Source: Vitrella brassicaformis CCMP3155 (Eukaryota; Protista; Chromerida). From it: a DNA stretch of 64,000 nucleotides. The translations under genes were made by a program, and so were the position numbers. Within the stretch, counting starts at the first letter, position 1. The number at the start of each line of letters is the position of its first letter. The stretch spans positions 248,001-312,000 of the forward strand of contig CDMY01000385.1 of assembly GCA_001179505.1 (NCBI GenBank), read 5' to 3'. Shown here piece after piece: positions 1 to 64,000 of this stretch. The notes under the pieces are model-generated. The model searched no databases. It saw only the letters and a list, made by a program, of their open reading frames with translations, and was not told where the DNA came from.

Positions 1-3000
1 AGCTGTCGCTGACGGCCTTCGAGGTGGACGAGCCGACGCGCGACGACGAGGCTGCTGGGGAGTCCAACCTGCGCGTGTCCTTCGCCACCACCAAAGCTGC
101 CAAACAGTCGCCAGAACTGCCCGCAGGTCACCCAAGAATGGACGCACATCCAACAGTGGTCTGTGTCTCATGTCTATGACATGTTTTGTGCTGCAGCGAG
201 TCCCCGCCCGCCGCAGACCGACACGCCCCCGAGTGGCGATGAGGCTGAGGGCAGGGAGGCTGAGGGGCAGGGCAAGAAAGGCATACTCAAGCGGATGTCG
301 ATCGCCAGCTCCAAGGAGATGCGCACCCCCAGGGACAAAGACAAACGCATCTCTTTCGCATCGATGCGACAGGTAAAGTCACCCACACACCCACCAATCC
401 ACTCACCTCCCCAACCAGCACACTGACGTGTCTGTCAGGTGGTGCGTTTCGATGCCGAGCAGGAGCGTCCCGACTGTGTGAGTCAGGAAGCGATGGCCAA
501 CCCACCCAAGACACCCACACCACAACCCTTGCCAGAGCAAGAGGAAGACAGCGCCGATGAGGCTGCCAAGGACACACCCGGCCGGCCGCCACGCACCAAC
601 CGAGCCGTCGATCCCAAGCCATCCTCCCCTCCCTGCCAGCCTCGAGGCCGTCCATGCCCCGCTCCTGCCATGAAACCCCCCTCTCCTCCCTCACCCGACT
701 CGCTCCCCTCGCCCGTCGCACCGCCACGCCCCCCCTCCCCCCCACCTGTCGTCCCACCGCTGCCACGTGACAGCGAACAACAGAATGAGCCCGAGCAACA
801 CGATGAAGAGCAGCCCGACGAGCAGTGAGCACATCATCCAATTGCATGTGTCTCTGTGAGTTCACATTTGTGTCCTTTTGTGCAGGATGGAGGAGCCGCA
901 GGGCGAGCAGGTGTCTGAGTCTGAGCAGAAGCGGCTGAAGCGTCGCCGGTCGGTGGGCGCCAAGAGCAAGGCCAAGCCGAAGCCCAAGATGGGTCTCAGC
1001 AGAGCCCAGGTCCAGGCGAAGGCCAAGAAGGCGTCTGCGGCTGCTCGTGTGGATGTGGAGATGGTGGAGGAGGATCGCGACCAGGAGGAGGAGGAGAAGG
1101 AGGAGGAGGAGGAGGAGAAGGAGGAGCCCAAGAAGGTGGCCAAGACCAAGAAGCGCAAGGAGCGGGTCGAAATCATGTGAGACACCACCGCACCTTAACA
1201 CACAGACAACATCCTCTCCCGTGTATGCAAACATACATACCTTCCTTCATGGCATTGTCTGTGCGTATGTTGCTATGTCAGGCTTGACGAAATGGATGAC
1301 GTGTCTGCCGACGAGGAGGGCGATGTCGAGATGAAGCCCAAACATGACCTGGCTAAGAAACACAATCGCAAGTGAGACAGAAATGACACACCCACACCAC
1401 CTCTGGCACATGAGCATCTCGCTCTGCGTCTGCCAGGGTGGATGAGGTGGTCGGCAAGTCCCACAAGGAGTTCTACGGTGTCGAGAGGCCCATGCGCAAG
1501 GACGATGGTGCCAAGAAGAAACCCGACCGCAAGTGAGCACAAAGCCAGCAACATTCCACTCACCCACGCACACGTGTTGTCTTTGTTACACAGGGTTGGT
1601 GAGGTGGGTGGCAGGTCTGGAAAGGAGCGTGACGGCGTCGAGATGAAGCCACACAAGGCCAAAGGCGACGATGCCAAGAAGAAACCCGACCGCAAGTGAG
1701 AGTTTCACAAGAACGACATCCATACCAGCCCCCCACACAACTGACTTGATGTGTGTATCAGGGTGGTGAAGGCCAAGTCGAAGCCTCGCTCACCGCCCCC
1801 TCCGCCCCGCAGCCCATCGCCCCCGCCCACACCTCCCCCTGCGCACCAGCAAGACCAAGACCACGACCAAGAAGACGTCGTCATGGCGCCACCGCATGCC
1901 GACCAAAAGGCCGTGCCGCAGCCCAAGCAGCAGAAGCCGCCCCGTCCTGCCGCGCCCAAGGCTGCCGCGGCCAAGGCTGCCGCGGCCAAGGTGGAGGGCA
2001 AGGGAGAGCTGAAGGGCAAGGGGGATGGGAAGCGCAAGGCGCCTCTGCTGCTCCGCCGCCTGTCGCCGTCGCCAGTGGATAATGAGTCGCCTAAGAAGTC
2101 GCCTAAGAAGTAAGACGGAAGCGAGGCGGGAACATGTGGATGGATCTCTCTGTCTGCATGTGTTGTCTTGTGTGTCATCAGAGCTGTTGCCAAGCCAGCT
2201 GTTGTCGAGCGCGCGGGGTCCGAGCCGCCTGTCAAGCCATCGGGGTGACGACCTGCATGCACACAACACACGCACCACATACACCCACGCACACACGACA
2301 GTCATCCTGTGTTCTCTCCGCTCACCGTCAGTGCGTTGAAGCGTCGTGCCGCCCACGTGAGGAAAAAGTCGCCAGCAGCCCAGCCTGTCGTCCGTGACCC
2401 GGAGGCCCCGCCCACGCCGCCCAGATCTGCTGTGCACAAGCGCGGCCAGGGCGACCTCCTGCACGACTGGCTCGAGTCGCCTTCCCTGGACTGGGAGGAC
2501 CTCGGCGTCAGTTTCGGGCGGCCGGTCAACAGTGCCAAGAGGGCATTCAGACTCACCAGCAAGGTGCCGCCCAAAGCCAAACCAAAGGCGGCCAAACCAA
2601 AGGCCAAAGCGACGAAGGTGAATGGATGCGTCCACACATCGATCTGATGTGATTGATGCGTACATGAATGTCTCTTCGTCTTTGAATGCAGGTGGTTGGT
2701 GCTGGCGGTGGTGTTGCGAAGCGTGCGGGCGGCGGGGGAGGCGGTGGGGGTGGGGGTGCTGCTGGCAAGAAGCGGCAGGGCGCCCCGCCTGCCAAGCCGC
2801 CCGCCAAGAAGAAGCAGAGGATCGACAACAACAAAGCACTGAAGCCTGTAGCAGATCGCAATGACGGTAACACGGACGCGAAGAAGGGAAAAAGGGAAGG
2901 TCCTAATGGCCTGTGTGTGCGTACTTGTGCAGATGATGGTATGTCGCTTGAGTTTGGTGATGACGAGCCCGCCCCTCGCGAGCCCCGCCTGCAGCCACAC

Positions 3001-3225
3001 GTGCGCGTCGCTGCATCGGCCATCGACCGTGCACTCAAACGGAAGGACACAGACCTGCACGGACTCATTCGCATGCTGGTAAGTGACCCTCCCACTCGTA
3101 CCTTCCATTGACATGGCGATGGAGACATATGTGTGGGTGGGTGTTGCCCCGTGTGTATGTGTGTGTGTGTGTGTGTGTGTCAGGAGAGTAAGTTGCAGAC
3201 TGCCGAGAATATGTTGAAGGCATGA
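1..3225 (+). CDS. 5'-partial multi-exon low-complexity (Pro/Lys/Glu-rich) protein of unknown function
   Basis: GT-AG introns (127-196, 373-438, 825-885, 1177-1281 and others) join the + strand ORF pieces in frame. The last exon, 3184-3225, reads ESKLQTAENMLKA*. No recognisable domain. Confidence 0.7.
1282..1695 (+). repeat. Three tandemly duplicated symmetric exons (1282-1371, 1437-1532, 1594-1695)
   Basis: Exons are 90, 96 and 102 nt, all flanked by phase-2 introns. They share GxE(M/R)(K/P)...AKK(K/H)xxRK, and the last two end in the identical sequence gccaagaagaaacccgaccgcaa|gtgag. Confidence 0.8.
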
Positions 3226-3714
3226 TCGCACACACACACGCGTCCATCCATTCACGCAGCTGTGTCGCAGGCACACAGAAAGAGACAGACAGACAGACCG
3301 ACCCCATACATCACCATCGAAGGACACTTGCAATGACATCGACAGCCAGTGTATGTCGGCCATGACGCATCCATGTACGTGTGGACGTCTGTATGCACGC
3401 CTGTGATCGGACCATCGATTCCATCGCATCTGCATGACTGATTCAAATACATCATGATGCAGTCGTGTCTCAGCTTACTTGGTCACTCAGCGCCTGCGTT
3501 GCATCTCGTCTCTGGTGCCAGTGTGTGTCCTGCTGGAACCACACTAGCACAAGAGAACATGTACCTCCCAGCCCTTTCTCCCCAGGAACAAGCCAGATCT
3601 GCGGTGCGTTTCTCGGAGTCGTGGGGGCGTCTTTCTCGAGTGCATGCAGACGCCCCCTAGCCCGCTCGGAGCACCTGCGGACGCCAACAAACTTCTGCGG
3701 CATTCGTTTGCATC

Positions 3715-6700
3715 ATGCCCTCTCAGGCCGAATCACAGACCGCCGCGGCCTCCCCAGCCCCCCAACAGCCCCAAGAGAGGGAGGACGCAGGCGATGTGGA
3801 TGGGTTTGAGTTCAAGAGCATCACTGACTTCCCCGAGTACGCCACCATCTGTCAGTTTGAGCTCACCAGCCCCAGGAGCATCCTCGCTTGCGCAAATGAA
3901 GGCATAGATCCCGCTGATCTCTTCTACAAGTGATGACGGGAAGGGCCGCTTTCTCATGGTGTTCTCATTTTCCCTATGTTCTTGTGTGCAGGCCGATAGA
4001 GACGTTTGCCGAGAAGGGTCTGGAGCCGAGGCTCATCAAACTCAGATACGACTTCTTCGAGGCCAAAAGACAAGGTATCCCGCTCACCGCTCACACACTG
4101 TCTGGACGGATGGCAATCCGTTGGTGTGTGTTTCAGATGTGTTGGCGGCTGTCCGTCGGGCCTACGAGAAGATCTGCGAGAAGAATCCGTCCATATCGGC
4201 CCTCCACACCAGCAGAACCCTCATCCCCGCCCTCTCGCTCTCACAGCCGCCCCCATTCTATGGCCAACCCACAACAGGACCTACTCCGCTCCTTGATGCC
4301 CTCGGGCCGTCGCGCCGAGGGGGCAAGCAGGGCAAGTCCGCACCGACACCGACACCGGGCGCTTTGCCGCTGTCTCTGTCCACTTTCTCTGCCGGCGTAC
4401 ACGCGCATGAGTCCAAGAGTGTGCGCAGTGTGGGGGCGGGGAGCGCTGTGGACGCTAGCCTCCTCAGCGCCGTCAGCTCGACCGAAGTGGCCGACAGTTC
4501 GGCACTCAGGTACCTCCCTCCCTACCCTCCTGAGACATCTGATTGTAGGTGTTGTGTGGGTGAAGGTTGGAGCGTGCGCGCCACGAGAGGGTCAAGGAGC
4601 ACGAGAAGCGGTGGATCCGCAACACCTTGGAGGCCACCATCCAGCACGTCAAGGACCTCGAGCACGGCTCAGAGGTCCTCGAGGCAGACACCAAACTGGC
4701 CGAGCAGAAGATGGCCGATGCTTCACGCAGACTCAAGGAGCTCAACGACAAGAGGGTGAGACGAGGGGGTCATTGATTGCGTCTGTGCGTCGTTCATGTG
4801 TGTGATTGCATTGCATGCAGCGTCAAGAGAGGGACGAGAAGCAGGCTGGGCTGCGGATGATGCAGAAGATCGAGAGAGAAAAGGTAAGGTCACCACCTGC
4901 CCCGCCGTATCTGTTTGTTTGTGCACGTGCATGTGTGTGTGTGCTGCCCGGCTGCGTTACCAACTTCAATAGGCCAAGGAAACCTTCGAGCGGGAGCTCA
5001 AGGAGGAGCAGCAGCGCGTCCAGAAGGAGGTAAGCGGCATTCATGGTGCACAACACGGGCAAGGCAAGCTGGATCCATCATCGGGCCCGCCATGAGACAC
5101 AACACATGTCTATCCGTCTGTCTGCAGTTCGCCGAGGCCCGCCGGCGATTCGAGGTCCATGTGGCCAACGAGAAGAAAAAGGTACGTACGTACGAGCGTG
5201 GCCAGTGAGCATCATGAATCAATCCACCCATACTCGTCACGTGAGCATATCTACGTGGCTGCAGGCCGACTTCCAGAGGCAGCAGGAGCTCGCCAGGGAC
5301 CGGTGGGCAAATGGATGCGTGGAGACAGACAGACAGGCAGACAACAGCACGCCATGTGCCTATGTGTGCGCACATCACATGCAGTGAGTATCAGCGTCAG
5401 CAGGAGCGGCTGGCCAACATGCTCAAGCAAGACGAGGAGAGAGGCCGCATTCTCCAGAAGTCCAGAGACGTAATCCAACAAGCAAGGGAAGAACGGCGCC
5501 ACAAAAGGGAATTGAATGTCTGTGTGTGTATGTGTGTGTCTACATACCATACAGGAGTTCCAGCGGCACCTCCGGGAAAAAAAGGCGGACAAGGACGCCA
5601 AGATACAGGTGGGTGTGTTCGTGTATGTGATAGCTAGGTCAGGACACACAGGAGACACGTCTGTGTCTCTCTGTTTGTCTGTCTGTCTGCCTACAGGCTG
5701 CGTTGAGCAAGGACGAGGCCATTCGCGAGGAGAAGCGTCGCGCGTATGAAGAGAAGAAAGAGAGAGAAAACACCAAGGAGGAAATGCAGGCACAGAGAAG
5801 GGTCAGCACCCCCTCGATCCCCTCACACACACACACACACACAGAGACACCATCTCTTTCTCTCTCCTGGTTTTGCGTGTGTGTATGTGTGTGTATGCAG
5901 GCGCTGCAGCAGGAGGAGTCCGCCAAGCGTTCCTTCCAGCTGATGATGAAGCGCCGCATCGCCGCCGACGAGGCCAAGCGCAAGCAGGAGGAGTTCCAGC
6001 ACAACGTCCAGGAGCACCAGCGGCAGGTCGACGAGAGGCTCAAGGAGCACCAGGCCAAGCAGCAGAAGTACCTCCAGTTCAAGAGGGAGCTCGACGCTCT
6101 CAAGGAGAACAACAAAGAAATGAACGTCGAAAGGTATCTACAGGACAGCCACACACACACACACACATGGATGGATGGATGGATGGATGGTATGAATGTA
6201 TGTGTTGGATGTTGGTGTGGATGTGGTGTGCAGGCAGCGTCGTCGTGACGCCTTCCGTCGGGCGCAGCTGCAGGCAGACCTCAACAGCAAGCTGGGCAAG
6301 GCCACGGCGCTGGAGATGGAGAGGGCCCACATGTGGAACGAGCGCAAACAAATGATCGTGGCCGCACAGCTGCAGCGCAGGAAGGTCAGCCGAGCAGCAC
6401 GGACGGACGGCAAAGAAAGAAAGACAGAGGGAAGAGGAGGCGACGCATTCAGACATTGGTGTCTGTCTGTCTGTCTGTGTATTGTCTATTGTGCAGATCA
6501 AGGAGCAGATCCACCAGATGCACCTCAAGTCAAGCTTCAGCTCCGACCAGATGTAGCCACACAAGGAGAGACACAGCACGTGGTGGTCATCCACCCACTT
6601 TCTTTGTCTCCGTGGGTGTCTCCTTCTGTGTCAGTGTGCGGACCATCCTGGAGCTGCAGTCCGAGCCCCAGTTCCAATGCATCGCCCTCGACGACTTCTC

Positions 6701-6968
6701 CTCCTCCCACGCACACTCACTCCAGAGCCACAACCCCCACGCAGCGTCAATGCCAGCACTACTCCACCAACAACCACAGGAAAAGCCAAAGACAAAAGAG
6801 AGAGATGAGGCCAAGGGCGAGAGGCGGGAAGAGGAAGAGGAGGTCCAGCGTGTGTCTGGGCCGCACATTCTGGTGCCTGGGAAGCACCCTTTTGCGGCGA
6901 CAGCTAACACTACTGGAAATGGCAACAATGGTGCTGGGGAGCAGGGAGCGGGGGAGGTGAGGACATGA
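3715..6968 (+). CDS. Coiled-coil protein, CCDC177/DUF4659-like N-terminus
   Basis: The spliced N-terminus FELTSPRSILACANEGIDPADLFYKP...LRYDFFEAKRQ resembles the LTSPRSLEAC motif of CCDC177-type proteins (recalled from memory). A long E/K/R/Q coiled coil follows over many exons. Confidence 0.7.
5802..5900 (+). repeat. Representative intronic microsatellites: (AC)n near the 5' end and (GT)n near the 3' end (pattern recurs window-wide)
   Basis: gtcagc...(ac)n...(gt)n-atgcag. Similar tracts occur in introns of VDE, GBP, the hydrolase and others, along with (gaca)n, (tgga)n and (ggca)n. Confidence 0.9.
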
Positions 6969-7179
6969 ATGACGTGACGTACGTCTGTGTGAGCCTTCTT
7001 TCTGGCCTGTCAGTAAGTGAGGGTTGGCATTGATTGTGTTGCGACTTTTATACTGTGTGCACGGTCATGTGTGTTCAACATGTGCTACGAGGCAATCAAT
7101 CGTCTCGGTCAGTCAGTGCCCATCATCAAATATTGACAGCCCAGCAGCTCATCAAGGCATGCACATGCAATAATCGGTC

Positions 7180-8641
7180 TTACTTCAATGGATTGCCCCC
7201 CACGGAGTCCCACAGAGGCCCCAACAGCCGCTCCACCTCACTCATACCCTGACCACACACACACACGCACAGACATGCCCGCCCGCGCCACACACGTGAC
7301 ACATACACAATCGACGTGCTTTTCGCCTCCTTACCTCTCTCGGTTCACTCGCCGCCAGCCTGATGACCACCCCGTGTGCCCTGCCGCCCGCACCTCCCAG
7401 TCCCCCGCTCCTCAGCCGCACCTCCCCGCCCCTCTCCTCAACATAGACACCACTCGCATTTACCAGCAGTCCGTCAGCACATACCACTGTCGCGCCGCCA
7501 GAGTGCGGCCGCTTCCTGCTCAGCTCGGTGAGCAGGCGATTCGCCAGCTCCTCGACGGCGGGGCCGAAGAGCACGATGATGGCGAGCAGTCGGTAGGCGG
7601 CCATTGCGTGTGTGAGGGGCAGCGTGGGGGTCGAGGAGAGTTTGACTGAGTCGCGGAAGAGGGGGAGGGGCGTGGGGTTGTTGGGTGTTGGGGTGTCTGG
7701 TGCTACTGCTCCTGCGTGCTGCAGATGGATGACGTTGGTCGTCTCGTAGGCGAAAAATGCCCACAGCTCGTCACTCGCAACACGACCTGCAGCCGCACCA
7801 CGGATGATGAGAGCATCACGGCGCGTCAACCAGTCTTCTCACCGGCCACGATCCAGTCGAGCAGGACCACGCTGCCACACTCGTGGGGAGAGAAGGGCCG
7901 CCTGGTGTCAGAGGCAGAAGGGTCATCGGCAGGCCTGGGGATGTACTCGACGGTGATGTGCTGATGCTGCCTGCAGGACACAACGCAGAAGGAGATAGCC
8001 GGCAGACAGGAAACAGACAGTACAGTGAATGAGATGATATATATTGGCATGTTAGTCACTTGAAGTGCGCATCTCTGAAGCAGATGATCGGATGTGGCAC
8101 CAAGGCCAGAAAGCCACGCGGCGATACCTGAACAAGCGAAAGCGACCAAACCGGTGTCCGATGAGGCCAGGCCGGCACACGCATCCACCGCTCACCCCAC
8201 CCTGCACGTCATCCTCTGTCCACTCGGCACAATGGTCTCGCTGCTGCCCCTCCCATGGTACACCATCCCGTACCCCTGCGTCGTCACCAGGGCACTCGCC
8301 GCACCCCTCACCTCCACCTGCAGATCGATGCAGTCCCCAGCCACCAACCCGGCGCCATAATTCAGCACGTACAGCCACTGACATGCGCTGCGCAGCGAAG
8401 GCACGTCCCCGCCTGTAGATCTGGGATGTTGCAATGAGTCGGTGGCCGCCGCCCGCTTGGGCACGTGCAGTCTGAGTGGGTAGGTGGCCTCGAGTGTGGC
8501 TGTGACTGGCCGCAGCGGCGGGGGAGGGAGGCAAGACGTGATGGGTGCGGGAAGAGTGTCGAAGACGGCTCTGCCGCGAGATATGGATGCTGATGCATCG
8601 GTGGATGTGCTCGAGGCCTCAGTTGGTGCACCTGACGACAT
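7180..8641 (-). CDS. ureD: Urease accessory protein UreD (eukaryotic type), 5 exons
   Basis: The spliced product contains YPLRL, YVLNYGAGLVAGD, ALVTTQG, FLALVPHPIICFRDAHFKQHQ, VVLLDWIVAGRVASDELWAF and the C-terminus LLGPLWDSVGGNPLK*. These match UreD family motifs. Confidence 0.9.
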
Positions 8642-8895
8642 CACCTGGGAAACTAACAGCCGATTTCGTCTCTTTTCGTCGTCATCTTCCTCTCTCCCTC
8701 CCTTTCGCGTCGTCGTCGGATCTCGGATCTCCTAGCCGCTGCGAGCTATTGAGTTCGGATCGAGATTGTCTCGCTTGCGCTTCGAAGTTCGTATATTTGC
8801 CTTCGAAAGCGTTCCGCCCCATCGAGGAAGCGTCTTTGCAGAGACCGCGACGTTCTATTGCCGACCCCCACCCCACCCCCCTTCTGCTTATCGCC

Positions 8896-9572
8896 ATGTC
8901 GAAGCTGTCGAAGCTTTCGTCGGCGTATGACGCCTCGCTGCACCCCCGCCCCTTCATCCCCGCCCCCGGCAAGACCACCGGACCGCAGCAGTGCCGCAGC
9001 CAGGCCCGCAAACCCGCGAAAGACGGGAAGAATCCCTCTGGGCGCCGCGCTGAGGACGAGGCTGAGGACACTGCAGTGGGGTTGAAGGAGGTGGCTCGGC
9101 CGCAGGCCGTGATATCGACGGGAGTGCCCAGTGTGGAAACGGGCAACAGCACTCCCGTTGATATCACGGCGCCGCCAACCGTTCCCCCCCGCTTGAAGTT
9201 GACTATGGCGCCATGCATGCGCCTGCAGTGCAGCGTTCTTTCGCGTCGCCGCCATCGCACTATCGTCCCGTCCCGCTGCCGGTGCCCGTCATCGGCGACC
9301 CCCGGCTGATGTCGTCATATCCGCCTTTCTCAGCCCCTCGCACCCGCCTGCATTCCGAGACCTTCGGAAAGCTGATATCGTTTGAGGACATTCCCACAGG
9401 GCACCTCATCCCTGTGTATATGTTCTTCGGCACACCTGTGGCTTTGGCCGAGGCCAAGTGGGTGGCTGATTTGGCGGCCATGGGGCTCAAGGCGAAGATG
9501 ATGGGCGGAAAGGTGGACGAGGAGACGGGAGAGGCCGTGACGGGCGGATATTGGGTGGAGACCATCCAGTGA
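8896..9572 (+). CDS. Hypothetical intronless protein with an apparent -1 frameshift at the C7 run 9184-9190
   Basis: The ATG at 8896 opens a coding-like frame to ...APPTVPP. The coding-like C-terminal half (PLEVDYGAMHAP...GGYWVETIQ*) is in another frame that has a stop at 9159. One extra C would fuse the two halves. Confidence 0.5.
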
Positions 9573-9950
9573 CACGACACGATAGCGACACGAGGACACA
9601 CAGACGCAAAGGAGAGTGTGTGTGGGAACGGTGTGTGTGTGAGAGTGGTTTGATATGCGGCTGGGTGGATGGGTGGTGTGTGGTTGGTGTGAGAGAGCTA
9701 ATGATAAGGAGAGGGATGTGACACGTACGTGAACATCCGCCCTGTCTCTCTCGGTGTGATGGATGGCGATGGGGGGGATGGATGGATGGATGGATGGGTA
9801 TGATCGAGGGTTTTCAACGAATGCGTGCAGCGCAGTTTCTGCAGTGATGTGCTGTGTGATAAACATAAGCCATGATCACATGATCCACTAGAGGTTACTT
9901 ACCTTCATGATTGAGTTGGTGATTTCTCGGCTGTTTCTCCTCCTTTTCGG

Positions 9951-10301
9951 ATGAGCGAGCGTGTATCGGACTACACCCAACCCCCTCCACCTACCCTCAT
10001 CCCGCGAGACGGCGGCGGGCCCCCCTGTTGCGCATGCAACGAGAAAGGGACGTCTGCGCTGTCCACATGCAGCCGACGATGTGACTGCCGGAATCACAAG
10101 CGCCTCTGCACTAACTGTGTTAACTGCAAGCGCGGCACATGCACGAATTTTGCGTATCCGGCGGACCCGGCCGTTTGCGATGATGATGATGATGATGAAT
10201 CGGATGCCGTCTCTGGATGGATTCGCTCTCGCTTGTCTATCGCCCTCGCGCGTGCGACTAGCTTCTGTCTGCGTGGTGCTGATGGGACTGTATTTGTATG
10301 A
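9951..10301 (+). CDS. Small Cys-rich protein with a CXC/CRC (tesmin-like) Zn-cluster motif
   Basis: The motif is C-x-C-x10-C-x3-C-x-C-x6-C-x2-C-x2-C-x4-C-x-N (CACNEKGTSALSTCSRRCDCRNHKRLCTNCVNCKRGTCTN), followed by a poly-Asp tract. The 3' structure is uncertain. Confidence 0.5.
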   Translation: MSERVSDYTQPPPPTLIPRDGGGPPCCACNEKGTSALSTCSRRCDCRNHKRLCTNCVNCKRGTCTNFAYPADPAVCDDDDDDESDAVSGWIRSRLSIALARATSFCLRGADGTVFV

Positions 10302-10874
10302 GTATCACGGACACACAGACGAGTGTTACGGTTAATGACAGTTTCCACTGTGCTGTGTGCATCACACAGGTCGCTCTCTTCAGATTTGCTCTCTTGCTCT
10401 CAATCATGCCTCGCTGCAGTGGGTGGGGCTACTTACTGCATGTGCATATGTACGTGTGCAATTGAGTGTTCTTCCTTCCTTCCTATCGATCTGTGTGCGT
10501 CCGTGTATCGTGGGCTGTGAGCTGCCTATTTTTCCCTCGATCTCTGCTTTGGCGAGAGGAGGACAGACAGATGGATGGACACATCGATGTGACAAATGGA
10601 TGGGTGTGGTGGATGGTGAGCCTCTCTTGCGTGCAGACGGACAGACAGACCGCTTCACTTTCACATCAATGTACAATAGAAAACCAAACAGATTGAGCGG
10701 TGTGTGGACAAGTCTGAGATTCTCCTCATACATGCAATGCATCAGTCACAAACACACACGGACGATTTGGGGTCTTGCACTGCTTGTCGCACACATGCAG
10801 CACTGATGAATGTGTGCACTTGCGATCGTCAGACAGGCGGCCACGCTCTTCTGTGTGTGTGTGTAGATGGGCGC

Positions 10875-12556
10875 TCACAGTTCTCCGAACCAGTCGTCTT
10901 CGTCTGCGGCCTTGCTGCTCTGGTGGTGCTCGGCAGGGGCGGCCTTGGGCTGCTGCTGCTGGGGCGGCTTCATCGGCACACTCGATGCCTTGCGGCCGAT
11001 GTTGAATCCGAGCGCCTTCAACCCACACACACAGACACAGACAGAGATGACATGAAAACATGCCACTCCATGTGTGTCGCACTGATGTCTCCATACCTTT
11101 GGTTTCTGCCGCGGCTCTGCTGGTCAGGTGGCTGGCTTGGCAGGTGGCTTGGCGACGGGAGTGGGCTCCTTCCGTGCCTGATATCATGACACAACAACAG
11201 CAAGACGATCCATCTACCCACCCTCCTACCCACCCAGCCACTGTCCGTCTGTGTGTGGTAGACTGACTGGTCTGCAGGAGTGCTTTGAGTTTGGCGTTGC
11301 CTCGACTGGATGCGGACGAGGCAACCGACTGGGGGCTGGTGTTGGGCTGTTTGGAGTTGGGGTTGGTTGGCGGCCGCAGTGGGAGCAGGCGGGTCTATCC
11401 TGGGCAGTTCCCAGACGAGGGCAACGATTCAGGTGTAGAAGACGCTACATATCAACAGGAGTGTCACATGCAACCCACACATGCACCCACCCATCCATGC
11501 CCTTCGGTCATGCGTGTGTCTTTGTGTGTAGTCTCTGCACGTGCAGGCAATCGCCGCCGAAGGCAAAGCAGCAAGAGATGGACATCTATGCACCAATGCA
11601 TCTCTAGCCGGGCGTCATCCACCAGTGCACGTGATGCAGACACACAGGCCTGCCTTTCTCTCGTCTCTCTAGTCGAGCCATCCAGCCAGATGCTCCTCGC
11701 TCTCCCTCTGCCGCTTGGTGCCCCTTCCCTGGGCTGCACACACGTCAGCTGCATCCAGCTCCATCCTCGCGGCTCTCACAAAGCCGAAGAACTGGTCCCT
11801 AGCAGCAACATCAGCAGCAGCAGCAGCACCAGCAGCAGAGGTGCTATCGTCGTCAGCCCAGCCGCCTCTTTCCTCTCCATCAGGAGAGGCCGTCGATGTG
11901 GGCGAGAGGTCCAGGGCGTCAGTGCTCGAAGGATCTTGGCTCGAAGACCCCTCCGCTAAGGGCAGAAGGAGGCGGGTGCGTGGGGGCATCGCTGCCGGCG
12001 CAGCAGGAAAGTTTCTCCGTTGAGATTGAGGGAGGGCAAACGCCCACACAAAGATAGCAAGCCACACAAGAAGCGCCTCAATGGCCACATGAAGGGCGGA
12101 GGATAGAGGGATCGTTGCTGCGGTAGGTGGCTCGCCGAGAAGGCAAAGTACTTGGGTGCTGACGCGCACCGTCGAAAAGCCCAAGCTGCAGACGAGGGCG
12201 AAAGGCAAAGAGATCTCCCGACAGAACGGCACAACGGCCAACAGAGAAAAGCCGAAAGTGAGCCTCGCTAGCGTCTCTCTCAGTGGCTGCAGGTGCCCCT
12301 CAAAGCGACACGTCGACGAGGTATCAGAGGAAAGCGATGAGTTCCCAGCGGCTGCAGGGGCACCAGTGCCATTGGAGAGAGAGGCAGATCCTTGTTGATG
12401 CGATGAATGCGATGAAGAAGACGCGTTGGGTGAGGAGGGAAGAACAGACGGGGAACGTTGAGATGGCAGCCCACGCTGGCGGAACAGCAGGATCGTTGTG
12501 AGGAGGGACATGACGATTGGAAGAGGACGGATGGGCGTGCCGACCAGCTCCAACAT
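10875..12556 (-). CDS. Hypothetical membrane protein (several hydrophobic segments), multi-exon
   Basis: A long ORF has hydrophobic stretches (LPIVMSLLTTILLF; FGFSLLAVVPF; IEALLVWLAIFVWAFAL). Downstream spliced exons end in ...KAADEDDWFGEL*. The internal exon structure and start are uncertain. Confidence 0.5.
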
Positions 12557-13008
12557 GCCGATGCGCCTCTCGCCGACCAGCAGGGCTGCAGGGAGGAAGC
12601 CAGGCCGACCTCCTGGGGCGCTTTCACCACTAAGAGCCTCGCTTGCAATGGCCAATGATGGATGCGAAGAGGGTGGGAGATCTGGGCCCGAGAGCGAGGT
12701 CGGTGTGGATGAGGCCGCCTGGCGGTGGGAACGTTGGGAGCGTTGCGTCGCAAGAGCCTCCTACCGCATCATGGTGGTGCTGGTGTGATGGTTGAGATGA
12801 GAGATCTGATGCAGCAGCTCGGGAGGTAGATCCAGGGCGGCCTTGCCGAGGAAGCGTTGTTGGTCAGCGCCCTCCACGCTTGCCGCGAGCAATGGAATGC
12901 TCTTCTCTACTGCAGTGGTCCAAATGCCGTGCGCGAGAGAAATGGCCAAAAAAGGAGCGATGAGGATCGTAAATCCACAACGATCCTCGCCGCGTAGGGA
13001 GCGGGGCG

Positions 13009-14209
13009 ATGATGATGCGACGCATTTGCAGCAGCTTTGCCGCAGCTTGCCGCTATGGCCGTACATCAGCACCATCTCCATTCCGCATCTCAGGACCACC
13101 CTTCCGCTTCCTGTCCACACTCGCCGCCAAGCCCCTCCTCCGCTATCGCGAGGCTGCTGGATGCCTGTCGCTGGTCAATCAGGACAGGCGGCCCCTGACC
13201 ACCCCTCAAATCGTCGGCCTCATCGATGGAGAGGGATGCTTCACGTTGTACCGGGTTCGCAAGGGCCTCTACCCAGATTTCAGACTTGCAATGAACATGA
13301 AGGACCTGTGCCTTCTGGAGCGTCTGCAGAAGTCCCTGGGTGCGGGGCACCTCTACCCGCATATGCAGAACAACCTTATTGGCTACGAAGTTCGACTGAA
13401 AGAGCAATGTCGCCGGCTGGTTGAGGTGTGTGACGCCTTCCCGCCGCTGACGGTAAAGGGCTCTGACTACGCGAGATGGAGGGAGATAGTGCTCATCCAG
13501 CAGGAGAAGGGGACGGTCGCAAGTCGCAATGAGTGCCTTGCCATTGCTGAGAAGATGAATCGTGGCCGCCCGCATGGTGCTTCGACTGGCCTGGAGCTCT
13601 TCCACGACAGCAGCAGCATCAGGGAGGATGAGGTTCTGCAGTGGCTGTCGGGCTTCATCGCTGGAGAGGGCTGCTTTTTTTCCGAGCGTAAAGTACTAGA
13701 CACAGTTGTCGGGTTCGCGCTGGAGCAGCATGCAGCAAAGTGCGAGACTGATATACTTCCTTCGGGACTTTTTCGACATCGGCCGAATAAGTCAGCACCA
13801 AAACATGGCTCGTTGGGCGGTTGATCGGCGAGATGACAAGCGAAGACTGATCTCCCTCTTGTCCCGCTGGCCTCCTTTTGGCTGCAAGCTGGTGGACTTC
13901 ATCCACTGGCGCAGCTTCATTGAGGACAGTGACGAAGCCATGAAGATGCACTGCAGCAGGTGGAGACAGCATTTTGATTGGGAGCTGTATGACCCAGCTG
14001 AGTCCCACCTGGCCTGGTACACGTGCAAGTATACCCACTTTCGATCAGATGTGCAGAGAGACAAACTCAGTACCTGGCGGAGGGGCGGAAGCGAATCAGG
14101 GAGGAACGCAAGAGAGATATGCATGATGCGGATGGACCACAGGGCACTGAATGAAGATGTGTGTAGTGCTGGTCAATCAGATGACATTTGCACAAGCTCA
14201 ATTAATTGA
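13009..14209 (+). CDS. Double-motif LAGLIDADG homing-endonuclease/maturase-like protein with N-terminal organellar (mitochondrial-type) presequence; +1 frameshift near 13732-13739
   Basis: Motif 1 is IVGLIDGEGCF, followed by DFRLAMNMKDLCLLERLQKSLGAG and PPLTVKGSDYARWRE. Motif 2 is WLSGFIAGEGCF, followed by FALEQH. The remainder, LIYFLRDFFDIGRI...PPFGCKLVDFIHW, continues in the next frame (13706-14209). No introns. Confidence 0.85.
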
Positions 14210-14343
14210 TTTCATTCATCTGTCGATGTCCACGCACCCGTCCGTTCATGCATCAGTCCCGCACCTACGCAAGGCAAAAAGCAGCGACCACACCCACACC
14301 GACACGCACCAACACCAGCCCGCCCCCCAGCCCCACCATTAGT

Positions 14344-16549
14344 CTACTCATCATCCAAATTAATGGCAGTGTCGATGGAGACCCCCCTGCCATCTCTCAC
14401 AGCAGGGCGCCGCGGCATACCCACAGGCGGCGGCCCCACAATGGCAGATTCACTGTACTGTGGGTATGCCCCGGATGAGACCTTGGGCCACTGCCACTGC
14501 CCCGCACCACTCAACCCAGCAGCCGCCCCCATCGGCTGCTGGCCAGGCCGCAATGGTCGTACCTCGAACATCGTTTGCCCCGGAAGAGGAGGCCCGAAGG
14601 CCGGCGGACTGTCTGGAGCGATGCCCCGCCCCGCTCCACCCACGCCGCTCCGCGACAGGCCAGACATGGTCCCCTGAGGACCAGCGGCAGCCTGACGTGT
14701 GCCTTCTTGACGTATGATGAGTCGGTCAGTGTCATCAGCCTCCCTCCCGCTCGCTACGGGGTTGAGGAAGGGAGGCACCTCAGGCAGACCCTCATCACCG
14801 GGGCGGAGGGGAGGGGGGCGCCTCGCGGCAGCAGCAGGAGGCGGGGCTTGTTTGGGTGGCGGAATGGGGGCCAAGGGCGGCCAAGCGTGTCTGGGTGGGG
14901 GCCCGCCCTTGGGTGCCGGCGGGGGTCCGCCCTTGGACTTTGGCGGAGGGCCCTTGGGCTTGGCCGCTGGTGGCGTCTTGGCTTTTGGGTGAGCGGGGGG
15001 AGCCTTGACCTTCTGCTGGAGCTTAGGAGGGTTCTTGGCCTGCTTCTTGCCCTTGGCCTGCGCCTTCTGCTTGGCTCGACCCGCACGGCTGTCTGGTGTG
15101 GGTGGACGGCTGCCCTGCCGCTGCTGCTGCTGCTGGTGCTGCTGGTGGCGCGCTTTCTTGGACTTGGGCTGCCCGTGATGCTGCTCGGGCTGGCTCGACT
15201 GCTGCAGCTGCGGGGGATTCTTCGGGCGCCAATGCTGCGAACCCGCCGGTTTCGGGGCAGCAGCACTCGGCCCGGCACTGCACGTACACAGACACACCCA
15301 GAGATACATACAAACACACGACCATGAGCGTCCCCTGTTTCGCCTCACTTGTGCTGCTGGCCGCCAAGGACAGGCAGGTGGAAAGAGGGTTCCCGTGCGG
15401 CCGGTGTGGGGCTCCTCTTTCGCTTGTTCTTCCTCTTGCCTTTCCTCGGGGAGCCAGGAGGGGGCGGCTCGCCGGGCATGGGACGGCCGGGAGGCTGTAC
15501 CTTGGCCGATGGCGGTGGCGGTGGCAGGGGCGCCAACACGGGTGGCGGCCTCCACTGGTTCGGAGGGGCTGGGGGCCTGGGTTGGGGGACGACGGGTGGT
15601 GCTCGGACCTCTGTGGGATGGCGAGGCTTGGGCGTGTGTCTAGCCGCAGGTGAAGCAGCTTTAGCGGCAGCAGGTGGCGGCTCGACAGCCGGCGGCCGCT
15701 CCCCAGACCTCCTCACCTCCAGTGGAGGGAAGAGACTTGGGAGTGAGGGGAGAGACTTGAAGTGCTCCTCGAGGCACCGCTGCTCGGGGCTGATGGTGTA
15801 ATCGAGTGTCTCGTCCTGGCAGGCCACCTCCGTATCAGTGCGCACTTGGGCTGGATGGGGGTATCTGAGCAATGTCTGCTTGACCGCATGAGGAAGCAGA
15901 TTGCGCCGCTGGAGTGCCGTGTACAGCCCGTGGGTCCTCTCGTAATGATCCACGGACACTTGGCACCGCTCGCGGATGGTTGGGCCGTCGACCATGGCCG
16001 TGTCACAGGGCGGCGCTGAATGAGAGCGGTAGTCCTTGATGGCCTCCTTGACCGCCGGCTGATGGGCGAGATGGACGAGAAGAGAGAGCGCCTTGCGGGA
16101 CACCCGGATGCCGCGCTGCTCCCACAGGCCCTTCTCGATGGCCGCCAGAGGGTCAGGCACATCCCCTTGCTGCTGCTGCTGCTGCTGCTGGCCCTCTCCT
16201 CGCTGCTGATCCACGGCCGCGTCGCCGCCCCGGTCCCTGCCGCTCCTCTCCTCCGTGCCGCCTCTAACGACCACCCCCTCCCCCGTGCCCCCCTTCTCCT
16301 TCGATTTCTCACCCTCTACAACAGCAGCATCCTTGCCACTCTCTGCCACCGGGTCCGCTCGCTGCTGACCACCAGTACCTCCGGCCGCCGCTGCTGCCGG
16401 CTCCATTCGCCCCTCCTTGACGGCACCAGCAGTGCTACGGTCTGCATCCAACACGGACACACACACGCGAATACAACGAAGTCCTGCACTTGACATGTCT
16501 GGCGGCCCACCTCACCTGGTGATGGTGTCACCCTTGCCGCTCCCGCCAT
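14344..16549 (-). CDS. Pro/Gln/Lys-rich hypothetical protein, 3 exons
   Basis: Exon 1 (MAGAARVTPSP) splices in frame to DRSTAGAVKE... and then via aa|t to NAGPSAAAPK.... The stop is at 14344. Mostly low complexity. Confidence 0.65.
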
Positions 16550-16932
16550 GCCCGCAATAGGTAGAACCCTCTCTCCTGGTCCTGGTGTGTCCGCACCACG
16601 AGGCGATGGCGCCTTGCCTTTGGGCTTGGGTGCGGCCGGGGGCCCCCATCGACTTGCGCCGAGGACTACACCCATGAGACCCCGCCTGGGCTCTTTGCCG
16701 ACTGGACGGGAAGGCTGCATGCGGGATTGGCAGCGAGGACCAAAACCGGCAGATTCCGCCGTATCCTCAGTGACACCACCTGGCCTTCATCCTCTATGTC
16801 TGTGAGGTGAGATCTTCCGCCTTAAAACAACTTAAAGAGCTGCACCGATGCGCCCTCACGACGAAAGTGTGCGATTTGCCCCGACTGCAAGCTGAGCTCG
16901 CACTTGGCAAGAGCTCGCACAAGGAGGAGAAA

Positions 16933-19100
16933 ATGCTTCCCCACACATCAAGACGAGAGACCGGCATGGTAACGTCGTCACCTGGCTCCTATCCTCTTTC
17001 CATCGATACCTCGCGGCCCTCGTCCAGCCAGCGACGCTCCTCTCCATGCCACAGATCTGCCCATCTCGAGAGGCTCCCCACCCTCCCCCTGATGCTACTG
17101 CTCCTCCTGCTGAGGCTGGACCCTTCCCTAAGTGCCGCATCCAAGATGCCCGCGAGGCCGATGTCCCACCAAGAAGCATTCTTTCTTTCACCCCCTCACG
17201 CAAGCAGGGCATCGTTGCCGCTGCCAGGCCGTCTAGCTATGAGGAGGTTCAGCGGCGATGTGGCGGGTGATGGTGTGAGGACGAGGGTGGCGGCTGGGCC
17301 GCTTGAGAAAGAGTCGTCAGCAGCTGAGGCGAGCAGCGGCGACGTGGACACATCGCGGAGGAAAGGGGGGCTGTTTGGCGGTCTGTCGTGGCAGTCGGTG
17401 TTGCAGAGTGCGATGCTGCTCATGGTGCCGCTGGCGCTGCCCTTCTGCGCTGCCCCCACGATGCCGGCCTTCGCCACCGATCCCGTCAAAGTGGGAACCT
17501 GTCTGCTGCAAAAGTGCAACCTGCAGGTGGGAGGGGAGGGGAGAAGATGGTGTGCTTGCCTGGAAAGGATCTGTCTGTGTGTGGCTGTGTGGATGCTTGC
17601 ATTAATGCAGTTGGCTCAGTGTTTGCTGAACCCCCGGTGTGCGGCTGACATCGTCTGTCTAAACCTCTGCAACAACAAGCCTGACGAGGCAGAGTGCCAG
17701 GTAGACACACACACACACGGTGCGCATCGACGAGGTCGGATGGCACAAGTTGTGCCTGTCTGTCTGTCTGTCAGGTGAAGTGCGGTAATTTGTTTGAGAA
17801 CGAGGTGGTGGGCAAGTTCAACGCTTGTGCGGTGAGCGACAAGAAGTGCGTGGACCAGAAGATGGACGACGGCAGCTACCCCGACATCCCCTATGAGGCC
17901 TTCAAACACGACTTCGACACCGACCTGTTCAAGGGCAGGTGGTACATCTCCGCGGGACTCAACCCCATCTTCGACATATTCGACTGCCAGGTACGCTGTC
18001 TCTCTCACACACACACACACATCCATCCATCCTCTCTCTGTTGCTGTCCTCTGTCTGTCAGGTTCATTTCTTTGACGCGCCTAGCCCCGGGCGCATCTAC
18101 GGGAAGCTCTACTGGCGCATCACGGAGCCCGACGGTGAGTTCTTCACTCGCGACACGGTGCAGCGGTTCGTGCAGCAGGAGGACAAGGGGCTGCTGTTCA
18201 ACCACGACAACGAGTACCTGCACTACCAGGATGACTGGTACATCATCGACTACGAGCCTGACGACTTCATTGCCATCTACTACCGGGGGAGGAACGACGC
18301 ATGGATCGGCTATGGAGGGGCCGTGGTCTACTCGAGAGACGCTGCCTTTCCGGAGAGACACAGAGAAAGGTCAGACAGACAGCAACCGTGGGCAGAGGGA
18401 GAGAGAGATCAACAAGGGGGAGGGGCCAAGGTGTTAACAAATGTGTGTGTCCTGGCTGCAGGATAAGTAACGCTTTTTCCAAGGCGGGCGTCGATTTCCA
18501 GAAGTTTGCGCTGACCGACAACTCGTGCAGACCCCTGGTGAGCCGAGCGCAGACAGAGACACCGGGGCGTCAGCCGCCTGTTTGCATCTCTCTCCCTCTG
18601 TTTTTTTATGTGATGTGTGTGACATAAATCAGGACAAGTCTCCGTCCTTCTTGCGTGCTCAGTACGCCAAGAAGCTGCTGCTGAAGGCAGAGCGGAACAT
18701 CCAGGAGGAGCTCACTTCTGTCAGAGGGTCAGTGAATGCAGTGGGTAGCTACACACACACACACACACACACATACATCCCTATCCACAGACACACTTAT
18801 CCCGCTGTGTCGCTCGTTATGTGTGTCAGCTACGCCGCCAACACGCTGCTGCGTGAGGAGAAGGAGTTCCAGGCTGCCGTAACCAACCTCGAGACACAGA
18901 TCAAAGACTATGAGGTCACATCACATCCAGCACACACAAGCGGAGAGGAACGTTTTGACAGCGAATCTAATCTCCATGTGTGCGCGCTGCGTTTGCAGAA
19001 TCAGTTTGTGTTCAGCGCTGCGCGCGAGCTCGAGGAGCTGCTGCGGCCCCTGTTTTCCCTTGGAAGGGGCGGCAAGGAGGAGCTGGTCAACAAGCTCTAA
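16933..19100 (+). CDS. VDE: Violaxanthin de-epoxidase with bipartite plastid-targeting leader
   Basis: It has the Cys-rich N-domain ([50 protein letters not shown]), the lipocalin core ([19 protein letters not shown]...HYQDDWYI...[20 protein letters not shown]) and a Glu-rich C-tail. A hydrophobic signal is followed by an 'AFF' transit-peptide-like start. Confidence 0.95.
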
Positions 19101-20230
19101 TCGACGGCGCGTGCGTCGGCAGTTTGGGTGGTTTGTGAATGCAGTCTGGCTGCAGTGCAGTTCCAGTGCAGTGGATGCACAGAGAGAGTTTATCATGATG
19201 AGATACAGACAGCAATCAATGGTCAGACAGGCTAGCTAGGCTGATGACGACGACTGCCTTCACGTGTGTGTGTGTCCAAGCAGAGGGTTTTTTGGTGCAT
19301 ACGTCTGTCTGTCTACTGGTACAGTTGTTGCAGCTGATGATGGTGACTGAGGTATCTAGATGGATGAAGACTGACTGCGTTTTGTGCCGATGATGACTGA
19401 CTGACTGAGGTAGCTGAGGGGGTATGTAATGCATTTGACTGACTGACACTGAATCGACTTGCCGCGCGAGTATTTTTCGGCGCGAGGGCTCGGCAGACAA
19501 CCAACCAAGCAACCAACCCAAAGAGCTGACTACTGCCTGAGGGCGGCGTGCGTGCCGTGAGCGTTTTTGCCACACACCTGGACAGACTCCTCGATCATCC
19601 CACGCATATGCGCGCGTCAACAGCTGTTAGTTACGACACTTCAGAACCCTCCAGTCCCATCCATCCATCCATCCATCGTGTTTGCGCCTGTCTAGCTAGA
19701 CGGCTCATAAGCTGGCGTGTGGTGGCCGCATGAAAGAGGTGCTTTGACGGGATCAGTTCCGTCACGCACCCCTCACACGACCACCACACGCCAAGCATCA
19801 CGAGCCACCACTCGCGAAAACCAAGAGAGTCGATCATTGCAGCCAGCCATCCGTCCCCACATTCATGGACACACCCATCCCGTCTGTGCGCAATGTGCGC
19901 ACTCCCTTTTCTTCTCAGCGCTTAAACACTCGTGTGTGTGGGCGTCAGTCAACACACACAGTTAGTGAATGGATAAGTGGAAAACTGGCCGAAAATCACG
20001 TGGGAGGATGTACACATGGGAGGTCGACGGAAAATCCCTCCCACGGACACACACGACACGCAGGGTTAAAAAGCCACCAACACAACATGGATGCCCTCCC
20101 TCATGGATGTAAAACACTCGATGTATCGATCTGGTGGGAAGCGAAGCTCTCCACTCCACTGCAGTGCAAGATGCAATCAATGCGATGACCACAGTCTCGG
20201 CATGACGGTCTCTCTCTCTGTCTGAGAGTC

Positions 20231-21940
20231 TCAGAGCCTCGCTCTGGCGCGTGTCACCTCACACTCGATCAGGCCTGATCGATAAGGTGGCAGGGATCCT
20301 TGATTGCCCTCCCTCCCTGTCTGTGTGCGTGTTTGGTTCACCTGAGGGGTCGTCGGTAGGGTAGAGTATTTCCTGCTGGTTGGTGAGTCCGAATCGGCCG
20401 ATGTCGAAGGGGAAGTGGTGGATGTTGGGCAGCACCAACTTGACCGACTGAACCGATGGACACACTGACATACACGCGCACACATACAGCGGCAGAAACC
20501 AGCCCTGTGTGGACAGTCCGCGAGGTGGCTTTCTCTGTCGTGCCGCACCCTCCATTGCGCGCAGGCCCATCTTGTACATGGTCTCCTGCACCTGCACACA
20601 CAAACACACACACCACACAGACGCCGCAGCAATGTGACCAAGCGTCTGCGCACGTGCCCGTTTCTTTCCTCACCGAGGGGCTGTATTCGCCACCCTCGGG
20701 CGGACCTGGCCGGACAAGACAAAAGAAAGACAGACACGTCAGATGAGGTGGCAGCGAATGCATGGAAGAAAGGCGGTGTTCTCTCGGTGTCTTGCCGTAC
20801 CAGCAAAGACCTCCATCATGCTGTCACGGATCTCTGTCAAGCACAGACAGACAGACAGACAGACATTCAGACGGCTGGTGATTGGGTGCTCATGCGGCCC
20901 CCAGTAAGGGTCCTTACTGTCGTGCAGCAGGTGGAACTGCCCCTCGGGGAGGGGCGCACCGTACGTCCACTTAGCGTCGACCTTGGTGCAGAAAATCCGA
21001 TCCCTTCACAAACAAACAAACAACCAACACGTGTCCTACATGCTGGATGCCTCTATATTGTGGGAGGTGGGCGGCTACTTGGCGGGTGGCAGTGTGGTGT
21101 ATTCGTCGACGATGTAGCCCTCGAATCCCGACTGTGTGGTCTTCATGAGCTTCAAATCCTCAATGCCTGACGTCACGGAGTAGGGGCCCGACCGACTGCC
21201 CACACACGTCGCCACCCTCTTCTCAGGCCCGGTGGCGCTGAACACGTGCTCGTGCGGCTTGCCAGACACAGCTGCGAGCGAGAGCGGTGGGTGCACACCC
21301 ACACACAGATGTGTGAGCTGTTCACATCGATGTGGCGTGAGCTTACTCAGTCTGTTCCAAAGCTTCTCTGTGAGTGTGACGGTCACACGGTCGATGTGGG
21401 AGTGGCGGCTCAGGAAGTGACGCATCAACGCCAAACCTGACACACACATACAGACAGATGATATGAGGTCGGTGTGGCTGCATGACATGATCCGTGTGGC
21501 TGTGTTATCTATCTGGGCCACCGACCGAAGTCTTCGATGGAGTCGAAGTTGCTCTTCTTGGCGATGACGTATGTGGTGTTCTTGACCGTGTCGGTTGGCA
21601 CAATGCGGCCGTTGTCACCATGCGTGTACGCCTCCAAGAACGAACCTACAACAGGCGGCAAGAGAGGAACGACACTCCACAGACACGTCCAGGCCCTTCC
21701 CTTGTCAGCGCGGGCGTGTGCGCATCTACCCACCCTCGAGCAGGGTCTCGACTTCCACCTCCATCAGTTCGTGCCACGGCCCTGCCCCAGCCGACTTGGG
21801 TGGCGTCTTGCGCACGCGCACCACGCGCACCTTGGTCTTGCCGTAACGACCATTGACCCTGCAGTACACCAACCGACACACCAGACCACACCACTGCAGA
21901 TGCACTGGGGCAGTGACACTGATCTGGCTCACTCAGCCAT
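20231..21940 (-). CDS. uox: Uricase (urate oxidase) with C-terminal PTS1 (-ARL)
   Basis: Motifs are YGKTKVRVVRV, AYTHGDNGRIVPTDTVKNTTY, LMKTTQSGFEGY, DRIFCTKV, YSPSVQETMY and LPNIHHF. The protein ends ...TRARARL*. Confidence 0.95.
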
Positions 21941-22113
21941 GATGTAGCAGCAGCGGAAATGGAAGATCTCACTCACGCCAAGCCTCTACAGGCTCTCGGC
22001 CACCGTGCGAGCACCAGACTAAGGCCGCAGCAATATCCCTCCTGCGAGCTCGAGGCTCGCAGATCTCAACCGTTTGGTAGCACCACAAGAATTCACAATA
22101 TGCCCTACGCACA

Positions 22114-25100
22114 ATGAGCACCTCTCTATCTTCGTCTCTCCATCCCAGCGGTACTCGGCTGGAGTATCTGGTGAAGGTGATCATCCATGACGTGCGGGAT
22201 TTGGTCTTCAAGGAGGGCGACCAGACCGTCCTGCCGTCTCCCTATGTGGAGGTCAAGGTGCGGGACACAGTCAAGCGGACGTCCACCAAGCCGCAGACGG
22301 CCACGACCTTTTACAATGAGATACTGTTATTCCAAGACCTGTCGCTGAGCAGCAAGGAGTTCAGCACCTCCACCATCGATGTCAGGGTGTACCACCAGTA
22401 CATGTTCACCACGCCACTGGTCGGCCAGTATGTGGTGGCCTTCCCCGTGGCCTACGGCAGGCCCCAGCACTACATCCACCGCCAGTGGGTGCTGCTCTCA
22501 CAGCCAGCGGGGGAACCCGGCGAGGTCAAGGTGAGTGAGGATGGATGGAAAGATGCCTCGCTGCATGCCGTCTCTCTGCCTGTCTCAATCAATCGCTGTC
22601 TCTTGTCTTGTCCAGGGCTATCTGCGTTTGAGTGTGGGTGTGTTTGGTCCGGGTGATGTGCTGCCGTCTGTCAAGGACACCGGAGCAGACGTCAGCCGAA
22701 ACAAGCATCTGTTTGGCCGTTTTGTTCTCAGTGTTCCTCCTCGTGGCTGTTGCAGGAGGAGGGCGGCGCGGCTGCAGAGGCAGGCGGGGCGTCAGACATG
22801 CGATTTGACGCCTACCAACTCAATGTAGGAGCACATGACCCCCGCCCACCCACCCCTACTTCCCGTGTCTGTCTCCTGCCTCCCTCCCTTGTGCAGGTCA
22901 ACATCCACCGCGCCCTGGACCTGCCTCGTGTGGAGGGTTTCCTGACGGCGATTAACCCCTTCGTGCAGGTCAAGTTCATGGGGCTGGTGTGCACCTCCGC
23001 CACGCTGTACGACAGCGTCAACCCTGAGTGGAATGAGACCATCCGAATACCCGTCATCGTGCCATGCATGGAGAGGGTGGTCGTGTGTGAGGTCTGGACA
23101 CACCACATATCACAAACCACCTTCATCGGCATCGACACCATCGCATTCGATCGACTCCTGGAGGAGCGCATGAAGCCGAGATGGACCAACCTCTACTGGC
23201 ACCCGCCCGCTGCGGGTACGCGTATGCCAGCCAAGCTTTCTCTCAAGATCCATTGTCTTCGTTGGTATGTGTCGTCGCTTCAGGCATGTCGATGATGTTG
23301 GATCGGCTGGGTGCCCTGGCGCTTGGCAGCAAGGAGACATCGCAGCAGCCTGTCTACGCCGGCAGAATTCTCCTCTCAGCGTCGCTCCAGAAGACCACCA
23401 CGCCACAACGAAGTAAGCCAAATTGCACAAACTGAAAGAAGCCCACTTGTCTCCACTCTGATCCGCCACAACCTATGTGTGCAGCGTCTGCGCCGTGTCC
23501 TCGGGCTACCGATCCCCCCAGCCAGGAGTTCTGCATCTGGACTGACCTATACGAGGTGGCGGGGCTCGACGCGTTCTCGCCGACAGAGATAAAGGTCAGT
23601 AGCACACATATGCAACACTTGATGGATCGTAAACGTCGGTCGGTGTCTCTTCCGTATGCAGGTAGAGGTGTGCATGGGTCCGGTGATTTGGCGGTCGCGG
23701 ACGGTCAAGAAGGCAGACGAGGCGAGCTTTGTCTTCGACGATGCGGGAGGAAGGCTAGAGGAAAGGAAGATCGACCTGCCTGGTCGATACGTGAACGGAC
23801 ACCAAAAGGGACGCAAGCACGCTCGGCAATCATGCGTTCTTTATCTGTTTGGCAGAGCCATCTGAGGCCTTTGATTTGTGTCTGTACGTCATAGGGTCCT
23901 CATTCTTCAAAGGCACACAAAGGTGACTTCATGGTGGTCAGTATTCTTATTCTGCAGCCTTGTCTTGTGTCTCACTCAGGATCGCTTTCCTGCGGGTGCC
24001 CTTCGTGGAGGTGTTCAAGAGCGGCAGTGGGCCCAAATGGCACAGTTTGCAGCCCTACCAGGAGGGCTCGGCCGTCGAGGGCAGCATCCTGGTCAGCTTC
24101 TGCGCCATGGAGAGCAGCAAACAGCCCGTCAGGCGGGGGAGGGTCGCTTACAGCCGGACAAAGTAAGCAGACAGAGGGAGAGAGCCGGCGGGGCGGGGCG
24201 GGGCAGCTCCTTCATGACTGTTGCGATTGGTCCTTCTGTAGGTGGCTATTCCGTGTATATACCAAGCAGTGAACCTCCCCATTGCGGACATCGACGGGAT
24301 GTCAAACCCCTACTGCAAGGTCACAACCCAAGTGACTCAACCAAGCAGTATCCCCGAATGCATTCCATTGTGCTGCAGGTGGTGTGCGGCGGTCGGTTAG
24401 CGCAGACCGCGTGCATTCAGGACACACAGAATCCCTGTTGGTGGTGGGCTGAGGAGTGGGAGGTCACACTACCCGAGAACCTCGACTACGCGAAGGATGT
24501 CACGGTGAGGGGTTGCGTCGCGTCAGCAGCAGTGAGACATGCAATTTAATATTGTTGTCTGTCTGTTCACTACAGGTAGACATATATGACCATTCGGGCA
24601 TCGTTTCGAGCCACAACAAGCTGTGCGGGACCAAGTGAGTCAAGCCATGGGTGCAATAAGACAGACATGCTGCCTGAGGATCTTCCTGTGGGGTGGGGTG
24701 GGGTATGTGTCTTGTCAGAGTGACGGTGACGACGATTCCCCGCGAGTGGGTGGATGAGCCCGTCTGGCTGAACCTCACTGCCCAATCATTCTTCTGCGAT
24801 GTGAGAAAGAGGACGAGGCATGACGATGTAAACGCGCAACCTATATTATGTCTCGTGCAGACGAAGCTATTGTGCTGCTTTGAGCTGCTGCCGAAGGACG
24901 AAGAAGAGCGGTATCCGTTCTATCCAGAGATCCGTGTGAGAGGGGAAGCGTGACCACACCTCTGCTGCCTCTCAATGTGACTGTGGCCCTCTCATTTGCT
25001 TCACCCAGCCCGAGACTCAGCTGTGGTACGTGGAGCTGCTGCTAATCGGTGTTCGGCTCAAGAAGGATGAGGGACGACAGCCGATGGTCGAGGTGCGGTA

Positions 25101-28100
25101 CGAGCCTGACGAAGGATCGGCATGGACAGTCCGCACACGGCGGCCACTCAAGGGTCGGCCGGGGCAGCGCAACTTCAACTACCTGCAGATCTTCCAGACA
25201 GAGCTGTCACTGCCCAAGGACATTAACTACCAAAGGTACCTGGAGGTGGTCGTCATCGAGCCTGCGTCGGGCCTCAACCTCACCGACACCGTCCTGGGTG
25301 CCACCTACATCCACCTCACCCCCTCACTGCCCGGACTGTCTCGCACTGCGAGAGAGAAATTGCGACAGACCTTCCGGCCGAAGACATACGAAGAGCTGAG
25401 ACATGAGAGCATTGCAGCCAAGAAGGTATGGATGGGTACATGTGTCGTCTCTACTCTTTGTGCTGTAATGTACTCGCCTCTTCGTGCTGCAGAGGGACGT
25501 TGAGAAAGGTGCCGAGGAGGCCGATGGTGAGGAATTCGAGCTGCCAGGAAATGACGAAGAAAAACTCAAAGAGCTTGAGGTACATACATATACGCAACTC
25601 CGCCACATGGTCGGTTCCCATGCATATATTGATGCTGTGGTCTGCAGGTCTGCAGGCAAGAGGGCCGTTATCTCCCGATAGAGAACCCGAAGCTCTTGAA
25701 CACCCGCTTCATCGGCCAGGGTGAGTTCGTCAAGCGACGGCAGCCAGGCACGTTCGTTGTCAGCGGAGAAAAGCAATGCGATGTGAGCCACTGGATAGAA
25801 CGCTGCGCTGTCCTTAGACAGAGCAATCGATAGATGTGCTCCGTCTTAGGCGGAGGCGTTTGATGCTCAACTGACGGCATTTGAGTGGCCGGTGGAGATG
25901 GCAAGCCCATCTCTCGCAGCCACGCCCAGCATCGAACGCCCCGAGCTGGCGAATGTGCTTGAGAGCGATCTGCCTGGCGAGCTGTGCCCCTTCCAGGTGG
26001 CCTACTTCGCAAGGGCCTCTCAGGGCGGCTGCTGGCTTTGGGTGAGTGGGTGCCGGAGACAGTCGGCTATCTCCTCTACAACTGCAAGATCAGCGAGGAG
26101 GGCTTCAACGAGTACGAGGAAGACGATGTCATGAAGGCTTTCCCAGCGAGCACTGGCGGCAAGCAAGACGCGGTTCGCCCATCCACTGCCGAGACGACCG
26201 CATCGTGGTTTGGGAGCTTTATGGGGTTCGCCAGCAGCGGCGCAGTGCCAAAATCTGACCATCACACAGACGAGGAAGCAGCTTCTCAGCAGATGGGTGA
26301 AGATGAAGGGCAGAACGAAACGAGCGAAGAGAGTGGGAACGAGGCGGCCAACACGGCAAGGAGCAAGGTGGCGTTCGCTGCGCCCAGCGAGTCTCGTGTG
26401 CCGACGAAGCGGCGGAAGGACCAGAGCATGTTCGACAGGCTGGATGAGCTGGAGGGAGACTGGAACAAACTCAAGGCTCACATACGGGAGAGCGCTGAGT
26501 TCATCCTCCGGGTCTATCTGCTGTCGGCCCACGGCCTGACCTGCAGCTCACACAAGCCCTCTGTCTACCCTATGTAAGTAAGCTAGCGAGACCAAGAAGG
26601 AGGGAGGGTTGCCATGACACGTCAGGGATTGTTTTGGTTTGTTCTGTCAGAGTGTCGAATCTGGAGGAGACTTTTGTGCAGACTTCAGTCAAGGAGGACG
26701 AGGGCGTCTTCTTTATCAACGACACCAGATACGCCAGGAAACAGGGCATCGAGCCAGGTAGAAGGACACACAGGCATACGAAGGCACCGCCGGCTCCCCC
26801 GTCTGCTTGCGTTGCGTGGGCATCAGAGTTTCAGAAGTGCTATGTCCTCAACTGTTCGTTCCCCGAGTGCGCGACCCTCCAGATCCGCCTGATGAAGCGC
26901 AATACCCTGCTCTATGAGGAAGAGATCGGTCGGACCACCATCGACTTGGAGCGCCGATGGTTCAACGTCAAGTGGCAGAAATGGATGGAGGACAACAAGG
27001 TGCCCATCGAGGCACGGCCGCTGCTGCTCGTGACGACCGGCAGCGCGGGGAGCGACGAGGGCGGGCTGACTGTCGCCCGAGGGGCACTTCGTTTGTGGGT
27101 TGAAATACTCATGAAGCAGCAGGTGGCCAAGCGGCCAATCGAGGCCCTCCCGAGCCCTGATCCCGAAGAGTGGGAACTGAGGGTGAGAAGACGATGAAAC
27201 TGGCTGGCGAAGCTGTGCACTACTTGTTTCTGTCTCAGGCAGTGGTTTGGCGAGTGAAGAATGTCAGAAAGGAGAACCAGGACTCCGTATGTATCTTCGT
27301 CAAGGGGTCGTATACGAACGACACCAACCACAGCCTTGAGCAGGTGTGGAACGTTTCCCTTCCTCGGACACCGCCAGCATGCCTCAATCAATGTGCATTT
27401 GAGTGTCGTGTGTCTCTCTTCTCTTATGCAGACGACCGACACGCATTACAATTCCAAGGACGGCACTGGCCAGTTCAACTGGCGGTGGGTGTTTCGCGTA
27501 ACGAGCCCCTCCGTCTACCCCGTCCTCAAGGTGCAGCTGTGGGAGTGGGGCCTCACGGGGTCCGCACCGCTCTCGGAGACTACCATCGACCTCACTGCAG
27601 ACCTCGCAAGAGTAAACGGCAGCCAGCATGGACACAGACACAAAGCCGACACTTCACACACTCTGCACTGCAATGTGTGTCGCGTCAGGCTAAGCGCAGC
27701 AAAGCGTCGCTGCACAAGGAGAGGACATGGGTTCACTGCACTCACCCAGCGTACCCAGGAGAGGTAGGCAGAGCAAGACATTTGTCTCATGTCTCACCTG
27801 ACGACAGACAAATGTGTGGATGCAGTCCCGCGGGTCAGTGGAGCTGGAGCTGTGGTACGTGCCGGGCGATGTGGGGCTCCACAACCCTGTGGGAAGAGGT
27901 TGGGAGGAGCCCAACAGGGATCCCTACCTCGAGCATGTCACCGAGAACCGGGACTACCTCAACACTGCCGCCCTCCTCAAGTCAGTCACTCATGTGATGG
28001 ATGCTGTGTGTCTCGATGAAATCACGCGCTGGTGGATTCTGTCGTCTGCGTGTCTTGATTGTTGCACTCACTAGGACGGTGGGTGACATCGCCGGCACAG

Positions 28101-28276
28101 TGGTCGCGGGCGCAAAGTGGATGACAATCGCATATGTAAGACGAAAATACACTTCGGTGGTCGGGGCTGGAAGGAGCGACAAACTCTCTTGTGTCTCTAT
28201 TTACATCCGCAGATAGTGGCTGCCTGGGCTGGGGGTGCCGTTTTACATCGTCATGCTGGTCCAGACTCTTAAATGA
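22114..28276 (+). CDS. Ferlin (multi-C2 domain, C-terminal membrane anchor), many exons; two apparent frameshifts (~24255-24262, ~26006-26015)
   Basis: Repeated C2 motifs (PSPYVEVKV; INPFVQVKF...NPEWNE; QAVNLPIADIDGMSNPYCK; IGRTTIDLERRWF; TDTHYNSKDGTGQFNWRWVF), GRGWEEPN..P.L, and a terminal hydrophobic segment. Confidence 0.9.
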
Positions 28277-28571
28277 ACTGAATGAACCGAACGGTGTGCG
28301 TGATAGTGATGCGTCTTGGTCTAGCTACGATTCCTTGAATAAAGAAAGAGACAATTGACGAAAGAGAGCTGTACTGTGTGCATTGATTGATATCAACAGA
28401 TAAATCAGCCAGCGTGCTGTCGTGTCCTCACAGCCACATGTACACACAATGATTGATAAAGGACACACAGCACGTGAAGTATAAGGCACGTCCATGCTCA
28501 TCAGATAGATACAAATAAACCCGACGAATAGAGGCCAGGCCCACAGACTCCATCAATGAGTGGCTGTCTAG

Positions 28572-30485
28572 CTAGCATAGACGAAAGGCCTCGTGTATCG
28601 CCACCATATCAGCGGGCTTCTTGACCCAGTGGATCAACGTGTAAGACGTCTCACACAGCGCCCTGCTCCGACTTGACGGTTGGACCACATCCATTGTCGC
28701 TTTCCTATTCCTCCTCGAATGTCGCAAGGACATCTTCTCTGCGCGGGTGAAGGGCTTGAGGAGGGCGGACAAGAAGGCGTGGATCGGTCGGCCACGAAAG
28801 AAAGCCCTGTCCACGTCATGGCACGTGCACAGCGATAAAGGGAGCCTGTGGTCAGTCAGAGACAAAGTAGATAGAATACATCCATGACATGAGCCGTATG
28901 CACACTACACTTGTTGAGAGTGAGGTGGGGGCTGGGCTCACTTGTTCAGGTTGAGTGGTGTCAGCCAGGTGCCCACTGTCGCATCCTCCATCGAGAAGAA
29001 CTTGAGACCAACCTGCACACAAACAGCAGCCCACAACGGACGCAGTGGATGGCATGCCGTCGCATCCCATCCACTCCCACCGACCCCAATCTGACTTACC
29101 TTTCTGTCCATGTCGATGAGCAGCTCCGCGACATCCCTCGACAGCCCATAGCCGGCCCCCTGCGCGAATGCCGGCCACAGCTGCAGCCCCGTGTGCAGGT
29201 AGTACTCCCGAGCATAGTACTTGCTGTACCACTCCAGATGCACAGGGCTCTCCACTGTGAAGAACCCCACCCACAGCCGATCCAGTGACCCACGCTGCGA
29301 CTCGGTCAGGAGGGAGCTCATGAGCCGCGGCAGGTGGAGGTATGAGTCGTCGTCAGTCTTGAAGATGATCTGGCAGTCGGTGTCCTGTGAGGCCCACTGG
29401 AAGATTCGCCAGGTTTTCCGCAGGATCTGCTCGTAGCCCTCGCCCGTCTCAGCGCCATTATCCGTTAGGTAGATGATGTCGCCGTGCTGCTGCGCCTCGG
29501 CCATTACCCTCGCCGCCACGTCGTCACTCAGTGCAGACTCGTTTGTCGGCGGCCGGTCGAGAACGAAGACGGTCTTAGAGTGGCCGATGACCGTGTCGCC
29601 CCACCATGCCTCCCTGCTCGCCCACGTCGCCCGAATGGCGTCGCGCAGATGGAAGTTGCTCGCACGGCTGAGAATCCCGACCCCCACTAAACACGAGTAG
29701 GTATCGGCCAAAGCGTCCTCAAGCTCGACAAGAGATCTCCCATGTGCAGCGGTTCGATGCGGCCCTCTGTGTGGCGAGTGGACGAATGACGCATCCAGGT
29801 GGTCGAGGACGCTCCCCATGTTCTTGGATGGCGTCAGCATGGCTTGGCTGCGGAACCATCGCTCCAACGACACCCATGACGCTTGCAGAGATGAGACTAG
29901 AGGAATGCCGACCCGGCGGGAAGCTTTCTCCACCACCGGTGCAGCTGCCGGGGCCGCCAGAGGCCTCGGGATGCCATTATCTCCGTCAGAAAATCCCTCC
30001 TCAGACGCTGTAGTTGTCCCCAGTCCTAGCCACAAGACCACGAGTATAAGACCAAGTGCGGACAGACAGCTGACGACCACCAGCAGCCTCAGGCCCTTCT
30101 GTGGACATCTCGCAGGCACCGGCCCGCCGACCCTCACCCACACTCGCCAACACGCCCGCATGCTGCGCTCCCACGGCGAGTCAGCGGCACTCTTGTGCTC
30201 ATCAGGGTCATCTTGAGTGCCGTCCGCACACACCTGATGAGGTCTCTTCTTGCGCTGGATGCCGACGACGCTTCCAAAGGGGCTCTGCATCAACTGAGCA
30301 GGCATGGAGTGCTGTGCATGCCCTCGCGGGTCGGAGGGCCTTGAAAACGGCGGACGACGAAAGCAGGGGACCTCGGGATCTACTGTTGCCGCATCGTCGA
30401 TGCCTGGTTGCGGACCTGCAGAGTCTGAGAGCGGTGGCATCGGCAGATGAAAGAGATGACTGGCTGCTGATGCGGTGTCCTCCAT
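28572..30485 (-). CDS. Type II membrane beta-1,3-galactosyltransferase (GT31 family)
   Basis: It has an N-terminal TM (LLVVVSCLSALGLILVVLWLGL), RDAIRATW, EAQQHGDII, FKTDDDSY (DxD), FAQGAGYGLSRD and MEDATVGTW. The start codon is uncertain. Confidence 0.9.
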
Positions 30486-30755
30486 GCATAAGCATCCCCT
30501 TGGCTGTGCAGTCGAGAAACCGCTGCTGGGCAGATCCACTCAGCTAAGCTCGCAGATGGTGCTGCTCGTGTGTTGAGCAAAAATGGCATCAACGGTGTTG
30601 ACGCAGCCACGGCAGTGCTAAGCTTGCTGTGCTGAAGACGAATCTTGCCTCTGTCTTTCTCTTTGACCCCCGCATCTACTCATCACAGAAGATCTCTGGT
30701 CGCAGCACGTGCCGTATCCCCTTCTGGCCCTCCAGCGCAACTCAACTCATCGCTC

Positions 30756-32303
30756 ATGAGTGATCTGGAGTGTTTCACCTTTCCCAAGTACGAAACCAAG
30801 AAGATAGGCGGCGGCAACTATCGCCTCATCGTGCTCGACCCAGCCCTCGCTCACTACAACGTCCGCAAGTGGACTGGCAGACGGGGCGCATCGGAATTCG
30901 CCGGCGAGCAGCCTGACCTTCCTGCACCAGCGAGAGGTCGGCCTGCTGGAGATGTGCGGTGGGACGATGAGATAGATGAGGATGTGGAGGGCGTGGAGCA
31001 GGAGGGCGACCAGTGGATCTGCCGCGTACATGCCCTCCCGGAGACAAGAGGCGCGGTAAGTCCGACCAACAATACGCGCCATGGAAGCGAAGCACTCATC
31101 GCATCGTGTGTGACGCTTTCTGTGCCCTTCGTTCGTGTGTGTATCATTCAGATAGTGGGCAAGCAGGGGCAGCGGCGCAAGAGGCTGGAGGAGGCCAACC
31201 AGGTCCGCATCAAGATCCCCGGCCCAGATGCGTCTGCAGACGAGCCGGTGGTTATCACAGCGCCCATGAAGGAGTCGGTCCTGTCAGCCAAGGCCGAGGT
31301 AGAGATCATCATCGAGCGTGAGATGGACCGCCTGCCCTACACACACTTCATTTCCCTCCCACTCACCGGCGGCGACGTCGTCTCACGAGTGGAAAAGTGG
31401 CAGCAGGACGCCATGCGCCGCGGCTACCGCAGCATCGACGGGAGCCTCTTCATGCCTGCGAGGCGGCTTCACTTTACTGTGTGCATGCTGCGGCTGCACA
31501 CTCAGGCGCAGGTGGACAAATGCGCCCAGCTGCTCCAATCGCTGTCCAAGGACATATATGACGCCGTCAACACCAGGACGGTGCTGGTGCGGCTCAAGGG
31601 CTTGTTCATCCTCAATGACGATCCATCCAGGTGGGTTGGGTGAGCGACACACACAGATGTTCTCTGTTTGTGCTGTCACGTCACTTGTGTCATCCATCCA
31701 TCCATCCATCTGTCTGTCAGTGTGGACGTGGTGTACACGGGCGACCGTGAGAAGAAGGAGGTGCAGCAGCGCATCAACGCCATGTGTGACGTCATCTTCA
31801 AGGCCCTCATCCACGAGGGCCTCACGTCGCCGAGCGAGCTGCACCGGCAGCGGCTGCTCGACACATCTGGCACCTCAGCACACCTCAACCTCCACGCCAC
31901 ACTCATCAACACCAAATACAGATACAAAAAGGTCAGCCTGGCAGGCACCGAACACATCCTCTCTGCATCAATCGCATCATGGATGTCCCTGCTCTTCTCT
32001 CTCTCTGTGTGTCGTCAGGCCGCCGTGCCGCCGCCCTCTCCCTCCCCGGATGCTGAGTATGCGGATGACCCAGACTGCTCGCAGCCCACCCGCGGCCGCA
32101 CCAATCGACCTCGCGGCAGAGGGGGCGGCCCGCCCTCCGCCATGCCGCCAGGAGAGCCCATCGATGCCACCGGGCTGCTGCGGGACTTCGCCAATGCGGT
32201 GGACTATGGTGAGGTGCGTGTGCCTGGTGTGCATCTGTCGAGGCTGGATGCATTTGACGAGTCAGGGTACTATGAGAAGGTCGCCGCTGTGGCACTGCCT
32301 TAG
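30756..32303 (+). CDS. ASCC1: ASC-1 complex subunit 1 (KH + 2H-phosphoesterase)
   Basis: The KH motif IVGKQGQRRKRLEE is followed by YTHFISLPL, two HxT motifs (RLHFTVCML; NLHATLINTKY), DATGLL..F..VDYG and the C-terminus SGYYEKVAAVALP*. Confidence 0.9.
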
Positions 32304-32962
32304 TGCAGTGCATGCATGTGTGTGTGTGCCGTGAGCAAGCCTTTATGCTGACAGGGGTGTTTTGTGTTGAAGTTGCCTATGAGATTTGATGGTCTTATCG
32401 TGCCGCACGCTTTGGATTATATCGTTGGACCTCATAAGATCGCTCTGCAGTGTCTGTCTGCTCTTCTTTTCGTCTGATTCGTCGTGGGACACGATGAAAG
32501 TCTCTCTCATTCGACGCAGGCTTGCTTGCTTTGTTTCTGTCTATGTATCGATGTATCTATCTCGCTGCTGGTCGTTCTGTTGTCATATTCACTGCTGGCT
32601 TTCCTTGTCTTTGCACTGCACGCGGCCATTTCCTCCCTCCCTCCCTCCCTCCCTCCCTCCCTCCCCATCCATCCAGACAGCCAGACAGCCAGGCAGGAGA
32701 GCTGGCAGCCAGGGAGAGGAAAGTGAAGAGGAAGAGAGCAAAGTGGCGAAGGAACGCACACACATCCATTCATTCACCCGCATCCATCCATCCATCCATG
32801 CCACACACGTAAGTAACACGCAATCCCCGCATCCATTCCCTCCCCTCTCCCTAGACCGCACCGTCTCAAACGCAAAACATCCACCCCACACCGCACCAGT
32901 CACGCCATTACTTGGGCGACGGCCGATGGTGCACGGCCGGCCCGTGATGGCCACCGACAGGG

Positions 32963-35923
32963 CTATCTCCCCCTCGACCGCCCCGCCCTCCTCTCGGCCG
33001 GCCCGCCCCCATCGCCGCCGCCTGGCCCGCCCCTGTGGCCGCGCCATCCGCCGTCCCGCTCGTTCTGTCGGGTGTTTCCGTTGTGGCGGTAGTTGCCATG
33101 CTGCTGTCCATTGGCACCTGGGCTGGGCAGGATGGTGGGGAATCTCTGCTGCTGCTGTTGCTGGTTGTCGGGCTGGGCATTGCCGTACTGGTTCATCTGG
33201 CCGTAGTTGGCACCGTAGGCGTTGTAACCCGGCCCGTACCCACCATACGCCGGCTGTTGGTGGTGGGGATGGTGCTGGAGCTGGTGCTGGTTCTGATACT
33301 GCTGGTGTTGCTGCTGCTGCGCGGCATACACGTTGCCGCCACCACTGGCGTTGGCCCCTGCCCAGCCTCCATAGCCGCCCTGGTGCTGATGCTGCATCGG
33401 CTGCTGCTGCTGGTGTTTCTGGTGCTGCTGGTGCTGCTGGCCGCTCATCATCGCCGCCTGTCCGTGGTGGGCAGCGTAGCCGCCGGCCGGCACACCTCGG
33501 TTGGTGGCCGTGTGGTGGTACTGGGTGGCGCCGGGCTGGCCCTGCTGCCCATGACCTCCCTGCTGTCGCCCGTTGCGATGATGAGTGCGGTGGTTGTGCT
33601 GGTTGTGGGGGCGAGGCGAGGGCGTGAGTGGCGGGAGCGGCGGGCGGCGCGTGGCGTTGCTCTGGGGCGAACCGGGGGATGGCATCCCTCCGGCATAACC
33701 ACCCTGCTGCTGCACACATACATACAACGCACACGCAACACAAATTGTTGGCATTGCATGGGTGATGACATCAATCACGGTTTGTGTGGTGCTCAAAGGT
33801 TTTCTTCCCCCTACTTACCTCAGACGCGGGCGGTGGCGGGCTGTTGACAAGCCCCTGCTCGTAGGGCGACGGAACATAAGGTGGGGGCGGGGGCGGTGCA
33901 GCCGCTCCCATGCCCACAGCCATCCCAACCGCGGGGCCAAACACCTGCCCACCTCCCTGGGGCGCCATCGGCATGATGATGGGCGCCTGCGTGCCGTCCC
34001 CCATAGCCGCCAACGCCAGCATGGCCTGAGCCGGGAAGAAGGCCGCAGGGGGCACAGGTGGCATCATATGCTGCTGGGCCTGCTGCGGGACGAACGGCTG
34101 AGCCACAGGGACGCCCTCGCCCTCAGTAGCGGGGGGCGGCAGCGTAGCTGGAGGCTCCAACACCACTTCGGCCTCCTTGTCCCCCTCCCCTCCCCCAGAG
34201 GATGCAGCGGGCTCCACAACGACTGGCGGCGCTGGCGGCAGAGAGTGGACCGAGTCATGGATCGACGGGGGCGGCACGGCTGCGGGCGGCTGCTGTACCT
34301 GAGGCTGGGGCTCCTCAGCGACAGCCGCAGGCAACCCCTCGCCATTGCCGCCCTGCATGTCCTCAGTCTGCATGCCCGACTCACTGGTCGCTGCCGGCTG
34401 GGGAACGGCACCCACACCCACACCCACACCAGCATCTTGCTGCTGCCGCTCCTGTGGCCCCTCTCGTGTCGCCTCTCGCTCTCCATCTTCCCCCTGCTGC
34501 CCTTGCCCGTCGTGGGCCTGGCCCTCCTGCTCTTCTGGCTGTGGCTCCACTGGCTGTGGCTCCACTGGTTGTGGCTGCTCAGCCACTTGGACGAAGCGCA
34601 GACCAGTCGCATCAACTTGGAACTGGTGGCCCGCCGGCGGGCTGTAGTAACCCGGTCGATCGCCGCCCGTCGGCTGCATGCCGAAGTAGGCAAGGGGGCT
34701 GAACGCCTCAGGAGGCTGCCGGCCGCCCATCAGCTGGACGTTCTGACCCAACCACTGCATGGCGTCAACCATGACGGCATCGATGGGAATATCGCCCCGC
34801 GGGCATGGCGGCGGCTGCTGCATTCAGAGAGAGGGAGCGAGGGGAAGGAGCGATGATTTCGGGACTATCATCTGGTGTTGTCGATTGTCTTACATCGTCT
34901 GTGCCTTGCTGATCTGGGTCAGCACGAGGCTGCTCCGGATCAGGTGCCGGCGGCTCGTCAGCAGGCCGCTCGTCCACAGCGTCAGCAGGCCGCTCGTCCA
35001 CAGCGTCGGCAGGCGGCTCCTCATCAACGTTGTCAGCAGGCGACTCGTCAACTACGGCATCGGGAGGCGACGGTGCGTCCTCCGTCTGCGACTCAATACT
35101 CTGCATGAAGAAGAGAAAGCGGAAAGGATGCAATACACACAGAGGGTCACTCACTCGAGCCTCTCTTGCCCTCCCTTCCTTCCTGCGTACCTCAACGACG
35201 ACAATCTCCGTTTGGGTGGTGGCATGCCCCTTGCCCTTGCTTCCCTCCCTCCCCATGCCCTCCCTCGCAGCCTTCAGGCACTCGTCCCTCACCTTGATCA
35301 GCATCGCCATCTCCTGCTCCTTCTGCGACTTGCTCTTGACCTTCTCGGCCTCCTCCCTCAGTAGCGTGCTGGGGTCCCGCGCCTCGAGCCGAGCGATGGC
35401 TTCGAGGGCTTTCCTGTACTTCTTGATCTCCTTCAGGATGATGCTGAAGCTGTAGTCGTGCTCCTTCAGGTACTTCATGAGCCGCTCGAAATCCTCGTCC
35501 TGGCGGGCTGACTGCCCCTCTCCGTCCTCCTTGGGTGGAGTGGCGGTGTCCTGGGGCGTTCGCTGTGCCGGCGTGTTGACATCAGCCGGGGTTGCGTCGT
35601 GGTCAGGGGTCGCCTCGTCATCGGGAGCTTGTTCATTGCTCGCTGGGAGGGCGAGGGCAACAGGTCCGGCGGGCTGGGCCGCGTCGGCGTTGGCTGCGGG
35701 CGATGCCTCGGGGGACGACGGCTGGGAGTCAGAGGGGCGGTGGGCGGGAGAAGCCGCCGGGGAGGCCTGGGACTTCTTCTGAAGGGCACACACAGACCAC
35801 ATGGGGAGGAAAGCGACGTGCAGGTGGTCAGAATGACGCCCATTCGCATGCACTCCTCGCTACGCCCGCCACATCCCCATGTCACACCCCTCCCACCTTC
35901 TTGTCCTTCTGCTTTCGCCCCAT
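32963..35923 (-). CDS. Caprin/PYM-like helical module plus Q/Y/G/N-rich prion-like region and RGG tail; putative RNA-granule protein
   Basis: MGRKQKDKK is spliced to an S/P/A-rich region, then LKEIKKYRKALEAIARLEARDPSTLLREEAEKVKSKSQKEQEM. An intron at ~34822-34893 links the two long ORFs. The C-terminus is Q/Y/G/N-rich and contains WRGHRGG. Confidence 0.65.
34957..35052 (-). repeat. 24-nt coding tandem repeat (PADAVDER units)
   Basis: gtcagcaggccgctcgtccacagc is perfectly repeated at 34957-34980 and 34981-35004, with degenerate copies following. Confidence 0.85.
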
Positions 35924-36043
35924 CGTCCTCAACTCGCTTGACTGAGGCGGCTGAACGGCCTCATCTTCAACGACAGCATCCAAACCTCCCTCAAGCTCGC
36001 AAGCTCGCAGTTTGCTCCCACTGCTCGCCTCGTCGCGTTCGCG

Positions 36044-37185
36044 ATGCGGCTCCATCTTGTTATTTGCGTGTGCTTCATCGCGGCAGCATGCTGCTTCCGG
36101 CCTCCTGCAGCTCGTCCTGCAGCAAAAGTCCGCAGCCTCATCGCTCCATCATCTGTGCGCCTCGCTGCGCAGCCGGCCGTCACTGCTGCTGCTGCTCCAA
36201 ATGAGCTGCCGGAGATGGTATCTGAAACCCCTGGCCTCGGGGATGTCCTGAAGGACCAGACATTTTATCGTGCTGGGAGCGGCGAGCCCGTCCAAGTGAA
36301 AGACCTGCTGGAGGAAGGGAAGCCGGCCATTGTTGTCTTCCTCCGGCATCTGGGTGAGTTGCTTGCACTGGATGGGGGCCTCATTGATGCGTGGGAGATA
36401 TATGTGCCCTCGATCCTGCTGCCGTGGGTCAGGCTGAGTGTACTGCTGGCAGCTGATGGAGGAGTTGACGGCGGCGCTTCCGGCCCTTGAGCGCGCCAGA
36501 GTGACTCTTCTCGCTGTCAGCATCGGCACTCCTGACAAGGCCAAGAAGCTGGTGGATGATCTGGGCTACCTCAATGACCAGATCTTGTTCGTTGACATCC
36601 CTCCTGACCTCAAGTGAGTGAATGTGAGGGGATGAGATGAGTGAGAGAGAACACATGATCCATCCATCACTCGCCATCCATCTGCCGACCGACTGGGACG
36701 GCGTGTTTCCTTCCTTCTGGTTTTGCTTTGCCTGTGTGTCAGGGCCTACCGAGCGGTTGGCCTCCTTCCCTCGTTCTTCACGAGGCCTCGTCGGGTCCCA
36801 CCCGATCTAGGTGGCCCCTTGCAGCTGCTGAACCCATTCCGATTCCAGGAGAATATCCGTGTCATCCGGGAGCAGTTCGACGCCTTTCTGCCGCGGAAGG
36901 AAATCGCTGACAAATGGCGCCCCCGCCCCTACGCACCCACACAGGTAGACGCGTATAGCCGCCCTCACGCACCGCACATGATGCGATTTCCATTGTGGTG
37001 TACGCTATGCCCCGTCGTGTGTTGCGTGTATCGCCCAGGTCAAGGCGGTATCCCAGCAAGGTGGCGCTTTTGTCTACGACTCGAAGGGAGAGCTGATCTT
37101 CGCTTCTCGCGATCGCATACCTCCTGAGTATGTGCCTGTGCCTGAGCTTCTCGACATTGTGGGCGTCAAGACAGCTGCTGCATAA
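36044..37185 (+). CDS. AhpC/TSA-2 (PRXL2/SelU-like) thioredoxin-fold selenoprotein with UxxC; signal peptide plus Phe-initiated plastid transit peptide; 4 exons
   Basis: Exons are 36044-36353, 36433-36613, 36743-36944 and 37039-37185. The splice ctg g|gc TGA gtg tac tgc gives VVFLRHLG-U-VY-C-WQ. The frame stays open through VSIGTPDKA and QQGGAFVYD to TAA at 37183. Confidence 0.9.
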
Positions 37186-37353
37186 GCTGTGGGTGTGTCG
37201 TGTGTGGTTTTTCCGCTGTGGGGGCTCTGCTGATGGCAGAGAGAGATGATCCCTGATGGCCAGGCGAGATAGACGGACCGCATTTGTTTTGGCTGAGTGA
37301 GAGGCATGGCGTGCAGCCTTGCCCGTGTGCTGTGCATGTGTGTGTGCCCTTCT

Positions 37354-37404
37354 GTGACGGCTGGTCGACAAGTCCATGTGTCTGTGGAATCGGTCTGGCC
37401 TGAG
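37354..37404 (+). promoter_or_regulatory. Putative SECIS element (type II, GUGA...UGAG core)
   Basis: GUGA at 37354 is followed by a stem ggcuggucga/ucgg-u-cuggcc (10 bp with G-U pairs and one bulge), unpaired AA at 37370-37371, an apical mini-helix ucca/ugga, and UGAG at 37401. It lies in the 3' UTR of the UGA-containing gene. The outer helix I is weak by eye. Confidence 0.7.
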
Positions 37405-37617
37405 AGTGTCTCGCTCCCACTGATCTCCTGTGCCGGCGGGGGAGGGAGTGCAGGCAGGGGCGCACCACTGTGCTCTGGGGTGTGCTGTGTGGACACGCTT
37501 CTCGCCAATCTAAATGCATTCATTCATTCACTGTCAGGTCACCATGTAGACGTGTAGCGGAAAAAACCCCAGAGAGATCCGCACATATCATTAATCACGT
37601 CCTTTCACTGACCTAGC

Positions 37618-40249
37618 TTAGCTGGGCAGCTGCACTCTCCCCTTCCCTCCCTTCAGGGAGCTCTTCTTCAGGAACCTCATCTTCCGTTTGGTCATGCCCT
37701 TCGGCATTTGCAGCTGGCCCATCTGGCTGCCAACCTCGCTGTCAAGCCCCTCCTCAATGTCGTCACCATCAGCATCCTCCCCTCGCCCAAGGCCGAGCTG
37801 CTCCCGCTCCTTCACAATGGCCAGCAGCCCATCGTCGTCATCACCTTCATTGTCAGCCACATCTCTCCCGCCATCCTCCCCCTCTGCCAAGCCCCTCCAC
37901 CCCGACTCCGCTGATGGCGGCATCTCCACATGTCTCAGCTTGCCGGTGCAGAAGTGCTGCACCACCATCCTTGCCGTTCGGAAGAGGTCCGGCTGCCCGC
38001 CTTTGCCCCCACTGTGGTACCCTCGCACGTGGGCCAGCGCCGTCAGGAAGGTCTGCGCGTCCACCCTGCCGGTGCGCAGAAATGAGCGCTGAAGGGCATC
38101 GAGCATGGGCTGATGCGCGGCCAGGTGCCGCCCTCCCTGCTGCTGGTGTGTGTCGCTGCTGTCTTGGTCGCGTGTTGGGAGGGCTTCCGGTAGGTAAGTA
38201 GCGAGCAGCTCGGGCGTGATCTTGTCGCAGACCAGCTGGACGGGGGGGAGAAAGTCGCCCCTGATGCATACATAAGGGACAGCCAGAAAGAAACGCATCT
38301 GCACTAGGTAGATACTCTCTTGTGCCAGGAGGTGGATCTACCTGAGCGATTCGACAGGAAGCACCCCGTTTATGACCAAAGCGGCCTTCGACGCGACGAT
38401 CGACGGAAAGACCAAACCTGCACACCGCACATATTCAATGCAACACATCCATCCATTCTGCACGTATCAGGGAATGCACACACCACACTGGTTTGTGCAC
38501 TTTGTCTGATGTGACCCTACATTACCTGGGCAGTCGCAGATGATGATCTGGTAAGCGGGCAGGTGGAAGGTCTGGAAGTGCTTGGTCTTGCCGGGGGTGC
38601 GGCTGACCGCCACCCTCTTGGCCTTCACAAGCGCATTGATGAGGCTGCTCTTGCCCACGTTCGGGTAGCCCACCATGCCCACCGTGTACATCTCCTCTTC
38701 TGCAGCACCGCCCTCCCTCCCTCCCATGTCCTCCTTCCTCAGCCCTGCCACCCAGGTTTTGAGGTACTGCAGCAGCTGCTCGCAGCTGAGGACGTCGGTG
38801 CCATCCCCGACGTATACCTCGTCCTCCAGGTTGCCGTAGCCCGTGTTGATGTCGAGATCCAGGTCGGCCAAGAACTGGTCGGACGGGGCGAGGGGCTGGG
38901 GGTGGTTGGAGGGGCCCGCACCAGGCGATGGGGATGACGATGGATGGTGGAGGCGCGCGGGGTCGTCCTTGACGGAGAGGCCGGAGCGGCGTAGCTCACG
39001 CAAGGCCGAGAAGAAGATCACCGGCACGCCCTGACCAAGGCAGAGAGGTTGGGTGCGTCCGAATGTGTGTGACACGCATGTGTGAGTGTCAGATACCCAC
39101 CTGCTTTTGGAAGTAGTGGACCCACTGTCTCCTGATGTCCCTGGAGAGGAAGTCGGCCTTGTTGAGCACCAGCAGGGAGTGCTTGCCGGTGTTCATCTCC
39201 TTGACGTACTTCTCCAGGTCCCCACACCGGTAGAACAGGGGGTGCCTGGCGTCGCATATCTGGAGGACGATGCGGCTCCGCTCAATGACCCGCCACAGCT
39301 GCCGCCACACCTCGATGTTCTTCTCATACGGCGTCATCACCTGGCCCTGCGCCTCCTCAATGTGCGCCAGACGACGCCGCCAGGAGAGGAAACTCTGCTG
39401 CTCGAGACGGTCGAGCTCCGCCGCACTGATGCCGCCAGACCCCTCCTTTGGGCCCTTGCTGTCCTTCCTGCGTCTGGGAGTGTGCCGAGACTGTGGGTAT
39501 CGTGGTCCTGGGGCTGGGTAGGGGGGTTGAGCTGGCTGAGAAGGGGGCGAGGATGCGGTCGCCACTTGATCTTTTGCCGCGTTGGTGGGACTATCAGCAG
39601 CCGCATCAGCATCCTCCGATGGCTCGTCGTCCTCGCTCTCGTCCTCATCATGCGCATCCTCACCCTCCTCACCTTCTGATGCGCCGTCGAGGCCCTCGTC
39701 GCCGCCGAGATCTCCGCCATCGATGTCAGACTCATCGACATACTCATCATCGAACACATCGTCATCCTCACGGTCGTCACCGTTGGCATGTGGCGCAGGC
39801 AAGGGCTCAGCAGCAGCTGCTTGGCTGTCGGGAGGGGGGTGGTCGGCCGCGTCACTCGCTTGCTGCTGATGCCTCTTGAGGAAGTTCATGGGCCGTCTTG
39901 GTATTGGCACACTGATCTCGCTGACGCCGCCATACAGCCGTCCCTTTGGCGCCGCCCTGGGGTGCTGCTGCGGGTGGTCTAACGACACGACCATGGTGCT
40001 GCGGTGCACCTCCACCTCATGCTCCTCCTTCTGCGCCAGCACCGACTCTAGGTACTCATCTAATGCATTCCGCTCGATGATGGACTTGAGGTTCTTGGTG
40101 CCGCCAGTGGCTGATGTGCTGTGGAGATTGAGGTCAAGGCTGTGCTTGCCAGCGGCACGGCTATCGATGGCTCGGCGCTCCTTGTCGCGAACAAGCGCTT
40201 TGCCGAGTGCGCCGCTCGAACCACTCTTCTTTCCTTGAGGCTTCGGCAT
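37618..40249 (-). CDS. LSG1: Large-subunit GTPase 1 (circularly permuted GTPase)
   Basis: Motifs are LGKAL, MTPYEKNIEVWRQLWRVIERS, DARHPLFYRC.DLE.YV, LVLNKADF, VGMVGYPNVGKSSLINAL, VSRTPGKTKHFQT and DCPGLVFPS. Confidence 0.97.
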
Positions 40250-40434
40250 GGTGGGGACGCCGTCGGATCTATGCTGCCTTTCCTTGCCCCCCGCGATCCC
40301 ACCTTTGCAGAGCTCGCACTTCGCGAACTCAAGGCCGCAACGGCGGCGCCGTCTTGAGGACAGCTGCTACCGATAGAAGCCGAGAAAAAGGGAATCGGTA
40401 GCTCTTTCCTTTCGATATACTTTTTGGTGTTTCG

Positions 40435-43016
40435 ATGGGGCGGTGGCTGAATGTGGACATCATTGTCAACGATTTGCTGTACGTCTGCAAAGCATGCCTA
40501 ATCATCACGGGTGTGTGCGTCGGCGGGCTGTTCTTCATAACAATAGGATGGATAATATGGCCGGTCAGTCAGCACGCACACAGTTGTCACATCAATCAGG
40601 GACGCCAGAGCCCTCAACACGACTCTTCTGTAGCTCTGTGGACTCTGTGTTGTCATTTCCAGGTGATTTATGTCGTGTCTGAGGCTCTCTGCTACTGGAG
40701 ATGGCGATACCGACTGGCGCTGCTCAAGTCCCTCCCCCCCTACCGGCCGCCCGTCAGCCAGGAGTGGATCGAGATGTGCGAGACGGCCATGCTGGAGGAC
40801 CACACGGCCGAGGAGCTGCGGATGCTGCTGTATTATTGCTTCTACTGTGTCTGGCCGGAGCAGATCGGCCGGAGGGACGTGGAGAGCTTCTTCATGTACC
40901 ACTTCCCCACGTCATGGGAGCACATTGAGTGGTTTGTGGACCAGCTTGAGGACAAAATGGGTCAGTTAGCGCGGCAGAGGGGAGAACAAGGGCTCGCAGA
41001 GCCGACAAAGGATGGATGAGCAGTGAATGGATACATACGTGTGGGTGTGGGCGATTGCTGCCATGTCATTCATCGGTTTGCAGGCATCCGTTTCCCTCAT
41101 GTTCGAAGCACGACGATTCCGTCGCAGTGTCCGCGGACGGGCGACCCCATGCTGTTGCAGGACGCCTATTCGCGCATCCACGGGTACCGATTCGGTATCC
41201 ACCCCATCAAGGCCATCTACCGGCCCCTGCCGTTCCTCATAGCCATCAACCTGTGGCAGAGCTTCAGCCTATGGATACTCAAACGATACGGATTCAAGAC
41301 ATACGAGTAAGTAAGCAACGGACGGAGGGAGGGAGGGAGGGAGGGAGGGGGCAAACAGGGCGGGCACTCGGTGGGATGGATGGATGGATGTCTTGGTTTT
41401 GGCCGGTGTGGTTGGTCTGCTGGGGCTTCTTGTGCAGAGTGCCGACGAATCAGTTTGTGCGTTTCCACATGTGGATGCCGCCGAAGCACTTCGACGTCCG
41501 GCGCGACCGAGAGCGCAGTGTGCCAATCGTCGTCCTGCACGGCCTCGGTTTCGGCCTCATCAACTATGTCTTCCCCACACTCAAGCTCATGCAGCTGATG
41601 CGCACTCAGTCCCCACGGCCCCGGGGCTACGGCCGGCGATTCGCCCCGGCCCCCGTGTGTCCTCGGCCGGTGATCGTGTGCGAGATGAGCATGATCGGGG
41701 GTTATCCCAGCGGTGTGGCCGACTTCCGGCAGCTGCCGACAATGCCCCAGATCGCCCATTATGTGGCCCAGTTCGTCTACGCCCACTTCTCGCCGCCCAC
41801 CCCATTCGTCCCGGAAGAGGAGTCCGAGACCATCGGCGGGGGTGGTGCCCTGTCGATCTCCCTCCCCCATGGGCCATCACCTGGCTGGGAGGACGTCAAG
41901 TCCGCCCTCACAGGCACGGCATCGACGGCCATCGGCACGGACTCTCCGTCGCCTCTGTCGTCGGTGGTGTCGCCCCACACGGATGCCGAGGGGGAGTTGC
42001 AGAAGCGGGGGACGTTCTTCAGCGCTCACAGTGGCACGCTGACGACTCAGAACACTCTGGACGAGGACAGCCCGACACTGCGGCGGCGTGAGGAGGTGGA
42101 GAGGCAGAGGGAGAAGAAGCGTCGGGCTGAGGAGGCCCGGTCGCTGTTCGGGTGCGGCTATCGCAGGAAGCGCCAGGTGGACAAGGAGGAGGAACACGTG
42201 GCCACGCTCCGCTTCGTCCCCGACCACCGGAGAAAGGGCGTACACATGGATGTCGTCTCACACAGGTGAGGTGCACTCGGGTAGTGAGTGGGAAAAGGGC
42301 TCGCTCGCTTTGCTTGCTCATCTTATCTTGCTCGTCGCGCTTCTCTCTCTCTCTCTCTCTCTCTGTGGGGGGGGGGGGGGGNNNNNNNNNNNNNNNNNNN
42401 NNNNNNNNNNNNNNNNNNNNNNNNNNNNNNNNNNNNNNNNNNNNNNNNNNNNNNNNNNNNNNNNNNNNNNNNNNNNNNNNNNNNNNNNNNNNNNNNNNNN
42501 NNNNNNNNNNNNNNNNNNNNNNNNNNNNNNNNNNNNNNNNNNNNNNNNNNNNNNNNNNNNNNNNNNNNNNNNNNNNNNNNNNNNNNNNNNNNNNNNNNNN
42601 NNNNNNNNNNNNNNNNNNNNNNNNNNNNNNNNNNNNNNNNNNNNNNNNNNNNNNNNNNNNNNNNNNNNNNNNNNNNNNNNNGGGGGGGGGGGGGGGTCTG
42701 TCTTATATTTATCAGTTTCGGCACGGCGATAACGTCGATACTGCAAAAGCAGTACCCGTCGTTGATTCGGCGGTGTGTGCTGGTCGACCCCGTATGTTTT
42801 TTCGTGCTGCCCTTGAAGAAGGCGCAGCTGGGGTACCTCTACCCCTGGGAGATCAACCTGGTGGACCCACCTCACGGGAGGGGCAAGGGGCTCTTCGCCC
42901 TCATCAGGAGACCCCTCGAGAAACTTTATGACTTCAGGTCTGTCACTCAGGAGACGGCAGGCATTCAAATATCTGTCTGTGGGGGATGCATCGCCGGAAG
43001 AAAACCATGGATGGTG

Positions 43017-43053
<37 letters not shown>

Positions 43054-43622
43054 CTGTGTGTGTGTGTGTGTGTGTGTGCAGTCAACTGTTCGTCACGTGG
43101 CTGTTGGCCTTCCGTGACCTCAACACGGTGTGGATGTACAGCCGTAACCTGCAAGGTGGGTGAACCAGCCGATCCACCGTGGATGGACGGCCCCCACGGG
43201 GGATGGGGATTGTCTCGTTGCTGCGTGTCGTTCAGGTCACGAGTATCTGGATTGTGGTGAGATTCTCCAGCTGCAGGAGCGCATGATGGTGATCCTGTCT
43301 GGGCGGGATGTGCTGCTGCCCGCCGCGTCCATCCGCCGATACCTAAGCAGGAAATGCCCCGCCGCAAAAGTCATACACATGGACTGGTGCGTCACGTCAG
43401 CACCGCACCAGACAGACGCAACACACAGACCTTCAGGATCTACCATTTGTGTATGTGTGCAGGTTGCCGCACGGTTTACCATTTGTGCTCCCGAGTGTGC
43501 TCAAGAAGGTGGCGGTGTTCCTGCAGGCGCCGCCGAGCAAGCCACAGCCACAGCCCCAGCAGCCGCAGGCTACGCGTGACAGCAGCAAGCTCATGATCAA
43601 AGACCAAGAGCACTCCGATTGA
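40435..43622 (+). CDS. Membrane-anchored alpha/beta-hydrolase
   Basis: It has an N-terminal TM, PIVVLHGLGFG, the nucleophile elbow VVSH|SFGT (spliced across the gap-containing intron), VLVDPVCF, ILSGRDVLL (Asp) and LPHG (His). Confidence 0.8.
42382..42681. other. Assembly gap (300 N) flanked by G15 tracts, inside an intron
   Basis: The N run is directly visible, with 15 G on each side. Confidence 0.99.
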
Positions 43623-44984
43623 TCAGCGCTGCGACATGCGCATGCGGGCTGAGAGGCAGGGAGAGAGGGAGGGAGGGAGGGAGGGTATTGTGTGTGAGTG
43701 CATGCTGGTGGATTGACGAGTGTCACATTCAGCCAGTGCTGTGCTGTGTTGTGTTGTGTCGGTTGGTTTGGGTATCTGAGCGACTGGAGCTGCTCACCTT
43801 TTCTGCCTGGCGGGGGGGCCGCCCTCTCGCCACTAATTCTCACCATTTCTTTCCCATCCATCGTATCTCGTATCGTGAATTAGTGCGCCCCTCGATTTGT
43901 CATCGTGTGAGTGTGTGGATCGGATTGATGGTTTGGTGAACTGATGACGAGAGCGCCTCCACGCACGCGACTCTCATGGTATGTATGGTGGATGGATCGG
44001 TGATATATGCGTGGATACACACGTGCACGTATTCCCGGTGGTCTTTTTAGTTAAAGTTTGTCTGTCTTGCTGGGTGGGACGCTATGTGGTGAGTGAGCGA
44101 ATGGAGTGGAGACCGACCTATATGCAGCGCCCTTAAATGAAGAAGAAGAACGGTAGAATGCAGGTCGGTCCGTCAGTCACATCACACCTGTCTGTGCCCG
44201 TCCATGGATGCCGCCCCCCCTCTCCACTCGCTCACTCTCACCCTCACATCGCTGCATGGCATGCATCCGGAGCCGTATGCTTGGCATCGGCACTCATATG
44301 CAGACAGTGAGTGCAGTGAAACCAACAGAGTGTGAAGACTGCTCTCAGCTCTCGGGGGACACACACACACACACGGGCAGGCAGGCAGGCAGACACATAC
44401 GACACAGAAATACGCACGCACACCCGCCATCCGCACACCATCCCCGTCCGGTAAGAACGTGGAAGCAAGCAGCGCTAAATGCAAAACTCGTTCGCTTGGT
44501 CGTGCAGTGACTGAGTGAGTGAGTGGGCAAGATGAGGTGGGGACGAAAAATACCCCTTATTATTGTGTGTGTGGACGTTGAAAGCATCCCTCACTCATCG
44601 TTAGCAAAACTTGCCTCATCCGGCTGCCTGCCCCCTGCCCGCCAACCGGCAGATCAGCAGCCGCCTGCATGAGGCTGCAGCATTCTTAAAAGGCAAGGAA
44701 CAAACTCTCCGAGCAGGCCTTCACTGGCGTGTGGGGGCCAGTCACCCACACGCCAATGAAGGCTACGAGGCCATCCAGCAAGAGACCGACGGACGGACCG
44801 GCCGCTGTCTCCCCACGCGCCCTCCTACCTACTAGTGAAAAGAAGTTGCCCGACCCGCCTGTACCTGTCACACAGCTGTCTGTACACATTTCATTCATTG
44901 ACAAACACACAAACTGTCCCCCTCCCCCCCCTCCCCGCCTCCCCCGGCAAGCAAGGCCAGTGTGTCAAGAAAATCGGACTGATG

Positions 44985-45828
44985 TCACGATTGGTTCCAC
45001 CGCCTTGGGTTCCAGAACCTGCAGCACAACACCGAGACAGACAGACAGGCACACACACACGCGTGAGTGAGTGATGGCCATCTCATGCCGTCCATGCTGT
45101 GCTGCGTCGTGCTGTTCTGTGTGACTGTGAGTGTGTGTTTACTCGCTCCAGCTTTTGAATGGTACAAATCCTCCGCATGTGGGGCATCTCCTCTCTTTGC
45201 CGTTCTGCGTCATGATCAAGCCGCTCCCCGAACACCGACGGCACGCCTGGGAGATACATACATCAAACCACCAGCAGCGGACACAGCCGACCAGTGAGTG
45301 ACGGTCCTTACGATCCGCGTGTGCGTGTGTGTGTGTGTGTATGTGTGTGTGTGACCCTCTGTGTCTGTATCCGCTTGCTACAAACAGCACACACACCGAA
45401 AGCAGAACACTGACAGTCCAGCGGTGCAGCGCCACTGATTGATTGTCTGCCTGCCTCTTGTCTTGCTTCCCTCCGACTCACTTGAACTCGAATGCAGCGA
45501 TTGTGAAAGGCAGGAAGCCCGCAATGGTGCCGACGAGGGCCTGCTGCTGGTACATCTGCATGTCCACCTCACTCAGCGGCTCCTGCACCCTCTCAGCAAT
45601 CACCAACAGCGCATCCTCAGGCAGCATAGACACAGCTATCGTTGCATCTTCCCCCGCTGTTGGTGTTGTGATGCGCAGAGGGGATGCCGGGAGGCGTGAA
45701 GGCCTGAGGAAGGCCTCGAGCTCTGTCGCGTGAGGCCGGCACTGCACGGCGAGAGGGCCACTGAGGGTCATCAGCAGCGTCCACAGAGAGCCGGAGCTGA
45801 CAGCGCGGTACACTCGCCGAAGTATCAT
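44985..45828 (-). CDS. Plastid-targeted small membrane protein with DnaJ-type CxxCxGxG zinc finger, 4 exons
   Basis: The spliced product has a signal-like N-terminus (SLWTLLMTLSGPLAVQC), a TM segment LVGTIAGFLPFTIAAFEF, then NKRIQTQRACRRCSGSGLI...RRCPTCGGFVPFKSWSEFWNPRRWNQS*. Confidence 0.75.
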
Positions 45829-46843
45829 GGAGGTGCTTCGCGAGGCTACGTACCTAAAGGCCAGTCGACCCCAGCTCGCAAACCCTGAAGACCGAACCCT
45901 AGAGGTCCCCGATAACGATTTCACTCGGTATCCATATCACCACTCGCGGTTTGCAAAGCGTAATGTCTGGGATTCAACTCTCTGTTTCTGGCTCTCTGCC
46001 TTTCCACCACTGTCCAGGTGAAAGGGCTGTGCGACTCCATGAACATTGACCAGACTCCATTCATCCCATCCCGCATGCAGTGCTTTTTTGGCCATCGACC
46101 TTTCTACTTGGTGCTCATGCATCCATCCATCCATCCCCCACCGTCGTATCCATCGCTCCTCACATCTCACATAGTCATCCGATCCATCTCTCTCTCACAT
46201 GGCTGGATGCACTCCGGCCAAGCCACGAGGTGAAAAAGCACCTCGGTTCACAAGGCCGTCCTGCATCGACCCCCATGCGCCTACGTGTCTGTCAGTCTGT
46301 CTGTCCAGCGATCTCTCCCCTCTCTCCTCGCCAGCCACGCGGTGGACGCGCGTCAGTCACACGCAACACGCACAGGCACACACACGAGACACACGGCCCC
46401 ATACACACGGTAGGTCTATATAAGCCATTCACATAACAACAAAATCGTGACGAGACGATCGATCTGTCAGGTCCATTCATTCGGACACATGACAGCCCTG
46501 GCCTGCCTGCCTCCCTGCCTGATGCCATCCGTAGAGCAACAAAAAGACGCTGCCCCCTCTGACCCCATCCATGCCATGCAGTACATATAAACCACGTACG
46601 TACTTATATAAGCGAGATACATAGATGGGTAACACCACGCGCACACCCACGTCAGACGAGCATCCATCCAATCGATAAAACACTCGCATCGCGAGCATCG
46701 CACGAGCACTCACGCACAGCACACCAGTGCAGTAAGTGGGAGAGAGGGAGCGAGGGAGGAGCCACTACTGTCCCCCCGCGGCATCATGAATGAATGAAGG
46801 CCCTCATGAACAGGGCGGTGCGATGATTCTTTCAGTAAGTCAG

Positions 46844-49800
46844 TCATGATCGCTTCCGCAGCGATGTCCTTCCCGGCACCGATCTGGCGGGCTGCTTGCG
46901 CTTGAGCCGTCGGGAGCGGCGCTCGCCGTCGCCGAAGATGGCCTTGGGGATGCGCCCGTGCATCCCCATGTTGTGGTCCACCACCTGCACACACCACTCA
47001 CACCGACGGTCATGGGTGCGATGGAAGGGCCTCTGTCTGTGTGTCTCTTCAGCTGCATGTGAGTACGAACCTGTGTGACGCCGAAATGGACAGCGCATGA
47101 CATGATGTTGATGGCCTCACTCTCAGTCAGATTCCACTTGTCCTGAAGACACAGACCAGACACGCCCATCATCGGTTGGCCGAAACGACTTTGCGTGCCC
47201 CCCTACCATCATGAAGTCTCGCGTGTTGATGTAGGTGTTGTTCATGGCCATGTTCAGATGGTCGCCGGGAAGATTGAAAATCTTCCTCTGTGCGTCCAGC
47301 GGCGAGTCGCCCAGCGTGTAGATGTAGTTGTCGTATGTGAAGCCCGAGATCACCCACTCATCAGGCTTCTCGAAGATCACCGTGTCCGTGTTGGCCAGCT
47401 CGGGCGGCTTCTCGCCGTCCTTGATGACGTCGATACGCAAACGTGCCGTCAGGCTGTGTTCGATGGCCGTGCCGGTCAGCTCGGAGTCGCCCTGTGTGCT
47501 GTGCGCATCACCTGCAAACATCCATCCAAATCGCTAACGCACTCTGCTTCTTGTGCACATCGGTGGGGAGGTGGCTGGCTGACCAGCAGAGAACAATCCA
47601 CCCTCGACCTCGGCCTTGAGGTACACGGTTGTGCCCGGCGCAGTCCTCTTCTGATCCAGGTTGTGGCCAAGGTACCCCATGGCAGGTATCGACGTGATCT
47701 CGTCGTCGATGGCTGACGCAAGGCCAAGGTTGCCGATATGGGGGTTGAGGGGCACCTTGAAAGGGAAGGGGTCGAGCTGATACTCAATGGGGGTCTCCTC
47801 CATGACGGACCATCCCATGTCCTGTGCTGCGCCGCTGCTGTTGGGGTATGTGTGTGGGAAGATGAGGCCGGAGATGTGTGTGTAGCCCAGGAAGTCATCG
47901 TGGCCTTGTGGGTCGATGATGTTGGCTATGTTGTAGTAGTACAGGGGAGAGGCGATCCACGTGCCGTTCTCCTGGTAGGCCTCCCTGACCCACACACACA
48001 GCACAGACAAGCGATCATGCAGGCAGGCAGGCAGGCATCGAGAGAGAGGTCGTTTGTGTGTGGTTCGGTGTTCACCAGGTGGATGCGAATTCATCAGAGT
48101 ATCCGCATCCCGTGCGGCCACGGAAGGCGTCTCCCATGCACCAGTCGCTGCCGTCGCGCTTGGGAAGGCGGTATTGATAGCCCCAATTGCCCAATACCAC
48201 GCTGACACGGAAGACGGCAACACAAGGAAGCACAGATGGCCTCACACGATGGATGACGCAAGTGTGGTTGCTTTTTGTAATTTGCTCACCTTCCGAAGGT
48301 CCTGTTGTCTTGACCGGGATTTAGGCGGGGCACCAAGTCCAGTATGTCAACCTACACACACATACACATGCATAACGCCCTCACGGACAAAGCCGCCCAC
48401 CCACTGTCCCCTCCCACCCCACCTTGCCCCCTGCCCCTTCCATGCATACCTTGACTGTGTCGTTGGGCTCCACGCCGCAAATGAACACGGGGCTGATGGC
48501 CACAACCACAACGGAGCGTCGATGTATGGATGAACCGTCAGCTGTTGCGTGTCCCCACCCACCCTGTCATGATGTGAGCGCCCTCGCACGTCGGAGTGCG
48601 GTCACCCTCAGTCGACGGCACATTCTCGCAGCGTGCGCCGCGCTTGGACACGGGCATGTCCGTCTGGTTCCACCAGTAGATAGCCTCGGTAGCAGCGTCG
48701 CCCATGCTGATCCTGTCCCAGTCGTCCCCTCCGTTAAGCGTGATCGTCTCGATCACAACCTGGTGAATGAACCAACCCACACAGGTACCATCGCGTCACT
48801 CTCCATCTCCCTCTCTGTGTGTGTGCGTGTTTGTACCTCGTCGCCGGGATTGACATAGAGAACAGGTGGAATATCCTTGTGGTAATATCCCCAGTGCACG
48901 GTCTCTGGGCTGGCGCGGATGATCTTGGGGCCCTCCGGGGCGGGACAGCCGGACGTCGACTCGACAAAGTCTGTCAGCTCGGGCAGCTCTGGCACAGACC
49001 AGCCCTTGAGGCCCTCATACGGCGGGAAGATGGCCTTCGGCACCATCGTGTGCACGCCCCAGTTGCCATCGACCACCTGGGTGACAGCGAAGTCGCCAGC
49101 GATGGAAATCGCGGTGAGGGCTTCATTGGGCGCGACACCAAACTTGTCCCTGTGAGAGCGTCCATGACACCAAAGTCAGAAGTCTGCGTGCATGTCCTTC
49201 CCTGCCCCTCTCTCTGTCTGTCTGTCTGTCTGCCTACACGATGAAGTCTCGTGTCTGCGCAGTGGCGGTCTTCATGGCCGCGTCCACATCCGCTCCCACA
49301 GAGAAGATCTCGTCAGGGTCATCAAGCTCCGACAGGTACTCCGGCACGGCGAGGCCGTGCACCACATAGTGGGTGGGCGTCTCGCCAAGAGGGAAGGCCA
49401 GGTTGGCCATCCACAGCTCGTGTTCCTCGCTGTTTTGCTGGATGACCGTGATGCGGAACCTGCCCGTGACGCTGATTTCGATTGCGGTGCCGCTGACCTC
49501 CCCGTCGCCCTGGGCGGCGTGGGCATCGCCCATCGAGAGCAGACCGCCGGGCACCCGTGCCTTGTAATACATGGTGGTGCCTTGGCCGATGTGGATGCTG
49601 TCGATGTTGCCGCCACTGCAGACGAATAAACGAGCAACACACACAGACGATACATCCATCCATTGCGTGCGCATGTGTGTTGGTGTCAGTCAGAGTGCTG
49701 ACTTTGATCCCATGGGGGGGATGCTGTTGACGACGTCGACCTCAGAGGGCGCCAGACCCATGCCTACATGCGGACGCAGACAGGAGCAGACGAGGGTTGT

Positions 49801-50961
49801 GTTTATTGGAGGGGGAGGCTGCTCTGCTCACATCCGATGTGGATGTCGAGAGGCACCGATACATCAGTGAGGTCAAAGGTGTAGTTGAGGGAGCCACTGG
49901 TCACATTCCAGCCACGCGACGCAACCTGACCAACCAACACACACCAGTGACTGCGTCGCACCCCTCCTGTCCCCTGCCCTGCCCTGCCCTCTGTATCTGC
50001 TGACCACATCCGATGCGCCCTCGTATGTGTGCGGCACACAGGTGCCCGGGTAGCTGAGGTAGTCTCGCTCCACCCCGTCAGGATCCACCAGCGTCGGCCA
50101 CTCGTACATGTACTCGGGCGACGCGTAGTACCCATCTTCCTGCCACACACAACATTCATCAAAAGGAAGAGTGACGCACAGGAATGCAAGCTTGATTGGT
50201 TGGCTCGGTGTGTGTGTGTGTACCCCCTCTTCGATCTTCCACACGGTGACGAACTCGTCATTGACACCGGGCGTCTCAATGAACTCCCCGGCCTTGAACA
50301 TGCCGCCGTCGGCTGTGGGGGCCCTAAACTGATATCCCCACCACGCAGCCTGATTCGACCCGTAGATCTCTCCGGCTGGGTTGGCACGCGGCTCCAAATC
50401 GAGAATCTCAACCTGAATTGAGATGAAGAGGAGCGATGGGTGTCTGTCTGTCCGGCCTGTTTGTTGAGATGGCCTGTCTGCATGTCTGTGTACCTTGATG
50501 ATATCGCCGGCTTCAGCGCCGCACACGTAAATGGGCCCTGTGAGGATGTGGACGCCGTCCCCCTCCCCCGTGGCGCCACGCTGGCTGACAGCCTTGACAG
50601 AACTGTCCCAGTCGTAGACGCTCTCCAGCCCCTCGTCCCCGGCTATCATCATGTCATAGTCGTCGCACGCCGTGTGGGTGCCCATCTCGACGGTGACCTC
50701 ATCGCCCGAGTTGATGAACAGCCTGGGCGGCTCATTCTGATGCACAGAGAGAGTGACGGGTGGCGTGTTTGTGTGGATGCATGGCATGGATGTGCTACAT
50801 ACCTTTGAGAAGTAGCCAAAGACGACTGTTTCGGCGCTGAGGGGGAGGTATTTCTCGCCTTCCGATGCTGCAGGGCATCCATCGACCTGTGCACGGATCT
50901 GGCTGACGGACAAGGCCGCCACAAGGGCATATAGCACAAGGCGAGGCAAGGACGCCATCAT
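46844..50961 (-). CDS. Secreted acetamidase/formamidase-family (FmdA/AmdA) protein with two tandem catalytic domains
   Basis: Signal peptide MMASLPRLVLYALVAALSVSQIRA. Domain 1 has TVVFGYF, HILTGPIYVCGAE.GD, GGNID and GDAHAAQGDGEVSGTAIE. Domain 2 has TVHWGYY, HIMTGPVFICGVEPND, GHNLD and GDAHSTQGDSELTGTAIE. Confidence 0.9.
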
Positions 50962-51482
50962 CCACACTGTTCGACACTAACAAGTCCTGCTAACGTGCTC
51001 AAGTCGTCTGTTCGATCTTGCCTCCACCTGCTCGCTTGGCGCGCAGACCGCCGTTCTTGTAAATTTTGCCTTGCCGCTGGTGACCCGTTGTAAATTATTT
51101 CACATGTGCGTCTGCCTCAAATGTGCAAGAATCAAATCAGCAGGCGGCCCACACCCTGATGCACAGGGACGACAGATGGATCCATCCACACACATCCACT
51201 CAATCACTGCACGACTGCCCCTGCGCACTCCAAACACGACAGACACATCATCAATCACATGATGGATGATGCACACAACACACACGCCATCAAGCGGAAG
51301 CGCAGCCCAGTGTGTCCCTCCCAGGTGCGGTGCGGCGTGTTGTCTTCCTTGCCGACACAGCTAGCGATTAGATAGACTTAGAAAGGGAAATGAGACAGTG
51401 GCCAATCGATCAACACCGAGGTGGTCAACTCAACCCAGCGTCCCTCCCCGTCCCAACTCCTAATTACTCAGCTGCTTGTCTG

Positions 51483-54400
51483 TCATCTGGAGGGCGGCCT
51501 GCCCATCGGACCGCCCGTTCGGGGCCCAGATGAGGTGCCGCCGTACTGAAACGTATCCATCCCACCGCTGCTGACCCGCCCCAGCCCCATACCTACACCG
51601 TAGCTCGACAAGCCTGCCTCATGCGATGGGTGGAGCCCTGTCCCAGTTCCCGTCGGCATGGAGGTCTGGTGTTGGAGGCCGGGGGTGGTCACGTGTGCCT
51701 CCTGCTGCTGGGATGGGAGGGACAGGCCCAAACCTGCCGTTGAGTATGGCGCGCGATAGCCGTAGTCTGACCAACCAACACGCACACACACACACGTAGA
51801 GGGTGTGTTATGGATGGATCGATGTGGATCCCGTACCTTCGCGGAGTGGTGTGGCGCCGAGTCCGAGTGTGTATGCGTTGTCTGGCATTTGGCTCTGGAG
51901 GTTGGCGAGTTCGTTACGGAGGTTCTCCATGCGATACTGGTCGCTGCTCACGCGCTTCAGGAACGAAACTATCACCTCAGATTGACTGCAGGCAGACAGA
52001 CAGGCAGGCAGGCAGGCAGACAGGCAAGGAGATACATTGACGTGAATGAACGAATGAGGGTGCATATGTTGTGTCTGCCGCACCGAACGAGAAGGTCGGT
52101 GTGGTCTTTGCGGATGCTCTTCTCGGTCTCCACCACACGCACACGCTCCTGACACACATGTGCACATCAGTGCAGTGCTTATTTCGGTGTGGTGGCTGTG
52201 TGCGCCGCCGTGCCCTCCCTCACCTGTAGTTTGTCGATCTCGGCAGTCTTGGCGACGGCCGACTTCTCCAACTCGTGGATAATCGTCTGCAGCTGAGTGT
52301 TCTGGTTCTGATGGACCAAAGTCGATCACACACAGACGAACAGGTGACTGCGCGTGTTGGTCGATCCACGTGAGTGAGTGTGTGTGTGTGTATGTCGCAC
52401 CTTGAGCTGTTCGACTTGTGCGTCGTGGTTTTGTCTCATGGTGTCGAGGATCTCGTCGTTGCGCCGACGGGCCTCAGTCACTTGCTTCTGGAACTTGCGC
52501 TGATCAGAGGAACCAACACACACACACACACAGATGTGGGTGCCAACTGTCCTCTGTGAGAGTGTTGGTACTGACCTCAAGGCCGATGAGCTGTCGTTCG
52601 TGTTCAGCCTGTAGAGTGAGAGTGCGCTTCTCGGACTCGGTCTTGCTCAGCTGCAGCAGCGCTGTGTTGATCGTGTCTGTGAGCTGTCTGAGCGAATCGG
52701 GGGCCGCCGGCCGGCCGCCAGTCTCATACATCCCTGCAGGCAGGCAAACAGGCCGCCAGCCATAAACGCACGCGCCCTGTGCTGCTGTCCTGTCCGTCTG
52801 TGTTGAGGCTAGGCTGGCCCACCTTCCTGGAGTCGCTGTTTGTACTTGTCGATCTCGGTGCGGTTGGACCTCTTCTCGTCGTCGAGCTGAGCCTGGAGCC
52901 GGTCAGCCTTGTGGGCCATGTCCTCTGCCTGCCGCCTGGCCTCGTCCAGCTTCTCCTCCAAGTACAACTTCTCCTCAGTCCACCTACACACACACACACA
53001 CACACACACACGTGTCATACACACACATATCAGCCGGTGTGGGGTTGCTAGGGTCAATGCGATGGTCTTGCTGCTCACTTTCTCCGTTCGTCGTGTACGC
53101 TGCCGACGACCTCTTGCCTCTCGTGGTCGAGTGCGCTCTGCGTCGCCTGTGAGATGGACAGATGCAAAACCGCAACACACCACATGTGGGTGTATATTAG
53201 TGCGTGTGATAGTGATACCTTGTATTTGGCCTCCAATTCCACGACGCGTTTCTCGAGCTCTAGCTTTTTGTTTTCGAGTACGGTGCGCATGTCCTGGAAC
53301 ACACGGTTGACACTCTCGACCAGCAAATTCATACCGAAACCCATCAGAATCTGCCAGCCAGCCAACCACACACAAGATACATACACACGGAGAGAGAGAG
53401 GGCGGTGCTGTCATCCAGCCAGCCATCCATCCATCCATTCAGTTGGTAGTGCTGGTGTCTGAGGCTGCTTGCCTGTGCGCTGGAGGGTCCCTTGGCTTTC
53501 TGCTGGAACTGTTGGTGAATGGCCTGCCAGTCCTTGAGGAGTTCGTCCAGCTGCCGGTACGCCTTGGTCGCCAACTTCTCGTATATCGTCTTGTTGTACG
53601 ACTCGCGGATGAGCTGACACATTGTCAGTCAGTCAACCACCACACATACATGAAGGCACATGTTATGTGTGTGTCGTGGATGGATGTGACTCTCCTGACT
53701 GACTGACCTGTTCAGCCTGTCGTTTGCTGAGTGAGACGTTTTCGCTTTCGACTTGCTCGAACATGGCCCCGATCTTGTCTGAGAACTCCTTCCGGAAACC
53801 CTTGTACCTGCACACACAAACAGCAAAGGAAGCAAAAGATGGGCCGTGCTGTGCTGTGCTGAAAGGACGCAGTTGGCGACATACGGACGAACCTCATGTC
53901 GTTTTCATCGAAGTTGTGTGATTCGAAGACCTTGAGCGCCGCCTTCTTGCTCTCCTTGTGCAGCGCACGGAGGTCCTTGAAGTCCATCGGCAAATGCTGC
54001 ATCGCCTGTGCAGCAAACATCAAGGCAAGGCCACATACGTACGCATCATTAGACACCTACCTACCTACCCTGTGGATGATGTCTGTCTGTCTGTCTGCAT
54101 CCTTTCTTTGTGTGTCGCCTCGCGTCGCCTACCTTGTCGTTCATGAGCTGCCTGTAGGTGTGCTGGGCGTCCTTCAGACACTTGCGCAGCTGACCGTGCA
54201 TCACACTCTGGCAGCATCCATCACAGACAGACACGCAGGCAGGCAGGCAGTCAACGGACACATGTCAATCAATCTCCCTGGGTCCGGCTGCCGCTCACCT
54301 GCCATGCGGTTGAGATGGTGGGCACGGCTGATTCGTTGAGCGCCTTGACGTACTCCTGCGCGAGCTGTGCGAGCATGGGGCCGCTCACAGGCACTCCACC

Positions 54401-55791
54401 GATGCTCTTGGGCTTGATGTTGGCGTACACCTTGTGCACAAACGCCTCAACCTAGTCGATCAATGCAATGCATCCATCCATCCTATGCCATGCGATCGAT
54501 CCATTTCTTTCGACAGACAAAGACATACAGCCTCGTGCGTGACGTGACGTACCTGCTGTTTGAACTGTGGTCTGAGTCTGTCGTATGGCACCCTCTGTAT
54601 CTCCCGGAGGTCCTTCTCGTCAGCCACGGGCCGAACCAACGTCATGCAGTCACGATCCCTGCACACACATATCCATCCATCCATCCACACCGATCTGCCA
54701 CAACGCCTTCTCGCCACCCACCCACCTGAAGAGGTTCTTGATCATGGATCGAATTCTGTTCTTCTCGACGATCTCCTCACTGTCGCCGGCCTGTGGCTGC
54801 AGTGCGTTCTCGAGGTAGTCCCGCGATGTGATGGCCTTGTTGGTGCTGGGGTCGATCAACTGAAGCGCGAAGTCACGCAACACCCACAGAAACGACGGAA
54901 ACACAGTCGCCAGATCAGCTATCTCAGCGTCGGGGCTCTTGGGCCTGTTTGAGCGGGGAGGGAGAGAGGCAGGCAGGCAGAGTTTGGTTGGTGTGTGGTT
55001 CGTTCGTTCGTTCCTTCGACTCTCTCTGACCTTGACTTGACGTGTATATGTTTCGTCAGCTGCAGCACCAGTGCCAGCGAGTCCAACGCCTGCACACACA
55101 CACATGCATTGCAAGGATGAACGACACCGCCGCAGCAAGGGTGGGGTGTGGGTGTGGTCTCCTCTCCGCAATGATTGACTGACTACTGACCGACCGTCTC
55201 GTCGATGGCCTTCATGGAGTTGTAGATGAAGTATGATGCGAGGAGGAGCGAGAGGCATATGATCTGCATGTCGATGCTCTGCGTGCGGTGGAAGGAGCCC
55301 AGCCCTTCGGTGTCGAGGAAGATGCAGTGGAAGTTGGGCGCCACCTGCACCGGCTGACCCCACATCCATATACCCTATATGACACACACACACACACACA
55401 GACAACACAATCCATACCGACACACACCATGCCAGGCACCTACCCAGCTACCTACCTTAGTGCATGGGTTGGTGGAGGGTCCGATCTCGAAGCCCTGCTG
55501 CAGCCCCAGTAGTCTGTTGAGGAGGTAGCTCTTGCCGGTGCGGTAGAGCCCTGCGATGGTGACCACCCCGAGCTTGCCCTCTATCTGGTTGAGGATCTCC
55601 ACGGCATATGGGTTCAGCTTGCACTTGCCGTGGTCGTCGATGTCTATCAGCGTCACAGGCCCGTTGTGGTAGTGACTCTTCTCATCCGGCTTGTGGGGGG
55701 GCGGCGGAGGGCCCTGCGGGGAACGGCTGCGAGGCTGCGCCGGAGCCTGGGGGGGACGGCCCTCGCCGGGTGGTGAGGACCCTGCCCACAT
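51483..55791 (-). CDS. Guanylate-binding protein (GBP/atlastin superfamily GTPase) with long C-terminal coiled coil
   Basis: P-loop AGLYRTGKSYLLN, CTKGIWMW, LDTEGLGS, YFIYNS, FPSFLWVLRDF and RDCMTLVRP are followed by many coiled-coil exons. Confidence 0.93.
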
Positions 55792-56396
55792 GCCAAACGG
55801 CAATCAAATGACAGGGTCGAGTGGTCCCGAACGGCGTGCCGAAGGGCAAAAGAGTTGCGGAGAGTCCCCTTTTGGTCCCTGGCGAGCAGCAACGCAGGCG
55901 GCCACAACGATGACGAAGATGCAATTGGTCCAGGTTCGTCAAGGCTGTGTCGTCCGAGGAGTACTTGCCCTCCACACCTCCTCCCTCCCTTCCCTCTCTG
56001 CAAGCTTAGCTGCAGACGGAATCAAGCGCGCAACTGCGGCGAATGGTTGCTTGGCACCCTGGGCTGGCGCCAGCCGTCGGCGAATGAATGCTGTCACTGT
56101 TCCCGTGCTGCTTTCGAGAAAACGGCTTAGCCTCTCTTGACGAGGGGGAAATTCAGGTGCCAACAAACAAACAAACAAACACAGCTTGAAGGTGCAGCCA
56201 GTCACAGGGAGGTGGATGGGATGGCTGTGTGTGTCGTCTGCCTGTTTGTGTGTGTGACACACAGATATCTGAGGGAGGCGAGGTCCGCGAGGGCAAAACA
56301 GTCTTCAGAGGCCGACCTTCTCAGCGGCAACAACAAGATCGTCAGAGGCCACGTTCGCTCTTCTCCGGCCTCGCTCCCCCCGTGCCATTTCTCCTG

Positions 56397-59300
56397 ATGG
56401 GCAACGGAGGCAGCGCAACCGCCCAGCCATCTCGGGCCCCCTCAGTGGCGCCAAACCAGGACGAGCCAGAGGAGATGTCGTCAGCGCCCACCCAAGTGGA
56501 CCCTCAGATCAACGTCAGCGGCCGCCTCTCCTTCGCGCAGAAGGGCCTCCCGCACTATGGCGTGGTCGTCATTGTGCTTCGTTCATCTCCCGACAGCAGG
56601 CGCCCTGACCCTGTTCGCGTCAAGCTGCAGCAGAGTTTCCTGCAGATCTTGAAGGACAACCGGCGGCTGACGTGCCGGCTGGTCAAGCCACGGGGCGGGT
56701 ACCAGTCGGCAGGCCTGCTGGTGGTGGCGGTTGGGGCCGTCGAGGACGCACTGCCCCCAATGGCGGAGGAGCAGGAGGTGGTCAAGCAGACGCTCACGGG
56801 CAAGTGGACCACCTTCAAGAAACACCTTATGCCGCTCCTCAAGAACGGGTGGGTGAGAGGGGGAAGGCGGCGCTGCAGACACAGTGACGGGAGCGTGGAG
56901 GCCTGTCTGTCTGTCTGTTTTGCCTGCTCAGTGACGATCTGCCGAGGCTGTTCACCCCTGCTGAGACCGTCGAGCTGGTCCGCCGTGAGCTCTACGCCAT
57001 GAGATACTCACACGATGCGCCGTATCAGAGCTTCGCCGTAGGCAAATACCGCGCACCACCGACTGTTGCATTACCCCGATGTATCGGTTATTTATCCTTC
57101 AGGGTTTGCGTGTGATGGACGTGTGTCACCAAGCGGGCGCCATAGAGGCGGACGACGTGTTCCCTGTCCACCGCCGGGAGATCCTCGCGGACGTGGCCGC
57201 TAACTGGAGGATAGCCAGACAACCACTCAAGAAAGTGGTGAGAGCCAAACTCACTGACACTGACACAGACAGATGCATGTCCGCTGGATCGATGTGTGGA
57301 TGGATCGACAGGTGCACTACTTCGGTTTCCCGATGGGTTACTACTTCGCCTTCCTCAACGTCTACAGCAACTGGCTCATCTACCCAGCCGCTCTAGGCAT
57401 CATATTCTTCCTGGCTGATCTCATCATGCCGCACCTCATGCCCTGGGCTGTCGGCCCCGAAAAGCAGACGCCCACCGGGCCCATCTTCGCCATCATCATG
57501 GCCCTCTGGAGCTCAGTGTTTGTCGAAAGCTGGAAGCGACAGGTGCGGTGCGATGCCATGCGGCTGCGGCAGCACCCATTTGACATCGCACTGAGTGAGC
57601 CCTCTGTCTGTCTTGTGCCTATGTGGTGCAGATCAACACGTACAGGTTCCGGTGGGGCGCTTGGCGGGGCTTCTGGCACTCGAGGGAGAAGTCGGGGTCG
57701 GCAGACTGGCCCGCACACTTCAGACTGCTCAGGTTGGTCTGACTAACTGACACGACAGAACCAAGCACAGGGGTGATGCACCTCACTCATTCCTGGTCTC
57801 ATCTTCCTTCTCGGCCTCACATCACACACTCAGGGACATGCGGATCCACCCCGCCGAGGACCGTGAGCTGCTGAACCACCCCAAGTTCCATTTCCTGTTC
57901 CAGGTGCGGGAGCAGACCGAGAGGGCCCAGGCAGCTATCACAGGCATCGCGCGGAGCATGACGGGCACCACGGAGCTGTTCAGCCACCAGCGGCAGAGAC
58001 GTCGCACATCTGGGAGCCGCATTCACCTCACTGCAGCTGCCGAAGGGGTCTACTGGAAGTGAGTGGGGATGGGATGGGATGGCTGGAGGGGAAGGGAGAG
58101 CACCTCACCTCACCTGGCTGACTTGGTTGATTCGTTGGTGCGTTTAGGCACTTGGGCATCTTGCTGGCCGTCCTCCTGATCATGGCGTCCACGGGCTTCA
58201 CCGTATTCTGCTTGCTGGAGCTGCAGGAATGGGTCAAGTAAGTCGTGACAGACAAAGAAAGAACGACACACCGACGGACTCTGATGTGAGTGACATGACA
58301 TCCACTGTGTACGTCTTGTGTTGTCGTGGTCACGTCACAGCAAGAAGACCTCCAACGGTCTGTTGACCCTCTTCCCGACTGTGCTCTATGTCATGCTGGC
58401 CATCGTCCTGCAGGTCAGCCAGCTCACAACACGAACCCACACACACCATCTGCAGCCTTTCCCCCCTGCTCTGCTTGTGTGCCTTGTGTTGTGTGCCCTC
58501 AGAGCTTCTACACTCAAGCTGCCTCATTCCTGACCAGCCTGGAGGGCCACCGCACGATCTCTCAGTACCAGTCTTCGTTCGTGGTCAAGAACGCCCTGTT
58601 TCAACTGCTCAACTTCCTGGGCTACTACATCTACCTGGCCTTCGCCGCCAAGAACCTCAAAGAACTCTCCACACAACTATACGTCTTCTTCATCGTCAAA
58701 CAGGTCGGTCAACCAGCCGACCAAAGCCACCCAGGCGAGGCGTGCCACACGCACACACAAGTTGTGTGCGTCGTGCCTGCAGGTGTTTTTGAATCTGATG
58801 GAGCTGGTGCGGCCGTCGGTGCAGTCGATGCTGCGCAGTGAGGCGACCTCCCCCGCCCTCGACCTCAATAACCCTCGGCGCGAGCCCCTCTATGGCCGCA
58901 TTATGAAGGAGGCATCACTCGCGCCATCCAACGAGTCCGACGAGTACCTGGAGCTGGCGGTGCAGTTCGGCGTAACGGCCATGTTCTCAGCGGTGTTCCC
59001 CCTAGCCCCTCTGTTTGGCCTCGTCAACAACCTGCAGGAGATCAGAAGCGACTCATTCAAGGTGGGCTGGGGTGGGTGGGTGGGTGGAGGGCAGCCAAGG
59101 GGATGTATGGGCGTGGCCTCACTAGTGTCTTCGCTGCACTGCTCTGCATGGCCGGTGTGGTGTGTGCTGTGCTGTGCTGCAGGCTTGTCGGTTGAGTCGG
59201 CGTCCATTCCCGTCGAGTGAGAGTGTCTATCAGAGCTGGGTGGCCGTCTACGAGGGGCTTTCCATTGTCGGCGTCGTCTCCAACTGCGCACTGCTCGGTC

Positions 59301-62247
59301 GGCACACGCACACACACACAGACACACACGGCTTGGCTTGCTTGGCCGTGTCGCGCTCACTCTACCTATCCTGTCATGGATATGTCTGTGTGTGCAGGCA
59401 TCCTGCAGGGCTGGTCGTTCGGCACCATCCTGATAATCGAGCACCTGCTGCTGTTCTTCAAGGCATACCTCGCATGGTCAATCCCCGACGTGCCCGAAGA
59501 GGTTCAGCAGGGCATGATCGAAAGCGACCTTCTGTCTACCCAGCTGGCAGCCGGCAGCCGGGCCCCATCCCTCCGCACCCCCTCCCCACACACATCCTCC
59601 CCCCTCCCCCAGGTGCCCGAGCAGCCATCCCCCGCCGCCCTGCGCTTCCCCCCCTCTCGCTCGGTCCGCCCCAGCCTGGCAGTGTGCTCTTCGTTGGGCG
59701 AGCTAGACACTGTCGACGACATGGCCCTTGAGACGCCATTCTCTGAAGAGGACTTCGAGCCCTATGAGATATTCGAGAGGGAGTGCTACAGCTTCGGCAT
59801 GGCGGGCAGGGCCGCCGAGGGGGCCGCGGGGGCGGCGGCGCTCTCTGGGAGGGTGCTCATCGACTATGAGGCGATCTTCATGTTGGAGGGGTCGTGGAGG
59901 CTGCTGCGGGATGTGTCGGACAGCATGGAGCCCATCATGGCTTTCTTCGGGGTCCCCTGGGTCAAGCGAATGGTGAGTGAGTGGCCCCACCAAACACACA
60001 CACACACGTGTGACAAAGCGTCTGTCTGGTGTTGTGTTCTTATCCTGAAGGCGATGCATCGCGCGACGCCCACTTGCATCATTACCCTCGGCATTGAGAG
60101 CGACGCCCCCTCGGGCTCTCTCATGCCAGACATCGCGTCACTGCACGTCGTCGCGAAACTGCCTCTCGGGATCACAAAGGTGCGTCAAGACGCGCACAGA
60201 CCCTGAAAACTGTCACGATACTCATCGATCACGTCTATGTCACCCACCAGACGAATGAGGTCCCTCTGGACGGCAGGGAGACGGAGCACTTTGACGAAGA
60301 CAGTGGTTTGTGGAAGACCACCGCATGGATCGATCGCAACCGTATTGTCGTCAAACGGGTCCATCAGACGAGGGAGGCCACCCTCGTCGAAACCAGACAA
60401 GTGAGTCAGTCAAGGGAGGGAAACACACCGCATCGATGCAGTCACAGACGTCTCGATGGATGTCTTCCTCTCTGTCTGCAGTTGTTCGACCCGTCTTCTC
60501 GGCGAGGCTCGCTTGGCTGGCCCGCTGGCAATGAGATGGTGCTGCGGTACCAGTTCCACCTGACGAGCAGCTCCCCCCAGCTCGTCGACCTCACCATCAA
60601 CCGCTACTTCGTGCAGGAGGCCCCCTCCGCCATCGACCGGTCCGCACTCCTCAGGCGGTTGCCGTCCAACTACAGCGACTCCGGCAGGCTGTCGCTCTAC
60701 CGTGATGTGGCGTCGTCCATCAAGCCCTCCCAGCTGCTCTACGGCACACCCGCGTCGGCCATGCCCGACAGCATCAGGTCGGTGGGCGTGCGTGAGCCGG
60801 TGGAGATGATGGACGAGGAGGAGCCCAAGCCGTCGGCCGAGGAGCTGGAAGAGATGGAGCGGTACACCATCGAGGGCAGGAAGGCCTGTGAGGCCCTATA
60901 TGACATGGCGAGGTCCGACGGCTGGAAGGAGGCCGGCAGGAAGGACGGCGCAAAGGTGAGAGAGAGAGAGAGAGAGGGGAGCAGAAGAGCATCCATTCCA
61001 TTCCATCACCGCCCATCCCACCGATATATGTGATGTCATTCATGTGTGTCAGCTGTACCGGAAAGACATCCCCAACATGCCGATGATGGGTCGGGGAACG
61101 ATAGAGTTCCAGGAGGAGATACCGGTGCAGACGGTGTTCGACTACATATGGGACCCAGACACCAAACCCGAGTACGATCCCATGCTCGACGCGGGCTTCA
61201 GCCTGCACGTCTACCCAAACGAACTGGGAATCATGTACCAGGTCAGTCAGTGAGTGAGATACATACAAGGGGAGATAGATAGGCAGGCAGGCAGGCCATC
61301 CAACCAACAATCGCCTTGTATGTGTTGCGGTGACTGACAACTGGGGTTGCGTCTTGCAGGCCTTCCGTGGTCAGTATGGTGTGCCGGGTCGCGACTTCAT
61401 TGTCATGGCCTGGAAGGAATCGGTGCGCCGCACTCACGGGCATACAGAGCGCACGACAATGGTCGCCCTCTGTGCGTTTGTGCTTGGCCATTGCAGTTTG
61501 GCGAGGATCACATGATTCTGGGCTTCAAGTCGATCGACTGGCCGGATGACGACCGCATGTCAAAGAAACACGTCAGGGGCAAATGCATCGTAAGCCATCA
61601 CCCACACCCACACACACTCCCCCCCCCACACACACAGACACACACATAGACAGGGCAGCTGGTAGCTAGCGAGGGGACTAACCGTACGCTTAACGCAAGT
61701 GGTGACCCGGGAGGTTGACTGGTCTCCTCCCCCAGTAGCTGCGCATTTCGTGGAGCGGCACACACGCCCTCGCCATACCGATGAATGCTCTCAGAGAGTT
61801 AGTCTCGTTCTTCAATGGTCTCTGTTGGGCTGCGTGTCGGGCGAGGGCCCTCAGGGCCTCTCCTCGCCTCGCCGTCGATGAGACCGTGGGGAGGAGATGA
61901 CATTGTTTTTGATACACTGCATATGAACACACGCTCTTTGCATGATGATCGGTATTATGGCTTCCTTGATAGCTGTTTCTTTGTTGCTGTGTTGGTGTGT
62001 GCCCTTATGTGTGCAGCTTGGTGGCTTCGAGGTGCGTCGTCTCGAGAACGGTCATGTGGAGCTCTCATACTTCAACCAGGTAGGTCAGCCACATAACTAA
62101 CGTCGCTTTGGGACCACTTGTGTGTGTGTGGCGTGTCAGGCTGATCTGTGCGGCAACATCTCCGAGTGGCTGGTGACGCAGGCCAAGCTGGATCAGCTCA
62201 AGATCGTGACCAATGTCAAGAGGCAGCTCATAAAGAAGACGGCATGA
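56397..62247 (+). CDS. Anoctamin/TMEM16 fused to an FABP/lipocalin-like domain and a START domain; N-myristoylation-type start MGNGGS
   Basis: TMEM16 motifs: HYFGFPMGYYFAFL, WSSVFVESWKR, DEYLELAVQFG...FSAVFPLAPLFGLVNNLQEIRSD.FK, IEHLLLFFKAYLAWSIPDVP. FABP-like: LEGSWRLLRDVSDSMEPIMAFFGVPWVKRM...ETR. START: WKEAGRKDG, VFDYIWDPDTKPEYDPM, RDFIV, HVRG, ADLCGNISEWLV. Confidence 0.9.
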
Positions 62248-63032
62248 GACAAACGCAGGCAGGCCAGCCATAGACAGAGACAGGCAAGACAGGGCAAGGC
62301 AGTGCAAGGCAAGGCAAGACAAGACCAGTAGGGTAGGCTAGGTAATTGCAGGTCAATCGATATGGGATCATTGGCACTTCTCCCGTCCCATTGTGCTCTT
62401 CGCTCGCATGGAGGCAACGGCCCCGTGTGTCCATCCGTCCGTCCCTTCGTCGGTCGGTCGGTCGGTCTGTCTGTCTGACTATCTGTCTGAGTCAGTTATG
62501 GTGGCTTTGTTGGCCTTAATTGCTCGTGTGTGGTCCTGTCCTCTGAAGTGTCTGTCTGTCTGTCTGTGTTGGGAGGAGGGGCTGGCAGCTCAGCTGGCTC
62601 TGACGTGACTTTGTGTGTGTTTGGACTTGTGGGATCTCATCCTGTGTCCTCTTCACCTTGATCACATCGCCTCCTGTGTGAAGGCTGCCCCTCGCTGGCC
62701 TCGTTTCATGGTCAGCTGTTCTGGCAAGTTCTGTCTCGTTTGTTGCTGTCCAAGAGCATTGAGACAGCCGGATGGACGAAAGCCGTGACTGCGTCACGCA
62801 CACACCGCAACACACACACGCATCCACCCACCCACCCGCCACGCAAAGGCACGGCACAGCACGGCACAGCGCGGCCTGCCTGCCTGCCTCAATGTGCGAT
62901 AGACTCACTCAGCTGCGATCGTCCGTCCAACCAACCAATCGACCAAGGCACAGTGATGAGCAATCGACACACCGACCACCGACCAAATGACACAAAACGC
63001 ACCACACCGACAGACCTACTGGCTAGTCTAGT

Positions 63033-64000
63033 TTATTCACAGGCAATGGATGTCTCGTCAGGGTAGCCCGTCTTCAGAATGCGGTAATCAGCACAGCCTA
63101 CACACACCACACACAAACCCCCAAACCCCCCACACACGCACACGTGATGTCTCGGTCTCTCTGTGGCTCAACCACTGTCTGTGTCTGTCGGTCTGTGTTG
63201 TGTTGTGTGTGTTGGTTACAGTCTGGTTTAGGTCCTATCCACTTGCCGTCGTTGCACATATGAAAGAACACCGTCCCCGTCTTATTGGTCGGCCTTGGCG
63301 CGTCGCTGGCCGGCGGCTCGCTGAAGTGCCGCAGCACACGCGGGCCCACAGACCTCTGCGGATCCAGACACTCGATAGCCACAAAGGTCCCCTCGCCGTA
63401 CAGACGCTTCTCAGCGCGAGACTTCTCGCACCGGTCACCAGCAAGGTCGTTCTTCGGCCGCCAGCAGTTGGCTGCGTCGCAGCAGCCCGGCCCCCACATC
63501 GAGTAGGTCCGCGCGCGAGGCACCAGCTGGTCTTCTGCTCGGCAGAGTTTTGGCGCGAGGCCTAATGGCTCGCCCTGGGGAGTGCTGATGTTGAGGGGCT
63601 TCAGAGCCATCTGCTCCCGCCGCAGCGACACACGGGCGTTGAAGTCTCTGTCCGGCTCGAGGAGATCGAAGACGCCCTCGCCTGTGGCCTTGTGCGTGTA
63701 ATCCCGCCTTCTGGCGGCCGTGTTGCGTTGCCGTCGTTTCTCGAGCAGCAGTTGTCTGGCCTGTTTGGCCTCCTGCTTCATCTGGTACTCCTCCAGCCCT
63801 TCACGAATGTCGGCTTCCTCCTCGGCCGTCTGGCTCAGCTGCAGCAGCAGAGTGCCCTCGGTCATGACCTCGCTCTCCCCCCCACCCCCGCCCCCGCCCC
63901 CTGAGACAGCCTCCTCCAGCTGTCTTTGTTGCTCGGGCGCGATGTCCTCGATGCGGCCGGCCTGGTCGTTGCAGCGCTTGGTGCGGAGGAAGCCAGCTTT
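63033..64000 (-). CDS. 5'-partial hypothetical protein: coiled-coil segment then Cys-rich C-terminal region (sushi-like ending)
   Basis: The frame is open from the window edge. It contains CCDAANCW...FFHMCNDGKWIGPKPDC. A probable last exon reads CCADYRILKTGYPDETSIACE*, with TAA at 63033. Confidence 0.55.

Follow-up and report, generated by a model that had tools for sequence, protein, structure and literature searches.

Positions 13009-14209 of the DNA analysed here, a 64-kb stretch of Vitrella brassicaformis CCMP3155 (about 248001-312000 of the 452,855-bp record CDMY01000385.1; hereafter the window), most likely hold a young pseudogene in this reference strain. We consider it probable that this sequence derives from a nuclear gene of the I-OnuI type that has no introns, and that this copy of it lost its function recently; intact members of the family would be mitochondrial proteins that cut DNA. 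A first-pass annotation had proposed a nuclear, domesticated LAGLIDADG protein with a mitochondrial-type leader. This proposal agrees with our results at the level of the gene family, given the omega values (0.32 over the ancestral frame and 0.13 in the N-terminal extension), the ORFs from Alphamonas edax and the lack of a signal core. It does not apply to the window copy, which carries two indels seen in reads, whose sole close paralogue is decayed, and for which no transcript-derived ORF was found in the protein collection. The interest of the locus lies in the family and in a possible intact allele in nature.

Locus and genomic setting

The ORF at 13009-13824 is the annotated 271-aa protein of V. 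brassicaformis CCMP3155. The adjoining gene calls are nuclear in type, some with introns, and include members of the UreD, violaxanthin de-epoxidase and uricase families. The ORF has 57% GC and 68% GC3, matching its surroundings. A contaminant contig had been considered in the first-pass annotation. Because the contig is Vitrella DNA with intron-containing neighbours and nuclear-like GC, a contaminant or organellar contig as the source of the locus is excluded. The gene lies between nuclear genes and not on organellar or phage DNA. Neither a group I intron nor an intein was evident around it in the Pfam matches (LAGLIDADG alone) and the neighbouring gene calls, the two sources on which this earlier claim is upheld. 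The gene is colinear with its relatives in the family alignment and has no intron-sized inserts, in agreement with its description as intronless. The Vitrella mtDNA gene content in print (cob-cox1, cox3 and rRNA pieces) includes no LAGLIDADG ORF (PMC8554336). No additional copy of the gene was found inside the 64-kb window. In one kilobase of the window, 42001-43000, GC falls to 42%, compared with about 58% for the rest.

Broken reading frame of the window copy

The reading of 13009-14209 as one gene frame could not be retained. The stretch consists of two ORFs, one in frame 1 (13009-13824, 271 aa) and one in frame 2 (13706-14209), with domain 2 split between them. DNA alignment of the window copy against its paralogue defined two lesions, a surplus A and a 4-nt deletion (Table 1), which leave the window copy without an uninterrupted reading frame. 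The ancestral frame comprises 382 codons and ends at the TGA listed in Table 1. The stop of the earlier reading, at 14207-14209, closes a frame that is wrong over its last 46 codons. The 271-aa product ends within domain 2, so that a two-domain active site would be unable to form. The public models of the window locus (271 aa) and of the paralogue (216 aa) are shortened readings of frameshifted genes.

Table 1. Features of the LAGLIDADG locus, in window coordinates
Feature	Position	Strand	Remarks
Unit common to both copies	13005..14258	+	DNA alignment, blastn; begins 4 nt before ATG
N-terminal extension, codons 1-66	13009..13206	+	Arg-rich, amphipathic start, RFL|S at residues 33-36, then REAAGCLSL motif
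LAGLIDADG domain 1, intact	13210..13491	+	Pfam PF00961, 65.2 bits, E 1.1e-17; PDB alignments
First helix, IVGLIDGEGCF	13210-13242	+	Catalytic Glu codon 13231-13233 (Glu 75, GLIDGEG)
Second LAGLIDADG helix, LSGFIAGEGCF	13645..13677	+	Catalytic Glu codon 13666-13668 (Glu 220, GFIAGEG)
Lesion 1, one surplus A in A-run	13737..13739	+	GCAGCAAAG vs GCAGC-AAG in paralogue; +1 shift mid domain 2
Remaining domain 2 and start of C-terminal extension	13739..14068	+	Readable in frame 2 only
Stop of annotated 271-aa product	13822..13824	+	Reached out of frame after lesion 1
Lesion 2, 4-nt deletion	14069..14070	+	Paralogue AGGCAA, metagenome AGACAG, both Arg-Gln; back to frame 1
Ancestral C-terminal tail, YLAEGRKRIREERKRDMHDADGPQGTE	14071..14154	+	Frame 1; ancestral stop TGA 14152-14154; paralogue and its MMETSP ORF alike

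Over 13575-14041 and 14041-14500, the contigs of two further Vitrella DNA runs (X1 and X2) agree with the window sequence at every base and show no alternative form, and a 4736-nt contig of X1 and X2 supports the deleted form at 14069/70. Since the longest contigs in X1 and X2 reach 225 kb and 35 kb, these runs represent genomic DNA. X1 and X2 possibly overlap with the data used for the assembly; their contigs nevertheless exclude a simple assembly slip as the cause of the lesions.

If the gene were functional as first read, the frame changes would have to be assembly errors, or be bypassed by programmed frameshifting, editing or a tiny intron. Such a reading is supported by the homology that runs straight across the break, by an ancestral frame without stop codons and by the position of the surplus base in a short A-run. 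However, both lesions and no alternative are present in the contigs of the two further runs, and two separate bypasses of opposite sign would be needed. An intron would have to fit a stretch of about 125 nt that is open in frames 1 and 2, and its removal would delete conserved residues. Moreover, the paralogue reads the same place in one frame without the surplus A. We regard a functional window gene as very unlikely. A 7-nt GT..AG stretch at the frameshift was also considered as an intron and was rejected as far too short.

Paralogue, duplication and selection

The paralogue (protein model CEM08671.1) lies 134 kb downstream of the window copy in the same orientation. It has lesions of its own: domain 1 has lost 9 and 27 nt without a change of frame, and a 16-nt deletion just past the second GEG breaks the frame. 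When the surplus A was set aside and the 4-nt gap was left open, both copies comprised 382 codons with no internal stop and the same TGA end. Comparison of the copies over this ancestral frame gave a dS of 0.363, a dN of 0.115 and an omega of 0.32 (bootstrap 95% interval 0.22-0.44), compared with omega values of 1.2 and 1.5 when these columns were read in either of the two wrong frames. Constraint is strongest in the N-terminal extension, whose 66 codons show 5 non-synonymous and 12 synonymous changes (omega 0.13). Because omega is low and the ancestral frame has no internal stops, both copies were protein-coding over most of the period that followed the duplication, and the breaks are recent. 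The dN/dS comparison suggested in the first-pass annotation indicates purifying selection between the copies, yet both copies are frame-broken.

The sequence shared by the two copies extends little beyond the ORF. After the stop, they are about 60-70% identical over roughly 100 nt, and then the homology fades. The read contigs of the paralogue depart from the window sequence at 13005 and at 14154. By blastn and DNA alignment, the flanks of the two copies are unrelated. At a dS of 0.36, co-copied flanks should remain recognisable; thus, the copied unit measured about 1.25 kb. The duplicate may have arisen by retroposition of a short-leader mRNA, but no trace of a poly(A) tract can be seen. Homing into a common target was also considered as a route and is not supported, because the flanks of the copies are unrelated.

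The window segment 13858-13899 is matched by another X1/X2 contig over these 42 nt only. They code for LSRWPPFGCKLVD, the most conserved part of domain 2. The flanks of the match in that contig are dissimilar and are absent from the window, the paralogue locus and L002. These foreign flanks indicate a third genomic locus with a fragment or a divergent copy.

Several of these features would also be expected of a selfish nuclear element of the homing type, similar to yeast WHO or HO, which acts on nuclear DNA, spreads as an ORF-sized unit and decays, its basic N-terminus being incidental. The duplicated unit is the ORF plus about 100 nt only, both copies are decaying independently, a fragment is present at a third locus, and the gene is intronless among intron-containing neighbours. 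The tail GRKRIREERKR resembles a nuclear localisation signal, and the WHO elements, as described in the accessible part of PMC7282813, provide a precedent for free-standing homing genes in the nucleus. In contrast, the flanks of the copies share nothing, which gives no common target site, and the N-terminal extension is under the strongest constraint and is basic in all family members. Only two copies and one fragment were found, and there is no Hint or intein domain. A selfish nuclear element is quite unlikely in our opinion.

Family and relatives

Searched exhaustively with HMMER, a set of 1.84 billion representatives gave 907 hits at E up to 0.001. The best match after the paralogue was P0003 (E 1.9e-24, 35% identity). 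The A. edax transcriptome is the source of both P0003 (416 aa) and P0012 (382 aa), each a complete ORF. A. edax, a predator related to malaria parasites, is a colpodellid inside the chromerid-colpodellid group (terms as in PMC10304595 and PMC6733595). Alphamonas cultures contain prey, and the origin of these two transcripts is assumed from their grouping with Vitrella. Two further members, P0010 and P0031, are ORFs on separate contigs (38 kb and 14 kb, 47-48% GC) of one ENA assembly. These contigs appear to come from an uncultured eukaryote; they have few gene calls, and these are fragmentary, which is the pattern that eukaryotic DNA should give. In the ENA gene call of P0010 (L003:10001-11062), codon 6 is an in-frame TGA translated as Trp; with the standard code, the probable start of the ORF is the Met six codons further on. 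The P0010 contig stems from a 2x long-read assembly and has a CA microsatellite just upstream of the ORF. Among the 20 of the 150 best HMMER matches that were looked up, most were metagenome proteins.

In a tree of 108 double-domain proteins, the two Vitrella copies, P0003, P0012, P0010 and P0031 form a clade with an SH-aLRT of 99 within the I-OnuI-like enzymes. The branch of this six-member clade is 0.85 long and has no supported sister in the tree. The HMM search and phylogeny suggested in the first-pass annotation have placed the closest relatives in A. edax and in an uncultured eukaryote. The six members are colinear over their full length in the family alignment. All six have a basic N-terminal extension of about 35-90 residues, a small R-x-A/C-G-C-x-x-L motif ahead of domain 1, and the helices GLxD(A/G)EG(C/S)F and SGFxxGEG(C/S)F with the catalytic Glu kept in both. 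They also share an MNxxRP linker, a PPFGxK motif and a C-terminal extension of about 70 residues. In the four intact members, Pfam identifies two LAGLIDADG_1 stretches apiece and no other domain.

Word-index protein searches with the 271-aa product, the family alignment and the 110-aa frame-2 piece returned only the paralogue and its transcript ORF; in the alignment search, 8000 candidates were scored and known members were missed. Our literature search found no article linking LAGLIDADG with chromerids or colpodellids; among the papers searched, PMC13421374 alone contains both LAGLIDADG and Vitrella, each once. The gene family appears not to have been described previously.

Domains, active site and fold

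Both helices reported in the first-pass annotation, each with its catalytic Glu, are present, and both Glu residues align to the catalytic positions of I-PnoMI. The Pfam LAGLIDADG_1 match covers residues 68-161 of the window product. The frame-2 piece covers positions 38-100 of the LAGLIDADG_1 profile with 22.9 bits, against a cut-off of 23.1, and it also matches residues 203-256 of I-AabMI. The equivalent domain 2 piece of the paralogue scores 30.7 bits. The two-domain arrangement is therefore seen in the ancestral gene but not in the encoded 271-aa product, domain 2 being present in the DNA but split over two frames. Pfam gave matches to LAGLIDADG families only, with no Hint, intein or PPR domain in the window gene or the family.

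The closest solved structures to the window product are I-PnoMI (E 2.3e-18), I-OnuI, I-SmaMI and I-LtrI. Compared with I-PnoMI, the beta1-beta2 hairpins are about 7 residues shorter. The AlphaFold model of P0003, an Alphamonas member and not the window product, has a pLDDT of 80-95 over residues 79-366 and contains the alpha-beta-beta-alpha-beta-beta-alpha fold twice. In this model, a confident long helix opens the C-terminal extension, and the N-terminus is of low confidence with one helix. The top 50 Foldseek matches of the model are all of the I-PnoMI, I-LtrI, I-SmaMI or I-OnuI type, with target-normalised TM-scores of about 0.75 to these four enzymes. The best structural matches are intron-type enzymes and not PI-SceI.

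A kinship with fungal mitochondrial intron enzymes, together with the breaks in both Vitrella copies, might be taken to mean that the locus is a dead relic with no host function, such as a nuclear insert of organellar DNA, a horizontally acquired intron ORF or a contaminant contig. This explanation is opposed by the 452,855-bp Vitrella contig with its intron-containing genes and nuclear base composition, and by an omega of 0.32 over a dS of 0.36 between the copies. The N-terminal extension is of host type, and the family is common to Vitrella and Alphamonas. In addition, only three proteins are encoded by myzozoan mitochondrial genomes (PMC9550989). A relic of this kind is highly improbable.

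N-terminal extension and possible targeting

The leader noted in the first-pass annotation was confirmed: residues 1-47 contain 8 Arg, 1 Lys and no Asp or Glu, with an R-3 motif at residues 33-36 (RFLS). The start of the leader has a hydrophobic moment of 0.56. The maximum 15-residue hydropathy is 0.65, and this computation detected no hydrophobic signal-peptide core in the N-terminus. Leader-like composition is not rare in this GC-rich window, where it recurs in 3 of the 158 ATG-started ORFs (about 2%). The REAAGCLSL motif of the window copy aligns with the Alphamonas and ENA members. Import into the complex plastid of Vitrella requires a signal peptide. Because the leaders are basic, acid-free, constrained and without the signal peptide needed for the Vitrella plastid, we infer that the intact family members may be imported into the mitochondrion. 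Colpodellid plastids are reported to have no genome; the mitochondrion would therefore be the sole nucleic-acid organelle left in Alphamonas. For the basic C-terminal tail, a nuclear localisation signal is an equally good reading.

Expression

We found a transcript ORF for the paralogue. In an MMETSP transcriptome, the 135-aa ORF P0182 matches the second half of the paralogue with 100% identity, beginning at an internal Met; this match shows that the paralogue is transcribed. The second half of the paralogue is open from about L001:10603 to the stop after 11094 (locus L001:10001-11094). Since P0182 is labelled complete and not 5'-partial, the paralogue transcript probably carries the frameshift of the paralogue. 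For the window copy, no transcript-derived ORF was found in the protein collection, where the 110-aa frame-2 query matched only the paralogue product. The 271-aa model has genome-derived sources only in that collection, and the frame-2 ORF is absent from it. No run registered as RNA contains the stretch of the gene; the RNA-like run X14 covers 14227-14500 only, at the 3' end of the neighbour. The X14 contig ends at 14227, which is the probable 3' end of a proline-rich neighbour on the minus strand (called at 14344-16720).

Possible function of the intact members

The results can be combined in the following model. The ancestral gene had 382 codons and encoded a cleavable-looking basic N-terminal extension, two LAGLIDADG_1 domains that both keep the metal-binding Glu, and a family-specific helical C-terminal extension. 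It was duplicated as an ORF-sized unit, purifying selection then acted on both copies over most of their separate history, and each later gained its own frame-breaking indels in the CCMP3155 lineage. In organisms with intact members (Alphamonas, the uncultured eukaryote and possibly wild Vitrella alleles), the protein would be imported into the mitochondrion, where its two beta-sheet saddles may bind a long, specific nucleic-acid site. Loss of the catalytic acidic residues is common among pure maturases. Because both catalytic Glu are kept in all six members, the intact proteins most likely cut DNA rather than act solely as an RNA chaperone.

Alternatively, the family may be a maturase-like factor for splicing or processing of mitochondrial RNA and not a DNA endonuclease, which we find rather doubtful. 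Nuclear LAGLIDADG proteins of plants work in organellar RNA splicing, according to the accessible part of PMC9275481, and in Vitrella the fused cob-cox1 transcript and the fragmented rRNAs need processing (PMC8554336). The shortened beta1-beta2 hairpins would also suit such a role. The conservation of both catalytic Glu in all six members argues against it, and group I or II intron-like elements have not been reported in alveolate mitochondria (PMC8554336).

Comparison with known systems shows in which respects the Vitrella family differs from each of them. The enzymes I-OnuI, I-LtrI, I-SmaMI and I-PnoMI (PF00961, from fungal mitochondrial group I introns) are alike in having two LAGLIDADG_1 domains in one chain with a Glu ending both helices, in fold (TM-score about 0.75 for the family model) and in sequence (E-values to 2e-18). 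Unlike these enzymes, the Vitrella gene is nuclear and free-standing, with basic N-terminal extensions of 35-90 residues and C-terminal extensions of about 70 residues. The Vitrella family also has shorter beta hairpins and a long separate branch, and its window copy is frameshifted. Plant OTP51 is likewise a nuclear gene for a LAGLIDADG protein with an organelle-type leader, taken as domesticated from homing endonucleases. It has degenerate LAGLIDADG motifs and acts on a plastid group II intron in organellar RNA splicing. The Vitrella family, in contrast, has no PPR tract or other domain, retains the catalytic Glu in both helices and lacks any known intron on which it could act. Yeast ENS2, listed in the first-pass annotation among the nuclear derivatives, is mitochondrially encoded. 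The HO and WHO genes of yeasts, according to the accessible part of PMC7282813, are nuclear, free-standing LAGLIDADG-type genes with multiple decaying copies per genome, as in Vitrella. However, they are derived from inteins and contain Hint and zinc-finger parts, none of which was detected in the Vitrella gene, and no shared target flanks were found for the two Vitrella copies.

We know of no enzyme that has been identified for the scrambling or recombination of myzozoan mtDNA. If the preferred reading is true, a conserved nuclear LAGLIDADG family that is catalytically equipped and carries mitochondrial-type leaders would be a concrete candidate for this recombination. Apicomplexan, dinoflagellate and chromerid mitochondrial genomes are scrambled and recombinogenic, and Vitrella mtDNA, with cob-cox1, cox3 and rRNA pieces, is in a scrambled, probably recombining state (PMC8554336, PMC9550989). 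In these two sources, the myzozoan mitochondrial genomes reported have no group I introns or obvious homing sites, and no group I or II intron-like elements are known from alveolate mitochondria (PMC8554336, PMC9550989). One could speculate further that an active, nuclear-encoded LAGLIDADG nuclease persists in chrompodellids and in wild Vitrella carrying an unbroken allele, that it enters the mitochondrion and drives, by site-specific breaks, the fragmentation and recombination typical of myzozoan mtDNA, and that its repeated loss of function in the cultured strain reflects a cost. We consider this extension unlikely.

A wild version in sediment metagenomes

DNA nearly identical to Vitrella over 12700-14500 is present in marine-sediment metagenomes of 2025 from one study (X10, X12, X13 and X15). 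Contigs of X10 are identical to the window flanks. An X10 contig over 14041-14166 has one base difference and four extra bases, CAGA behind 14067, so that it reads AGA CAG (Arg-Gln). This insertion was found in X10 only; the GCAA insertion at the same site stems from the paralogue. The X10 contig without the 4-nt deletion has the 3' flank of the window type, and the deleted junction at 14069/70 is not in any X10 contig. The simplest reading is that the X10 version is an allele of the window locus without lesion 2; the coverage of X10 excludes 13676-13797, and thus the site of lesion 1. The sediment metagenomes are a source of wild Vitrella alleles. The pair of Vitrella copies represents a case of very recent, independent decay in which a less broken version persists in the environment.

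What the first reader, a model, noticed from the sequence alone, without database searches (positions are those of the whole stretch)
36044..37185. Hidden selenoprotein: in-frame UGA in a UxxC redox motif, invisible to the ORF track
Seen in sequence: exon 1 ends ...FLRHL G(g|gc) and exon 2 continues TGA-GTG-TAC-TGC, giving G-U-V-Y-C. The frame then stays open for about 140 codons through three exons, including the family motif QQGGAFV. Established: AhpC-TSA_2/PRXL2/SelU proteins carry CxxC at exactly this position (F.RH..C..C), and some homologues use Sec there. Inference: this UGA is selenocysteine. Gene finders would truncate the gene or invent an intron to skip it.
Basis: partly seen in the sequence, partly recalled or inferred. 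Interest (0 to 1): 0.88.

Follow-up and report, generated by a model that had tools for sequence, protein, structure and literature searches.

The report
Misannotated SelU-type selenoprotein gene in Vitrella
This four-exon gene of the alga Vitrella brassicaformis almost certainly makes a selenium-containing redox enzyme of the known SelU/PRXL2 family; the public annotation reads its selenocysteine codon as a stop and cuts off the front 40% of the protein, so this is a solid correction rather than a new kind of protein.

Summary
The window is Vitrella brassicaformis CCMP3155 contig CDMY01000385.1. Transcript contigs from three RNA runs and four further assemblies show exactly the predicted GT..AG junctions, with TGA 36435-36437 unchanged. 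The result is a 279-codon ORF reading ...VVFLRHLG-U-VYC-WQL....

- **Family:** the part after the UGA passes Pfam PF13911 (AhpC-TSA_2).
- **Sec position:** the UGA aligns with the first Cys of the LLRHFG-CxxC-WEL motif of plant chloroplast AAED1/PRXL2 proteins.
- **Paralogue:** a second Vitrella gene has the same exon layout, the same phase-1 intron just before the codon, and the same TGA. Both sides of the codon are under equal purifying selection.
- **SECIS:** both genes carry a type-2 SECIS-like hairpin with a GUGA core in the 3'UTR (here 37354-37404). It is the only such hit with a helix 2 of 10 bp or more in 128 kb scanned. Rfam's SECIS_1 model misses this gene's hairpin and scores the paralogue's only weakly.
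- **Public models:** CEM08632.1 starts at the first Met after the UGA (168 aa). The paralogue's model skips the UGA with an invented intron.

Sec-containing SelU is already known in fish, birds, invertebrates, green algae and diatoms. The scan had already found the paralogue on other DNA. Verdict: a new member of a known kind. The organism's Sec machinery and actual selenium incorporation were not tested.

The parts
36018..36043 (+). 5'UTR as far as the transcript contigs reach; 36044 is the first ATG of the mRNA
   Evidence: RNA contig X1 record 1 starts at 36018. The first ATG of L006 is the CDS start.
36044..36353 (+). Exon 1 (CDS codons 1-103 plus 1 nt). It encodes a hydrophobic signal-peptide-like start (MRLHLVICVCFIAAACC), then F-RPP and an Ala/Ser/Pro/Arg-rich transit-peptide-like stretch, then the first strands of the thioredoxin fold, ending ...AIVVFLRHLG
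   Evidence: Kyte-Doolittle mean of residues 3-18 is 2.67. Residues 19-58 hold 5 K+R against 2 D+E.
36354..36432 (+). Intron 1 (79 nt, GT..AG, phase 1), inside the Gly codon just before the UGA. The paralogue has an intron at the same position.
   Evidence: The joint is seen in 3 RNA runs.
36433..36613 (+). Exon 2 (181 nt, the same length as in the paralogue): GC-TGA-GTG-TAC-TGC..., the UxxC redox centre and helix 1 onward
   Evidence: The piece gives weak Pfam hits to AhpC-TSA and AhpC-TSA_2.
36435..36437 (+). In-frame TGA, read as selenocysteine 105. Together with Cys108 (36444-36446) it forms U-V-Y-C.
   Evidence: Unchanged in RNA and DNA contigs. It aligns with the first Cys of the plant CxxC and with the TGA of the paralogue.
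36614..36742 (+). Intron 2 (129 nt, GT..AG)
36743..36944 (+). Exon 3
36945..37038 (+). Intron 3 (94 nt, GT..AG)
   Evidence: the joint is reported with a 3-nt ambiguity
37039..37185 (+). Exon 4 coding part with the family motif QQGGAFV; stop TAA at 37183-37185
37186..37528 (+). 3'UTR; the transcript contigs end at about 37514-37530
37354..37404 (+). SECIS-like type-2 hairpin. GUGA core at 37354-37357; 10-bp helix 2 (37359-37368 with 37390-37400, one bulged U); unpaired AA at 37370-37371, 12 nt after the core; 5-bp helix 3 with a 6-nt loop; 3' GA at 37402-37403. It lies 168 nt after the stop and 693 nt after the UGA in the mRNA.
   Evidence: It has the same architecture and the same core flanks as the paralogue's element.

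Best explanation
This is a nuclear, four-exon gene of Vitrella brassicaformis for a thioredoxin-fold oxidoreductase of the SELENOU/PRXL2 (Pfam AhpC-TSA_2) family. The first residue of its CxxC redox centre is selenocysteine, encoded by UGA (U105-V-Y-C108).

Inferred mechanism:
1. Cytosolic ribosomes reach UGA105. The type-2, GUGA-core SECIS hairpin in the 3'UTR, about 690 nt downstream, recruits the Sec-insertion machinery, so Sec-tRNA is inserted instead of terminating.
2. The 279-residue precursor carries a signal peptide followed by F-RPP and a transit-peptide-like stretch. It is probably imported into the complex plastid, like its nearest Cys-containing relatives, the plant chloroplast AAED1 proteins.
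3. In the mature enzyme, Sec105 is the attacking nucleophile and Cys108 resolves it through a selenenylsulfide. This would reduce a peroxide or disulfide substrate.

Shown here: the gene structure, retention of the UGA in mRNA, family membership, the alignment of U to Cys, the paralogue, the selection on both sides of the UGA, and the presence and shape of the hairpin. Inferred: actual Sec insertion, plastid location, and the chemistry and substrate.
For: - **Splicing and UGA:** all three junctions and an unchanged TGA are seen in contigs of three RNA runs from two studies, and a DNA run is identical. The full spliced CDS is present in three independent transcript assemblies, L004, L006 and L007.
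- **Organism and public model:** the post-UGA product is CEM08632.1 / A0A0G4F7W0 of Vitrella brassicaformis CCMP3155, 168 aa, starting at MEEL.
- **Family:** PF13911 scores 41.6 bits against a cut-off of 27, E 1.8e-10, covering profile positions 1-113 of 114. The nearest kin outside Vitrella are plant 'thioredoxin-like protein AAED1, chloroplastic'/PRXL2.
- **Sec position:** U aligns with the first Cys of LLRHFG-CxxC-WEL in 7 of 7 plant proteins. The roughly 45 residues upstream of the UGA align as well.
- **Paralogue** (L001/L008, CDMY01000635.1): it has ...VVFLRHLG-TGA-PFC-WQY, the same phase-1 intron before the TGA, and the same 181-nt exon 2.
- **Selection:** pN/pS is 0.31/0.62 upstream and 0.35/0.68 downstream of the UGA, while synonymous sites are near saturation and the TGA is kept.
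- **SECIS:** there is exactly one hit in the 3'UTR, with a 10-bp helix 2. Only 2.7% of shuffled UTRs gave any hit of 9 bp or more. Only three RUGA-core hits occur in 128 kb of window sequence, and this is the only one with 10 bp or more.
- **Paralogue SECIS:** a matching element (GUGA, AA, 10-11 bp helix 2) with the same core flanks CYGUGACGG...CCYGAGAG. Five of the 10 helix-2 pairs are changed on both sides yet still pair. Rfam SECIS_1 aligns to it full-length at 14.9 bits.
- **Literature:** GUGA_AA SECIS elements and Sec-form SelU in algae are documented (PMC3473315, PMC2375036).
Against: - Rfam's SECIS_1 model gives no hit for this gene's hairpin, even on a 111-nt stretch at E up to 10. The paralogue's hit is far below the gathering score (14.9 against 35 bits).
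- The hairpin folds no better than shuffled sequence (z = +0.38 for the 91-nt stretch; +0.28 for the 81-nt stretch). Its helix 1 is weak.
- Both hairpins were found by a scan that demands pairing, so the compensatory changes are partly built in by the search.
- No tRNA-Sec lies in the window. The organism's Sec machinery could not be searched with these tools.
- No Sec-form SelU sequence from another organism was retrieved to align U with U.
- No published Vitrella selenoproteome was found.
- The only support for other selenoproteins in this genome is unchecked notes from the same scan.
Confidence: 0.9

Rival explanations
1. The UGA is decoded, but not as selenocysteine. Low-level near-cognate readthrough would insert Cys, Trp or Arg, and the hairpin would be incidental.
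For: Rfam does not recognise this gene's hairpin. Its folding energy is unremarkable. The Sec machinery was not shown here.
Against: - The UGA sits exactly on the catalytic first Cys of the CxxC, the classic Sec/Cys exchange position of this family (PMC3473315).
- It has been kept as TGA in two paralogues whose synonymous sites are nearly saturated. A TGC or TGT codon would serve far better if Cys were intended.
- Both paralogues keep the same SECIS-shaped element with identical core flanks.
Confidence: 0.05
2. The UGA is a genuine stop and the public model is right. The mRNA would yield a 104-residue N-terminal peptide and/or the 168-residue protein started at Met112.
For: The public annotation CEM08632.1 starts at Met112. 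TGA does end a neighbouring annotated Vitrella gene (L008 6615-7799).
Against: - Either product would be a broken thioredoxin fold: one without the body, the other without the first strands and the redox centre.
- The region upstream of the UGA is as constrained as the region downstream, and it aligns with the plant proteins.
- Met112 is an internal codon with no targeting sequence, whereas the upstream ATG is the first in the mRNA.
- The AlphaFold model of the 168-aa product alone was poor (pLDDT 44). This is weak evidence, because the alignment was shallow.
Confidence: 0.03
3. The TGA is an assembly or sequencing error, a strain-specific nonsense mutation, or the gene is a decaying pseudogene.
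For: None found.
Against: - The sequence is identical in the genome assembly, in a DNA run, and in RNA contigs of three runs from two studies, as well as in further transcript assemblies.
- The gene is expressed and correctly spliced.
- The paralogue has the same TGA.
- Both sides of the TGA show purifying selection.
Confidence: 0.01

Closest known systems
Selenoprotein U (SELENOU1/PRXL2A, SELENOU2/PRXL2C = AAED1, SELENOU3/PRXL2B). Sec forms are reported in fish, birds, platypus, marine invertebrates, Chlamydomonas, Ostreococcus and Thalassiosira (PMC3473315, PMC2375036, PMC2397514, bioRxiv 10.1101/2025.05.29.656587).
   Same: The Pfam family is the same (PF13911). It is a thioredoxin-fold protein with Sec or Cys in the N-terminal redox motif, the QQGG motif near the C-terminus, and a SECIS in the 3'UTR. 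GUGA_AA SECIS cores are also reported for a sponge SelU3 (PMC3473315).
   Different: This is a chromerid (alveolate) host, for which no selenoproteome paper was found. Sequence identity to any non-Vitrella protein retrieved is only about 30%. Placement among SelU1, SelU2 and SelU3 was not resolved, and no Sec-form reference was aligned here.
Plant 'thioredoxin-like protein AAED1, chloroplastic' (for example P0005 from Pistacia, P0021 from Rosa, P0043 from Vitis)
   Same: These are the best non-Vitrella matches. They align over the whole mature protein, including LLRHFG-CxxC-WEL and QQGGxFV. Their names mark them as organelle-targeted, and the Vitrella protein has a plastid-type leader.
   Different: The plant proteins have Cys where Vitrella has Sec. 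They use a simple transit peptide rather than a signal peptide plus transit peptide. The Vitrella proteins carry two insertions, after FFT and before KW.
Vitrella paralogue on CDMY01000635.1 (transcripts L001/L002; public model CEM27585.1; earlier scan finding s1-235823)
   Same: Protein identity is about 50% after the UGA and 41% before it. It has the same four exons, the same phase-1 intron before the TGA, the same TGA, the same F-RPP leader motif and the same type of GUGA SECIS.
   Different: Its motif is U-P-F-C instead of U-V-Y-C. Its public model skips the UGA by an invented intron rather than truncating. Its 3'UTR is interrupted by a poly-C tract and an assembly gap.
Prostamide/prostaglandin F synthase PRXL2B, solved structures 9usa and 9us9
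   Same: This is the only solved relative found by sequence. The C-terminal QQGG...DY.P region aligns.
   Different: The match is very weak (E 0.07) and covers 41 residues only. PRXL2B is a Cys enzyme with a known prostaglandin substrate that is not expected in an alga.

Membership tests
SELENOU / PRXL2 (Pfam PF13911 AhpC-TSA_2) | Match to the family profile above Pfam's gathering score | tested here: met
   P0001 (residues 112-279 of the protein) scores 41.6 bits against a cut-off of 27, E 1.8e-10, covering profile positions 1-113 of 114. The paralogue scores 37.2 bits.
SELENOU / PRXL2 (Pfam PF13911 AhpC-TSA_2) | Redox motif C/U-x-x-C right after the strand ...(L/V)RH.G, at the start of helix 1 | tested here: met
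   VVFLRHLG-U-VYC-WQL aligns column for column with VVALLRHFG-C-xxC-WEL of seven plant AAED1 proteins.
SELENOU / PRXL2 (Pfam PF13911 AhpC-TSA_2) | Conserved C-terminal QQGG-x-F strand and the overall length of the mature domain | tested here: met
   QQG is invariant across both Vitrella proteins and all plant rows; the fourth residue is Gly except in the paralogue, which has Ala. The mature part of about 220 residues aligns end to end.
SELENOU / PRXL2 (Pfam PF13911 AhpC-TSA_2) | Sec at the same residue as in established Sec-form SelU proteins | not tested
   No Sec-form SelU sequence from another organism could be retrieved because the protein searches were exhausted. Only alignment to Cys forms and to the Vitrella paralogue was done.
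Eukaryotic selenoprotein gene (UGA recoded by a 3'UTR SECIS) | In-frame UGA present in the mature mRNA, with coding constraint on both sides | tested here: met
   Searches show the mRNA. pN/pS is 0.31/0.62 upstream and 0.35/0.68 downstream.
Eukaryotic selenoprotein gene (UGA recoded by a 3'UTR SECIS) | SECIS element in the 3'UTR: RUGA core, 3' GA, helix 2 of about 9-12 bp, unpaired AA 10-13 nt after the core | tested here: inconclusive
   All motif and geometry features are present at 37354-37404 and are rare by chance. They are shared with the paralogue. However, Rfam RF00031 gives no hit here and only 14.9 bits (gathering score 35) on the paralogue.
Eukaryotic selenoprotein gene (UGA recoded by a 3'UTR SECIS) | Organism has tRNA-Sec, eEFSec, SBP2, SPS2, PSTK and SepSecS | not testable with these tools
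   There is no tRNA in the window and no genome-wide access. The only indirect hints are unchecked scan notes of other UGA+SECIS genes in this genome.
Eukaryotic selenoprotein gene (UGA recoded by a 3'UTR SECIS) | Selenium actually incorporated at the UGA | not testable with these tools
   This needs 75Se labelling or mass spectrometry.

The most novel reading that the evidence does not exclude
Vitrella keeps two Sec-containing copies of the plastid-type AAED1/PRXL2 enzyme, both routed through the ER into a complex red-derived plastid. They would be among the first documented plastid-resident selenoproteins of an apicomplexan relative. The shared GUGA-core, Rfam-invisible SECIS would be the standard chromerid form. 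If so, chromerid and perhaps other alveolate selenoproteomes are systematically under-called by current tools.
Probability: 0.45. Interest if true: 0.4.

Novelty: new member of a known kind. Interest (0 to 1): 0.3.

Why it matters
It corrects two public Vitrella protein models. CEM08632.1 is truncated and CEM27585.1 is mis-spliced, so both lack the catalytic centre. UniProt and EukProt copies inherit the error.

It adds SelU/PRXL2 to the little-studied selenoproteome of chromerids, the photosynthetic relatives of apicomplexan parasites, a group reported to have lost most of its selenoproteins (PMC2375036).

It also gives a concrete example of a GUGA-core SECIS that the Rfam model misses, which is useful for tuning selenoprotein finders. 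It does not change what is known about the family or about Sec decoding.

Tried and rejected
- **Rfam, gathering thresholds, whole window:** nothing.
- **Rfam, E up to 10, on 36900-37800 and on 37325-37435 alone:** no SECIS hit for this gene. The other hits (snoR11, 7SK and similar) are noise.
- **Exon-by-exon Pfam:** only sub-threshold hits. Family membership became testable only once the public 168-aa product, P0001, was recovered.
- **Word-indexed protein searches with P0001 alone and with a Vitrella-only profile:** these returned only the two Vitrella proteins, so no chromerid, dinoflagellate or diatom orthologues were obtained.
- **Profile including plant rows:** it returned land plants only, because the profile was biased by the plant rows.
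- **Two metagenome-contig scans:** nothing.
- **SECIS in the paralogue's transcript contigs:** none, because those contigs stop at a poly-C tract. The element lies beyond the assembly gap in the genome.
- **MAFFT alignment of the two SECIS elements:** not structure-aware, so pair counts were made from separate folds instead. No covariance model was built.
- **AlphaFold2 of the 168-aa public product with a 10-row alignment:** pLDDT 44, unusable, so no fold search was run.
- **PDB by sequence:** only a weak PRXL2B match.
- **ESM Atlas:** the nearest clusters are short (145-162 aa) AhpC-TSA_2 proteins of diatoms and green algae. This would fit similarly truncated Sec forms, but it is a lead only.
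- **Castellano 2004 SelU paper:** not held in the library.
- **Rejected readings:** sequencing error, RNA editing (no RNA/DNA differences), and an alternative acceptor site (a single joint form in all runs, although contigs can hide rare isoforms).

Full report
**What is in the sequence.**
- From the ATG at 36044 the frame is open to ...TTC CTC CGG CAT CTG G, followed by gtgagt.
- After ...gggtcag the sequence continues GC TGA GTG TAC TGC TGG.
- With two more GT..AG introns the spliced CDS is 840 nt (279 codons plus the TAA stop).
- It has one internal stop, TGA at 36435-36437 (codon 105), in the context FLRHLG-U-VYC-WQL. The terminal stop is TAA at 37183-37185.
- After the UGA the frame runs for 174 codons, somewhat more than the 'about 140' of the finding. 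It includes QQGGAFV in exon 4.

**Is the gene model real?** Yes.
- Public runs were found for the stretch and their contigs laid on it.
- Three RNA runs from two studies each contain one transcript contig with exactly three joints: 36353|36433, 36613|36743 and 36944|37039. All are GT..AG.
- These contigs show no differing letters and no insertions or deletions, so the TGA is in the mature mRNA.
- A DNA run carries the whole stretch unchanged.
- The mRNA runs from at least 36018 to about 37514-37530, so the 3'UTR is about 340 nt.
- Three further transcript assemblies fetched later (L004, L006, L007) contain the complete spliced CDS letter for letter; L005 holds only part of it.
- Only one splice form was seen. 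Contigs can hide rare isoforms.

**Organism and public annotation.**
- An exhaustive HMMER search with the exon-2 piece returned a 168-aa protein, P0001, identical to the spliced product from Met112 onward.
- It is CEM08632.1 / UniProt A0A0G4F7W0, 'unnamed protein product [Vitrella brassicaformis CCMP3155]'.
- Its genomic record is CDMY01000385.1, where the annotated CDS starts at ATGGAGGAGTTG, 412 nt downstream of the true start.
- The public model therefore begins at the first Met after the UGA. It lacks the leader, the first strands of the fold and the redox centre.

**Family.**
- The single exon pieces gave only sub-threshold Pfam hits.
- P0001 passes PF13911 (AhpC-TSA_2) at 41.6 bits against a cut-off of 27, covering almost the whole profile.
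- A profile search found as nearest non-Vitrella relatives the land-plant proteins named 'thioredoxin-like protein AAED1, chloroplastic', 'peroxiredoxin-like 2A/B/C' or 'prostamide/prostaglandin F synthase', at about 30% identity.
- This is the SELENOU/PRXL2 family: SELENOU1 = PRXL2A, SELENOU2 = PRXL2C/AAED1, SELENOU3 = PRXL2B (bioRxiv 10.1101/2025.05.29.656587).
- I aligned the read-through Vitrella protein, with U at the UGA, against seven of these plant proteins in a script. The U falls exactly on the first Cys of VVALLRHFG-C-xx-C-WEL.
- The 45 or so residues encoded upstream of the UGA align with the plant mature N-terminus as well.
- The thioredoxin fold is therefore encoded on both sides of the UGA.

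**A paralogue settles most doubts.**
- The same Vitrella transcriptomes hold a second mRNA (L001/L002) encoding a 280-codon protein. It has ...ALVVFLRHLG-TGA-PFC-WQY at the same place.
- Its genomic locus (L008, CDMY01000635.1) has the same four-exon layout. There is a phase-1 intron in the Gly codon immediately before the TGA, and exon 2 is again 181 nt.
- Its public model, CEM27585.1 (P0004), jumps from ...LKLQTL to IGEPQK. This is an invented intron that removes the UGA region.
- Between the paralogues, synonymous sites are close to saturation (pS 0.62 upstream of the UGA, 0.68 downstream). Non-synonymous differences are about half that (pN 0.31 and 0.35). Both sides are thus under the same protein-level constraint, and the TGA itself is retained.
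- An earlier follow-up of this scan (s1-235823) had already reported that paralogue as a mis-annotated SelU-type selenoprotein. This scan therefore found the same kind of gene before, on other DNA.

**SECIS.**
- Rfam found no SECIS in the window at gathering thresholds, nor at E up to 10 on the 3' region.
- I wrote a simple scan requiring: NUGA, unpaired AA 9-14 nt later, a 3' GA, and a helix 2 of at least 8-9 bp.
- In the 3'UTR it gives exactly one hit: GUGA at 37354-37357, AA at 37370-37371, GA at 37402-03, and a 10-bp helix 2 with one bulged U.
- Only 2.7% of shuffled UTRs gave any hit of 9 bp or more.
- Over both strands of the whole window (128 kb) there are only three hits with an A/G-UGA core. 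This is the only one with 10 bp or more.
- ViennaRNA returns the expected type-2 shape: helix 2, an internal loop with AAG, a 5-bp helix 3 and a 6-nt loop. The energy is no better than that of shuffles (z = +0.38 for the 91-nt stretch; +0.28 for the 81-nt stretch).
- The paralogue's transcript contigs end in a poly-C tract and show no SECIS. In the genome, beyond the assembly gap, the same scan finds GUGA, AA at +13 and a helix 2 of 10-11 bp.
- The two elements share the core flanks CC-Y-GUGACGG ... AAG ... CC-Y-GAGAG and the same architecture. Five of the ten helix-2 pairs differ on both sides while still pairing.
- Rfam's SECIS_1 aligns full-length to the paralogue's element in exactly this register, but at only 14.9 bits (gathering score 35, E 1.6). 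It still misses the element of this gene on a 111-nt stretch.
- GUGA_AA SECIS elements are documented elsewhere (PMC3473315). Unchecked notes of this scan report GUGA cores for several other Vitrella UGA genes.
- I regard the SECIS as probable, not proven. The compensatory changes are partly built in, because the scan demands pairing.

**Leader.**
- The first 17 residues are strongly hydrophobic (mean Kyte-Doolittle 2.67).
- They are followed by F-RPP and a 40-residue stretch rich in Ala, Ser, Thr, Pro and Arg, with hardly any acidic residues.
- The paralogue has ...VSQA-FRPP... at the same place.
- A signal peptide followed by a transit peptide that starts with Phe is, to my knowledge, the usual bipartite plastid-targeting signal in algae with red-derived complex plastids. 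The use of such predictors for chromerids is described in PMC6723311.
- The nearest Cys homologues are named as chloroplast proteins. I infer plastid routing. No predictor was run.

**How it most likely works.**
- *Shown:* an expressed, correctly spliced mRNA with one in-frame UGA on the catalytic Cys position of a PRXL2-type thioredoxin fold, and a SECIS-shaped hairpin 693 nt downstream of it in the mRNA.
- *Inferred, from established knowledge of eukaryotic Sec decoding and of CxxC/UxxC thioredoxin-fold enzymes:* the hairpin recruits SBP2 and eEFSec with Sec-tRNA, so UGA105 is read as Sec. The precursor enters the ER and then the plastid. Sec105 attacks the substrate (a peroxide or disulfide) and Cys108 resolves the selenenylsulfide, which thioredoxin or glutathione then re-reduces. 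The substrate is unknown.

**Rivals.**
- *True stop, with the public model correct.* This would leave two fragments of one fold. It cannot explain the equal constraint on both sides, the alignment of the upstream part to plant proteins, or the paralogue.
- *Readthrough without Sec.* This does not explain why TGA, rather than TGC or TGT, is kept in both paralogues at the catalytic Cys site, together with a matching hairpin.
- *Error or pseudogene.* This is excluded by the agreement of the genome, a DNA run and the transcript assemblies.

**What could not be done.**
- The Sec machinery of Vitrella could not be searched. There is no tRNA in the window, no genome-wide access, and no scan notes on the machinery.
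- No paper linking Vitrella or Chromera to a selenoproteome was found.
- No orthologues from other algae were retrieved. Consequently U was not aligned with the U of an established SelU, and the subfamily (U1, U2 or U3) is unresolved.
- A structure prediction of the truncated public product was too poor to use.

**Verdict.** Sec-form SelU proteins are long known in fish, birds, invertebrates, Chlamydomonas, Ostreococcus and Thalassiosira (PMC3473315, PMC2375036, PMC2397514). This is therefore a new member of a known kind in a lineage without a published selenoproteome, and a clear annotation error. It is not a new mechanism.

Noticed in passing
L008:4001-5840 (CDMY01000635.1) and transcripts L001/L002: A paralogous SelU-type gene has the same in-frame TGA (L001:387-389), a UPFC motif, and a GUGA-core SECIS at L008:5790-5837. 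Its public model CEM27585.1 skips the UGA by an invented intron and is oddly named 'Selenoprotein F/M domain-containing protein' in UniRef.
   Followed up: yes
L008:5385-5730: The paralogue's 3'UTR is interrupted by a poly-C tract followed by an N gap in the assembly. All transcript contigs stop at the same poly-C, so the SECIS is missing from the transcriptome contigs.
   Followed up: partly
window 37503-37700: The convergent neighbour on the minus strand is a GTPase with MMR_HSR1/RsgA-type Pfam hits; its CDS ends at 37618. One of its transcript contigs reaches 37503, so the two mRNAs appear to overlap by about 25 nt at their 3' ends. One RNA contig runs through both genes.
   Followed up: no
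window 20744 (+) and 2650 (+): These are the only two other RUGA-core hits of my SECIS scan (ATGA with AA at +10, and GTGA with AA at +14, each with a 9-bp helix). Both have long or irregular apical parts and were not checked against any UGA-containing ORF.
   Followed up: no
window 42382-42681: A 300-nt run of N (assembly gap).
   Followed up: no
window 37320-37351: A short GT-rich low-complexity stretch (tgtgctgtgcatgtgtgtgtgc) in the 3'UTR attracts pieces of unrelated contigs in all runs. It explains the small depth bumps there.
   Followed up: no

What the first reader, a model, noticed from the sequence alone, without database searches (positions are those of the whole stretch)
37354..37404. 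SECIS-like hairpin with a non-AUGA (GUGA) core in that gene's 3' UTR
About 170 nt after the stop there is a GUGA...UGAG quartet, a 10-bp helix II (ggcuggucga / ucgg[u]cuggcc), unpaired AA and a ucca/ugga apical mini-helix. This is the established type II SECIS geometry. GUGA cores are a known minority variant. The element independently supports Sec recoding. Helix I is weak by manual pairing.
Basis: partly seen in the sequence, partly recalled or inferred. Interest (0 to 1): 0.7.

Follow-up and report, generated by a model that had tools for sequence, protein, structure and literature searches.

The report
SECIS hairpin of Vitrella SelU-like gene
The hairpin is very probably the real RNA signal that lets the alga Vitrella brassicaformis read an internal UGA as selenocysteine in a SelU/PRXL2-like redox gene. 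It is an ordinary element of a well-known kind, and its only oddity is a missing local basal stem.

Summary
At 37354-37404 (+) lie GUGA...UGAG, a 10-bp helix II with one bulged U, unpaired C-AA-G and a 5-bp apical mini-helix.

The hairpin starts 168 nt after the TAA of a four-exon AhpC-TSA_2 (SelU/PRXL2-like) gene. That gene has an in-frame TGA in an HLG-U-VYC motif. The genome is Vitrella brassicaformis CCMP3155, a chromerid.

- **In the mRNA:** spliced transcript contigs end in poly(A) at 37528-37530, so the element lies inside the 344-nt 3' UTR.
- **Unlikely by chance:** 21 of 3000 shuffled UTRs gave an equally good SECIS-like hairpin, and it is the only such hit on the + strand of the 64-kb window.
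- **Paralog:** a paralog on another contig keeps the TGA at the same codon. Downstream it carries a hairpin of the same geometry. The flanks are conserved, and 5 of 10 helix II pairs are changed on both sides yet still pair.
- **Machinery:** tRNA-Sec and SepSecS are present.
- **GUGA is the majority here:** 7 of the 10 SECIS elements I collected in this genome use it, and a paper reports the same for green algae and sponges.

Weak points: Rfam SECIS_1 and two covariance models built here do not score the hairpin, but they also miss other SECIS elements of this genome. It also has no strong local helix I.

Earlier notes of this scan describe GUGA-type SECIS elements in other Vitrella genes.

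The parts
36044..36353 (+). Exon 1 of the SelU/PRXL2-like gene. It holds an N-terminal presequence and the first thioredoxin-fold strand, and ends in ...VVFLRHL-G(1st base).
   Evidence: ORF and GT donor. The splice junction is confirmed by transcript contigs L078-L081. The exon is 58% identical over 53 aa to the paralog's exon 1.
36435..36437 (+). In-frame TGA read as selenocysteine, in the motif HLG-U-VYC (UxxC).
   Evidence: In transcript L080 the upstream 112-aa ORF ends at this TGA, in frame with the 168-aa ORF. The paralog has TGA at the same codon and the same intron phase.
36433..36613 (+). Exon 2.
   Evidence: Weak exon-level Pfam hits to AhpC-TSA and AhpC-TSA_2.
36743..36944 (+). Exon 3.
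   Evidence: It is 100% identical to residues 54-120 of P0001 = CEM08632.1.
37039..37185 (+). Exon 4, ending in TAA at 37183-37185.
   Evidence: PF13911 profile positions 90-113.
37186..37529 (+). 3' UTR, about 344 nt. The poly(A) tail is added at 37528-37530.
   Evidence: Transcript contigs L080 and L081 match the genome up to 37530 and 37528 and then continue as A-runs that are absent from the genome.
37354..37358 (+). 5' half of the SECIS core: GUGA plus C.
37359..37368 (+). Helix II, 5' arm: GGCUGGUCGA.
   Evidence: Constrained fold. Pair probabilities of 0.74-0.95 in the unconstrained 191-nt ensemble.
37369..37372 (+). Unpaired C-AA-G, the conserved AAR motif. The AA is at 37370-37371.
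37373..37388 (+). Apical mini-helix (helix III): UCCAU / GUGGA with the loop GUGUCU. This makes the element type II.
   Evidence: Pair probabilities of 0.94-1.0.
37390..37400 (+). Helix II, 3' arm: UCGG[U]CUGGCC, with one bulged U.
37401..37404 (+). 3' half of the SECIS core: UGAG.
37407..37456 (+). Predicted second hairpin directly 3' of the SECIS. This is an inference from folding only.
   Evidence: It is in the MFE and the centroid of the 191-nt fold. An analogous extra hairpin is predicted in the paralog.
37325..37350 (+). Predicted 5' strand of a basal stem, the substitute for helix I. Inference only.
   Evidence: The z-score of the whole fold is only -0.61.
37457..37486 (+). Predicted distal 3' strand of that basal stem. 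Inference only.

Best explanation
The hairpin at 37354-37404 is a eukaryotic type II SECIS element in the 3' UTR of a Vitrella brassicaformis SelU/PRXL2-like (AhpC-TSA_2) mRNA.

The proposed mechanism is as follows. The G.A/A.G tandem of GUGA...UGAG forms the kink-turn-like core that SBP2 binds. Helix II (10 bp) places the unpaired AAG and the apical mini-helix at the standard distance from the core. The complex then recruits eEFSec carrying Sec-tRNA[Ser]Sec to the ribosome. As a result the UGA at 36435-37, about 700 nt upstream in the mRNA, is read as selenocysteine in the UxxC redox motif instead of ending translation.

Shown here: the sequence and geometry, the position inside the polyadenylated transcript, a homologous hairpin in the paralog, and the presence of tRNA-Sec and SepSecS.

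Inferred: SBP2 binding, actual Sec insertion, and the way the basal stem (helix I) is formed.
For: - **Geometry:** the hairpin matches the SECIS descriptor RUGA-N / 10-bp helix II / AA 12 nt after the core / mini-helix / N-GA-N.
- **Same layout as other elements in this genome:** two GPx, SelT and five deiodinase-like SECIS elements, found independently in 3' regions of genes with in-frame TGA, have the same geometry. Five of those eight use GUGA.
- **In the mRNA:** two spliced transcript contigs carry poly(A) at 37528-37530, 125 nt past the element. All four contigs contain it at 100% identity.
- **Chance:** 21 of 3000 UTR shuffles gave an equal hit. It is the only + strand hit in the window and the only RUGA...AA...GA candidate in the UTR.
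- **Paralog:** the gene at G000:C635 keeps TGA at the same codon and intron phase, reading FLRHLG-U-PFC. Its exons are 37-67% identical. Downstream it has a -21.5 kcal/mol hairpin with GUGA-C-GG...AAG...CC-N-GAGAG. Helix II compares as 4 identical pairs, 1 one-sided change, 5 two-sided changes and none broken.
- **Machinery:** tRNA-Sec scores 71.6 bits with anticodon UCA. SepSecS exons are present.
- **Literature:** GUGA_AA is the common pattern in several algae and a sponge (PMC3473315). The core consensus is UGAN/KGAW (PMC3753652).
Against: - Rfam SECIS_1 gives no match at E<=10 on 37100-37700.
- A covariance model built from the GPx elements scores the hairpin below 8.5 bits.
- A model built from the paralog's element scores it 9.1 bits, E 3.4, rank 11 in the window.
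- These tests lacked power. Rfam sees only the two GPx elements, and both are below threshold. The GPx model gives the SelT element 6.3 bits.
- The hairpin is the weakest of the ten elements: -14.5 kcal/mol, three G.U pairs and a bulge.
- It lacks the C-R-C-G-R flank and the strong local helix I that the eight GPx, SelT and deiodinase-like elements share.
- The last core base is G, not the A/U of the published KGAW consensus. The GPx elements share that G.
- With only two paralogs, 'compensatory' changes are partly built in, because both hairpins were picked for pairing.
- No functional data exist.
Confidence: 0.87

Rival explanations
1. The hairpin is a chance structure. Either the UGA is a true stop and the annotated 168-aa product is the real protein, or Sec insertion depends on some other element.
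For: - Public and home-made covariance models do not score it.
- The local 101-nt fold does not form it.
- It has the weakest energy and lacks the flank motif of the other elements.
- The descriptor does produce background hits, about 1 per 90 kb of strand.
Against: - The region upstream of the TGA is conserved as protein in the paralog (58% over 53 aa, E 1.5e-17), and the TGA itself is conserved. A SECIS is therefore required somewhere.
- The 344-nt UTR holds no other RUGA...AA...GA candidate.
- The chance of an equally good hit in a UTR of this composition is about 0.7%.
- The paralog has the same kind of hairpin with conserved core flanks.
Confidence: 0.07
2. The hairpin belongs to the overlapping 3' ends of the two convergent genes. 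It would then act in 3' end formation, or as an antisense or stability element, and resemble a SECIS only by accident.
For: - The minus-strand neighbour's coding sequence ends at about 37618-37620, only 432 nt from this gene's stop.
- Unstranded Logan contigs L078 and L079 run through both genes.
Against: - On the minus strand the element reads CUCA...UCAC, which is not a SECIS core.
- The hairpin lies 125 nt upstream of the poly(A) site, not at it.
- The paralog on another contig, in a different neighbourhood, carries the same hairpin type.
- This reading does not explain the conserved GUGA/AAG/GAG letters.
Confidence: 0.04

Closest known systems
Eukaryotic type II SECIS element (Rfam RF00031 SECIS_1; SECISearch/SECISearch3 model)
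   Same: - 3' UTR location.
- A UGA...GA core able to form tandem G.A pairs.
- Helix II of about 10 bp.
- An unpaired AAR at the standard distance from the core.
- An extra apical helix.
- It serves an in-frame UGA at a redox UxxC site.
   Different: - G instead of A before UGA, and G after the 3' GA.
- No strong local helix I.
- It scores below detection with RF00031, as do most SECIS elements of this genome.
GUGA_AA-type SECIS elements of green algae (Chlamydomonas, Ostreococcus) and the sponge Amphimedon (PMC3473315)
   Same: The same GUGA...AA pattern. It is used as the commoner form within one organism rather than by one gene family.
   Different: The host here is a chromerid alveolate. 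I found no paper in the searched library that mentions Vitrella together with selenoproteins.
Other SECIS elements of the same genome: GPx x2, SelT, five deiodinase-like elements
   Same: The same order and spacing of parts. The start of helix II is shared: RUGA-N-GGCUG in the GPx elements and in three of the deiodinase-like elements.
   Different: Those elements have a conserved C-R-C-G-R directly before RUGA. It tops a strong local helix I, and total constrained energies are -36 to -44 kcal/mol. The candidate has CCCUUCU there and reaches -22.7 kcal/mol.
SECIS of the SelU-like paralog (G000:C635, L100:2002-2050)
   Same: - Homologous flanks: UGCCCYUCY-GUGA-C-GG and CC-N-GAGAG.
- AAG motif, 10-bp helix II and a mini-helix.
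- No local helix I.
- A predicted distal basal stem enclosing a second hairpin.
   Different: - The paralog's helix II has no bulge and is more stable, at -21.5 kcal/mol.
- Its mini-helix is 3 bp.
- Its distance from the stop is uncertain because of a 300-N assembly gap.
SelU / PRXL2 (AhpC-TSA_2, PF13911) selenoproteins. From my own knowledge, Castellano et al. 2004 described these in fish, birds, echinoderms, green algae and diatoms.
   Same: The host gene has PF13911 and U in the first position of the UxxC motif.
   Different: Exon 3 (67 aa) has no detectable relative outside Vitrella among 1.84 billion representatives. The public model CEM08632.1 starts after the UGA.

Membership tests
Eukaryotic SECIS element, type II | Lies in the 3' UTR of an mRNA that has an in-frame UGA | tested here: met
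   Spliced, polyadenylated transcript contigs cover 36018-37530. The TGA is in frame between two ORFs, and the element lies 168 nt after the stop and 125 nt before the poly(A) site.
Eukaryotic SECIS element, type II | Core quartet: 5' (A/G)UGA-N ... 3' N-GA-N, able to form tandem sheared G.A pairs | tested here: met
   GUGA-C ... U-GA-G. The last base is G, where the published consensus KGAW has A/U. The GPx elements of this genome are also UGAG.
Eukaryotic SECIS element, type II | Helix II of about 9-14 bp between the core and the conserved unpaired As, with little bending | tested here: met
   10 bp with one bulged U. The AA starts 12 nt after the core, against 11-16 nt in the other nine elements.
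Eukaryotic SECIS element, type II | Unpaired AA(R) in the apical loop or bulge | tested here: met
   C-AA-G is unpaired in the constrained fold and in the unconstrained 191-nt fold.
Eukaryotic SECIS element, type II | An additional apical helix (helix III), which separates type II from type I | tested here: met
   UCCAU/GUGGA with a 6-nt loop, pair probabilities 0.94-1.0.
Eukaryotic SECIS element, type II | Helix I below the core | tested here: inconclusive
   Only 2 adjacent pairs plus scattered pairs form locally. A distal basal stem around a second hairpin is predicted, but the fold is not better than shuffles (z -0.61). The same layout in the paralog has z -2.9.
Eukaryotic SECIS element, type II | Reaches the curated score of the family model (RF00031, 35 bits) | tested here: not met
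   No match at E<=10. In the control, none of eight other SECIS elements of this genome reaches 35 bits and six give no match at all. The model therefore does not fit this lineage.
Eukaryotic SECIS element, type II | Binds SBP2 and directs Sec insertion at UGA | not testable with these tools
   This needs a reporter, EMSA or 75Se experiment.
Eukaryotic SECIS element, type II | The organism has the Sec-decoding machinery | tested here: met
   tRNA-Sec at 71.6 bits (cut-off 47) with anticodon UCA. SepSecS exons cover profile positions 3-371. SBP2 and eEFSec were not searched.
SelU/PRXL2 (PF13911) selenoprotein, as host gene | AhpC-TSA_2 thioredoxin fold with Sec in the UxxC/CxxC redox motif | tested here: met
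   PF13911 on P0001. Collinear exon-level hits. The motif is HLG-U-VYC, and U-PFC in the paralog. I did not test here that U aligns with the Cys of Cys-containing homologues from other species.

The most novel reading that the evidence does not exclude
The two SelU-like SECIS elements of Vitrella may work without a conventional local helix I. In this reading the kink-turn core sits at a three-way junction, comparable to a 'k-junction'. The basal stem would be closed by a strand about 55 nt downstream, and a second hairpin (37407-37456) would be inserted between the 3' GA and that strand. The other SECIS elements of the same genome use a conserved CRCG-topped local helix I instead. This would be a distinct structural class of SECIS.
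Probability: 0.25. Interest if true: 0.5.

Novelty: new member of a known kind. Interest (0 to 1): 0.25.

Why it matters
The result supports correcting a public gene model. CEM08632.1 (168 aa) starts after the UGA and lacks the presequence and the redox-active selenocysteine.

It also adds to evidence that this free-living relative of apicomplexan parasites has a sizeable selenoproteome served mostly by GUGA-type SECIS elements.

On the practical side, the standard Rfam SECIS model misses most SECIS elements of this genome, so selenoprotein annotation in chromerids needs a lineage-specific model.

The possible junction-type basal stem is a small structural lead. It is not an established novelty.

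Tried and rejected
- **Rfam cmscan:** run on the 3' region and on the whole window, with no SECIS match. The control showed the model also misses six of eight other SECIS elements of this genome.
- **Model R1 (two GPx elements):** too narrow. The candidate scored below 8.5 bits and SelT 6.3 bits. Its genome hits L018-L020 lack a UGA core. Alignments made with it for the other elements were out of register.
- **Model R2 (the paralog's element alone):** the candidate scored 9.1 bits, E 3.4, which is not significant.
- **Multi-sequence model:** not built. MAFFT could not align the elements in structural register under any option or subset I tried.
- **Genome pattern RTGANGGYTG...:** found only the four input elements plus 3 doubtful hits, so GGYUG is not general.
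- **Genome pattern CRCGRRTGA...AA...GA:** no better than its reversed control.
- **Pfam searches of the genome:** SelK and Sep15/SelM gave nothing, and PF13911 missed even this window's gene because the exons are short. No SECIS was found within the flanks fetched for the MsrA and SelO genes.
- **Transcript of the paralog:** not obtained. The word-based protein search returned only P0001 itself.
- **Alternative cores in the UTR:** by inspecting the sequence, AUGA near 37249 and GUGA near 37303 lack a complementary 3' arm or an AA. The descriptor scans found no second hit.
- **Minus-strand descriptor hit at 58859-58918:** rejected as chance.
- the exons were searched one by one, by reference.

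Full report
**What is there**

The window is GC-rich, intron-bearing eukaryotic DNA. It is G000:C385 of a 72.7-Mb, 1064-contig assembly.

Exon 3 of the gene upstream of the finding is 100% identical to residues 54-120 of a 168-aa protein, P0001. The sources call P0001 CEM08632.1, 'unnamed protein product [Vitrella brassicaformis CCMP3155]'. The organism is therefore a chromerid alveolate and not a green alga, as I first assumed.

The gene has four exons:
- exon 1, 36044-36353;
- exon 2, 36433-36613;
- exon 3, 36743-36944;
- exon 4, 37039-37185.

A TGA at 36435-37 sits in the motif VVFLRHLG-U-VYCWQ.

Pfam gives only weak hits per exon, but they are collinear: AhpC-TSA and AhpC-TSA_2 profile positions 1-43 in exon 2 and 90-113 in exon 4. 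PF13911 is on record for P0001.

I searched the exons one by one, by reference.

**The observation**

- GUGA 37354-57 and C 37358;
- GGCUGGUCGA paired with UCGG[U]CUGGCC, giving 10 bp with three G.U pairs and one bulged U;
- unpaired C-AA-G;
- a UCCAU/GUGGA mini-helix with a 6-nt loop;
- UGAG 37401-04.

The core starts 168 nt after the stop. Helix II plus the apex has -14.5 kcal/mol under the constraint.

A 101-nt fold does not form the hairpin. A 191-nt fold does, and its pairs have probabilities of 0.74-1.0 in the ensemble. The refuter 'no stable fold' is therefore not met.

**Is it more than chance?**

I wrote a SECISearch-like descriptor with these requirements:
- RUGA, then N, then a helix II of at least 9 pairs;
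- an unpaired AA 10-17 nt after the core;
- a single branch;
- N-GA at the 3' end;
- energy of -14 kcal/mol or lower.

Results:
- 21 of 3000 dinucleotide shuffles of the 344-nt UTR gave a hit.
- The 64-kb window gives two hits on both strands together. One is the candidate. The other, 58859-58918 on the minus strand, folds differently and has z +1.
- In about 0.5 Mb of sampled genome there were about six unexplained hits, besides five known SECIS elements.

The thresholds were chosen after seeing the candidate, so a probability of about 0.5-1% per UTR is a rough figure.

No other RUGA...AA...GA combination in the UTR passes.

**Is it in the mRNA?**

An exact look-up of P0001 gave four transcript-like contigs. 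All four are spliced exactly as in my model and contain the element at 100% identity.

Two of them, from JGI samples 3300017148 and 3300017297, stop matching the genome at 37530 and 37528 and continue as A-runs. The poly(A) site is thus about 125 nt downstream of the element.

In these transcripts a 112-aa ORF ends at the TGA, in frame with the 168-aa ORF. The public model begins only after the UGA.

**Other SECIS elements of this genome**

- Rfam SECIS_1 found one sub-threshold hit in the genome, 29.3 bits in the 3' region of a GPx gene. A second GPx has a near-identical element.
- A SelT gene (YCQS-U) has a GUGA-type element about 120 nt after its stop.
- Deiodinase-like genes with in-frame TGA gave five more elements, two of them in tandem behind one gene.

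All of these share the order of parts and the spacing of the candidate. Counting the candidate and its paralog, 7 of 10 have GUGA.

PMC3473315 reports that most SECIS elements of Chlamydomonas and Ostreococcus, and 12 of 21 in a sponge, are GUGA_AA. The core is ordinary for such lineages.

The Sec machinery is present. tRNA-Sec scores 71.6 bits and ARAGORN reads the anticodon UCA. SepSecS exons were also found.

**The paralog**

P0001 also matches G000:C635. That gene is collinear over all four exons, at 37-67% identity. This includes the part upstream of the TGA, which is 58% identical over 53 aa. It has TGA at the same codon with the same intron phase, reading FLRHLG-U-PFC.

Downstream, after an assembly gap, lies a hairpin at L100:2002-2050 with GUGA-C, a 10-bp helix II, AAG, a mini-helix and C-GA-G. 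Its energy is -21.5 kcal/mol and it forms in the unconstrained fold.

The flanks align with the candidate's: UGCCCYUCY-GUGACGG and CCYGAGAG.

Reading helix II outward from the core, 4 pairs are identical, 1 differs on one side, 5 differ on both sides, and none is broken.

With only two sequences, both chosen because they pair, this is supportive but not a formal covariation test.

**What does not fit**

- Rfam gives no match for the candidate.
- The two models I could build, one from the GPx elements and one from the paralog alone, score it in the noise.
- These models have no power here. Rfam misses six of eight other elements. The GPx model gives SelT 6.3 bits.
- A proper multi-sequence model could not be made, because MAFFT would not keep the helices in register.

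A second point concerns helix I. The eight GPx, SelT and deiodinase-like elements all carry C-R-C-G-R directly before RUGA. Constrained folds show that this motif tops a strong local helix I.

The candidate and its paralog have a pyrimidine run there instead, and no strong local helix I. In both, a 191-nt fold predicts the following layout:
- a basal stem closed by a distal 3' strand;
- a second hairpin lying between the SECIS and that strand.

The z-score is -0.6 for the window and -2.9 for the paralog. This layout is a prediction only. I found no paper linking SECIS elements with three-way junctions.

**Verdict**

The hairpin is very probably a functional type II SECIS of a SelU/PRXL2-like selenoprotein mRNA. 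It is a new member of a well-known kind, and its GUGA core is the norm in this organism.

Earlier notes of this scan had already described GUGA-type SECIS elements in other Vitrella genes, including a SelU-like gene on another contig. I re-derived the relevant facts independently.

The one feature worth a bench test is the missing local helix I.

Noticed in passing
L001:1506-1510, L013:3570-3574, L004:1220-1224(-), L028:2817-2821, L033:646-650(-), L029:98-102(-), L032:195-199(-), L030:636-640(-): Eight SECIS elements of this genome (two GPx, SelT and five deiodinase-like) share C-R-C-G-R directly 5' of RUGA. Constrained folds show that it tops a strong local helix I. The two SelU-like elements lack it.
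   Followed up: partly
L100:381-1389 (G000:C635:288980-289988), SECIS at L100:2002-2050: A paralogous SelU-like gene has TGA at the same codon (FLRHLG-U-PFC) and its own GUGA-type SECIS. A 300-N assembly gap (L100:1618-1917) lies between its stop and the SECIS, just after a GUGA-containing stretch that may be a cut-off element.
   Followed up: partly
L029:49-97(-) and L032:146-194(-) (G000:C386:43204-43252 and 42805-42853): Two similar GUGA-type SECIS hairpins lie about 400 nt apart behind one deiodinase-like gene. A third, near-identical one follows a paralog at G000:C638:10484-10531.
   Followed up: no
window 36044-36437: The public protein model CEM08632.1 (168 aa) starts at the Met after the UGA. 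It omits about 130 N-terminal residues, including a hydrophobic, Ala/Arg-rich presequence and the Sec.
   Followed up: partly
window 36744-36944: The 67-aa product of exon 3 has no detectable relative outside Vitrella among 1.84 billion representative proteins. Only the paralog matches it, at 37% identity. It fills the gap between PF13911 profile positions 43 and 90.
   Followed up: partly
window 37530-37620 and 37618-40301(-): A convergent minus-strand gene (807-aa ORF in contig L078) ends its coding sequence at about 37618-37620. Unstranded Logan contigs join it to the SelU-like transcript, so the two 3' ends may overlap. Its last exon has no Pfam match.
   Followed up: partly
window 58859-58918 (-): A SECIS-descriptor hit with a CGCGA-GUGA flank. 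The unconstrained fold pairs the flank differently and has z +0.99. I take it to be chance.
   Followed up: yes
L003 (G000:C104:163717-164091, -): An Rdx-family gene has Y-C-V-G-C, with Cys rather than Sec, at the redox motif. The two TGAs reported inside the match are probably intronic.
   Followed up: no

What the first reader, a model, noticed from the sequence alone, without database searches (positions are those of the whole stretch)
56397..62247. Anoctamin-FABP-like-START triple fusion: a one-polypeptide lipid scrambling and transfer machine
Seen: a complete TMEM16 membrane domain (~57100-59500) continues in frame into a fatty-acid-binding-protein/lipocalin-like beta-barrel (~59875-60570; GSW..., FGVPWVKR, PLDG, ETR) and then a START domain (~60900-62247). 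The MGxxxS start suggests myristoylation. Established: TMEM16 proteins are scramblases or channels, some act at membrane contact sites (yeast Ist2 recruits the lipid-transfer protein Osh6), and START and FABP domains shuttle lipids. Inference: two soluble lipid carriers are covalently tethered to a scramblase. I do not know of this architecture being described.
Basis: partly seen in the sequence, partly recalled or inferred. Interest (0 to 1): 0.8.

Follow-up and report, generated by a model that had tools for sequence, protein, structure and literature searches.

The report
Scramblase fused to lipid-carrier domains
One gene of the alga Vitrella brassicaformis makes a single protein that joins a TMEM16-type membrane lipid scramblase, by long flexible linkers, to a START lipid-carrier domain and probably a second, fatty-acid-binding-protein-like carrier; yeast builds a comparable partnership (Ist2 and Osh6) from separate proteins, and no paper searched here describes the joined form.

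Summary
The architecture is real. Spliced RNA contigs from three studies define a 20-exon gene (56397-62247, + strand, 1283 aa). All 19 introns are GT..AG and fit the contig lengths exactly. One exon (59398-59972) runs from the last TMEM16 helix into the next domain, so this is one reading frame, not two genes.

- **TMEM16:** Pfam Anoctamin E 3.8e-88. The five acidic Ca2+-site residues are conserved. The closest solved relative is the ER scramblase TMEM16K.
- **START:** above Pfam's curated cut-off, best PDB hits are STARD10, STARD4 and STARD6, and 30 of 30 atlas clusters are START.
- **FABP-like domain:** probable only. There is no Pfam hit, the best PDB E is 0.028, only its first ~45 residues carry the signal, and the AlphaFold model is poor.

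The protein is already public (CEM08639.1 / A0A0G4F7I4, auto-annotated Anoctamin + START). No paper describing it was found. An exhaustive search of 1.84 billion proteins, using part of the C-terminal region as query, found no relative.

The most likely function is an ER-anchored scramblase with tethered lipid carriers, a one-chain version of Ist2-Osh6. That is inferred, not shown. I class it as a new variant of a known kind, of moderate to high interest.

The parts
56397..62247 (+). Whole coding region: 20 exons, 1283 aa. Exons: 56397-56848, 56932-57037, 57103-57237, 57312-57542, 57632-57732, 57834-58058, 58148-58237, 58341-58413, 58503-58703, 58783-59061, 59183-59297, 59398-59972, 60051-60179, 60251-60400, 60482-60955, 61053-61241, 61360-61422, 61497-61589, 62017-62079, 62140-62247.
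   Evidence: GT..AG joints in spliced contigs; clean translation; contig-length arithmetic; identical to P0001:68-1350.
56088..56396 (+). Public model's extra N-terminal 67 codons (exon 56088-56156, intron 56157-56264, then 56265-56396). Probably 5' UTR.
   Evidence: Located. GC3 is 0.58 against 0.815 for the CDS, below every 67-codon CDS window (minimum 0.687). The transcript's 5' end was not observed.
56397..56417 (+). MGNGGSA: candidate N-myristoylation motif if translation starts here.
   Evidence: Sequence. The match to the G-x-x-x-S consensus rests on my own knowledge. The start codon is favoured by composition.
56397..57237 (+). N-terminal cytosolic region (aa 1-231), no named family.
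   Evidence: No Pfam or NCBIfam hit. Its end aligns with the pre-TM1 region of TMEM16K.
57315..59516 (+). TMEM16/anoctamin membrane domain (aa 233-709; exons 4-12).
   Evidence: PF04547 E 3.8e-88. Best solved relative is TMEM16K/ANO10, 5oc9, E 1.6e-45.
58792..59052 (+). Ca2+-site motifs in exon 10: N-L-M-E-L (TM6, 58792-58806), E-Y-L-E-L (TM7, 58942-58956), N-N-L-Q-E-I-R-S-D (TM8, 59026-59052).
   Evidence: Aligned residue for residue with EYMEM and NNIVEIRLD of mouse TMEM16A and with TMEM16F, and with TMEM16K.
59517..59873 (+). Linker 1: ~120 aa, rich in S, A, P and E, net charge -10, inside exon 12.
   Evidence: Composition; coding-level GC3 0.83. Exon 12 is covered without a break by X6 record 12 and X7 record 14.
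59874..60628 (+). FABP-like beta-rich domain (aa ~829-1003; end of exon 12, exons 13-14, start of exon 15).
   Evidence: PDB phmmer: 10 of the 15 top hits are FABPs, best E 0.028, colinear. Atlas features point to FABP/Lipocalin_7 clusters and Oplophorus luciferase. Foldseek: 50 of 50 top hits are iLBP family members, at weak E. Against: no Pfam hit, pLDDT 44, split test.
60629..60889 (+). Linker 2: ~85 aa, rich in S, E and R, inside exon 15.
   Evidence: Composition; GC3 0.92.
60890..62244 (+). START domain (aa ~1091-1283; exons 15-20).
   Evidence: PF01852 above the gathering score. PDB hits STARD10 at E 0.0011, then STARD4 and STARD6. Atlas: 30 of 30 clusters are START, score 0.96.
62233..62244 (+). 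C-terminal -KKTA, which matches the KKXX di-lysine ER-retrieval consensus.
   Evidence: Sequence. The motif reading rests on my own knowledge and is untested.

Best explanation
This is a single Vitrella brassicaformis gene. It encodes a Ca2+-activated, TMEM16K-like lipid scramblase, most likely resident in the ER. Its cytosolic C-terminus carries two soluble lipid-binding modules on long disordered tethers. The first is a ~175-aa beta-rich domain that is probably FABP-like. The second is a START domain. Proposed mechanism: the tethered carriers take lipids from, or deliver them to, the cytosolic leaflet of the host membrane, and they can reach an apposed membrane at a contact site. The scramblase in the same chain re-balances the two leaflets, so transfer is not limited by depletion or overfilling of one leaflet. 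This would be a covalent, one-chain version of the yeast Ist2-Osh6 partnership. Shown here: one transcript and one reading frame, TMEM16 and START family membership, a conserved Ca2+ site, and soluble C-terminal domains on ~120-aa and ~85-aa linkers. Inferred: scrambling rather than channel activity, ER residence, the FABP fold, the lipid ligands, and functional coupling.
For: - **One transcript:** spliced contigs with 19 GT..AG introns come from three studies. X7 record 14 and X6 record 12 run from before the ATG into START exon 18. X2 record 10 runs from exon 13 to the 3' UTR. Exon 12 alone joins the last TMEM16 helix to the next domain.
- **TMEM16:** PF04547 E 3.8e-88. The TM7 and TM8 Ca2+ residues align with TMEM16A and TMEM16F. 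The closest solved relative is the ER scramblase TMEM16K, E 1.6e-45, against ~1e-27 for TMEM16F and TMEM16A.
- **START:**
- **FABP-like:**
- **Solubility and tethers:** there is no hydrophobic segment after aa 698, and the linkers are 123 and 85 aa. PMC12617493 reports that tethers must exceed ~40-60 residues for an ER-anchored transfer module to reach the other membrane, and that Ist2 scrambling sustains Osh6 transfer.
- **Coding signal:** all segments, linkers included, have coding-level GC3 of 0.78-0.92.
- **ER residence:** the C-terminal -KKTA fits an ER-retrieval signal (my own knowledge).
Against: - There are no functional data of any kind.
- The FABP assignment is not significant by any single test. 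Its C-terminal half finds no FABP, and the AF2 model's N-terminal register disagrees with the sequence alignment.
- The AF2 model of START was unusable, pLDDT 33.
- No ortholog with this architecture was found, so there is no conservation evidence that the fusion is under selection.
- TMEM16 proteins can be channels, scramblases or both, and sequence alone does not decide which.
- ER residence is inferred only from similarity to TMEM16K and a four-residue motif.
Confidence: 0.5

Rival explanations
1. Lipid-sensor model. The START and FABP-like domains do not carry lipids between membranes. They bind a ligand such as a sterol, fatty acid or phospholipid and so regulate gating of the TMEM16 domain in the same chain. 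START domains appear to act in this regulatory way in acyl-CoA thioesterases and plant HD-ZIP factors (my own knowledge).
For: The architecture is equally compatible with this model. ACOT11's START domain is among the PDB hits. Covalent attachment guarantees a 1:1 ratio, which suits regulation.
Against: Linkers of ~120 and ~85 disordered residues are long for an allosteric regulator and typical of tethers that span contact sites. Two different lipid-binding modules in series are easier to explain as carriers.
Confidence: 0.22
2. Anchor-only model. The TMEM16 domain serves mainly as a polytopic membrane anchor and tether that holds the START module at an organelle surface, as the MENTAL domain does for STARD3 or a transmembrane helix does for LAM/Aster proteins. 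There is no mechanistic coupling to scrambling, and scrambling may even be lost.
For: Membrane-anchored START and StART-like proteins are well known (my own knowledge; Ysp2 is cited). No coupling has been shown here.
Against: The Ca2+-binding acidic residues of TM6 to TM8 are all retained, and the full Anoctamin profile is matched. That argues for an active TMEM16 rather than a degenerate anchor.
Confidence: 0.15
3. The middle domain is not FABP-like. It is some other beta-rich fold of unrelated function, so the protein is a TMEM16-START fusion with an unknown spacer domain. This rival bears only on the FABP sub-claim and is compatible with the best explanation and with the other rivals, so its confidence is not additive with theirs.
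For: No Pfam or NCBIfam hit. The best E is only 0.028, and unrelated IRF3 hits score in the same range. The C-terminal half finds no FABP. The geometry-only search gives ferredoxin-like folds and porins at the same Z. pLDDT is 44.
Against: Ten of the 15 top PDB sequence hits are FABPs from different subfamilies, aligned colinearly from the G-x-W motif. All 50 top Foldseek hits are iLBP family members. FABPs give the best coverage with VIA-align, ~110 of ~131-138 residues. The only named atlas clusters are FABP/Lipocalin_7 and a FABP-fold luciferase.
Confidence: 0.38
4. Artefact: two or three neighbouring genes joined by mis-assembly, read-through transcription or a wrong gene model.
For: Only assembled contigs were available, not raw long reads. 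The protein is a singleton.
Against: The junction between TMEM16 and the next domain lies inside one exon with no stop. The spliced contigs of two studies are identical over 3.7 kb. DNA runs hold the locus at 98-100% of sampled words. Codon bias is uniform across all segments. The break at 59595 is a low-complexity repeat with no splice donor.
Confidence: 0.03

Closest known systems
Yeast Ist2 with Osh6/Osh7 (TMEM16 scramblase and tether plus a soluble ORP lipid-transfer protein)
   Same: An ER TMEM16 scramblase whose long disordered cytosolic C-terminal region positions a lipid carrier. Scrambling sustains transfer, and tether length matters (PMC12617493, PMC8282664).
   Different: In yeast the carrier is a separate protein, bound non-covalently at micromolar affinity, and belongs to the ORP family. 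Here the carriers are START and FABP-like domains and are part of the same chain. No Ist2-type polybasic plasma-membrane-binding end is evident. The chain instead ends in -KKTA.
Human TMEM16K / anoctamin-10 (PDB 5oc9)
   Same: Best solved sequence relative of the membrane domain (E 1.6e-45), including the pre-TM1 region and the Ca2+-site motifs. It is a Ca2+-activated ER scramblase (my own knowledge).
   Different: TMEM16K has 660-odd residues and no C-terminal lipid-binding domain.
STARD3/MLN64 and LAM/Aster (GRAMD1, Ysp2): membrane-anchored START or StART-like proteins
   Same: A membrane anchor followed by a cytosolic START-type module that works at contact sites. A minimum tether length is required.
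   Different: Their anchors are the 4-TM MENTAL domain or a single helix, neither with known scramblase activity. Here the anchor is a complete TMEM16 domain.
Bridge-type transfer protein and scramblase pairs (VPS13-XK, ATG2-ATG9, Toxoplasma VPS13A-DAT1)
   Same: The same logic of pairing bulk lipid delivery with leaflet equilibration, also seen in alveolates (bioRxiv 10.64898/2026.01.02.697355).
   Different: Those are separate proteins, and the transfer proteins are bridges rather than shuttles.
Animal intracellular lipid-binding proteins (FABP, CRABP, CRBP)
   Same: The N-terminal G-x-W strand and the 'FGVPWVKRMAM' segment align with strand A and the helix-turn-helix of FABP5 and Sm14. The size is similar once insertions are allowed for.
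   Different: No Pfam match, ~175 aa instead of ~132, and the C-terminal half is unrecognisable by sequence. The family is held to be animal-specific (PMC13747185), so membership would itself be unusual.

Membership tests
TMEM16 / anoctamin (PF04547) | Full-length match to the Anoctamin profile above the curated cut-off | tested here: met
   296.8 bits against a cut-off of 28, profile positions 3-457 of 460, residues 300-776 of P0001.
TMEM16 / anoctamin (PF04547) | Conserved acidic Ca2+-binding residues on TM6, TM7 and TM8 | tested here: met
   E-Y-L-E and N-N-x-x-E-I-R-x-D align with TMEM16A and TMEM16F. N-L-M-E on TM6 aligns with TMEM16K.
TMEM16 / anoctamin (PF04547) | Ten membrane helices with both termini in the cytosol | tested here: inconclusive
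   A simple hydropathy scan resolves only some of the helices. The topology is inferred from the full-length alignment to TMEM16K.
TMEM16 / anoctamin (PF04547) | Ca2+-dependent lipid scrambling or ion conduction | not testable with these tools
   Needs reconstitution, for example a dithionite assay.
START (PF01852) | Profile match above the curated cut-off | tested here: met
   26.3 bits on the whole protein and 30.9 bits on the domain alone, against a cut-off of 22. Only profile positions 70-184 of 207 are matched.
START (PF01852) | Similarity to solved START domains along the whole domain | tested here: met
   STARD10 E 0.0011. STARD4 E 0.013 over query residues 18-187 against chain residues 27-193. 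STARD6 E 0.1. Atlas: 30 of 30 clusters are START, score 0.96.
START (PF01852) | Helix-grip fold with a lipid cavity | tested here: inconclusive
   The single-sequence AF2 model had pLDDT 33 and was not usable.
Intracellular lipid-binding proteins (FABP; PF00061 / PF14651) | Profile match to Lipocalin or Lipocalin_7 | tested here: not met
   No Pfam family at E up to 1 for residues 885-1080. No NCBIfam hit.
Intracellular lipid-binding proteins (FABP; PF00061 / PF14651) | Significant sequence similarity to known FABPs | tested here: inconclusive
   Best E 0.028. Ten of the 15 top hits are FABPs, aligned colinearly. The N-terminal half alone scores E ~0.4 and the C-terminal half finds none.
Intracellular lipid-binding proteins (FABP; PF00061 / PF14651) | Ten-stranded barrel capped by a helix-turn-helix after strand A | tested here: inconclusive
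   The AF2 model (pLDDT 44) shows strand, two helices, then ten strands. Foldseek: 50 of 50 top hits are iLBPs at E >= 3e-3. VIA-align gives Z 5.5-6.3 over ~110 residues, no better than unrelated folds. The model's register conflicts with the sequence alignment.
Intracellular lipid-binding proteins (FABP; PF00061 / PF14651) | Carboxylate-binding Arg...Arg-x-Tyr residues in the last strands | not tested
   No reliable alignment of the C-terminal strands. 'INRYFVQEA' resembles the FABP C-terminus by eye only.
Ist2-type ER-plasma membrane tether | C-terminal polybasic PI(4,5)P2-binding motif and an Osh6-binding motif in a disordered tail | tested here: not met
   The tail carries folded domains instead. 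Both linkers are acidic, with net charges of -10 and -4. It therefore works like this family but is not a member.

The most novel reading that the evidence does not exclude
This is a natural one-chain scramblase and lipid-shuttle machine. A Ca2+-gated TMEM16 scramblase is mechanistically coupled to two tethered carriers of different specificity, an FABP-type barrel for fatty acids or lysolipids and a START domain for glycerolipids or sterols. It would work at an ER contact site of an alveolate alga. It would then be a 'Rosetta-stone' fusion showing that coupling between scramblases and shuttle-type transfer proteins is a general principle. It would also be the first FABP-family domain outside animals.
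Probability: 0.3. Interest if true: 0.8.

Novelty: new variant of a known kind. Interest (0 to 1): 0.55.

Why it matters
Cell biology has recently found that lipid-transfer proteins work together with scramblases: Ist2-Osh6, VPS13-XK, ATG2-ATG9, and Toxoplasma VPS13A-DAT1. In every known case the partners are separate proteins. For shuttle-type carriers there is only one worked example, Ist2-Osh6 in yeast.

A natural covalent fusion of a TMEM16 scramblase with START-type carriers would be independent evolutionary evidence that the two activities belong together. It would also be a compact system for reconstituting coupled scrambling and transfer with a fixed 1:1 ratio. The tether lengths are built in and can be varied.

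If the middle domain proves to be a true FABP-family barrel, that would challenge the view that the family is confined to animals.

The limits are that the gene is known from one species only and that nothing about its function has been measured.

Tried and rejected
- **Word search with exons 14-15**: no hit at 171-544 aa, so no fragment-sized copies exist.
- **Word search with the middle domain alone**: no hit, so no alignment could be built for folding.
- **Word search with residues 300-1350**: only four TMEM16 hits, none but the protein itself carrying START. Sensitivity is low, so this is weak evidence of absence.
- **Exhaustive phmmer**: only the protein itself and a repeat-protein false positive (P0002). 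The query covered just the C-terminal half of the middle domain, linker 2 and the first START helix.
- **Other long anoctamins**: the second long Vitrella anoctamin P0005 and the Phytophthora hit P0003 have no similar C-terminal domains.
- **Single-sequence AlphaFold:** the middle domain gave pLDDT 44 and START gave 33. The START model was discarded.
- **Structure searches with the middle-domain model:** VIA-align over the whole PDB gave nothing distinctive. The ESM Atlas structure search gave unnamed bacterial clusters at TM < 0.5.
- **Atlas feature search of the whole C-terminal half**: no usable hit.
- **Split-domain PDB queries**: these weakened the FABP call.
- **Contig break at 59595:** rejected as an alternative isoform. 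It is low-complexity sequence, has no GT donor, and the partner sequence is absent from the window.
- **Rfam scan of the locus, including the 427-nt intron**: no hit.
- **Literature searches** for a TMEM16-START or scramblase-LTP fusion: none described.
- **Not done:** This was solved by finding P0001.
- **Not done:** the transcript's 5' end was not seen, because the single read-laying run began at 56350.

Full report
**What is there**

The region 56397-62247 has no single open reading frame. It is a multi-exon eukaryotic gene in ~59% GC DNA. Translation of the three forward frames showed protein-like stretches separated by short ACAC-rich gaps.

Public runs that hold the stretch were found, and the contigs of four of them were laid on 56350-62349. 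Fifteen GT..AG joints were seen directly. Four more introns were hidden where repeats were masked. I placed them from GT..AG sites. They account exactly for the unexplained lengths in the contigs: 99, 116, 30 and 219 nt, plus a 377-nt tail shared by two contigs.

The result is a 20-exon, 3852-nt CDS with only its terminal stop, encoding 1283 aa.

**One transcript**

- X7 record 14 (3925 nt) and X6 record 12 (3397 nt) come from different studies. Both run from upstream of the ATG through the membrane domain and the middle domain to the end of START exon 18.
- X2 record 10 comes from a third study. It overlaps them from exon 13 and continues into the 3' UTR.
- Exon 12 (59398-59972) contains the last TMEM16 helix (Pfam profile positions 426-457), the whole first linker and the start of the next domain. 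The junction is therefore not an inference from splicing.
- A contig break at 59595, seen in all runs, lies in a C/T-rich and CA-rich tract with no splice donor. Its partner sequence is absent from the window. It is an unrelated repeat-sharing contig.
- These are assembled contigs, not single molecules. Long-read cDNA remains the formal proof.

**Identity**

An exhaustive phmmer search of 1.84 billion representative proteins, with exons 14-15 as query, returned one real hit, P0001. Residues 68-1350 of P0001 are identical to my model.

P0001 is CEM08639.1 / UniProt A0A0G4F7I4 from V. brassicaformis CCMP3155. It is a singleton cluster, named 'START domain-containing protein' by UniRef, with precomputed Pfam PF04547 + PF01852. 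The fusion is therefore already in public databases as an automatic prediction.

**The domains**

*TMEM16*
- Pfam Anoctamin E 3.8e-88 over profile positions 3-457 of 460.
- The TM7 and TM8 Ca2+ ligands (E-Y-L-E and N-N-x-x-E-I-R-x-D) align residue for residue with mouse TMEM16A and TMEM16F. The TM6 N-x-x-E is present.
- The closest solved structure is human TMEM16K/ANO10 (E 1.6e-45), against ~1e-27 for TMEM16F and TMEM16A and ~1e-20 to 1e-23 for the fungal scramblases.
- That TMEM16K is an ER scramblase is my own knowledge.

*START*
- PF01852 scores 26.3 bits on the whole protein and 30.9 bits on the domain, against a cut-off of 22.
- The top PDB hits are STARD10 (E 0.0011), STARD4 (nearly full length) and STARD6.
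- All 30 nearest atlas clusters are START, scoring 0.96.
- A single-sequence AlphaFold model was useless, with pLDDT 33.

*Middle domain (P0001 ~896-1070)*

This part of the claim is weakest. Evidence in favour:
- Ten of the 15 best PDB sequence hits are FABPs of different subfamilies (FABP5, Sm14). They align colinearly from the G-S-W motif through 'FGVPWVKRMAM' and 'DGRETE'. The best E is 0.028.
- The only named clusters near it in the protein atlas are FABP/Lipocalin_7 and the Oplophorus luciferase subunit, which has a FABP-type fold (my own knowledge).
- All 50 top Foldseek hits of the model are FABP, CRABP, CRBP, BABP or SAHS.
- The geometric aligner aligns ~110 of ~131-138 FABP residues, the best coverage in its list.

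Evidence against:
- There is no Pfam or NCBIfam hit.
- The model has pLDDT 44.
- A geometry-only search of the PDB gives unrelated folds at the same Z.
- The model's N-terminal register disagrees with the sequence alignment.
- When the domain is split, the N-terminal half finds FABPs only at E ~0.4, below a chance IRF3 match. The C-terminal half finds none.

I put the FABP-like fold at about 60%.

*Linkers and solubility*
- There are no hydrophobic segments after residue 698.
- Linker 1 has 123 aa, is rich in S, A, P and E, and has net charge -10. Linker 2 has 85 aa.
- All segments, linkers included, show coding-level third-position GC of 0.78-0.92. This argues against mis-joined or foreign pieces.

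**The start codon**

The public model adds 67 residues from an upstream exon (ATG at 56088). Those 67 codons have GC3 of 0.58. The CDS has 0.815, and no 67-codon window of the CDS falls below 0.687. They look like 5' UTR.

That favours ATG 56397 and an MGNGGS N-terminus. This fits the myristoylation consensus (my own knowledge) and is topologically sensible, because the N-terminus of TMEM16 proteins is cytosolic. I could not see the 5' end of the transcript, so the question stays open.

**How it probably works**

TMEM16 C-termini are cytosolic, so both soluble domains hang in the cytosol on tethers of ~120 and ~85 residues. The Ist2-Osh6 study provides three relevant points (PMC12617493):
- an ER TMEM16 scramblase recruits a shuttle-type carrier through its disordered tail;
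- the carrier must sit more than ~40-60 residues from the membrane to reach the partner membrane (~0.38 nm per residue);
- scrambling sustains transfer.

The Vitrella protein has the same elements in one chain. The conserved Ca2+ site argues that the TMEM16 part is active and not a mere anchor. Similarity to TMEM16K and the C-terminal -KKTA (KKXX type, my own knowledge) point to the ER.

I therefore favour an ER-anchored scramblase with tethered carriers acting at a contact site (confidence ~0.5). The main rivals are a lipid-sensor model, in which the domains gate the scramblase (~0.22), and an anchor-only model (~0.15). The partner membrane and the ligands are unknown.

**Novelty**

No paper describing a TMEM16 protein fused to a lipid-transfer domain was found. 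The 2018 anoctamin superfamily survey only remarks that some large members may be fusions with extra hydrophilic domains.

No relative with the architecture turned up. These searches were limited in sensitivity or in the part of the protein used, and a proper Pfam-architecture census was not possible with the tools here.

Membrane-anchored START proteins and scramblase-carrier partnerships are both known kinds. The covalent combination is a new variant.

Noticed in passing
window 56088-56396: The public gene model (CEM08639.1) starts at ATG 56088. Its 67 extra codons have non-coding-like GC3 (0.58 against 0.815), so the annotated N-terminus is probably wrong and the true start is ATG 56397.
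   Followed up: partly
window 62233-62244: The protein ends in -KKTA, a match to the KKXX di-lysine ER-retrieval consensus, on what should be a cytosolic C-terminus.
   Followed up: no
window 59973-60050 and 60401-60481: Two introns inside the FABP-like domain are multiples of three (78 and 81 nt) and free of in-frame stops. Retaining them would give in-frame insertions of 26 and 27 residues.
   Followed up: partly
window 61590-62016: Intron 18 is 427 nt, while the other 18 introns are 60-121 nt. A low-depth contig (X6 record 13) lies wholly inside it (61657-61965), suggesting some intron retention or pre-mRNA. It has no Rfam match.
   Followed up: partly
window 56901-56920 (intron 1): A short GTCT/GT-rich element has about ten-fold higher contig depth than its surroundings and many loose ends in all four runs. 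It is probably a dispersed simple repeat shared by many transcripts.
   Followed up: no
window 59860-59925 (aa ~781-797, linker 1): An acidic-aromatic patch, ETPFSEEDFEPYEIFERE, sits in the otherwise S/P-rich linker. It could be a short binding motif of the FFAT kind, but it does not fit the FFAT core well by eye.
   Followed up: no
P0005 (another Vitrella brassicaformis protein, 1608 aa): This is a second long Vitrella anoctamin. It has ~840 residues before the membrane domain and a ~300-residue P/S/K-rich tail, with no lipid-binding domain detected.
   Followed up: partly
window 42382-42681: A 300-base run of N marks an assembly gap.
   Followed up: no
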